Positions 1 to 40,585 of a DNA stretch of 40,585 bases are shown here, in pieces (within the stretch, counting starts at the first letter, position 1; the number at the start of each line of letters is the position of its first letter). The stretch is from Catajapyx aquilonaris (lineage: Eukaryota): assembly GCA_000934665.2 (NCBI GenBank), contig JYFJ02000983.1, positions 62,001-102,585 on the forward strand, given 5' to 3'. The notes beneath the pieces are model-generated. The model worked only from the letters and a program-made list of their open reading frames with translations, was not told the origin of the DNA and did no database searches. Position numbers and translations under genes: made by a program.

Positions 1-383
1 AACGGTTTCATGGACAAATTATTTTAAAATTCTGGGGCCAAAGCACTGGAGACCAAAATGCTGTGGGTTCATATGCACTGGGAGCGAATGTTCTGGGGGC
101 AAAACTGCGGAAACAAACAGTGAGGGATGCCTGAGGTTTTGCCTTTACTTGAAAGTTTGGGTGAGATCTCCCAAGTTCAGTGTGGGATTTTAAATGTGGT
201 CAGCTGTTGGATGAATTTCCATCAATGTTATGAGTTATTCCAGTAGGCATTCAAGAATATTGAATCCTTTAGTTTTATGAGCTTAGTTTGTGTGATTAGT
301 AAAAGATTATTATTATTCCTAAATATTTGTAAGAGGAGGATAGCAAAAACCATATGGGTTTGACATCTTGCTCTTAACTGCAG

Positions 384-602
384 ATACAGAAGATCAGATA
401 CCACACTTTGATGAAAATTAAGGGACCTTATAAGAAATGTCGCCGCCGTTGTGTTGGTTGCTATGCCAGATGGAGGCGCCAGAGTGGGAAGAAGGAAGCA
501 GATAATAAATCAAAAAAAGTTACTACATATTGTGCAGATTGTGAGAAACAGCCAGTACTTTGCATTGACTGCTTCAATGAAAGACATGTGGAAGTTACCT
601 GA
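384..602 (+). CDS. Terminal exon encoding a piggyBac-transposase-type C-terminal cysteine-rich (zinc-ribbon) domain; 5' part of the gene is outside the window or unidentified
   Basis: Acceptor ctcttaactgcAG|384 (phase 0) gives IQKIRYHTLMKIKGPYKKCRRRCVGCYARW...KKVTTYCADCEKQPVLCIDCFNERHVEVT*. The H...RCxxC...TxxYCxxC...LCxxCFxxxH spacing matches the piggyBac/PGBD CRD. AATAAA at about 806. No transposase core lies upstream within the window. Confidence 0.7.
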   Translation: MQKIRYHTLMKIKGPYKKCRRRCVGCYARWRRQSGKKEADNKSKKVTTYCADCEKQPVLCIDCFNERHVEVT

Positions 603-2080
603 AGGTGGAGTGTCATTTCCATTTTTGCTTTGACAATATTGGTATCTTTGACAATCTCAATGAGCTGCCAGCTGGTGTGGATTAGGGTGCTGCACAGGAC
701 ACAGTTGTCTGACTTACTTGTAAGTCAACTGGTTAGCAGTGTTGTACAGTGATATTAGTAATAAGACGCGGCGTTTTTTTATTTGTTTACATCGAGTGTT
801 CATGCAATAAAACTTATAAAATAAAATACTCTTAGTCATTATTGTTTTGAAGAATGCTGCCTACAATTACAAATTATGAATAAGTTGCAATATGAGGCAG
901 TGATGGCAAAGTTCGGGATTGTGACAGAAGTTGAAGATCCTAAGGGCCACGTCAGACCATGCACGCAGATTAATTCTTCTGATGTACACAGGCTGCCACT
1001 TAGACCATTCCTCTCACTCACCTTGGTTGCATGCATTGGATTTACAAGTTCTAAATCATATGACCAACACATGAATTCACTAGACTGTAAGGGGTTGGCG
1101 CAGGGTTAGGGAGGACCTCTCCCCTCGTCCTTTCAGACATCTGACGTCAGACAAGGAAATCAGTATTAATAATAATCATAATTAAATATTAAATAAGTTC
1201 ACATATTTCAAATACTGCCATTTGACAATATTCCAGAGAAATCAGGAATGTGGCCTGTTCCATGCCTGTTCCACCAAATATGAATTTCTATCCTTTTTTT
1301 TTTCACTTCCTGTTTTCCTCGTCCCACTTGCCTAGACACTCAAAGCCAAAAACATGTTGAAACTGTCGCATTTTGAGGCCAGTCTCATTTGAGTTCGCGC
1401 CACCTGCACTACAGTGGTTTCGGGTTGGTTCAGGCGCCTGCCCAAATCACAAGATCCATGTGGGGATGCACCAGCACCACGGAGGAGACTTTTATATTAA
1501 CTACCATGTTGTAGGAGTTGCATGGGGCTGCTCTGGGCCAAACACCAAACACCTTAGTTCTGTTATGGTTAGCCTTATCCTGACACAAAATCATATCCAA
1601 TAATTTTGCGCACACATTGTTTCTTTATGATGGCATCAGGAGGATTAATGAACAGTGATTAACTCCAGAAATATGGTGTCTGCCATTGATGGCAAAATTT
1701 AAATGGAGAGTTTTGCAAAATGCAGTTGAGCAAATCTAGGTTTGCCCTTTTCAGTTGTCTCAATCATGTACCAGAAACTGAGTTGTTGGATAAAAATATG
1801 TTTCCTATCGATTTCCTGTAGTGTTTACCAGTATACATGGGCAGATTTGAAAGTAGATTTTGTAGATTTGAAATTACTTACTACATTAACATTCACTTTT
1901 AAAAATTGATATGTTTTGTTTCGAGATGTGTTACCTGATATATAGGGATATTGTGCATATGTTCATAAAGATTACTATAATTTTTGTAGCTTAGACATTA
2001 TCGTAAATACTCTTGGCATCATTGGTGAGGATCTAAAATGTCACTCATTTGATAACAACACTTTTTTATTGTGTTGACAG

Positions 2081-4139
2081 GCTTATGCAGATGAAACTCT
2101 CCTGGGTCACAGAAAGAGAAGGAGTTCAGTGTGGACTTATTTTACAACTATGACAAATCTTCATGGTTTTGCGCAATGTAATCTTTGCAACAAGACCATC
2201 TCATACAGATCAACACTTACAAACTTGAAGAGTCACTTGAAATCCATTCATGAATTGGCCTTGGTCGGCAATTGCAGTGGTCAGCCACCTGCTCAAGCCA
2301 AAGTCATCACAACCCACCAAAGCGACATAGCCAGGACTACTGCTAACACTGGTAATATTTCCATTCAATTAAACTTTTGTATTAAATTGACATTATGCCA
2401 TTCGGTGACAAATACATTTTTTCCCTTTCATAGCTTACTTAAATCCAGTTGGAATGTGCATTAATAGGGAAGAAGTTGTGGGGGCAGCTCCAACTGAAAC
2501 CATTGTTCCAGACAAACATTGGAGCTATTTTCAGCAACAACAAGGACTGATGGCTGCTCCAAAAATGATAACTCTTTCTGAGAATGGTGACATTGATTCC
2601 ATATTAGTGGAGTTTTTTATCAAGCATTACCAGCCACTTTCACTGGTTGAAGCACCAGGATTTGTTAATCTGATTCACGCACTGAATCCCAACTACACAC
2701 TTCCAACTGAGAATTACCTTTTAAAAACATTGCTCCCTACCATGTATGAGGCTTCCTTGAAGGCAGTGCAAAAAAAGTTAATTACGGCAGGGGGTGTATG
2801 CATAACCTGTGAGTCTTGGACGTCAGTTACCATGGATAGTTTCATGAGCATTTCAGCTCACTTCATTAACAATGACTTTGTAATGCAGCATGTGTTGTTG
2901 CAGTGTTCAGAAACTACAGGGCAGGTCACCTCGGATGATCTTGCAAATGATGTCAAACATGTGGTGCATGAGCGGGGACTAGAAAACCAAGTTTTGTTAG
3001 TGGTGACTGATGACTCAACAGATAAGGTTAGAATCAGTGAATTAAATACATGGCAGCACTTAGGGTGTGTTGCTCAAAAACTTAATCGAATTGTGAGAAA
3101 GTGCCTTGAGATTGCTGAACCAGTGCTTGTGAAAGTACGAGACATTGTTTCCTACTTCAGAAGAAGTGAATCAGCCAATGAGCAACTTCGTACCATGCAG
3201 AGAGGTGTTTCTTGTGATGCACCATCGCAGCTTATTATGGATGATAATTCCAGATGGCTTACTACTTTCTACATGCTGAACAGATTTACAGAACTGGAGG
3301 GAGTCATTAGGAGTTTGGAAGCGTCACTACCAATGCCATTGATTACTTCTGGTGATGGACAGATTTGTTTGGAGCTGGTAGAAGTCCTGAAGCCCTGGGA
3401 AGAAGTGACTGTCAAATTAAGTGAAGATGGTTACTTGGCAGGGGCATTAGGAATTCTTTATGTGGATGGATTGAGAGATCACTGTTCTGACATGAAGAAA
3501 AAATCCTATTCATCGCTCACTGTAGATGTGGTTAACTGCATGGACAATGAAATGGAAGTGCTGGTGAAAGAGATTGAACAGAGCAGTTCTTTGGGCCTCT
3601 CCTTGCTTCTTGATCCAAGATTTAAAATGTTAGGATTCAAAGACACTCACCAAGCAGAAATTATCAAAAGTAAACTAAAGGTTCATCTCCTTGCTGAAGA
3701 AACCAGTACAGTCAAGAACTGCTCCCCACAATCAGGTTCCAAATCATCAACGAAGCCAACAGTTTTGTCAAAATTACAGAAGAAAATTGCTACTGCACAG
3801 TTGAATTCTCGCAAGTTCTCCGAATTGGAATGGTGAGATATTCAAATGCACAATTTAATTTTCTCTTCTTTTTCTTCTAACACATGTAATGATCTTTGTA
3901 GTTATCTGAGTGAGCCTTCCCCATCAATGAGTGAAGATCCTCTCCAGTGGTGGCAAGAACGGCAGTACTCATACCCAGTGATGTCTAAAATTGCTAAAAA
4001 CCAGCTCTGTGTTCAGGCTTCTTCTGTACCCTGCAACCATGTGTTTTCCAAAGGTGGATTGATGATTACTGATAATCGAAGCAGGCTCAGTGCAGATGTA
4101 GTTAAACATCTCACAGTTTTGAATGCCTTTATGGAATAA
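2081..4139 (+). CDS. BED zinc-finger/hAT transposase-derived protein (ZBED1/ZBED4-like), 3 exons, probably domesticated; 5' end not found
   Basis: Exons 2081-2351, 2434-3832 and 3902-4139 join by GT-AG introns in phases 1 and 2, giving about 635 aa with no stop. Motifs: BED finger SSVWTYF...AQCNLCNK...TNLKSHLKSIH; hAT core PLSLVEAPGF, ESWTS, SAHFI, VVTD, SRWLTT, LLDPRFK; dimerisation domain ELECYLSEP...DPLQWW...YP...ASSVPC..VFS.GG...RSRLS. Confidence 0.85.
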
Positions 4140-4234
4140 GAAAAAATAAATTATGGACATGGCACACGGGGCTGTGCTGGATGTACTGCGGTAAGTGCAT
4201 TTGTAAAGGGTATGTTTTAAAAATACTGTATATA

Positions 4235-4590
4235 CTTGCCCTAACCCTGCATAATTCGGCCAGCTTGAAATTGTGGCTGCTCGATTTATGGAGAGGCATC
4301 ACACGCTCATAAAATGACATCTAGGGTGCCGGAGAGGTGCCCACCAAAATGGGTGGGTCCTGGCCCACAATTACACTAAATATGGAACCTCTAGGATAAT
4401 TACTGTATTGTGTACAAGGTATTTAAAGTGTGTCACAAGGTGCAGAACAATTCGGCCTTAGTGCTTGCTGTGTCAAAATAAATCCGCCAGGTGATGTAAC
4501 CCCACTGTAGTTTTATCAGCATGTGACTCCTCTCCGCAAATCGAGCAGCCACGATTTCAAGGTGGCCGAATTATTCTGGGCTAGGGCAAG
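4235..4590. mobile_element. MITE with about 55-bp imperfect TIRs and TA flanks (Tc1/mariner-type)
   Basis: Left end TA|cttgccctaaccctgcataattcggccagcttgaaattgtggctgctcgattt is the inverted repeat of right end aaatcgagcagccacgatttcaaggtggccgaattattctgggctagggcaag|TA. Confidence 0.75.
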
Positions 4591-4705
4591 TAAAAGCCAG
4601 TTATAAAAGCTACAGTAAAACAGTAAAAAACCATTTCTGGAGAATGTTTAGTGACCTTTTAAGACTGGAGATGGATGTTCTCTGTGTTCTTCTGAAGCCT
4701 TGATA

Positions 4706-5322
4706 CGAGGGTTGATTCATAAGTCATGGCGCATACTTTTTTATTCGAAAACGGTAAAATATACAGAGATGACCTTTGCTGAATTTTGAAGATCCGGCGA
4801 TTTCAATTTTTTCTGGCATTTAGATGTCGCCCATATCGCGAGGGGGGTGGGGAAACAAAGGGGGAATATGACACACACACACACGCACACGCACACACCC
4901 CTCCCCACTGCACCATCGCCCTAAGACAGCACGAGCCTGACGCGCTTGGAGCTGTTGGACGTTGCATGCTGGACACTCGGCGATGGACAACACGGGAGCT
5001 TGAATTCGAGTGTGGGACGAGTCGGAGCACTATGCTTAGGATTCCAAACTGAAAGGCCTCAGGAAGTTGGCATCCTTTCGGGTTCCTCTCCATCTCTTTG
5101 AGGTGCAAAAGTGCTGCCATTTTGCCCTCGCTTGGAACGCTATTGCATTGAGGGCGATGGTTTTTTAAAACTGTCTGTGGTGATGGATGACACATGGCTT
5201 CAGTCATGTTGCTCTGACTTGTCCCACACTCGATAGCAAGCTCCTGGGTTGTCCATCTCCGAGTGTCCCGCATACAGCGTCCAACAGCTCGGGCCATCTG
5301 AGGGCAATGGTGCGGTGAGGGG
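4706..5322. mobile_element. Degraded mariner element with two inverted copies of a transposase HTH fragment
   Basis: Mariner-like end TA|cgagggttgattcataagt. The plus strand (about 4900-5040) reads AVGRCMLDTRRWTTRELEFECGTSRSTMLRI. The minus strand (about 5205-5322) reads AVGRCMRDTRRWTTQELAIECGTSQSNM. Both resemble the mariner DRRxTxRELAxExGxSxxT HTH. Confidence 0.65.
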
Positions 5323-6073
5323 GTCACGATCCCCTTTTGTTTGTTGAAATGTTGCATTGGTCAAGGAGTGTAGAGCACTGCCTGTTATGTTTTTGATAAA
5401 TAATGACATTTTCAAATTTGATCTGCAGATTTTATGCTTAATTGCCTCAATGCTAGCCCTGCAGCCCAGTGGTACACGCTGGTACATGTCTACATGAATG
5501 TTAATTGCAAAACAAGGGTAAGGTGTAATTAGTGCTGAAAGTTACGGAAATCCTTTGCTGTATCATGTCCGAGTACTATAGATGCATTAACCACAGTGAG
5601 TCTTGCTGATGAGTTCATGGACGTGACTGTTCCTTCTGAACTTTCTAAAGAAAAAGGACTGACGTAGAGTAGGTCAAGATCCAGCCTTTCTCATGTGAGA
5701 AAATATAATTATGGCACATTGTTTCTTGAAAACAGTGTGTCTGTCCTGCCAAGCCCTTGCACACTAGATGGTGAAGAGAGTACTTTGTGTAGTGTTTTTT
5801 GACAAAATTAAGTCAAGAGCAACCTTGGTGCGGGCTTTTGTATCCTGCTCCTTGTTGGTCACTTGTAGAGTGCCAAATTCATGATGAAATTATTGGTCTT
5901 TAATTCCACTCTTTCAAGAGACTCAGGTATGGTAAGAAAAAAAGTATTATGCAATTAAATTTTGCATTCTGTTATTTATGGTATCATTTATTTGGAGTGT
6001 CGCATGTATTAGAATAATTGAAAAATAATCACCAAAAGCTGTATCTTAGCCCATGCTATTTTATTGCCTGCAG

Positions 6074-6520
6074 GAGGAAATTCGCCTGCTGCCGTTTTCG
6101 GTGGCTGAAGTTGGGACCATTTTACTGACACTGTCAAATGAGATGCAGGAACAGCCACAGGTCCAAGATGCCGACCTCCCAGAGTTTTCACATAATCTTG
6201 AGGCGTTCCTTGCAGGCAAAGAGTCACCAAGGATGGCAATGGTTCAGCTGAAGGAAGAGATCTTGCAGTACTTGGAGTGAGTATCCATCTCATTGTATTG
6301 CAGTGTGGACCTGTGATTGTTCATGGACTGATTGAATTTGGCATTTTTTTCTGTTCTACTTAATAGTGACAATAAATTGGTGATGGAGGGGAATCATGGG
6401 GTTTTGCGATGGCAGTACAATGAACTTGGGAAAAAACTTGCCAGGAAATATCCAAATCTGACTTGGGGTCCCACAAAGAAAAATGCAGCAAAAGAGAGTG
6501 GCCCACCTAAAAATGTCTGG
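6074..6520 (+). CDS. Two phase-compatible exons of an unidentified protein (possibly a transposon accessory or SAMD3-like fragment)
   Basis: Exon 6074-6276 (cctgcAG|...|GTGAGT, phase 0 in, phase 2 out) and exon 6367-6520 (taatAG|...|GTAAGT) join in frame: EEIRLLPFSVAEVGTILLTL...EEILQYLDDNKLV...RWQYNELGKKLARKYPNLTWG...KNVW. A possible next exon at 6719 stops at 6829. Confidence 0.45.
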
Positions 6521-7968
6521 GTAAGTGTGCATTTCTCATTGTGACCTGATGTAATGTTAATCTTCAACAAGCAATAATTTTACGTTTTCACTAGTATTGT
6601 ATGAGATGGCAAGGTGTTGTTGTGTTCACCTTGTCATTACAGGCTACCCTATCTAGGCCTCTATGAGTAGACTCACTTATTTTAAAGCAAATGTATAATT
6701 CGCATTTTTAAAATAAAGATGGCTATCATTGGGCAAGTGGCGTCAATGCGGAGGATGCGACGATGCCGAAGAAAGAAACAAGCAGCAGCTGCAAGGAAAC
6801 ACCATGAGGATGCAGAAATTGTGCCATGAATGAAACAAAGCACAACTACTGATTGGGCGCATGGCGTCACCATTTCAGAGGAATGTGATTTTAAAAATGA
6901 AAGTGCACCAATGGTGAATGTAAAAACTGAATCGACCCACGTCAGAGAAAATTTTTGTTCCTGAAGAAAGACAATGTCCAATCATTTTGTGAATGCACAG
7001 TTGTGTCATCAACAATAAATCCAAAGAAGTTGTTTTATACTGTCGATAACTGAACTCACCCTGTCAATCTCTGCCATTGCTGACATTACACGTAATTGTA
7101 AATGAATCGATTGTCAGTGAAATGTCTACAAACGTCCATGATGTCATCGGCTGGGTTTCAGCTTTTGGTTTCCAACTTTATTTTTTCACCCTCGATGATG
7201 ATGTGAAATTTTCCAATCACCTTGGCCTGGACAGTGGCCTGGACCTCCAAAATCGCAAAGAGCTGTTACAATCGCTTCTGCGCAATAGGCTACAAAGGAG
7301 CTTGTTCAAGTAGCGGCTACTTTCATGAGCAGCTGTGCTACAATCGGGCTGTCGAAATCCGGCCATTGCAAATTTGCGCAGCTTGCAAAATTCCCAAAAA
7401 GTGTACTGCACTGGGCTGTTTGAAGTCTGGGTACGTCTCGGGTTGGCACCCAGCTGACACACCCGCATGATTTTGGGGCCAGCGTAAATGACTTTCCCGT
7501 AACCATGTTGCACCAGAGCCCACTTGTGATTTCGTGGCAAAGTGTCCAACACTGGCCAGTTGCTAATCCTCACTTAATCAGGGCAGCAGGTTGGGGTGGG
7601 TGGCATGCTGACATTGCAGCAGATAGAAGGACAATATATTCCTCATAAGATAACATGGACCACATTTGATCAGCTGTAAGACGAGAGTGGAGACAATAGA
7701 AATCTTCCAGCAGGGGCCCCACCCACTCTCAACCGTTGCAGGCATTTCATGCATTGGGAGTGGACATGCCTTGTGGGCACACTTTGAACTTCACTAATAT
7801 CTGTTGGCCTCCAAATTCATTGTGTAATGAGGTGTGTTATGGTTCTTGGCAACTGTTGCAGCCACATATTTTGTTTATTGTCACAGGTGTAAACAGCTCA
7901 GAAGATTCCACGACACGGAAATCTAGAATTTCTATTACCGTACCTCTGGTTTTTACATTGGAATCCAA

Positions 7969-10067
7969 ATGGCTGATGCAAGATTTTCATGGGACCCTTT
8001 GGAGGCTAGCGGCTGGGATCCCAAGAGTGTAACCCCTCACAGCATTCGGAGGATCAGGAAGTATGCGACCATAAATATGTACCCAATCTGGGTAAAGATG
8101 CTTATTAACCAAAGTGATATACGTAGGACAAAATAGTTGTTAGCACAGAATAAATAATTCTCTTGTAATCAGTGAATTGACTCTATAACAGGTGATTACA
8201 GGCTTATTTGCGTCAGTATTAATTGGCACGAGTTATGATCGAAGAATTATTGGACTTGTGACCTTTCTAATTGCACTTTTGCTAATGGAAGGCATAATTT
8301 TTTTATGAAGTTAATGTACGTTTATTGCTGCCTTACAATTGGAAAGAGATATTCACAAAATTAAGTAAGAGCCAAAGGCCAAAAAATACAAGTTGAATTG
8401 AAGTACATGTCCATGGAATTGTAATTGTAAAACCACTTATTACCCTTCATAGCCTTCACATGTTGAAGCTTGCTGGGTTCAAGGTGTTGAAAGCCCTTGA
8501 AATTTGAATCATGCAGCCTTTAAGTTATTGGATGAGTAATACACAGGTTTTATTGATGGCTTACCACCTACAATTCCGGTTTCAGTGACCTGAAGGCAAT
8601 ATATGAGGATCCGCCGCCAGGGATGTTTGTTTGCCCGGATGAGGAGGACTTGACAAAGGTGCACTGCCTGGTGACTGGCCCATGTGATACTCCCTATGAA
8701 GGAGGCTTCTTCTACTTCCTCATCAGGTTCCCACCAGACTATCCCATCAAGCCTCCCAAGGTCAGGCTGATGACCACCGACAGTGGAAGGGTGCGCTTCA
8801 ACCCTAACCTGTACAAGTCAGGGAAGGTCTGCCTCAGCATCATTGGGTATGGCCTCCTTTTTGAAAAGAGAAGCATTGTTTTAGTATTTGGTGCTAATGG
8901 GAGACATTCAAAATTTTAAGCTGTACGGGCACCACTTCATGCATTTCAGATATACAGTATACATGGGCTATTTTCATTTCCAAACTGACTCTTGTACTTA
9001 TAACTTTTTATTGTACAGTATTTGTGGTTTATGATGTGATTTACAGGACATGGCAAGGTCCAGCTTGGACTTCAGCTCTGAGCCTGTCTACTGTCCTCAT
9101 GTCAATTCAAAGCCTCATGTGTGAGAAGCCTTACCATAATGAGCCTGGGTATGAGAAGGTATGTTATCAGAGGCTGTTTAGACTGTTCATAAAGGTCAAA
9201 AATGTCAATGATATGATTATTTGATATTCAACTTAATATTACTGGATTAAGTATTTTGCCTTTACAAAGTGAAGAGATATTGCCCTGCCTAAAATACATT
9301 ATTGAAAATATGGTGTGTCCTTATTGCAAGTGAAGTGCATCTTGCTTTTCACAAAGTATTTTTATTTCTTCTGGAAAAGTAATTCTTGTGATGTTAGGGA
9401 CTAAAATGGCTCCTTGTGAGACATGGTAAAGGTCATGCCAGAGAGTGACCTGGTGTGTCTGTATCTTCTGTATATTTTTTCACCAGCAGAAGCTTTGAGT
9501 ATTTCTCATTAATCAAAGTACACTGTTCTCCAGGAATATAGTTCTGGTGACTCAGAACGCTACAACAAGACAGTCTGCCATGAGACAATCCGTGTGGCAG
9601 TGTGTGACATGGTTGGTGGTGAAGCAGGCTGTGTGGTACCTGAAGGTCTGAAGGAACCTATTGAGGCCACTTTCTTGGAGTTTTACGACTACTACCTACA
9701 GGCCATTGAGGCTAACAAGAACCTTGATGGGCAGCGGATGAGAGTGAGTATATGGCTCAGCTCACACTTTTGAGTACATGACAACAGCTGAATTCAAGTG
9801 CAGAGTGAAATAAGTTTCTGCTCCAACTACATCTTCAGAAATCTCTTGGGTTACATCATCCAGTAGTGATGTTCTGACGTTTTGGTCTTCATCAATTTGA
9901 TTCTCTTCCAGGATCCATTTGATCACAAGACAGGGAACTACAACTTCAAGAGCATGTTGCCTCGCCTCAAAGCTTTGTTTGAAAAACTTTCGGAGAAGCG
10001 CAACTCAGACAGTTTGCTGGCCACTAATATTGGCAGCTGGACATCAAGTGATGATGATGATGATTAG
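7969..10067 (+). CDS. UBE2Z: Ubiquitin-conjugating enzyme E2 Z (USE1), 5 coding exons, about 276 aa
   Basis: Exons 7969-8060, 8586-8846, 9047-9158, 9534-9743 and 9912-10067 are all GT-AG and in phase. Protein: [18 protein letters not shown]...[18 protein letters not shown]...[13 protein letters not shown]...[25 protein letters not shown]...[19 protein letters not shown]...[11 protein letters not shown]...DPF, with an acidic tail. 5'-UTR acceptor at 7886 with an in-frame stop before the ATG. AATAAA at 10229. Confidence 0.93.
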
Positions 10068-11814
10068 ATTAGCAGAGATGCAGAAGTACTGTTGGGACCA
10101 ATGAGGATCAAGGCACTGATTTAGAGGAGAAAACAAAACAGATGGAAATTCAGTGGTTTTTGTTCCTTCTTTATTTAGAAAGGTATTATGTGCTGAAATT
10201 TTGTGGGCATTTGCTTTGTATTACACAGAATAAACAACATGTGAAGAAGCTGTAAGTATGATGAATGGTTGGAAGGAGCATGGACTGCAGGGGAAAAACA
10301 CCACTTGTTTGCATGTTAAGTTTTCTTGCCTCACGAATCAGTCACTTCTCATCAACACTGTCTTACAGGCAGATCTGCAGTTCTCATGAGTGGAAATGGG
10401 GGAGAAATAGTAAAGTATATTTTAATCTATACTTCTACAGTATGATAGCCCAGGAACCATAATTGAATTTTTTTTAAGATCACAGACTGAATTGCTTGGC
10501 GTGCTAGCCTGACTATAGCAACGTCCATCGTACAGTAAACCATGTACGATGCCCCTGAAAATATGTGGAGAGAGAGGGGGGGCCTATAATGAATATCAGT
10601 AAATAACAATTTATTTTAGTATCTGTTAATTTCTTGTTGTTATACAACTAAACAGTTTTAACAACACATCATATTTGTACAATATTTTTGTCCCATTGCC
10701 AAAATGGAAAGTGCTAAACAAGTTGTAGTGATTGTGTTTTGTGTACAAATACCACCAGCACAGTATTATCAGAGACTCAAACAAAATGTGCGAGAAAGTG
10801 TGAAATAACATCATGCTGACAGTACAAAATACATTTGTTTTGGCAGTGTACATTGTAAGCTTCATGCTCATTTTAATGAGGAACATTGAAATCACAAACC
10901 ATTTTAAAAACGTACAAGCTGAAATCAGGTTACGAGAATGGTGACACAGAGCATCTTATAAATATTTATGATATTTCCTGTAATCATGTGGCAAGTTTTT
11001 GTTCAATCATTATCATGATTATGTCTCCAAGACAATAACAAGAATGTGCCATTTCCATACAAAGAGTACTCCGTTGCATCATGTAAATGTGATGATGTGC
11101 AGCTTTAAATTTTTAACGCATTGTAACCTGCACAACATACAATACTGCTTGTGTTTGAACTGACATTGTTTTTTTATCAACTAAATGTAATCCTTGAAAG
11201 GTTGTGGCAGCTACTGTCAACTCAGAAGAGAATCCACACAGCCAGTCGTACAGGAAAAATTGCAACGGCTTTACAAAAACAGATTTGTCATTCTTTGGCT
11301 CCTGATGCAACAATGAAGAAGGTACTCCGAAAAAGAGGATCCTTGTCCCATGAAATTCCTCGCTGATATAATTCAATGATGGACAGTGATGTAACATTTG
11401 AATGTAACTTAAAAGCCTTCTTTCAGAAACTTCTATTGGTAATTAACACTGCAAGTAATTGCATCTTACTGTTGAAGGAAATCATTTTTACAAAAAGACA
11501 GTCCACATACATAAATTTTATTCTACCTTATTAACAACACAATCATGCAAACTCTAGTGTCCACCATGATCTGCTTTACAATGTTTGGAGAATAGAATGC
11601 TGCCAAATATATTTTCTTGCATAAGGTTCTATTTTCAATTTGAGAGAGAATTTAAAAAGTACCCATTAAAAAAAAAAAAAGTAATAACCTTCATACCAAA
11701 TGAACACTTGAACCCATTGTCTTGTCATAATTCCTCGCACAAAATGCTAATCAAAATAGGAAAACATCGCCCAAACATTACAGTACTAAAAAGTTGAACC
11801 ACTGCTCTGACAAT

Positions 11815-12026
11815 GAGTGCGTTTACATGGGACTAAAAATCGGCCTAGCCTATGCTAGGCGAACCGGTTTACTCCCATGTAGACGCTGGGCCTACGATAG
11901 ACCGGCCTTATCTGATCCGTTGTCGGGCGCAGCCCAAGCCTTTTGGATCGGGTGGTCTACCTAAGGCGATGGCCTTGCTTAGGAAGCCTGGGTCAGTCCG
12001 ATTTTTAGTCCCATGTAAACGTACTC
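11815..12026. mobile_element. PIF/Harbinger-like MITE with 3-bp AAT target duplication
   Basis: AAT|gagtgcgtttacatgggactaaaaatcgg ... ccgatttttagtcccatgtaaacgtactc|AAT. Confidence 0.75.
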
Positions 12027-12407
12027 AATGACAAACAGCTTACATGCTTATTTTGATCCTAATCCCTACACCTGCCTACACCATATGATAAGCACTTACT
12101 AGAAATAAAAATTGATAGTATCTCTTTCAAATTGTGTAAGTAACCAGGGAGAAAAAAAAACTGGGAAAAACTTGGCACTTTGAGTCCACTGTGAAGGTTG
12201 GCCTGCACACAATAAAGTGATATAATATGCACATGATACATAAATCTTGTCCTGTACTTGAGCACTAACACACTTATCCTTGGCCACACTCTTCTTCAAA
12301 ATAGGTTCCGAACACTTCACTTATGACACATCATGTCATGATTTTGCTGAGTTTTTTAAACATGATCTGTAGACCTGACAAAATGTGTGAAGTTTTCTGT
12401 GACAAAA

Positions 12408-12511
12408 GGTGGAATTTTCGTCTCACTGGTAGTCACTGCTACTTATCAGTACCATTGCCAACACTGGTACTACTAAGTTAGCAGTGACTATCAGTGGGAC
12501 GAAAATTCCAC
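12408..12511. repeat. Short fold-back (hairpin) element, probable MITE
   Basis: ggtggaattttcgtctcactggtagtcactgcta is the inverted repeat of tagcagtgactatcagtgggacgaaaattccacc. Confidence 0.6.
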
Positions 12512-13075
12512 CCAAAGCTTTTACTGCACCAACTGCATGTCAATGAGTGGGAGGGGATATGGTGAAGGCATTGTCCCACTTTTTGAGTCTGGACAACTGG
12601 GATGGACATTAAGGTTTTTCTCCTTAAAATTGCAGAGTTGAGGGTAACACTTGACTAGGGAAGTGGACAACATGATGCAAATCACAAATTAACAATGGCA
12701 ATTTTACCCTGGGCATTTCCGTACACCAAACTAGTGCAGTCGGTGCAGAAGGTGAATCAAGCCCATACCTGGACAATAATGTCTGAGTGGTTTTGGTGTT
12801 GTCATGAGGATGCACCACTGATTTAGACTTAGGCTCAGCATTCCACTAAACATAACTATGATTGTACAAGGCTAATTCTTTTGTGAATCTAGTCCCAGGT
12901 GTCAAGACACTTATTACACAGGCAGATGTTATAGACAGGTTAGGATTGACCTAAAGTCAATGTTCCCTTTACACTGTGCAGGACAGTATAATTCAGTTGA
13001 GCTACAGTTGGAAACACTGGCTTGACTCCTTGTATTATAGGGTCTGTTTGCCTAAAAGGTAATATTTTCATTATG

Positions 13076-13212
13076 CAGGTGACTCCAGATAAAATAGACT
13101 CTCAGTTACAGCAGTCTCGAAAGAATGGTCCCTGCATACTTCCTTTGTATTTGGCTGTAACAGCCCTCGGTTTCTGCCATACCTTGCAGTCTGTCATATC
13201 CAGAGTCTACTG
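13076..13212. mobile_element. Degraded pogo/Tigger-like MITE, same family as 13878-13961
   Basis: Ends caggtgactccagata and tatccagagtctactg|TA. Shares internal tggtccctg and taacagccctcgg words with the 13878 copy. Confidence 0.55.
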
Positions 13213-16200
13213 TATGTATTTCCACCTATGACATTTCTGCCCTGTTTGTGCTATTGATGCACCTAGATCAGTCTTGGAAGGAGATTCCGTCCTTTTCTTG
13301 CATTCACACATATACACCTTACTGCTTCCTGCGTGGGCCTGCACATGAAGGATAAATTCAGGCCACTGTGGGAATCTCGCCCTGCAAGTGGGACATATGT
13401 GCAATTCCCTTTGGTGTACATCTCTACAGTGAGAAATAAGATGCTCGTTGCTCTCAAACACTTTTAGGCAGAACTTGCACTGGTGGAGTAAGCCTTGCGC
13501 AAAAGGCTTCCCATACATTTTGAACTGGGACATGGTGAAGTAGATGCGGCAGGGGTTAGGCTCACCCAGGTTGGGCTTGGGGGCTGCTGGTTGGGCAGAA
13601 CCCATGCTGAAAATATAAGGAACTGTTACAGCACTACATAAAACATGAGGAGGGGTACTATAGCATCTTTGGCATTCGAGCAGTTAACTCAATTGCCATG
13701 ATACTCAGCCATACCAAGGCTTACTTAATGAATGGTCAAGTGAACTTTTCAGTCAGCTGTCTCACGCTTGGGGTAAGCAATTCTGTCAAATGTAATGCAT
13801 CGGTCAATTTTTTTTTAAAGAAAGAAATCCCATTTTGTGACTGGAAAGCCCTTGTAAACCATAGAACAATAATTATACAGTTAACTCCGGATATAACAGC
13901 CTCGGCTATAACAGACTGATTTCTGTGGTCCCTGTAAGTCTCTTTTATCCGGAGTCTACTGTAATATAAAATGTGGATCCCGCTCCTAAGAATACATAAG
14001 CTTCTACAAGCGATTTTAATATTAATATATTTATTATTATTATTACCATTAATAAATTATACATTTTTACATGCATACTTTGCTCCTGACAACTAACCTG
14101 GATGTTGGCTGAATTGCTCGTGCCTTAACTGAGGTGGAATTTGAGAGATTTGTATGACAAAGGTCTTGTGGCTTGCTATGACTTGGTGGCTTCGGAGCGA
14201 TTTTGGGATAACTCTTCAAGCGCTTGTGGTACTTGGGCAGTTTTGGCTTGCATGGATGTTTTTTGGCCATGATTGGCTTTCCTTTTCCCTCACACATGTA
14301 TACTCTCCCCTTTCCCTGGTGGGTTTGTACATGAGTAATGAAATGGCACCACTGCCTGAAGCTTATCAAGCACATGGGGCACTCATATGTCGTGGGATAG
14401 TGACAATGTACCACGTTGCAATGATCCTGGACATCAGCATCTGATGTATATAATTCAAGGCAGTATTTGCACTGACGGAGTTTTCCAGTGGCAAACTCTT
14501 TACCAAAAGTCATGAGCTGATCCATGGTCAAGTAGATTCGATGCATGCTTGGTTCTGCTAAAATTGGCTGCAAGTAAATACATTATCTTATTTAGAACCA
14601 CAGGCCTGATCGTGTAATTGTATTGCATTGTTTTGTAATTTATTCTGTACAAAATGACTTGACTATATCATCAAATTTTTTCTTCTTCACAAGCTCTGGT
14701 CAATAAATTACAGTTTATAAAATACACCCCAGTTATTAAATACAGCAACAAGACACTAAAATATAACTCCCTCTAACCCCATGTTATATGTCCATGCTGC
14801 TACTTACTCTCTGGTCAGGATGCACCTTCATCATATGCTGATCCAGATCCAACTTCGTCCGAAATAACTTGCTGCACTTCTCACAAAAATTTATTCTTGT
14901 CAGCACAATGGATAAATGCCTCAAAACGACCTGAAATGCATTAATTCCGTTAGCTGAATTATCTTCTTGCGCCAATAATACAGTCACAGTGTTTTCTTCA
15001 CATATTTTCTCAAAATTGCAGTATGGCACATATGGCCCCAGTTATGGGCACAATAACTTCACAAAATGAAAAATAAATATTGACATAGTCATGCCTCTAA
15101 ATAGTAAAGTCAGTACCAATTAGCGCAAATGGCATTTCACAATCAATCTGTTAGCAAAGATGTGGTAACTGGTAATTAAATTAATAATGCCAGATGAGGC
15201 TCACTAACAGGTCAACAACTAGTAATTCAATAAGGCAACACAAACTTACCCCTTGCACAACGTAATGGGATGAATTGTAATGTGTGATGACATGTTCATC
15301 TTTCTGAAAGAAGAAAACATCCTGCATAGTGTGGTAATATATTCATTTTTACGAACTCATTTTCAAGGATTTTGTTAACATTAGTAGTTCCCTTTTATTT
15401 ATCTAATGCCTGACTATTTAAGACTGGACACCATTTCATACTTCAATCTGGTTTCACTTCAGAAAAAAATACCACTTCCTTGAAAAACTGCAGTACAACT
15501 TACATCATTCCTTCCTAGGCCAGCACTTGTGAAGCTGTCATGATTGTGTGTGAAATCCTCCTCACACTGATATTCCATTTCTTGATCAAGATATTCACTT
15601 GAATCCTTCATATTGTGTTCAGAATCAGAGTATTCAGCTACATCATCTTCTTCCTCACCATCCTCCAACCAGTATGATGGGTCCAACTATGAGAACAAAA
15701 ATTATTATTATTATTATCATTCTGCACACTTTACTCTGGGAGTAAGGAATCCTTGGATTTCAAGATTTCTTCTCTACTCACTCTATTGGATTTCTACATG
15801 GAAGTGGTAATGCTTATGTACAGTAGGCCTATTATCTTTCATTTAATTTTTCCTCCACCCACCTGGATCACCATATCCTGAACATCGTGCTCTGATGCAT
15901 CTGATAATGTTTCCAGGTATTCTTCTTCGGGTTCTTCCTTGACGCATGAGCCAAGCCACTTTGATGTCTCAGCATATTTTCTTGCCACTGCCACACCCTC
16001 TTCCATCACAGCAGATGCTTTTGTCTGAAATAAAATAGGAACTTTGAGAAGAGTGATGGGAAGCAAATGCTTTGTTGTTTGGGGCCACGTTTACATGTGA
16101 GCGATTTGATCAGCGATGTGCACTGAGGAAATCAATTGTTTGGGAACGACACGCTATTGCTACTTTTGCCACAAACAATTGGTTCGCTCACAAGTGGCCT

Positions 16201-16659
16201 ATAACATGATGCAGTCAACAATTTCTTGTGTGATATTGTTGTGCTTTGCAAAATCAATCCTCATATCCACTGATAACTGACAGAAATGCACAGGTACGGC
16301 CATTGTGGATGTTGTGACTGTCTTGTAATTACAGCTGATATTCTTCTTAAAATTTCGAAAATATGAAGTAGTTACATGCACTCTTCAAGCCGCAGGATTC
16401 TGTCCCTAATGGATAGATTAAGGCTGGGTTGCACTGGCTCCCGGAAAATATGCCTGGCTCTTTTTCGACCAGATAAATTTTCCAGGAGCTGGTGCAATCT
16501 GGCCTAAGTACGGCTCATTAAAATGAGCTATTTATTAATGAGACTGCTCAGTGACTGGAGTAAAATTGCACTTACACTCTCTTCTACCTGTGCATTCCTT
16601 TCCATCTTAATGGAATGTCCACGTACACTCCTCAGCTCCTGATATTCTTCCATTTGCAT
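13207..16659 (-). CDS. C2H2 zinc-finger protein with an acidic N-terminus, one single finger and two duplicated two-finger modules (about 491 aa if 13207 is the true stop)
   Basis: Minus-strand exons 16659-16576, 16024-15863, 15686-15504, 15303-15250, 14930-14808, 14567-14098 and 13606-13207 join by GT-AG introns in phases 0,0,0,0,0,2. Fingers: CEKC...HMMKVH; CKYC...HCNVVH/CPMC...HVQTH; CKFC...HCRDVH/CPTC...HVQAH. VKEEPEEE motif present. UTR acceptor at 16751 and an upstream donor near 17079. The start codon and last exon are less certain. Confidence 0.8.
13878..13961. mobile_element. Small pogo/Tigger-like MITE with TA flanks in the zinc-finger gene intron
   Basis: TA|cagttaactccggata ... 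tatccggagtctactg|TA. Confidence 0.65.
16422..16504. mobile_element. PIF/Harbinger-like MITE with TAA target duplication, family shared with 37883-38025
   Basis: TAA|ggctgggttgcactggctcccggaaaat ... attttccaggagctggtgcaatctggcc|TAA. Confidence 0.65.
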
Positions 16660-17079
16660 TGATGATGATTCCCTTGGAGAATCAGCAGCCCATTCACATT
16701 CGACATCTTGCCCACATTTGAGTAGTGCTGATCACAATATTGCTTTACCCCTGGAAGAATAAGAAGAAAAAAAAATCAGTTAATCTACTGTCATGCGACC
16801 AAGTCATTGTCCGTGCCATTACTTTGCAATGTGAATTGTTTGGAATATTTTTATTGCACCCTTTTTAGGGCATACGGTAGCTCTGTCCACTGGCTAAGAA
16901 TTCTATTACTTTCCCCCGACGTACCCCTTACCACAGACCACAGGTGTTGTGTATGGAAAAGACAGGCAACGCATCATTCACTGTGTGTGTGTCGCACATT
17001 TGGACATACCTCCTGGTGGTCTACTAGGCCGCCAATATTCGTTCAAGTGACAGAAATTGAGCCCCGCGGACGGACTCAC

Positions 17080-17614
17080 ACCCAATTATTTGCACTTATC
17101 CCTGGAAAACAATTATTATTGTTACGCACACGGTTGCGTCCAAAAGTGATGCAAGGCTCGAATCACAAATCAACATTTACGAATGTAATCGAGTCATGCA
17201 ATTTCATTGCGCATGGTTGAAGTGATTTAATAAATTGTAATTTTAAAAAATTGGTGCATGTGGATGGGACGTATCCGAATATTATAACTTAATTATATAT
17301 TAGCTACTATTTTGTAATCTTAGCTGTCTGGTAGAATGGCAGGCAACTAGCATGATTTTCAAGATGATTTCAAACTGCTGACTGCATATTGAAATTTGTG
17401 ACGTCAATCGTTTTGACACCCTATCATCCGAAGTTAAGTTCCATGGTTTAAATGTGACATATAATAAGCAGCTTCCTGCACTGTTGAGAACTGCTAATTA
17501 ATCGGAAAAGGAGCGGCTACGCGTCATTCGGCCCGACTGGCGTCATCAAAGATGTCTCCCTGCAAGTGGACTCTTTGAGCGTGTTGTGGACTGTTCTGTC
17601 TTCGGGAGGGGAAA
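17080..17614. promoter_or_regulatory. Putative bidirectional promoter between the zinc-finger gene and the NOL7-like gene
   Basis: About 0.5 kb separates the minus-strand upstream donor (about 17079) from the plus-strand ATG at 17615. CpG is locally raised, and a perfect CRE palindrome TGACGTCA lies at 17399-17406. Confidence 0.55.
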
Positions 17615-20230
17615 ATGAGCCGAGAAAACGCAGACAGCGGCTTGGAAAACGGTGGGTATTGCCTTGCACTTTAAAAACCCTATCCTGCAACGTAATTATG
17701 TTTCTGACAAAAATGTGCATGCTTCCCAATACACTGTTTATGGCATGGTAAGTGGAGAACAATAACTGTTGTGAATCATCAGAATGAATATTGATGCTCT
17801 TGGATGTTGCAGAATCATTTCGCAGTTCTTCAGAAGGGTACGATTCGTCTTCCGAGCCTGAGGAAGTGAGCTTTCAGAATGGCTTAGCCCAGGCCAGGGC
17901 AGCCAGGGAGGAGGTTTCAGCTGCCATTCGGGGGCAGCAGAAGAAACAGAAGGAGCAGCGGAAGCAATGGGAGGAGAGGCTGCAGGACCAACGGGAGGAA
18001 AAGGTGGGGGACGTCCACAGGTCGCGTGATTCTGCCTCTCGCCATGGCATTGCGTGGTGCTGGATTTTAAAAGGCTTGCAATCACATTTGACATAGCTTA
18101 TGGTAATAGCTGTGTTTACATGAGAGCGATTTATAAGCGATGTTGCAGCAATGTACATGACTGAACAATGAGACCATTTGTTTGGGGTGAAAATATATTG
18201 TTACCGCCATTGTTACTTTCACTCAGTGATTTATATTGCTGCAACATCGCTGATAAATCGCTCTCATGTAAACACGGCTTGATATATGGCCAAGTGTAGA
18301 TAGAATTAGAACTGCAAATAAGAGGGCAAATTAATAAGTAATGCACAATGATTTATTTTGAGCCAATTTTAATGTCAATAACAAAATAATGTTTCAGAGG
18401 CGACAGCAAGTAACAATCTTTGGCTATTTTTCAACATGTGAATCGTTTCTGTTGAAGCATTTGTCCCACCATGGCACAAGGTTTAAAGATGCCACAATTT
18501 TAGATCTCCATTTTTTGCCACGAGGACTTTTTTTCAAGGGGTAAAGAGGCGAAAGTCGCACGGCGTAAGGTCAGGTCTGTACACATCTGCATGAGGGAGC
18601 CCCCTAGTGCATCAAAAGATAACGATTTAACAAAGATGGTGAATGTGTTAGCATGATCCATGCTTATTGAGCAATAAGCTGCTGTGCGGTTTTTGTGGTC
18701 GAAAGGCAAAAATACCCACCCAAATTCACATGGACGTGACAGAAGTGTATGGGAACACGTGCACGTTCGTGCATATGTGTACAAACCTAACCTTACGTCG
18801 AGCAACTTTCGTCTCTCTGCCGCCTTGAAAAAAAGGCCTTACGGCAAAAAATGCAGCTCTAAAATCATGGTATCTTTAACCTTGTGCCAGGGTGGGACAA
18901 ATGCATCAACAGAAACGGTTCATATGTTGAAAAATAGCCAAAGAATGTTCCTTGCTCTCACCTATAAAACATCTGTTATAGACATTGAACTTGGCTCAAA
19001 AAAAATTATTGTGTGTTACTTATTGATGTGCTCTTGTATGTTGGGATACTGAGTCATAATTTAAAGAATTATCAAATATTTTTTTTTACCTGTAAGTGAG
19101 CAATATGGCATAGAGAGTACTTGTCATGTAATAGGTTACTGCAGTGATGCATTTACTTTTTCTTGCATACGTATCATGAGAGTTGTTTTCCAAGCACTTC
19201 CAGTTTCTTCAGCTTTGCAAGGAATGACTCTGAAGTGTGAACATGCGTATTATGAAGGATATTTTAAATTTTGTACTTTTAAAAATTACAAGAAAACAAC
19301 ATTGCCTTTCTCAGGAAGAGAATTGCAATTTCTGATGAAGAATTAAGACAAATTATCTATTTTCTGCTGTGTGTGGTAAGGATTAAAAGATGCACTTTCT
19401 TACAAACGATGCCCTATGGGGGGTTAACTTGCGTCTCCCTTCATCACTGACTACCCCTTACTTACTACTTGTGATGGCGTTGTTGTTGTTGTTGATACCC
19501 TATTAATTTTTCTTCAGAAGCGCCGCTTGCAAGAATTGCAAGGAAAGCGCCTACCAGATGAAATTCTCAACAAAGTGGCTCCTGTGGCAGGAGACCCAGG
19601 TGGGTCTGCTTCTAATAAAATGGAAAAGAAAAGTGAGGATGGCGAAGGGGAGGATGAGGATGAAGACAGTGATGGAGAAGATATGAGTGAACCACCTCTG
19701 CCTAAGATTCCCAAGCGTTTTGCTGTGATGACTCCAGACGACATTACCAAGACAAGTCAAAGCAGGATGGAGAAATGCAAAGCTCTTAAAGAGAGCCACT
19801 TCTTCCGCCCAGAGCTGCACAGGGTGTCAGGTGAGCTGATTCTAATGATGGATACCATTACGTCCTAAAGCTCTTCTATTGAGCTACAGTAGTTTGATTT
19901 TAAAAATTTCACCCTCTACACATGTCGCTATGTATTCCATACGTGATAACATGAGGTGTAGGTACACAACTTGTAGTCATATCCAGCGTATACGTATAAG
20001 GAGGTTTATGAGACATAAAATGTGTGCATGTGTAAAGGATAATTACAGGTATCTCAATAACACTTTTAATTGGGTGCACATTAAAACACTGGAATGCGAA
20101 ATTATTTTGTAATAGTCCTACTCTCTTGAATTTACACACCAATGACTCTTATTTTTCAGGGACAAAAGCCAAGGCCATTCAAGCTAAACGGAAAGCCTCA
20201 GGAAAGAATGTCTTTGCATCTGCACGTTGA
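17615..20230 (+). CDS. NOL7: Nucleolar protein 7-like (U3 snoRNA-associated, Bud21/UTP16-type), 4 exons, about 203 aa
   Basis: Exons 17615-17651, 17813-18003, 19518-19830 and 20160-20230 join in phases 1, 0, 1. Motifs EPEEVSFQNGLAQARAAREE, a basic coiled coil KKQKEQRKQWEERLQDQ, KRLPDEILNKV and HFFRPELHR resemble NOL7 (PEELTF...LPDTILEKL) as I recall it. Confidence 0.7.
18108..18279. mobile_element. Harbinger-like MITE in NOL7 intron 2; related degraded copy at about 16082-16200
   Basis: agctgtgtttacatgagagcgatttataagcgatgttgcagcaat is the inverted repeat of attgctgcaacatcgctgataaatcgctctcatgtaaacacggct. Confidence 0.7.
18321..19036 (+). mobile_element. Internally deleted mariner element in NOL7 intron 2
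   Basis: Imperfect TIRs (agagggcaaattaataagtaatgcacaat...ttttgagccaa and ttggctcaaaa...ttattgtgtgttacttattgatgtgctcttg|TA). N-terminal remnant EQ*AAVRFLWSKG...IHMDVTEVYG is joined to C-terminal remnants YKPNLTSSNFRLSAALK and GIFNLVPGWDKCINRNGSYVEK*. Confidence 0.75.
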
Positions 20231-20789
20231 AAAAATGTCCCTAAAATTGATGACTTCGCTGTACTTTATTTAATAATAGAACAAATACATACTTTGGCCT
20301 TTTTATTGTTGTTGTTCAGTATTAGCAGTCTGGTCGACACAATTCATATAACAAATGTGAACAGATCTTGTTTCTGCATCAACCCCGTCATTTGTCATTA
20401 CAAAAATTCATCTATGCCGAGTTGCCACGTTAATGGTGAACTGAAGGGAATGTCTGGGCAACAGGATGAGGGATTTTAATCTTTGATGGCTTTGACCTCA
20501 ATGGGGTGGGTTATATTTTGTCACAAGTTATGCACCTGGAGAAGGTATACTGGGAAACCCGCACATTCTTTTTGAATCGGAATTCAAATTTATTTTTTTC
20601 CTTAAGATTTTACTGCCTGTGAGAACCTATAAAACCTGCAAACCTCCATGGTAAAAAAAAAAAGTATTGGGATTCTTTTAATTATTATCGCCCCCAGATG
20701 TTGGTATTTTTGTGTAGCTGTTTGCACCCCAATCGAAGTGCCCAACTATTCTTAGGTGTGATGAGCAGGTGCATCATAAATGGGCAGAT

Positions 20790-21210
20790 CAGTAGGTGTG
20801 CTAAAATCTACACAAAAACAGTCAGAGAGATCAGTTCAGTTCAGAACAATAAGACAGTACAGTGACAGTAATCTTTGAAGCAGCAGTAGAGTCAGTTGTT
20901 GAAGAAGTCCGCAGACAGCAGACCTAGAACCAGTGGGTCCAGCAACAACCCAGAAGACCGGTAAGCTGAACCTGCGATGCTGATCCCATGGAGGGGAGGT
21001 GGCGTCGGCGGAGTCCACCGAGTCGTACCACTAAGGGACCACAGCAGACCAAGTCCAGATGGAGGGTACGTGTACATCAGTAGCGGTGAGACATCGGTGG
21101 GACTCCCAGTGTACATTAGTACAAACCTGTTCAATAAACTGAGAACGTTCTTGGAGCCTATGAATGTGTTTCTATCCCTGATCACCATCCCATATGTTTA
21201 TCACGTGACA
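20790..21210 (+). mobile_element. Possible solo LTR-like insertion; 5' boundary unclear
   Basis: Compositionally distinct block rich in cagt words, with an internal AATAAA (about 21133) and an LTR-like 3' end ...tcacgtgaCA. No target duplication could be confirmed. Confidence 0.3.
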
Positions 21211-21541
21211 GATCCTATATAGGTACAGGGGTGGAGGCAGCTCGGCTCTGTCCATAACCAGGTGGAAACACTCGTCCGTAAATTCTACGGTAGAGGCGCT
21301 TTGCCCCCGTATTACAGATAACGCCCCATACGTAACATGATAGACATCCATGTTTGTAATTTGGGCAGAGTTTCCCCTACTTGTGACAATATAACTTCAT
21401 TGCTATTTTATGTGCCATTCATAACTTATATTTTTAGTGCTCTTCTCATATGACGCAGTCCATATCACAGCACTTGGTAGTGGACATGGGTATGCAAAAC
21501 GACCCAGAATAATCTACTTCAGTTGCTCATAACCCGTAGTC

Positions 21542-22212
21542 ATGATCATTCCAGGTTCATTATTGCTTACTGCCACTCTCTGTATGACGTTGGATGTACT
21601 TTCTTTGCCATATACAGAAGGTAAGTTTGGAATCCAAAATAGCCTCATTGGAGGACCCAATAATTACTGGGTAGTAATTAATATCAATTTCATACTTATA
21701 TAATAATTGCACATCTTTTGTGGCATTCAGTAATGACATGATGTAACTGGTTCTTCACAATGATAATAATCTACTTGTAAGCAGCATTTAGGCTAGATAG
21801 TATACCATCGATGATCATGCAAAACCTCGTATCTTCAGCAAAAACCAATCGGAGATACGAGGTTTTGCATGATCACCGACGATACAACATGATTGTGTAC
21901 ACCTTGTTAAATTGAGCAGGTGCCACATCTTGTGATACACCTGGAAGGGGAACAGTACCCATTGGAGAGAAGTGGAAAGTTGATGATGACTGCGCCCAGT
22001 TCACTTGCCTTCCTGATGGATCATTAGGAATGCTAGGGCAAGCATATTACTGAAGAAATTATGTATTCTATACCGAATTCAATTTATTAGTATATCCCTC
22101 CATTACTTGCAGATGTGCACCCATGATGCTACCCCCGGGATGTGAATTTATAGTTGAGGATAACATTGCAACATACCCAGAATGTTGCCCCCACAAGACA
22201 ACATGCTCTTAA
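21542..22212 (+). CDS. Secreted single-domain von Willebrand factor type C (SVWC, Vago-like) protein, 3 exons, 98 aa
   Basis: Exons 21542-21620 (signal peptide, GTAAGT donor), 21920-22037 (GCAAGC donor) and 22113-22212. Protein: MIIPGSLLLTATLCMTLDVLSLPYTEGATSCDTPGRGTVPIGEKWKVDDDCAQFTCLPDGSLGMLGCAPMMLPPGCEFIVEDNIATYPECCPHKTTCS*. It has eight mature Cys with the GExW..CxxxxC and YPxCCP motifs. AATAAA at 22255. Confidence 0.88.
21807..21883. repeat. Palindromic hairpin element in SVWC intron 1
   Basis: tgatcatgcaaaacctcgtatct is a perfect inverted repeat of agatacgaggttttgcatgatca. Confidence 0.65.
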
Positions 22213-23340
22213 TGCAAAGAATGCAATCTTTTTGAACTCTGGTAATCATTATGAAATAAAGTGCTGCATCAACCAGTGTTTTACACACGATTAAATACTA
22301 CATCTTGGCATCCCGAATCACAATTCAAAATGTCATCTAGTGCACTGTAGCTAGTAAGCCAAGCAAGATACACCCTACGTCCATCCCCCCAAAACAAATT
22401 CCGCAATGTGTTCGTAAATAGTGGCCACAAGACAAAAATAATTATCCATGCAGCAAGTTGTATTGGGGAATGTAATCGTGTGTTTCTAGGGCACTAAAAG
22501 ATGAGGTGAAATGGCACTGCCAGAACGAAAGTTGCAGAAGGGAAAGGGTGGAAGGAGGTCAAGGAAGGCGGGAAATGTTCCAAATGAGAGACGCCATGAT
22601 GGCACTGTTCGGTTTGCTGTCAATGTCGCAGTAGTTGTATGACCTAGCATCACTTAAATGTACAGCGATCAATTATTAATTAAGAGAGATTCGCATTGGA
22701 ATGGTTGTTAAATTACGTGATTACTGCATGGGTGTGAAGCCGGAACAGATCGGATGGGACGTGGACCGGAATGCGCCCTGTCCAATAACGCCTTTTTGGA
22801 CGCCTCTTTTTCCCTTGCGCGGTATGGATCAGCAGCTCCTCTAGACGCGGCCCTCGCTCCTGCTTGGGAAAGGAAAGGCCGGCCGCCTTTGCACGGTACG
22901 TCTGGCGAGGCTCTGGGCGCTGCTCGTCGTTGCCTTGGTTCTGCCGCAGGTATATTATTTGCATTGTTGGTTTTTGTGTGGGTTATTGTCTCGATGGCAT
23001 GGCCGCCGGTGCCGCTATGGTCAGATCAAAGAGGCCGCAGTTGTTCACGCCGTACGGACATTTGAGCGGGGCAGTGGTGGGACCTGAGCTGGCCTTGCTC
23101 CTGCTCGTCATCGCCGTACTCATCGCAGTCACCGGGGTCATTGTCTGGAGAACAGGTGAGTCCGGGGAGGACGGACACGGCAGCTGCAGTATGTCAAGAA
23201 GTCACTGCCGGAGTTGAGGTGTGATTACTCTGGTTTTTTGCCTGTTTGAACACTCCCAAAACTAGCAGGACAAGGCGGACGAGCCACTGCTGATCGGTGT
23301 CAACATCTTTTTCGTCGTCTCTTATTAGCGGAGTGCAGCT

Positions 23341-23495
23341 GTGTCGTCCCAAGGAGAAACACCCTACTCCAAAACTCGTCAGGGTGAAGGTCATGTGAAT
23401 GCCCTGCACTAATCCCCCCTGGCCCAGGGAGGATTAGTGCAGGGCATGCAGGCGATCTTCACCATTACATGGAGATATGGTCGGTGGGACGACAG
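23341..23495. mobile_element. Hairpin MITE, family shared with 34749-34917
   Basis: Ends tgtcgtccca and tgggacgaca. The central stem atgccctgcactaatcc...ggattagtgcagggcat is also present in the 34.8 kb copy. Confidence 0.65.
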
Positions 23496-24083
23496 AACTG
23501 TCATCTGTTGAACATTGTCACTTTGACTGCCCATGATTGACCAGTTGGGCTCTGAAAATTCTGCACATTTTTAACAAGTGCAAAAAAAAAAATCTCGGAA
23601 CTGAAAGGCAAGTCCGGAGTGACAGGTTAAAATCAGGAAATATGTCTGCACGTCTTGGAGTCATGCCACCTCAGAAATCCTCATTCAAAATCCCTAGCAA
23701 AACCTTTGTATGTTCGTCACAAGGTATGGAAAATAAAAAACAAAATAAAATAAAAATTAATCCCAAGCCCCACGGAGATTTTCTTCTTCATGTGGGAATA
23801 GTTTCAAAGGGTATTCCATTGCAATCATGGGAATTTTCTCGACTTCTACTCAAAAGCCATCGGAAACACACTGATGAAATGGTATAATTTAAAAGACGAT
23901 TCCTTGAAATGCCACGTAGGTATCGCCAGCAGCAGCAACCAAGGCACATGTGCTGATATTGAAAGTTACGCAGTGTAATTTCCCATGAAAGAGGATTTTG
24001 TCACGTTTCGAAGGTTGAGTTAATTTTGGGTTTTTTCTTACAGTTTGACGTGAAAGCTCACCTGTTTTGTAAGTTGAGCAGCC

Positions 24084-27000
24084 ATGTTTGTGGGCCAATC
24101 CACGTTTGGTGGTGCAGCTACTGGCTTCGCCAGCAGTGCCACGCCTGCTACTGCCAATCCCATGCGCAACTTTGAGGTCGTCTCCCCTCCAGATGACTCC
24201 GTCTCCTCGCTGGCATTTAGCCCTCCGACTATTCCCCAGAACTTCCTCATTGCAGGAAGCTGGGACAACAGCGTAAGTGTTTCAGTTCACTCTTCACATC
24301 GTTTCATCAGCTTGAACTGAGAGGACACCTTTCGTTTGCTCTCTTTGTAGGAAAATTGGTGTTAGAAGTTTGTTTCAAGAGTAATGTGTGGTAAAAATGT
24401 CTTTATTGTCTACTACAGGTTAGATGCTGGGAAGTTGAGCAGTCTGGTAAAACCATTCCAAAATCTATGCAGAGTATGTCTGGACCCATCTTGGATGTCT
24501 GCTGGAGTGATGTAAGATTTTTTAAAGTCTAAGAAATCTATTATCATGTCATGGCTACTGCTTGTAACATGCAAATTCAACTTACATGTTAGCATATTCC
24601 TCATGCACAGGTGGTCTGTGTTACGGTAAATGCTGAGAGGGTATCTCTTGGATGCATATTTCACTTTGTGTGCTCGTAGTTTAGTTTTGTCCTCCACTGG
24701 ATCAAGTTCATTACAGAAATATTTTGTGAAGAGGAATGATTCCAATATACACAAGTTTCACTCACATTTAGACCCATATGTCTCAGGGCTTTCATGTGCG
24801 TCATGCTTTGCATCATTTCCAAAAATAGGATCTGAAACAAAATATTCCTCCTACTTAATCCTTGATTCTATCCCTCAATTTTCTCTTGACTGGCATTGTT
24901 ACATTTTTAGTAAAGGATATTGATGTCAACTGCAATTGGCATTTTGTGTTCCACAATTGCAGCGAATTTCATTTGTGCATAAGTTGATATTTAAAATTGC
25001 ACATTAACCTTGCTTGTGCCAAAGTATCACTACTGCACTTGGTTACACAAGGCCATGAAATTCTTGATCTTCATTTACTTGTTACATGACTTGAGGATTT
25101 TTGAAGCGTCAACGTGTCATGACCACAGACCATTTTTCCAATCTGCGTTGTTTGTACTTTACAGGATGGCACAAAAGTGTTTATGGCATCGTGCGACAAG
25201 ATGGTGAAGTGCTGGGACCTGAACAGTAACCAATGCATCCAAGTCGCGCAGCATGACTCCCCAGTTAAAGTATGCAAATGGATCAAGGCTCAGACCTACT
25301 CGTGTCTCATGACTGGATCCTGGGACAAAACTCTCAAGGTCAGATCAGGTTTTCACAGATGAGGATAATTAAGGCATCATTGCATTTGGTGAGTGTAAAC
25401 CTTTTTTTTTTTGCACACACAGTTCTGGGATCCAAGGTCCCAAACCCCAATGATGACAATTCAACTTCCCGAGCGCTGCTATTGCGCCGATGTGGAGTAC
25501 CCGATGGCAGTGGTGGGCACGGCAGGCAGGGGCCTGATAGTGTACCAGCTGGAGGGACAGCCTCAGGAGTACAAGCGGGTGGAGTCTCCACTGAAGTACC
25601 AGCACAGGTGCATCTCCATTTTCCGAGACAAGAAGGGATCACCCACTGGGTTTGCCTTGGGGAGCGTGGAGGGAAGGGTGGCCATCCACTACGTCAACCC
25701 CCAAAATCCAAAGGACAACTTTACCTTCAAGTGCCACAGGTCTAACGGTACCACAAACGGGTACCAGGACATCTTTGCTGTGAGAATTTCATGTTTTGGG
25801 ATTGTTATGTTGTTCATTAAAGCCTAGTTACATGAATTAATTTCAAATGAGTGAATTAATTTCGGGAAAATCTTGCATTTTGTCATAACAATTTTTATTA
25901 TCTTTGTGATTATTCATTTGCCAGTGTTATGAGTAATACAGAATGATTTCTTACTCAGTTGTTTTGCATGTGCTGGGTATGTTTGGGATCTAACACGTAG
26001 CCTCTCGTGTCCTTTCCTGCGCTAGGTGAATGACATTGCGTTCCACCCAATTCATGGCACTTTGGCTACTGTTGGCTCCGATGGCCGCTTCAGCTTCTGG
26101 GATAAGGATGCTCGTACCAAGCTGAAGACCTCCGAAGCAATGGAGCAGCCCATCACTTGCTGCACTTTCAATCACAACGGGCAGATCTTTGCCTATTCAG
26201 TCAGCTATGACTGGTCAAAGGTCAGTTGTTCCATAATGCACATGTAATACATCCAAAGTTCTTGCGCAGCAGAAGCTATTTGCCTAGGTATATTTCAACT
26301 ATTGTACAGGGTGGGGCAAAAGTCATGGGCGGATTAAAACGACGCAGCATGGCGTAAGTAACGAACAATTATATTTAACCCTAATAAGACGTGTGGTTTT
26401 TCGCGTTTTTGCAAGGATCTGCAAAAAATTCGCTTGCTTTGGCACTTGGGGGGACGAGACTTGAAAACACTAGTGAATAAGATCGTCTAGTGTCCAGGCT
26501 GGATCCTGAGGCCATCTATGTGACCCTCCTGTCGTGCCATATGGAGGGATAAATTCTTATATGCGCAAGAGGTGGCGCAGGGGGGTATGTTTCGCGCCTA
26601 CTCAAACTTTTTGTCACTCAGCCTGCTTGTCAAAAAATTATCGGTATGTAGCCTTGGCACCTCTGAACAAAGCAGTAACTTACATAAGCACATGGCATGA
26701 ATTACGTCACAGGCATTCCTGGCGAGCTATAGTGATAAACACTCACACCCTCACGAATGTAAACATTCCTTGAGCCACAGCTGTTCAAAACCCACGCGGG
26801 GCATGCACCCCTCCATCCAGACAGGCCGGCAGGGAGTTGCGCAGAAGCCACCCAGTCGCTAATTGGCATTTACGAACATTAGTTATTTATTTTAAAACTA
26901 TTGAATTATCTTTTGCACTAATTTTAGGGTGTAATCTCTTGAGGAGGTTTGGGAGCAACTATGTATGCCAAAAATTTGCCGGTCAAGGTCGTTTTTTTTT

Positions 27001-28233
27001 CCCCCCCAGTGGCCGCCAAAAGATATTTCGTTCAAGTTAATCTGGTTAATCCGGTTTATTTATGCACGATTTTGTAGTCCAAAACGCGCGATTTTTTACG
27101 CGAGAAAAAATACAAAAAGCCACACAGAAATCACGTTACATAGTGGGAAAACGCTATAGTTGCGCCAGCAGAAATTTTTTAAAGCCACCGAATCAGCATA
27201 TGATACGCCCGTCTTAGGGTTTTTAAAAATTACACTACACAGAGAAAGATATTCCATTTATGAATCAAGGTCCAAAAAGTCACTTCTGGAAAACAACACC
27301 AGATAAATGACTTCCTTTGCGGGCAACACATTCCTCCAAGCGCCGGACGAAACCCTTCATAAAGCGCTCCAGCATGTCCAGGGAAATGTTTCTCATGGCG
27401 TGTCTTATCTGATCCTTAACCCTGTAATGCCCCTTGGGTCATATCTGGCACACCATTTAGTGCAATTTGGCACACTTACAGAAAATATAAAAATTGCAAA
27501 AGTTGCAAAAATTGCAATAAATGGTGTGCCAGATATGACCCAGTGGGCATTACTTAGATTAGTGGCATTACAGGGTTAAGATCAGCCAATGACTGAGGAG
27601 GTGTGGTGAACACCAAACAAATTAAAAGTCAAATGTTTCCTGGGCCATTTCGAGATTTGGGGACATTCCATGGCCGCCGTGGTCGCCGGATTTGACCACC
27701 CCTGACTTCTTGTGGAGGTACCTGAAGAGTTTGGTGTTCGCCTCACGTCCTCAGTCATTGGCTGATCGTAAGGATCAGATAAGACACGTCGTGAGAAACA
27801 TTCCCGTGGACATGCTGGAGCGCGTGATGAAGGGTTTTGTCTGGCGCTTGGAGGAATGTGTTGCCCACAAAGGTGCACATCTATCAGGTGTTGTTTTCTA
27901 GAAGTGACTTTTTTGGACCTTGATCCATATATGGCATATCTTTCTGTGTGTAGTGTAATTTTTTTAAATATAATTGTTCATTACTTCCGCCATGCTGCGT
28001 CGTTTTAATCTGCCCATGACTTTTGCCCCACCCTGTACAACATTATTCTGTAATGTGTCATCACTCAAATTATTATGTGGGGGTGTAAATGTTGAAAGGA
28101 GCTTTTGTTCCACATTAATTAACAATGAGGAATATGTTCCTTGCAGGGGCATGAGTACTACAATCCCCAGAAGAAGAACTACATCTTCTTGCATCCCTGT
28201 TATGAAGATCTGAAGCCCAGATCCAAGACATAA
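24084..28233 (+). CDS. RAE1: mRNA export factor Rae1 (WD40), 6 coding exons, about 364 aa
   Basis: Exons 24084-24272, 24419-24511, 25165-25338, 25423-25779, 26026-26220 and 28147-28233, all phase 0 and GT-AG. Motifs: [122 protein letters not shown] acceptor at 24043. AATAAA at 28335. Confidence 0.96.
26379..27219. mobile_element. Nested piggyBac-like non-autonomous element
   Basis: TTAA|ccctaataagacg ... cgtcttaggg|tttttaa. It interrupts the left arm of the host element, whose sequence resumes after 27220. Confidence 0.65.
27420..27575. mobile_element. Nested piggyBac-like MITE with TTAA target duplication
   Basis: TTAA|ccctgtaatgcc ... ggcattacaggg|TTAA, with an internal palindrome gggtcatatctggcacaccattta / taaatggtgtgccagatatgaccc. 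Confidence 0.8.
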
Positions 28234-28597
28234 ACTGTTGAAACCTATTTACCTATTCCCTGCAAGTTTGGTGACCTGCATATTAGAATGCATTTTTTCT
28301 TAATTGTTTAAAGCTGTACGCAGCTGCAGTTGCAAATAAAATACATGGTTTACATCTGACAGAACATTTTTATTGTGTCCTGTTGGATTCGAGAACACTA
28401 TTTTGTCGTGTGTTAAGAGTTATTGCATCACTACATTTATGCATGTAAGTGAAGGTAGCTTTCATCTTGCTCTCTAATTCAAAAAGTTGGTGGAATTGAT
28501 TCTTTGATTTGCCAGGTTCATTCCAAAAAGTCAGAGGTGACATTTTATAAATACAGGGTGTCATACTGGACAGTGAATGCAGCCCAGCAGTTTTTAA

Positions 28598-29150
28598 CCC
28601 TCCAACGGTGACCGACGCCACTATTTTCGCTATAACATTGAAAATCTATCACATATGAGCTTCATCTTGTAGGACATCTTGGTTTGATTCCTTTTGTGAT
28701 TAATGGCGTTTAGTTTACATTTTTAGAGTAAATAGCATGATCAGGAAACAAATTATGTACAGATGCATAATCACAGCCAACACTGCATTCTATCACTTAC
28801 TCTTGCTTTACAGAGGGGGGACCTGAGCTTACCAGTACTGATCAGCTCAGGTCCCCCCTCTGGAAAGCTTAGTGATTCATGAAGCCAGCTCTGGTTTTGG
28901 GCTTTCGAAAGGAAACCGGTTCGGCGTAGGTGACACACGTGCACATTATAGCCCCAAACATGCATCAGTGCATAATTGATTTTTTTAAATGTCATACTAT
29001 CTGCTCAAAAATTATGAAGTAAATTCCATTCATCGCAGAAGGAATCAACCCAAGATAGTTTCAAAAATGAAGTCCAAATGTGCTACATTTCCCATGTTAT
29101 AACAAAAAAATGTGACTTGGTCACATAATGCCCACATCACCATCGTAGGG
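28598..29150. mobile_element. piggyBac-like non-autonomous element with TTAA target duplication
   Basis: TTAA|ccctccaacggtga ... tcaccatcgtaggg|TTAA. Internal hairpin agagggggacctgagct / agctcaggtccccctct at 28812-28861. Confidence 0.65.
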
Positions 29151-29293
29151 TTAAAGACCATGGAAAGGAATGCCAGCTGCCACATTGCAACCTCTCAATG
29201 CTGCAGCTAGTTTTCCTTCTTGCTGCTGTCTTTAAAAAACAGGCCAGAAAGGCAGTATGCTGTATTTGCTGTCCATTGTATGAGCACCATTAG

Positions 29294-29736
29294 CCCTTAA
29301 CTACGTAGGTGGAGCCTGAGAGGCTCCAACGGTATATTTAAATTTATGCTTATCAACTAAATTGTTATATTGGACTTTTCACATACAGAAAGTGAAGTTC
29401 AGATCATTAGGCTTCTGAAAACGTAAAAATCACAGGCTGAGTCAGCATATTCCGACAGGGAAAAATGTTTAATTAAAAGGTTACATCAACAACTTTGAGC
29501 CGCTCTGGCTTCACCTGCATAGGGATAGCCTGAGTGGTTAGAGGGACCTGTTCCTCGTTACGAATTTTTTTAAACCAAAGAATAGGGACTAAAATTTTCT
29601 TTCTTTCCTTTTCATGCTTAGGAAGGTTTTTCTGACAAAGTCACGGAAGGACAGGGGAAAATAAAATTCGATGAAAAAGTTACATGCGTTTAAATAGTGC
29701 TTGGAGCCTCTCAGGCTCCACCTACGTAGTTAAGGG
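29294..29736. mobile_element. piggyBac-like MITE with perfect 36-bp TIRs, flanked by TTAG direct repeats
   Basis: TTAG|cccttaactacgtaggtggagcctgagaggctccaa ... ttggagcctctcaggctccacctacgtagttaaggg|TTAG. Confidence 0.85.
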
Positions 29737-29969
29737 TTAGCCACTGCATTTGCAACATTAACATTTTTGTGCTATTTTTCAACATAAGGTATGTAACAAA
29801 ACATCTCTCCAAGTTATATAAAAAGCAACTCACGCATAAAGTTGTGAATGATGGCTTACGTAAGTTGTGGACTTTCTGTATATAATTATGTGGTATTAGG
29901 AAAATATCAGTGACATATTTCAAATATTCAATCTTACAATTTGTTACCCCATGATAGGCTCAATAATGA

Positions 29970-30116
29970 TGGATTTTGATTGTGGGAGGAAATGGGAGAA
30001 TGCCAAGAAAGCCCCGAGATACTCTTTCTCCACATGAGAAAATCCTGTCAGGCCCAAGGATCAAACATTGGACCACAAAGGTGGAAGATTTGTGGTGCTA
30101 ATCACTGACCACTGTG
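29970..30116 (-). mobile_element. Degraded tRNA-derived SINE, same family as 35761
   Basis: The reverse complement cagtggtcagtgattagcaccacaaatcttccacc...gtttgatcc...ggggctttcttggcattctcccatttcctcccacaatcaaaatcc aligns by eye with the 35761 copy. Confidence 0.6.
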
Positions 30117-30380
30117 TAGTCCCTTAATATTCAAATATTCACAGCCCTACAGAGTGTCAAAAAGACAAATATGGCATGTCTTAACACCACTAAGAAAAGC
30201 TCATGATTTAATAAATGCCCGCTAATTCAGACCCAAGGTGATCATGACTGAAATGGTGCTATTCAGATGTGGGCTCCCATATTCTTTTGTGACATAAGTC
30301 ATCGTCCTGCTATGACAGATATAACTTGGGCATGGCTAAAAATGGCACTAGTTTATATCATAAAAGTAAACCAAAAAATA

Positions 30381-31231
30381 TGTAGGGGAGACCGGGGCAC
30401 AGTGGACCACTTTTGCACATTTGAATTTTTATATACCTACCTGTTATACCTACACACCCCATATTTTCAGGCATGGTGGAGACACTCCTTGGTAATATAA
30501 GTCACTACTATATTCACAGGCAGTGCCATCCTTTTGGCTTTAAAAAAATTTAGAAGCGACCCCCTGCAAATGGTCCACTGTACCCCGACAGGTGGGGCAC
30601 AGTGGTCCGGAAGTGATTGGGACCCCTAATTCACACAAGAAGTTTATTATCATTGCCCAACTTTTTTTTTTACAGCTGTTCATTTTGAGGACTGTGTCAA
30701 CATCACAGTTTTGCCCCTTTTTTCTACCTAATTCACATTTTAAAAATCATTGTCTCACTTTTTTTTTTACAGCTGTTCATTTCGGGACACAGTGTGCATT
30801 TCGGGGCACAGTGGTACATGGACCACTGTGCCCCGCAAACGACTGGACCACTGTGCCCCGGACAGCAGCAACTGACATAATGCTATGATTGTAACTTCGA
30901 TTGCAAGTTAGGCTTACCAAACTTGCGGTAATTCATGGGCAAAGGGCGGCACTATTCCACAAGATTTTTATATCAGGCTCATGCCCAACATCTACGCCTG
31001 AAGTGGCATTTAAACTGTGGGTTAGTAATTTACTTCACTTATCTTCAAATCGATTTCGCTGGATATCTATCGATCGATCGATCGCTAGCCGTTGCCAGCC
31101 ATGTTGGCAGGAGCATGGCAGTGACTTGTTATACTTGGTACCAGATGAAAAAAATTTAGCGGCTTTTTCAATTTTTAAAATGGAAAGGTCCACTGTGCCC
31201 CGTGGTCCACTGTGCCCCAGTCTCCCCTACA
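30381..31231. mobile_element. Non-autonomous DNA transposon with about 30-bp TIRs and internal repeats of ggggcacagtggacc/ccactgtgcccc
   Basis: tgtaggggagaccggggcacagtggaccac ... gtggtccactgtgccccagtctcccctaca. The motif recurs in both orientations near 30572-30608, 30804-30860 and 31187-31218. Confidence 0.8.
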
Positions 31232-31431
31232 TTCACTCCTGTCCCATCCTTCACTGTTAAGTTCAGAGACTTGCACTACGTTAAAAACTGCTGCTTTATG
31301 GCAGTCAGGTTGACTACAGCCTGTCAGGTACAAAGCTTTTCACCCATACAAAATGCAAGACAATGCTGTGCACACTCCTTGCGTAAAGGTTTGGCACTTA
31401 TTCCTTGTGAGTAGTGTTCTTCCATTAGCAT

Positions 31432-33753
31432 TTAAAATACCACTTTCCACTTGGTAGGCTGCTGACATTTTGGTTCATCATCTCCACAAAGGCGGTTAAA
31501 TGTTGTTTTTGAGCTGAAGCCTAGAATTTCTCTTTCTTCTTGGATGCGAAATGAGAAGGTGGATTCAAATGTTCCAACAAAGTACCTGGAAAACAACACA
31601 TCCTGTGACTACTGCTTCAGATTTGCAAATGCAACGGGTACCTTGCATGTGAGCAGATAATCTGGTCAATGATTGCAACGCCACCATCTTTATACTTATT
31701 ATGGACAGTGGCTGGTGCGTCATAAGTGACAGTGTTGTCCACAAGCTTCTTGAGTTCAGCAATTTCTAAGAAAGAGTTCTGTCACAATTATTATTGTTCT
31801 GCATGTGAAGAGTGATGTCTTACCATTTGTGGGAGCATCCGTGGCCAGAAAGACATGATTTACATCTAAATTTTTCAGGACGGCCACAATCTGTTGTGCG
31901 GCACCAGTGAGACTAGGAACATGTTTGGCACGCCCATACAGAAAGTCCCGACGCCTGAGATGTACACACAAGTATGGGCCACCCTTAGTAACCCGCTCCT
32001 GAAAAGCAGCTTTTAGTACCATACCTCTACTACTTGCATCTGTGGGCGTACCTTCTCATCCCTCCAGTCATCAGGTTGAATTGTTCCATCCATCTCATTA
32101 GAGGAATTTAAGTAACTTAACCTGAACTCTGAAGCCAATTTGACCAACTCTTTGGAGAACCGCATGCTCCGACGGACCTTCCAATATTCTCTGTCACCAA
32201 AAGTGTCATGCAACACGATTTCAGCTCGATCAATCATGACAAATCTGAAAATTTTTCAATCAAGTAAAATGCAAGATGAGGTAAAAGTGATACATACGTT
32301 CCACGTGAATTCAGAAGAAGCTCCATCAGTGTCTTTGCATGCCCTTGGACAGAGAGGCACACAAGTTTCTTGGCAGAAACATTTTCATAGCCCCAAAACC
32401 ACCCAGATATCTCGTTATCTTCTTCACTGCAGAAAAAAGAGGATGCTGATTTAACCCTCTTCCATTTACTGTACTTCAATATTAATTACTAAATTCTTCC
32501 TTTCTTATGTGTTCATAAGAAGCCTCTGCCTTAAATCATTCTCAAGAGTAATGTTTGTCCAATCTTTCCTTCGCATGGCCTAAATGTTTTCTCAAATACG
32601 ATTATATCTGGACATACATGTATGGAGGGTTGTCAATACAAGGCCGTTCATCAAACTTTTCTTCCCATGTGCCATCAGACCATCCTTCTGCATAATGCTG
32701 TAGGTAATACAACTTCTCAATTTCGATCTTCTTATGTTCTGGAATAATAGGATAGGATAGCATTAATTAATAACAGAATGACACTGAGCTAGACTCATAG
32801 TCACACCTTTCAGCACATCAGCCAATTCTACCACAGGTACATATTTCCTCATGCTAGGCACATCAAAGAAGAGGCTCCATGGTAATTTCACTTGAGTAAT
32901 GTTCTTGGATTTCCAGTGATACAAATCACCCCAAGGTGGCAAGATCTGCAAAAACATGCAAAACATCCACAGCCTGTTCATGAATGTGACAAAATGAAGC
33001 AGCTCTGGCAATATTCTCCGCACATAATCATTCCCAATCATGCATTCCCCATAAACATCTGCATGCATTAATTTCGCGTATGTTGTATCTCTAGCCTCCT
33101 ACACAGCCATTAGATCCACCCTCCATTGTAGTTTATTCAAGAGTAACATTAAAATGTACCAGACTCCAGTCGCCTCGTTCCTGTAAATTCCGCACCAATG
33201 AAGCCACTCTCATGTACACATCCCGTCTCAAGTTGAAGCCTTCACTGGGGTTCACCTCATACAGCAAATACCTGCAAGCAAATTCCCATCACTGACCAAT
33301 AAGTCTTTGCATATCTTACATCGTTACATGCTACCACCACAATACCTTAATATTTTTCCACATACCTTTGCTACTCTCTTCTCACTCCCATTATTCCCAA
33401 TCAAAACCCCAGGGTGCCTCACAAGTCTGAACCCTTAGGAGTATTCTATTGAATTGTTGTAGTATATGATACAATGATATAATAATGTAGTAGTACGGTA
33501 CAATGTTACTATGTAAGTAATGTAACCATATACTACAGCAATGTAATAGGAAACTCCTATGGGTCCAGGGACACCATGTAGACATTAAACATATTGCACA
33601 AACAACGAATAAAAAGGGCAAGTAGGAACCTCATTACCTCTTTGGAAGGGCAGTGCCTGCATCACACTGCTCCGGAGTCTGCACAACTTCGCCTTTCGCA
33701 ATAATTATCGCTGCACACAACAAGCCTCCAATCGCCACAACATACCGCAGCAT
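31432..33753 (-). CDS. POFUT2: GDP-fucose protein O-fucosyltransferase 2, 9 exons, about 420 aa
   Basis: Minus-strand exons 33753-33638, 33271-33160, 32945-32807, 32738-32618, 32426-32298, 32244-32052, 31998-31824, 31765-31642 and 31585-31432 are all in phase. Signal peptide, then [94 protein letters not shown] and TFNRLCGD. Confidence 0.95.
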
Positions 33754-34748
33754 CTTCCCTACCGGTCCTTATTCGCGGTGTCCTCGCAGCGACAGTAAGT
33801 CATAACCTCAAATCCGTGCTCATTTCAGAAGAGAATAATTGCAGATAATTGTCATTGTCTGGCGGTCATTGCGCAACACGCGCTTCATTTGTTTCCCCGC
33901 CACCATTTTGTAGCCATTAACAATCGCCATGGGAGTGTTAATATTTCCAACAGAACATCGTCAGAAATGCAACGAACAGCCACAGTACTTACTTGCTAGT
34001 GCACGGCCAGTATGACCTGCAATTTAATTCAACTGCGAAACCCAGTTACAAATTATTCATACCATGCAACACCACAACATATGAATTAGCTATATAGCCG
34101 TTTCCCCCCACATTATCGCTGATTTCCAGCCGCTATGCTGCATGAGGCCCTCCGAGCAGACTTGGATTCGAATGCACCCCCCAGCAAGCGTGAGGGTGGC
34201 GATGGGAACGGGCCCCCGTCCCCCCCTCTGCAAAGATGGTCGATCATGTTGTACACGTTTGACGTCCTTGCAGTTTAGGAGGCTCCCCCTGGCTCGGGGC
34301 CAAATGCGGGCTGGTACGGCAGATTGAGGGGGAGGTGGCCGACGTCCAGGATTGAAGTGGAGCCTCCGATGCGAAGAGACGGGGGACATGACGAGCAAAT
34401 GGGAGGAATTGGCAGGTGACTATCATAGCGCAGATCGGAAATGGCGATATTGCACAAAGGAGTCGATGATATGGCGCGATTGCGTGACTCTGTGGAAGAC
34501 ATGGCTATACTGCAGTGAGCAAATTATTGACGGGAAGAGTAACGAGCACTTTAAGGCAATATTTTAACGGGTTAGCTATACGACAGAGAGTGACGCAAGG
34601 TCATGTTACTAGGATCATGCATGTGACACGTGGTAATGCCAATACTGATATTTTGTAAGGGACAGGACATTCTCAAACCCATGAAAATGTTTCACTAGTA
34701 ATAAAAATTAGTTTGGCACCATTTCTAAACCAGGACATGATGACAATA

Positions 34749-34917
34749 CTGCCGTCCCAAGGTAAAACACCCTAACTTGAAAACTAGTAAGGGTGAAGGT
34801 TGCATGCACATCCTGCACTAATCCCTCCTGACTCAGAAGGGATTAGTGCAGGGCGTGCATGTGACTGTCACCCTTACTATAGTTTTGGAGATAGGGTGTT
34901 TCACTTTGGGATGGCAG
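34749..34917. mobile_element. Hairpin MITE flanked by AATA direct repeats, family shared with 23341-23495
   Basis: AATA|ctgccgtcccaaggtaaaacaccct ... agggtgtttcactttgggatggcag|AATA. Nearly the whole element is self-complementary. Confidence 0.75.
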
Positions 34918-35214
34918 AATAGTTACACGTGACATGTAACAATGTCCAAGAATGTAAGGACCTAATTGTACATTATTTAACGTTTTATCACCGTATCACT
35001 GCAAGGAAGTCACGAGTGTTTTGGTCTTGTGGTTGCATTCTTCACATTGATAATTCCATAAGTTCCTAATTACTTTAACGATCCTTTAATTAGTTTAATA
35101 ACTGTGTCAATTTTAAGTGTTATTAATATAATACTTTACGGTGGACCTGGAATGTCAGCAAAATGGTCCTTGAGTTGCATCTAAAAAATGTATAAAGGTA
35201 TGCTTTCGCATATG

Positions 35215-35522
35215 TCAGCCCAGCCGCCTGCAATTCTTACCCCATCCTTATGGAGACGGTTGTGAACTTATTGAGTCTCTGCCACCCTGGATTTGTTATT
35301 GGGGCTGTCGCAGCTCCACAGTCTTACGATTCAGGCAGACACCTTCTGAACCAACCCAAACCATCTTTGCCCCTGCAGCTGGGTCTGGAGTACATTACCA
35401 GACTCGCCAGCCACCTGAATCGTAGCATCACTCAGGAGCACCGCCAGTACCAAATCTGGGGTGGCGGAGACTCTCTAAGTTCACAGCCGTGTCATAGAAG
35501 TTGCAGGTGGCGTGTCAGCCTC
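35215..35522. repeat. Diverged fold-back element with arms of about 120 bp
   Basis: acggttgtgaacttattgagtctctgccaccctggatttg...tacgattcagg is the inverted repeat of cctgaatcgtag...caaatctggggtggcggagactctctaagttcacagccgt. Confidence 0.6.
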
Positions 35523-35760
35523 ACCGTTCCAAAACACAGTATCTGACATTTTGTAGGAAATTGAGATATCACTACTTATGTACAGTACATAACATATCGG
35601 GACAAAAAGAAAACAGCATGCATAAAATCTCCCCGTCTGTCTGAAGTCAGTCAAAGGATGATGCAGTACTTTATGTCAGTAAGAACCAAGTATCTACCCT
35701 ACTTCATGACCATACTCAATGCAGAACCCAGTTTGTCCAGTTCATACTCCTGTGAAAGCA

Positions 35761-35932
35761 GGGCGGCAGGGTGGCAGAGTGGCTAGCGCCACAGCCTTCC
35801 ACATCTAAGGTCCCGAGTTCGATCCCTGAATCGGACTGAGGATACTTACGTGGCTCGAGTTTCGATGGGCTCTCTTCGTTTTCACGTGGGTTTTCTCGGG
35901 GTTCTCCTGTTTCCTCCCGCTATCAAAATCCA
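35761..35932 (+). mobile_element. tRNA-derived SINE
   Basis: A box TGGCAGAGTGG (35772) and B box GAGTTCGATCC (35815), followed by a gtgggttttctcggggttctcctgtttcctccc core typical of conserved-domain SINEs. Confidence 0.75.
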
Positions 35933-36059
35933 TCACAGCAAAGGCAACTGTGCCTTGAGCTTCCAGGCATGCTGAACCATTTCACATATGTTTCAAAGGG
36001 ATTGATACTTATTTGTGTCTCTATAAGCAGAAATGCGGACATGTTGGTAGTTTCACATT

Positions 36060-36612
36060 ACTGACAAGGGAAGTGTCTGTAGGGCCATCGGCCAATCTGC
36101 CCGAAAATGACACTAGGGGTAAATCGCAGGCCAGAAATTCATTGGTGAAAGTAAAAAGTCGCATTAGCCAACCGTTTTCGAGCATCGGCAGAAAAAAAAA
36201 AAAAAGTAATGCACTTCCCAGCAAGCTGTTTATTTATTCCTGTTGATTGCAAAAGGGAAGATATGCGGTGATAAACGGTGTTGGGGAAGAAAGAAAAAGA
36301 AACCGATACTCCGAGACGAGAGAGGGAGGGGGGGAAAAAAGTCGCTTCCCGTGGACTTGAACGCCGAGACTTCGGATCATGACGCGGACGCGCTACCGAC
36401 TGAGCCACGAAGACTGCTTATAATTTCTTCTGCCGAATGCGCCCCATTGTCACCGAGCAGGTTTGCCGGGCACCTATAGTCGCCCATATCTCGAAAACGC
36501 TTGGCTAATGCAACTTTTTACTTTCACCAATGAATTTCTGGCCTGCGATTTACCCCTAGTGTCATTTTCGGGCCGATTGGCCGATGGCCCTACAGACACT
36601 TCCCTTGTGAGT
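36060..36612. mobile_element. MITE with about 123-bp near-perfect TIRs and an internal tRNA-like sequence
   Basis: actgacaagggaagtgtctgtagggccatcggccaatc...gcattagccaaccgttttcgag is the inverted repeat of ctcgaaaacgcttggctaatgc...ggccctacagacacttcccttgtgagt. Confidence 0.85.
36335..36414 (-). other. tRNA-like Pol III cassette inside the MITE; not a canonical tRNA
   Basis: Minus strand reads gtcttcgTGGCTCAGTCGGtagcgcgtccgcgtCATgatccgaagtctcggcGTTCAAGTCcacgggaagcgacTTTTTT, giving A box, B box and a T6 terminator. The stems pair poorly. Confidence 0.55.
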
Positions 36613-37882
36613 GAGAAAGAAAAACCGCAATGAGAGTGCATTTATGAGAACAAGAATGAAATATACTGACTTGGTGTGTGATGCACTATTCATGTTAATG
36701 TGACCATTGATTTGTATTTGAGGAGGTAATTTTAACATCTTAGAAGCGAAGGATGAATGAATTCATCGCATTATCGTAAATGTTGTCACCAAATGAATCT
36801 GCATGATACTGTATTTCCTGCAGTTGTCTAATTTACCTTTAAAAAAACTTTGGTTTACCTTGACTGGCGTAGGTATTTTTCCAGATGAAGATACTACAGT
36901 TGTTTGGCACTCATTGCTGCCTGCCTCATTTTTGTTGTCACCTGCACAACCAAAACATTACTATAATATGTTATAATTGGTCTCAGACCTTGCATCCACA
37001 AGCATCATATGCATGGTCTGTATAGTAACAAGTGGTAGGTTCACAGTGGTCTTAATTTTGGGTTGGTTTCTTTCCTTTTCTGTACATTACTTCAACATAC
37101 ACTCCTGACCATGAAATTCTGTTTTGAGTTAGAAAATGTTGCCAAATCACTTCCAGCCATTGCTGCATATCTTAGCATCATTGATATGTGGTGCAGTACA
37201 TTGGCATCATGAATACATTAAAGTACTGTACATATCAGTGATACAATGTGAGGTTGAATGGATTGACAGGAACAGGCTAGACGATGATATAATTTACAAC
37301 TTTTACAGTGCATGCCCTGCGAAACATGTAATATCAAGGTAATATGCATTCAAAAGTACAGGATTGTTTTACATTATATTGTTTTACTGCCAAATTAAAT
37401 AAAAAAAAACTACATCGTCTACATGATCCAAGGGCAGGTAGGACCAAGGGTAGGAAATTTTGTGGTAATAGTACAAGTATTACACAACCCCTTTATTTCC
37501 AAGTTAGTGCCACTTAATTTTTTTGTCAGGTCATCTTCCATAAAGGTGACACCTGAGTGTGAAGTATCCAAATCAATTTTATGGTCAAATGTTATCCAAC
37601 ATATTTAAAACATTACTTTGAGGAGTCGCATTAAAAGCACTGAGAAGAGGACTTAATTTGAGGCAAGAATCATCAAAAAGAAGGTGAGACAGTTTGTGTT
37701 GTCATTTTCTCTTCAGCCAGGCCATATGTGTAAGGTCAAATGACATTACTTTCAAGCATGTACACCACATTCGGTATAACGTGGAAAAACTAGCGGGAGA
37801 GCCAGTTCGTCACACGGCCTGTTTCCATACGGGAAAGTAAGCCAGGATTGCCGCAGACTGGAAAATCCTTAATAGTCATTTA

Positions 37883-38025
37883 GGCCAGGATGCACCGGCT
37901 CCCGGAAAATTTGTGTGGCCGAAGAAGAGCCAGGATTCATTGTTGACAGAATTGTTGACAAGAATGAATGACAAACTATTCTGGTTCTTCTTCGCCCAGA
38001 CAAATTTTCCGGGAGAAACCCGGCC
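37883..38025. mobile_element. PIF/Harbinger-like MITE with TTA target duplication
   Basis: TTA|ggccaggatgcaccggctcccggaaaatttg ... caaattttccgggagaaacccggcc|TTA. Related to 16422-16504. Confidence 0.65.
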
Positions 38026-40585
38026 TTAGACTCAAAATTGTGCAGTGTTCAGACGTTCCCCTCAATTAGCAGCACGTAAACCATCTCGTATTCTCAGTAG
38101 TCCAAGAGTGGGTTAGGTAGCCGGACATACAGACAAACTTATTTCTGCATTATTATGTAAGATATAATTTCCATTTGCTTCTGCCATTTTCAAGTGTGGT
38201 GACATGTTACACCACCATTTAAATGGTCTTTCCTCCGGTATGAGTCTGCCAAACCGTACTGTGGTGAGTTCACTAGGAGCATGTGCAATATTTATATCAT
38301 TACATGTAATTTACCAAATATGTGATCTAATCAGTAATCACACAGTACAGAGCCTTGCATTGTTTTAGATGCTTTTGTACAATTTATTTTTATGTATCAA
38401 TTTATTGTAGCACATTTGTTATATGTGAGTTATATGTTAATTTAACCCGCGAACAATGCAGCCCGCCAATTTTTCTGCTGACCTCCGCTGATTCACTTCA
38501 AAATGTCCGTAATCCCACGACATTTTTCATCCCCCGCAACCCCTGGCATTGTTGGCCTTGATCATCGCCTGCAGTTAATGACGATTAATTATGACCCCTG
38601 TTGTACTGGCTGCCACCAATAATAATATAATGAGAGTTTGTTTGGGGGGGCGCCATCTGTGTGTGGTCGATCTTATCCACGCACAAAACATGGCCGACTT
38701 TCAGTTTGGTGGTAAGGCTTCCGGCGTCCCGTACTTTTATGCCCTTCGTGTACCGTCTTGTGGCCTCGGGGCCGCCCCTGTTTGGCCCCTGATTCGCACC
38801 AGGGGAGACACCAGGGGCAGAGCTGGGGTGGGGCTGAAGGTTGGGGTGGCCCCTGGGACTGCCCCTGGGGCCTGAACTTTGGACCCAAACAAAAGGGGCC
38901 TCGTGATTTCATTGTCCTTTGGTGACGTCCGGTGGTGGTAGGGGCCCCTAGGGTGGCCAGCAGCGGATTTTATTCGGGGGATTCTATGGTTAGGCCTTGG
39001 TTCCACCAGGTAGCCATTGTGCTGTTGGGACTTTTCTTGTTGTTGTTGTTTGGCTGTGGACAGTGAAGCATTTTAGGATTTTTTTATTTGGAAAAAAAAA
39101 CAATTTAAATCATTATTTTGCATATAATCTAGGTCAGGATGTGGGGAATGCCACTTTCAGCTAGAAAATTAATGTGTATTGTTCATATACTACATGGGTT
39201 TAAAAAATGGCATTGCAAGGAGCGTGATCGCTGCGAAATGTTGGTGTACCGGTACGTACAAAACAGTCAATTTAGGAAAAGCGGGAATGTAAAATGTGCT
39301 AGGGGCGGTTTGTAGCATTACTCACTGATTTGTGGGTAGAATATCAAACAAAGGAAAATTGGACACTAGCCACCAGATGCAAGTGCAGTGTCGTACAAAT
39401 GAGTTGTTGCTTTATTTTCATAATGGAAATTGTGATTTCATGTATTAGGCATGCAATGCTTGGGTCCTTTTTAAGTTCACAGGGAAAAGTTCCATCATGA
39501 AATCAATCGGTTCAAATTTTTTTTCTTTTGTTTGGTCGTTTTAGGCTAATGTTTCACATTGGAGGACCATAACACAGTGCTACTTTCGTAGGGACAACTA
39601 AACTTCACATGGAATTGGTGATAACAATAACGTAGATTGGCTTGTAGCCTAGGCTAAAGGCATGTGACCGTACGAGTTGTGGTGCCAAGTGAGGGCTTGA
39701 GGGCCACATGATTGCACCTCGGTTTTAGTGTGTGCCTCATAACATGGCTCTCCTTTGAGCAGATCAACTGCAAGTAATCTCTGCTCACAAAGAGAACTTC
39801 GTGTCCTTGAATTTAGTTTGGTGGCATACCAGTAGGTTTTCTCTCAGAAATGTCTTTAATATTGAAACACACGGTGTTGCACATGCACCTGCGATTTGAA
39901 GGATTGAAACTAGTGTTATGGTACCAGCTTTTTTTATTGAAAATGTGAACGTGTGCGATGGTAAAATTGTCGGATTGTTTTAACAACAGATATGTACTAT
40001 TGTGTTGTGTGGGTAGATGGCACTTCACACCATGTGTTGGACCTGGAAACAAAGGGGGGAAAGGATTTCCCGAGGCATGCTGACCTTAAATGGCAAGTTG
40101 CACATGTATGATGTCACAAAGGGCTTTGAAATGTGCAAAGTAATGATCCCACTGAATACCTCCAGTGTCGCTATGTTCATTCTCTTACGTTATGCTGCAG
40201 TGACAGCCGTTTTATGGTGATCAGTATCAGCCCACACCCACATTGAAGTCTGATACAGTTCAGGCAGGTTCTGAAATGCCGGGTCATGTGGGCTGTTTTT
40301 GGTTTGGAAAGAGGTCAAAATGTTCTCAACTTAGATGTGTGGCAGGTACCTTAGGAATTCCCATTCCTTTATACTTCTAAACAATGGGGTCGCCATATTT
40401 CATTTGTGACATTACAGAATTATCGGGAAGGATTTGAGCAACCTGTCTTACAAATGACTGGTCTTGGGTAGTGCTTATTTTACTGGCGTGTACTATTGAC
40501 CGCAAAAGTAATGTCGCGACTGTTTATGTGCTTTTGTGTTTATATGTTGGTAATCCTGGGCGCTGCCGGGTTACGGACATGTTGA

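Follow-up and report, generated by a model that had tools for sequence, protein, structure and literature searches.

Within the 40,585-nucleotide stretch of Catajapyx aquilonaris contig JYFJ02000983.1 that was analysed here (the window), three successive coding units are probably best read as alternative 3'-terminal exon sets of a single plus-strand gene, whose constant 5' exons would lie to the left of the window and offer one donor to all three units; we give this reading a probability of about 0.45. It builds on direct observation of the anatomy, expression and internal splicing of the units, of their domain identities and loss of catalytic-motif residues, and of the independence of the UBE2Z-like gene that follows them. 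On the simplest view, unit 3 (6074-6829), which is without transposon homology and is the last before the next gene, would be the original tail of the gene, and what is left of a piggyBac element, now only the DNA-binding cysteine-rich domain (CRD), and a catalytically dead BED-hAT element would have been captured in a long last intron, each entered via a phase-0 CAG acceptor and closed by a stop and a poly(A) signal of its own. Depending on the splice and poly(A) sites chosen, the gene would make three proteins that share an N-terminus and differ in the tail (the CRD, the BED finger with the dead hAT part, or the host tail). DNA binding may be supplied by both transposon-derived tails, the hAT C-terminal domain could add dimerisation, and the three acceptors would be joined to one upstream donor, whether by cis-splicing or by trans-splicing of the mod(mdg4) kind. 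Adjacent same-strand domesticated units of two superfamilies would be expected under capture by one gene and would otherwise be coincidence.

The layout of the units largely bore out an earlier note on this DNA. Its phase-0 acceptors at 384, 2081 and 6074 on the plus strand all end in CAG, with the frame running from the first exon base; its claim that no start codon precedes the first conserved motif agrees with first in-frame ATGs at codons 10, 24 and 24 (that of unit 2 inside the BED finger); and the own stops that it gave the first two units (600-602 and 4137-4139) were found to extend to the third (6827-6829), with an AATAAA 6 to 204 nt further on in each case. An in-frame stop also lies 2 to 9 codons 5' of each acceptor. 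Phase-0 acceptors, near upstream stops and late ATGs together indicate that every unit depends on a coding exon further 5'; a single donor could suffice for the three, and the phase 0 common to the three acceptors is what one common donor would require. Treating the units as transcribed rather than as loose open reading frames was justified by RNA contigs (run X1) containing the joints 2351|2434, 3832|3902 and 6520|6719, together with a contig over 396-769. All three units were transcribed from the plus strand, at contig depths of 12.1, about 3 and 11 for units 1, 2 and 3, respectively, which are neutral on a single promoter. The X1 contigs all start 3' of the acceptors, and no junction into 384, 2081 or 6074 was present among them. 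By bin depths, cover was absent at 770-2001 and 5337-6003, possible sites of separate first exons, which weighs only lightly against such exons in a run whose cover of unit 2 was itself patchy. No motif common to the sequences 5' of the three acceptors was found. Repeat-like palindromes occur between the units at 4233-4592 and 4949-5290.

Unit 1 has a single terminal coding exon (384-602, plus strand; 72 codons and TGA at 600-602) comprising a piggyBac-type CRD only. Its nearest upstream in-frame stop is TAA at 375, 5' of the acceptor CAG|384 (phase 0), and its first in-frame ATG, codon 10, falls past the first invariant ligand, H7. The piggyBac identity proposed earlier was confirmed by homology to the C-terminal cysteine-rich domain of piggyBac transposases (phmmer; 295 matches at E ≤ 1e-3, best 3.7e-15), always at the C-terminus of the matched protein. 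The Pfam score alone was under threshold (zf-Tnp_2, 14.8 bits versus a cut-off of 24). All ten invariant columns of alignment A2 are kept (H7, R20, C23, C26, Y27, C50, C53, C60, C63, H68), the predicted model reached a pLDDT of 89.5, and of 48,161 chains compared by fold, piggyBat transposase matched it best (residues 510-571, Z 5.1). When 158 proteins, including full-length piggyBac transposases, were searched by tblastn, matches were confined to 402-587, with no piggyBac DDE domain found in the window and no DDE remnant in the 383 nt preceding the CRD exon. A CRD of 72 aa cannot stand as a protein by itself. DDE_Tnp_1_7 is present in 35 of 43 scanned relatives, so unit 1 could close a piggyBac-derived gene whose DDE domain is encoded upstream. 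The 3' UTR (603 to a predicted end at 825, plus strand) holds AATAAA at 806 and 820; RNA contig record 1 spans 396-769 without gap or mismatch.

Unit 2 comprises three plus-strand exons that are spliced to 635 codons and a stop: exon A (2081-2351), encoding a BED zinc finger (Pfam zf-BED, E = 4.8e-12); exon B (2434-3832), encoding the hAT RNase-H-like core and insertion domain; and exon C (3902-4139), encoding the hAT C-terminal dimerisation domain (Dimer_Tnp_hAT, E = 4.9e-19), with TAA at 4137-4139 and AATAAA at 4145. The acceptor, CAG|2081, is in phase 0, the nearest in-frame stop upstream is TGA at 2075, and the first in-frame ATG is codon 24, within the BED finger. RNA contigs carry both introns spliced, with GT..AG joints on either side of exon B; the donor 2351|2352 is thus in use, and the acceptor at 2081 is outside RNA cover in X1. 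A profile of the core with five relatives (A1) matched Hermes transposase (E = 2.4e-43), and with the two Pfam matches this upheld the BED-hAT identity given in the earlier note and hence its claim that two transposon superfamilies, piggyBac (unit 1) and hAT (unit 2), are represented. At the xxDxW motif the window has E where five of five relatives have D (the second D is kept), at CxxH it has Q against H in five of five, and in exon C it has N-H against E-R in the three of three relatives having that region. The closest hAT relative found is 36% identical and has intact catalytic motifs. Whether the unit sits in an element bounded by terminal inverted repeats (TIRs), a point raised earlier, was addressed by a TIR+TSD search, which gave 0 matches (shuffles gave 0 or 1). 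Judged by its sequence, the unit has lost catalytic-motif residues, and its long frame over two used introns, together with the replaced residues and the result of the TIR+TSD search, is the pattern of a domesticated, not mobile, transposase. Domesticated BED-hAT proteins of the ZBED/DREF family, which combine loss of the catalytic residues with a BED finger and with core and dimerisation domains of hAT type, can stand alone. Unit 2 appears to share all of these features with them, but it lacks a start codon before the BED finger, and the nearest protein found, at 36% identity, is not a close relative. Two elements that are motif matches only lie 5' of the unit: a CRE palindrome (1142) and a DRE-like TATCGAT (1806).

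Unit 3 consists of one open frame of 155 codons that runs continuously over three plus-strand exons and two canonical introns; a stop-free frame of this length has a chance of ~5e-5 under a mononucleotide model. Exon A (6074-6276; 67 codons and 2 bases) is a predicted exon only, with acceptor CAG|6074 in phase 0 and donor GGA|GTGAGT, reading in frame into 6367; the earlier note had its start right, and the donor, by correction, is the GT at 6277-6278. The nearest in-frame stop upstream is TAG at 6047 and the first in-frame ATG is codon 24. Exon B (6367-6520) has a donor, 6520|6521, used in RNA, and exon C (6719-7022) codes to TGA at 6827-6829 and continues as 3' UTR with AATAAA at 7014. The GT..AG joint 6520|6719 (depth 11) is one of two junctions of the unit and the one with RNA support in X1; the contig apparently runs from near 6432 to about 7022, both ends being estimated from depths, and exon A appears, from bin depths, to be without RNA cover. 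These exons had been described as unknown, and unit 3 indeed matched no family; exon A had no Pfam match at E ≤ 10, an atlas search with it returned unnamed bacterial clusters only, and its single-sequence model had a pLDDT of 59.

For tetrapods, the text of Cosby et al. relied on here documents how host-transposase fusions form when alternative splicing captures transposase exons that lie in introns (bioRxiv 10.1101/2020.05.07.082677). CSB-PGBD3, SETMAR and KRABINER resemble the present units, on that account, in acceptor entry and in an own stop and poly(A) signal, and in such fusions DNA-binding domains are kept and the fusion form can coexist with the parental 3' end. Unlike in those cases, the host exons lie outside view here and two superfamilies share one putative intron; moreover, CSB-PGBD3 keeps a whole transposase, whereas the piggyBac part in the window is the CRD alone. 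The many differences between the UBE2Z core exon of the window and its human counterpart also speak against a tetrapod source for this DNA. The mod(mdg4)/lola-like cassette suggested by the earlier note survived in part. According to the sections used of PMC11426971, Drosophila mod(mdg4) and lola likewise have tandem, same-strand, start-less terminal units, each closed by a stop and a poly(A) signal of its own, which add differing zinc-binding or DNA-binding tails to a single N-terminus. However, both loci carry at least 20-30 units that encode FLYWCH or C2H2 fingers, and their constant part is a BTB one, whereas the window has three units (a CRD, a whole BED-hAT and a tail without known family), the constant part is not in view, and no BTB exon was found in the window. 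With just three units, the final one non-transposon, the locus fits last-intron capture of two transposons by a host gene no less well than mod(mdg4)/lola identity. The CRD does occur at the extreme C-terminus without a DDE domain in spider proteins: P0055 ("transcription factor GAGA-like [Stegodyphus dumicola]", 381 aa) has a BTB domain at 19-117, the CRD at 328-381 and no DDE domain, and P0159 ("Protein bric-a-brac 2, partial", S. mimosarum) is 87% identical to it. The spider and window CRDs share 48% identity over residues 15-68; the spider proteins have an N-terminal BTB and are apparently not orthologues of the window unit. As sequence annotations go, they set a precedent for a CRD that forms a C-terminal module by itself.

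The main alternative, which we hold somewhat less likely, is that the units belong to three separate neighbouring genes. Unit 1 would then be the final exon of a gene derived from piggyBac, its DDE exons lying upstream of the window, as the DDE domain in most scanned CRD relatives would suggest, although no such remnant precedes the exon in the available 383 nt. Unit 2 would be a stand-alone ZBED/DREF-like domesticated hAT gene, of a kind that exists elsewhere, with a short ATG exon between about 840 and 2080, and unit 3 a small orphan gene whose own first exon would fall between about 4200 and 6073. The gaps of about 1.2 and 1.9 kb between units could house promoters, the CRE and DRE-like matches lie before unit 2, and the unequal contig depths are in keeping with separate genes. 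Candidate ATG-to-GT exons in phase 0 are available for unit 2 (1466-1567, weak donor) and unit 3 (5434-5517 and 5881-5931, good donors), yet all three are without X1 RNA cover and such candidates occur at about chance level (roughly one per 300-700 nt); another, at 660-719, is left unspliced and read through in record 1. Separate genes would further require a short ATG exon, a single strand and a phase-0 acceptor in all three neighbours, plus the chance adjacency of two domesticated transposase genes from different superfamilies.

It is very unlikely that the units are transposon debris, chance open frames under background transcription with neither function nor a fusion partner. The palindromes between units are repeat-like, the nearest hAT relative found is too distant for measuring conservation between species, and unit 3 is without a homologue; but the frame of unit 2 has stayed open over two spliced introns despite deep divergence and catalytic-residue loss, the invariant CRD residues are kept, ten of ten, the unit 3 frame with its canonical introns is improbable by chance, and the RNA contigs over the units are identical in letters to the window. 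We would put equally little weight on a strict mod(mdg4)-type locus, in which each unit would have its own promoter and an "outron"-led RNA trans-spliced to constant exons elsewhere (for example, of a TTK-type BTB). Independent promoters and trans-splicing of variable 3' exons are described for mod(mdg4) in the portions cited of PMC12692577, PMC6237743 and PMC11426971, the last of which gives TTK-type BTB domains as arthropod-specific. The start-less units, each with acceptor, stop and poly(A) signal, would suit such a locus, as would the spider BTB protein with a piggyBac CRD (its TTK-type call was made by eye). Against it stand the absence of a BTB exon from the window, the visibility of three units only, one of them without a recognisable DNA-binding domain, and the lack of a common motif 5' of the acceptors; the present data fit trans- and cis-splicing alike. 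Under the favoured reading of alternative terminal exons of one gene, the series of units ends near 7035, since a 5' exon and an ATG of its own mark the UBE2Z-like gene that follows as separate.

The earlier note read three successive plus-strand coding units as possible alternative 3′ exons of one gene, arranged as in mod(mdg4) or lola, and its account of their anatomy was borne out by a reading of the sequence and by script. Unit 1 (384-602; a piggyBac cysteine-rich domain [CRD] exon), unit 2 (2081-4139; BED-hAT, three exons) and unit 3 (6074-6829; three exons without a family) open in phase 0 at CAG acceptors at 384, 2081 and 6074, so that one acceptor phase is common to all three, and the nearest in-frame stops 5′ of the units lie at 375, 2075 and 6047, respectively. 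As claimed, no start codon precedes the first conserved motif: the first in-frame ATG is codon 10 in unit 1 and codon 24 in unit 2, after or inside that motif, and in unit 3 it is also codon 24. Units 1 and 2 end in their own stops (600-602 and 4137-4139), as does unit 3 (6827-6829), and AATAAA signals follow at 806 and 820, at 4145 and at 7014. In this respect the arrangement matches mod(mdg4) and lola: three start-less terminal units stand in tandem on one strand, all with a stop and a poly(A) signal of their own. The window itself reads as eukaryotic nuclear DNA (∼41% G+C) with spliced genes; an Rfam search gave no result, no tandem repeats were found in 1-9000, and no BTB domain was seen in Pfam scans of the window's ORFs; constant exons encoding one would be located 5′ of it.

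A single sequencing run, X1, covers the stretch; its kind is unrecorded, and it was treated as RNA because its assembled contigs show GT..AG joints. All three units are transcribed from the plus strand according to these contigs, which end short of all three acceptors. Among the X1 joints listed, none enters 384, 2081 or 6074, and none links a host-domain exon to a transposase-derived exon. Cover is absent at 1-395, 770-2001 and 5337-6003 and, by depth arithmetic, at 6074-6431, and that of unit 2 itself is patchy; 770-2001 and 5337-6003 are the intervals where separate first exons would lie. The contig over unit 1 begins at 396, 12 nt into the exon, without loose letters, a start that could reflect low cover via a de Bruijn break or, alternatively, a second acceptor (CAG|398), use of which would preserve the CRD frame only with an upstream exon that ends in phase 2.

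By homology, unit 1 corresponds to the C-terminal CRD of piggyBac transposases, a cross-brace zinc finger. Exhaustive phmmer returned 295 proteins at E ≤ 1e-3, of which 19 reached E ≤ 1e-10 (best 3.7e-15, 50% identity); among the 150 of these that were listed, the match nearly always lay at the C-terminal end of the target. Pfam scans of 43 of those 150 relatives (all of the long ones and some of the short ones) found the DDE_Tnp_1_7 domain in 35, a BTB domain in one, zf-Tnp_2 alone in one and nothing in six. Run against the PDB, a profile built from a 20-sequence alignment of the CRD (A2, unit 1 included) matched the transposases of piggyBat (E 4.9e-78) and piggyBac (E 3.7e-54), and all ten of its invariant columns (H7, R20, C23, C26, Y27, C50, C53, C60, C63 and H68) are kept in unit 1, including the conserved Cys/His zinc ligands H7, C23, C26, C50, C53, C60, C63 and H68. 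With 14.8 bits (E 0.044), unit 1 fell short of the 24-bit gathering score of Pfam PF13842 (zf-Tnp_2), and the B-box family scored about equally. Several true relatives also fall below the cut-off, so the PF13842 model is insensitive for this branch of CRDs; Pfam alone was unconvincing, and the identity of unit 1 was settled by the exhaustive search. A word-indexed protein search with the CRD for longer proteins found nothing, against the 295 of the exhaustive search. Compared with 48,161 chains, the AlphaFold model of unit 1 (pLDDT 89.5) came closest to piggyBat residues 510-571 (Z 5.1, rmsd 3.6, 56 residues aligned; second-best fold match Z 3.4), and Foldseek placed piggyBat in its top two rows, but only at E 0.6-1.6; as modeled, the fold gives modest agreement in direction with the CRD identity. 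A single-sequence PDB search with the CRD yielded nothing beyond chance UBR-box rows (E 0.3-0.6).

Within the window, unit 1 is not a complete or autonomous piggyBac transposase: no DDE_Tnp_1_7 domain is joined to the CRD there, and an in-frame stop lies just upstream at 375, though exons further 5′ may encode such a domain. When 158 proteins, full-length piggyBac relatives included, were compared with the window (tblastn, E ≤ 1e-3), the full-length relatives matched 402-587 only, and the piggyBac DDE domain was absent from the whole window. The available text of PMC5861402 describes the piggyBac CRD as a cross-brace finger with sequence-specific DNA binding.

Unit 2 is assigned to the hAT superfamily on domain and profile matches, with a BED finger (zf-BED, E 4.8e-12), RNase-H-like core and C-terminal hAT dimerization domain (Dimer_Tnp_hAT, E 4.9e-19); positions 54-567 of the core profile from alignment A1 (the unit 2 core with five relatives) matched Hermes transposase with E 2.4e-43. 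A single-sequence PDB search with the core found nothing at E ≤ 1, and a word-indexed protein search with it returned eight distant relatives, the best of them 36% identical with the catalytic motifs kept. Two GT..AG joints in X1 (2351|2434 and 3832|3902) yield a single frame of 635 codons plus stop. At the xxDxW motif, unit 2 has E where five of five relatives have D (the second D is retained); at CxxH it has Q where five of five have H; and it has N-H where the three relatives with that region present all have E-R. These columns align with the Hermes motifs IDLW, TDRG, CSSH and SER, which contain the catalytic residues of that enzyme. Judged by its motifs, unit 2 lacks the set expected of an active hAT transposase (D, D and E with CxxH intact).

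Against its exon reading the earlier note had set the possibility of mobile elements bounded by terminal inverted repeats (TIRs); around unit 2, no pair of TIRs with an 8-bp target-site duplication (TSD) was found between 603-2080 and 4140-6073 (0 pairs at a 6-nt exact seed, ≥10/12 TIR matches and ≥6/8 TSD matches; shuffled controls, n = 20, gave 0 or 1 pair), a search that degenerate or very short TIRs could escape, and an inverted-repeat search found none bracketing the unit. Taken together, the intact frame, the used introns, the loss of motif residues and the missing ends form the signature of domestication, and unit 2 is, on sequence grounds, a putative domesticated transposase. The donor at 2025 (TTG|GTGAGG) was rejected as the end of a coding exon spliced to 2081, since a TAA at 2004-2006 interrupts the phase-0 frame leading up to it.

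The donor GT of unit 3 at 6277-6278 sets its first exon at 6074-6276, and the in-frame exons 6074-6276, 6367-6520 and 6719-6829 make 155 codons, a stop-free length with a chance of ∼5e-5 under a mononucleotide model. Junction 6520|6719 is seen in RNA (X1, depth 11), and depth arithmetic extends the contig over ∼6432-6520 and 6719-7022, ending just beyond the AATAAA at 7014; X1 gave no support for the first exon or for junction 6276|6367. Pfam found no family for the three exons at E ≤ 10, and a protein atlas search returned unnamed bacterial clusters only. The single-sequence fold of the first exon (three helices, pLDDT 59) was uninformative, and a likeness of residues 35-66 to the BESS motif had no Pfam backing.

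The units are adjacent, on the same strand, in the same phase and start-less, and two of them appear to be rare domesticated remnants of different superfamilies; for these reasons the best-fitting account of the three is that a single upstream gene captured the other two and that unit 3 is its parental tail, to which we give a probability of roughly 0.45. Somewhat more tentatively, we suggest that the last intron of one animal gene took in DNA-binding modules from two transposon superfamilies, which with the original tail would form mutually exclusive sets of terminal exons. The captured modules would be a piggyBac CRD that has lost its catalytic domain and an entire BED-hAT, catalytically dead by its motifs. 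Assembly would have proceeded by repeated transposon insertion into the terminal intron and splicing to acceptors where the DNA-binding part begins, with catalysis lost and separate poly(A) sites retained. Such a locus would resemble mod(mdg4) or lola on a small scale and at a young stage, seen mid-assembly from transposases. From the earlier note's proposal of alternative transposase-derived 3′ exons, transcribed, spliced, start-less units from two transposon superfamilies with one acceptor phase stand; the common upstream exon remains a conjecture.

A serious rival is that these are three separate genes, each with a short unseen first exon, which we consider only somewhat less probable. Candidate exons running from ATG to GT in phase 0 exist at 1466-1567 (with a weak donor), 5434-5517 and 5881-5931. 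The interval between units 1 and 2 also contains two motifs, at 1142 a perfect CRE palindrome (TGACGTCA) and at 1806 a DRE-like TATCGAT; these are motif matches only, but could mark a promoter of unit 2. However, such ATG-to-GT candidates are about as frequent as expected by chance, and a further one (660-719) is read through unspliced in X1 contig record 1. A strict trans-splicing locus is less likely and, in our view, improbable; no 7- to 10-mer was shared by the three 300-nt stretches 5′ of the acceptors. Dismissing these transcribed units as non-functional debris is likewise less likely, and we would place little weight on it.

Capture by one gene has a possible counterpart in spiders. The matched database protein P0055 (381 aa; named “transcription factor GAGA-like [Stegodyphus dumicola]”) carries a BTB domain at 19-117 and a CRD at 328-381 but lacks a DDE domain; by eye, its BTB looks TTK-type. 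A relative 87% identical occurs in S. mimosarum. The N-terminus of the Catajapyx gene might similarly be BTB-type. Five other matched proteins (P0009, P0020, P0021, P0027 and P0158) are short, with a C-terminal piggyBac-type CRD, no DDE domain and unrelated or junk-looking N-termini, and may be mis-predicted stand-alone CRD exons of other genomes, that is, further CRD captures.

Were a single upstream donor to serve all three units, this one locus would illustrate how transcription-factor genes with multiple isoforms can be put together. The documented host-transposase fusions each involve a single transposon and come mostly from tetrapods, and to our knowledge the origin of the variable exons in mod(mdg4)-like loci is an open question, which two superfamilies side by side with a parental tail would make testable. 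Even if the genes are separate, the window contains an expressed BED-hAT gene with introns, catalytically dead by its motifs, and an exon that encodes the CRD alone, both new examples of transposase domestication. The BTB exons of mod(mdg4) and lola are joined to numerous 3′ units that have no start codon (available text of PMC11426971), and in tetrapods alternative splicing captures transposase exons from introns (available text of bioRxiv 10.1101/2020.05.07.082677). The accessible portions of the literature searched described no BTB-piggyBac-CRD fusion, nor a locus of the lola kind that includes piggyBac or hAT exons; such combinations may figure in table S1 of PMC12062965.

Downstream, a UBE2Z-like gene (7355-10485, plus strand) has X1-supported exons at ∼7355-7429, 7886-8060, 8586-8845, 9046-9156, 9532-9743 and 9912-10485, with joints 7429>7886, 8060>8586, 8845>9046, 9156>9532 and 9743>9912 (contig depth 24.3; one contig of 1407 nt) and a core exon (about 8587-8844) matching human UBE2Z at E 6.3e-39. 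Only about 320 nt separate the likely end of unit 3 from its first exon. That exon (∼7355-7429) is non-coding and the ATG lies in the second (7886-8060); because this transcript begins with a non-coding exon and has an ATG of its own, unit 3 is not its 5′ part. Further along, an exon at 25399-25827 (plus strand) encodes part of the mRNA export factor RAE1 (E 1.4e-62 to human RAE1 chains), and two exons at 31756-33098 (minus strand) belong to a GDP-fucose protein O-fucosyltransferase gene (Pfam O-FucT, E 2.5e-9 and 9.2e-7). A spliced minus-strand gene at 13207-16600 (CT..AC joints 13606>14098, 14928>15248, 15303>15504 and 16024>16576) contains a pair of similar exons (13207-13683, 14067-14582) that both code for paired C2H2-like fingers and look like an internal duplication. 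Finally, two MITE-like palindromes lie at 4233-4592 and 4949-5290 (arms of 87 and 86 nt, 85% complementary), the second inside a 185-aa minus-strand ORF with a likeness by eye to a mariner HTH and nothing in Pfam; differences between the X1 contigs and the window at 5089 and 5138 suggest copies elsewhere in the genome.
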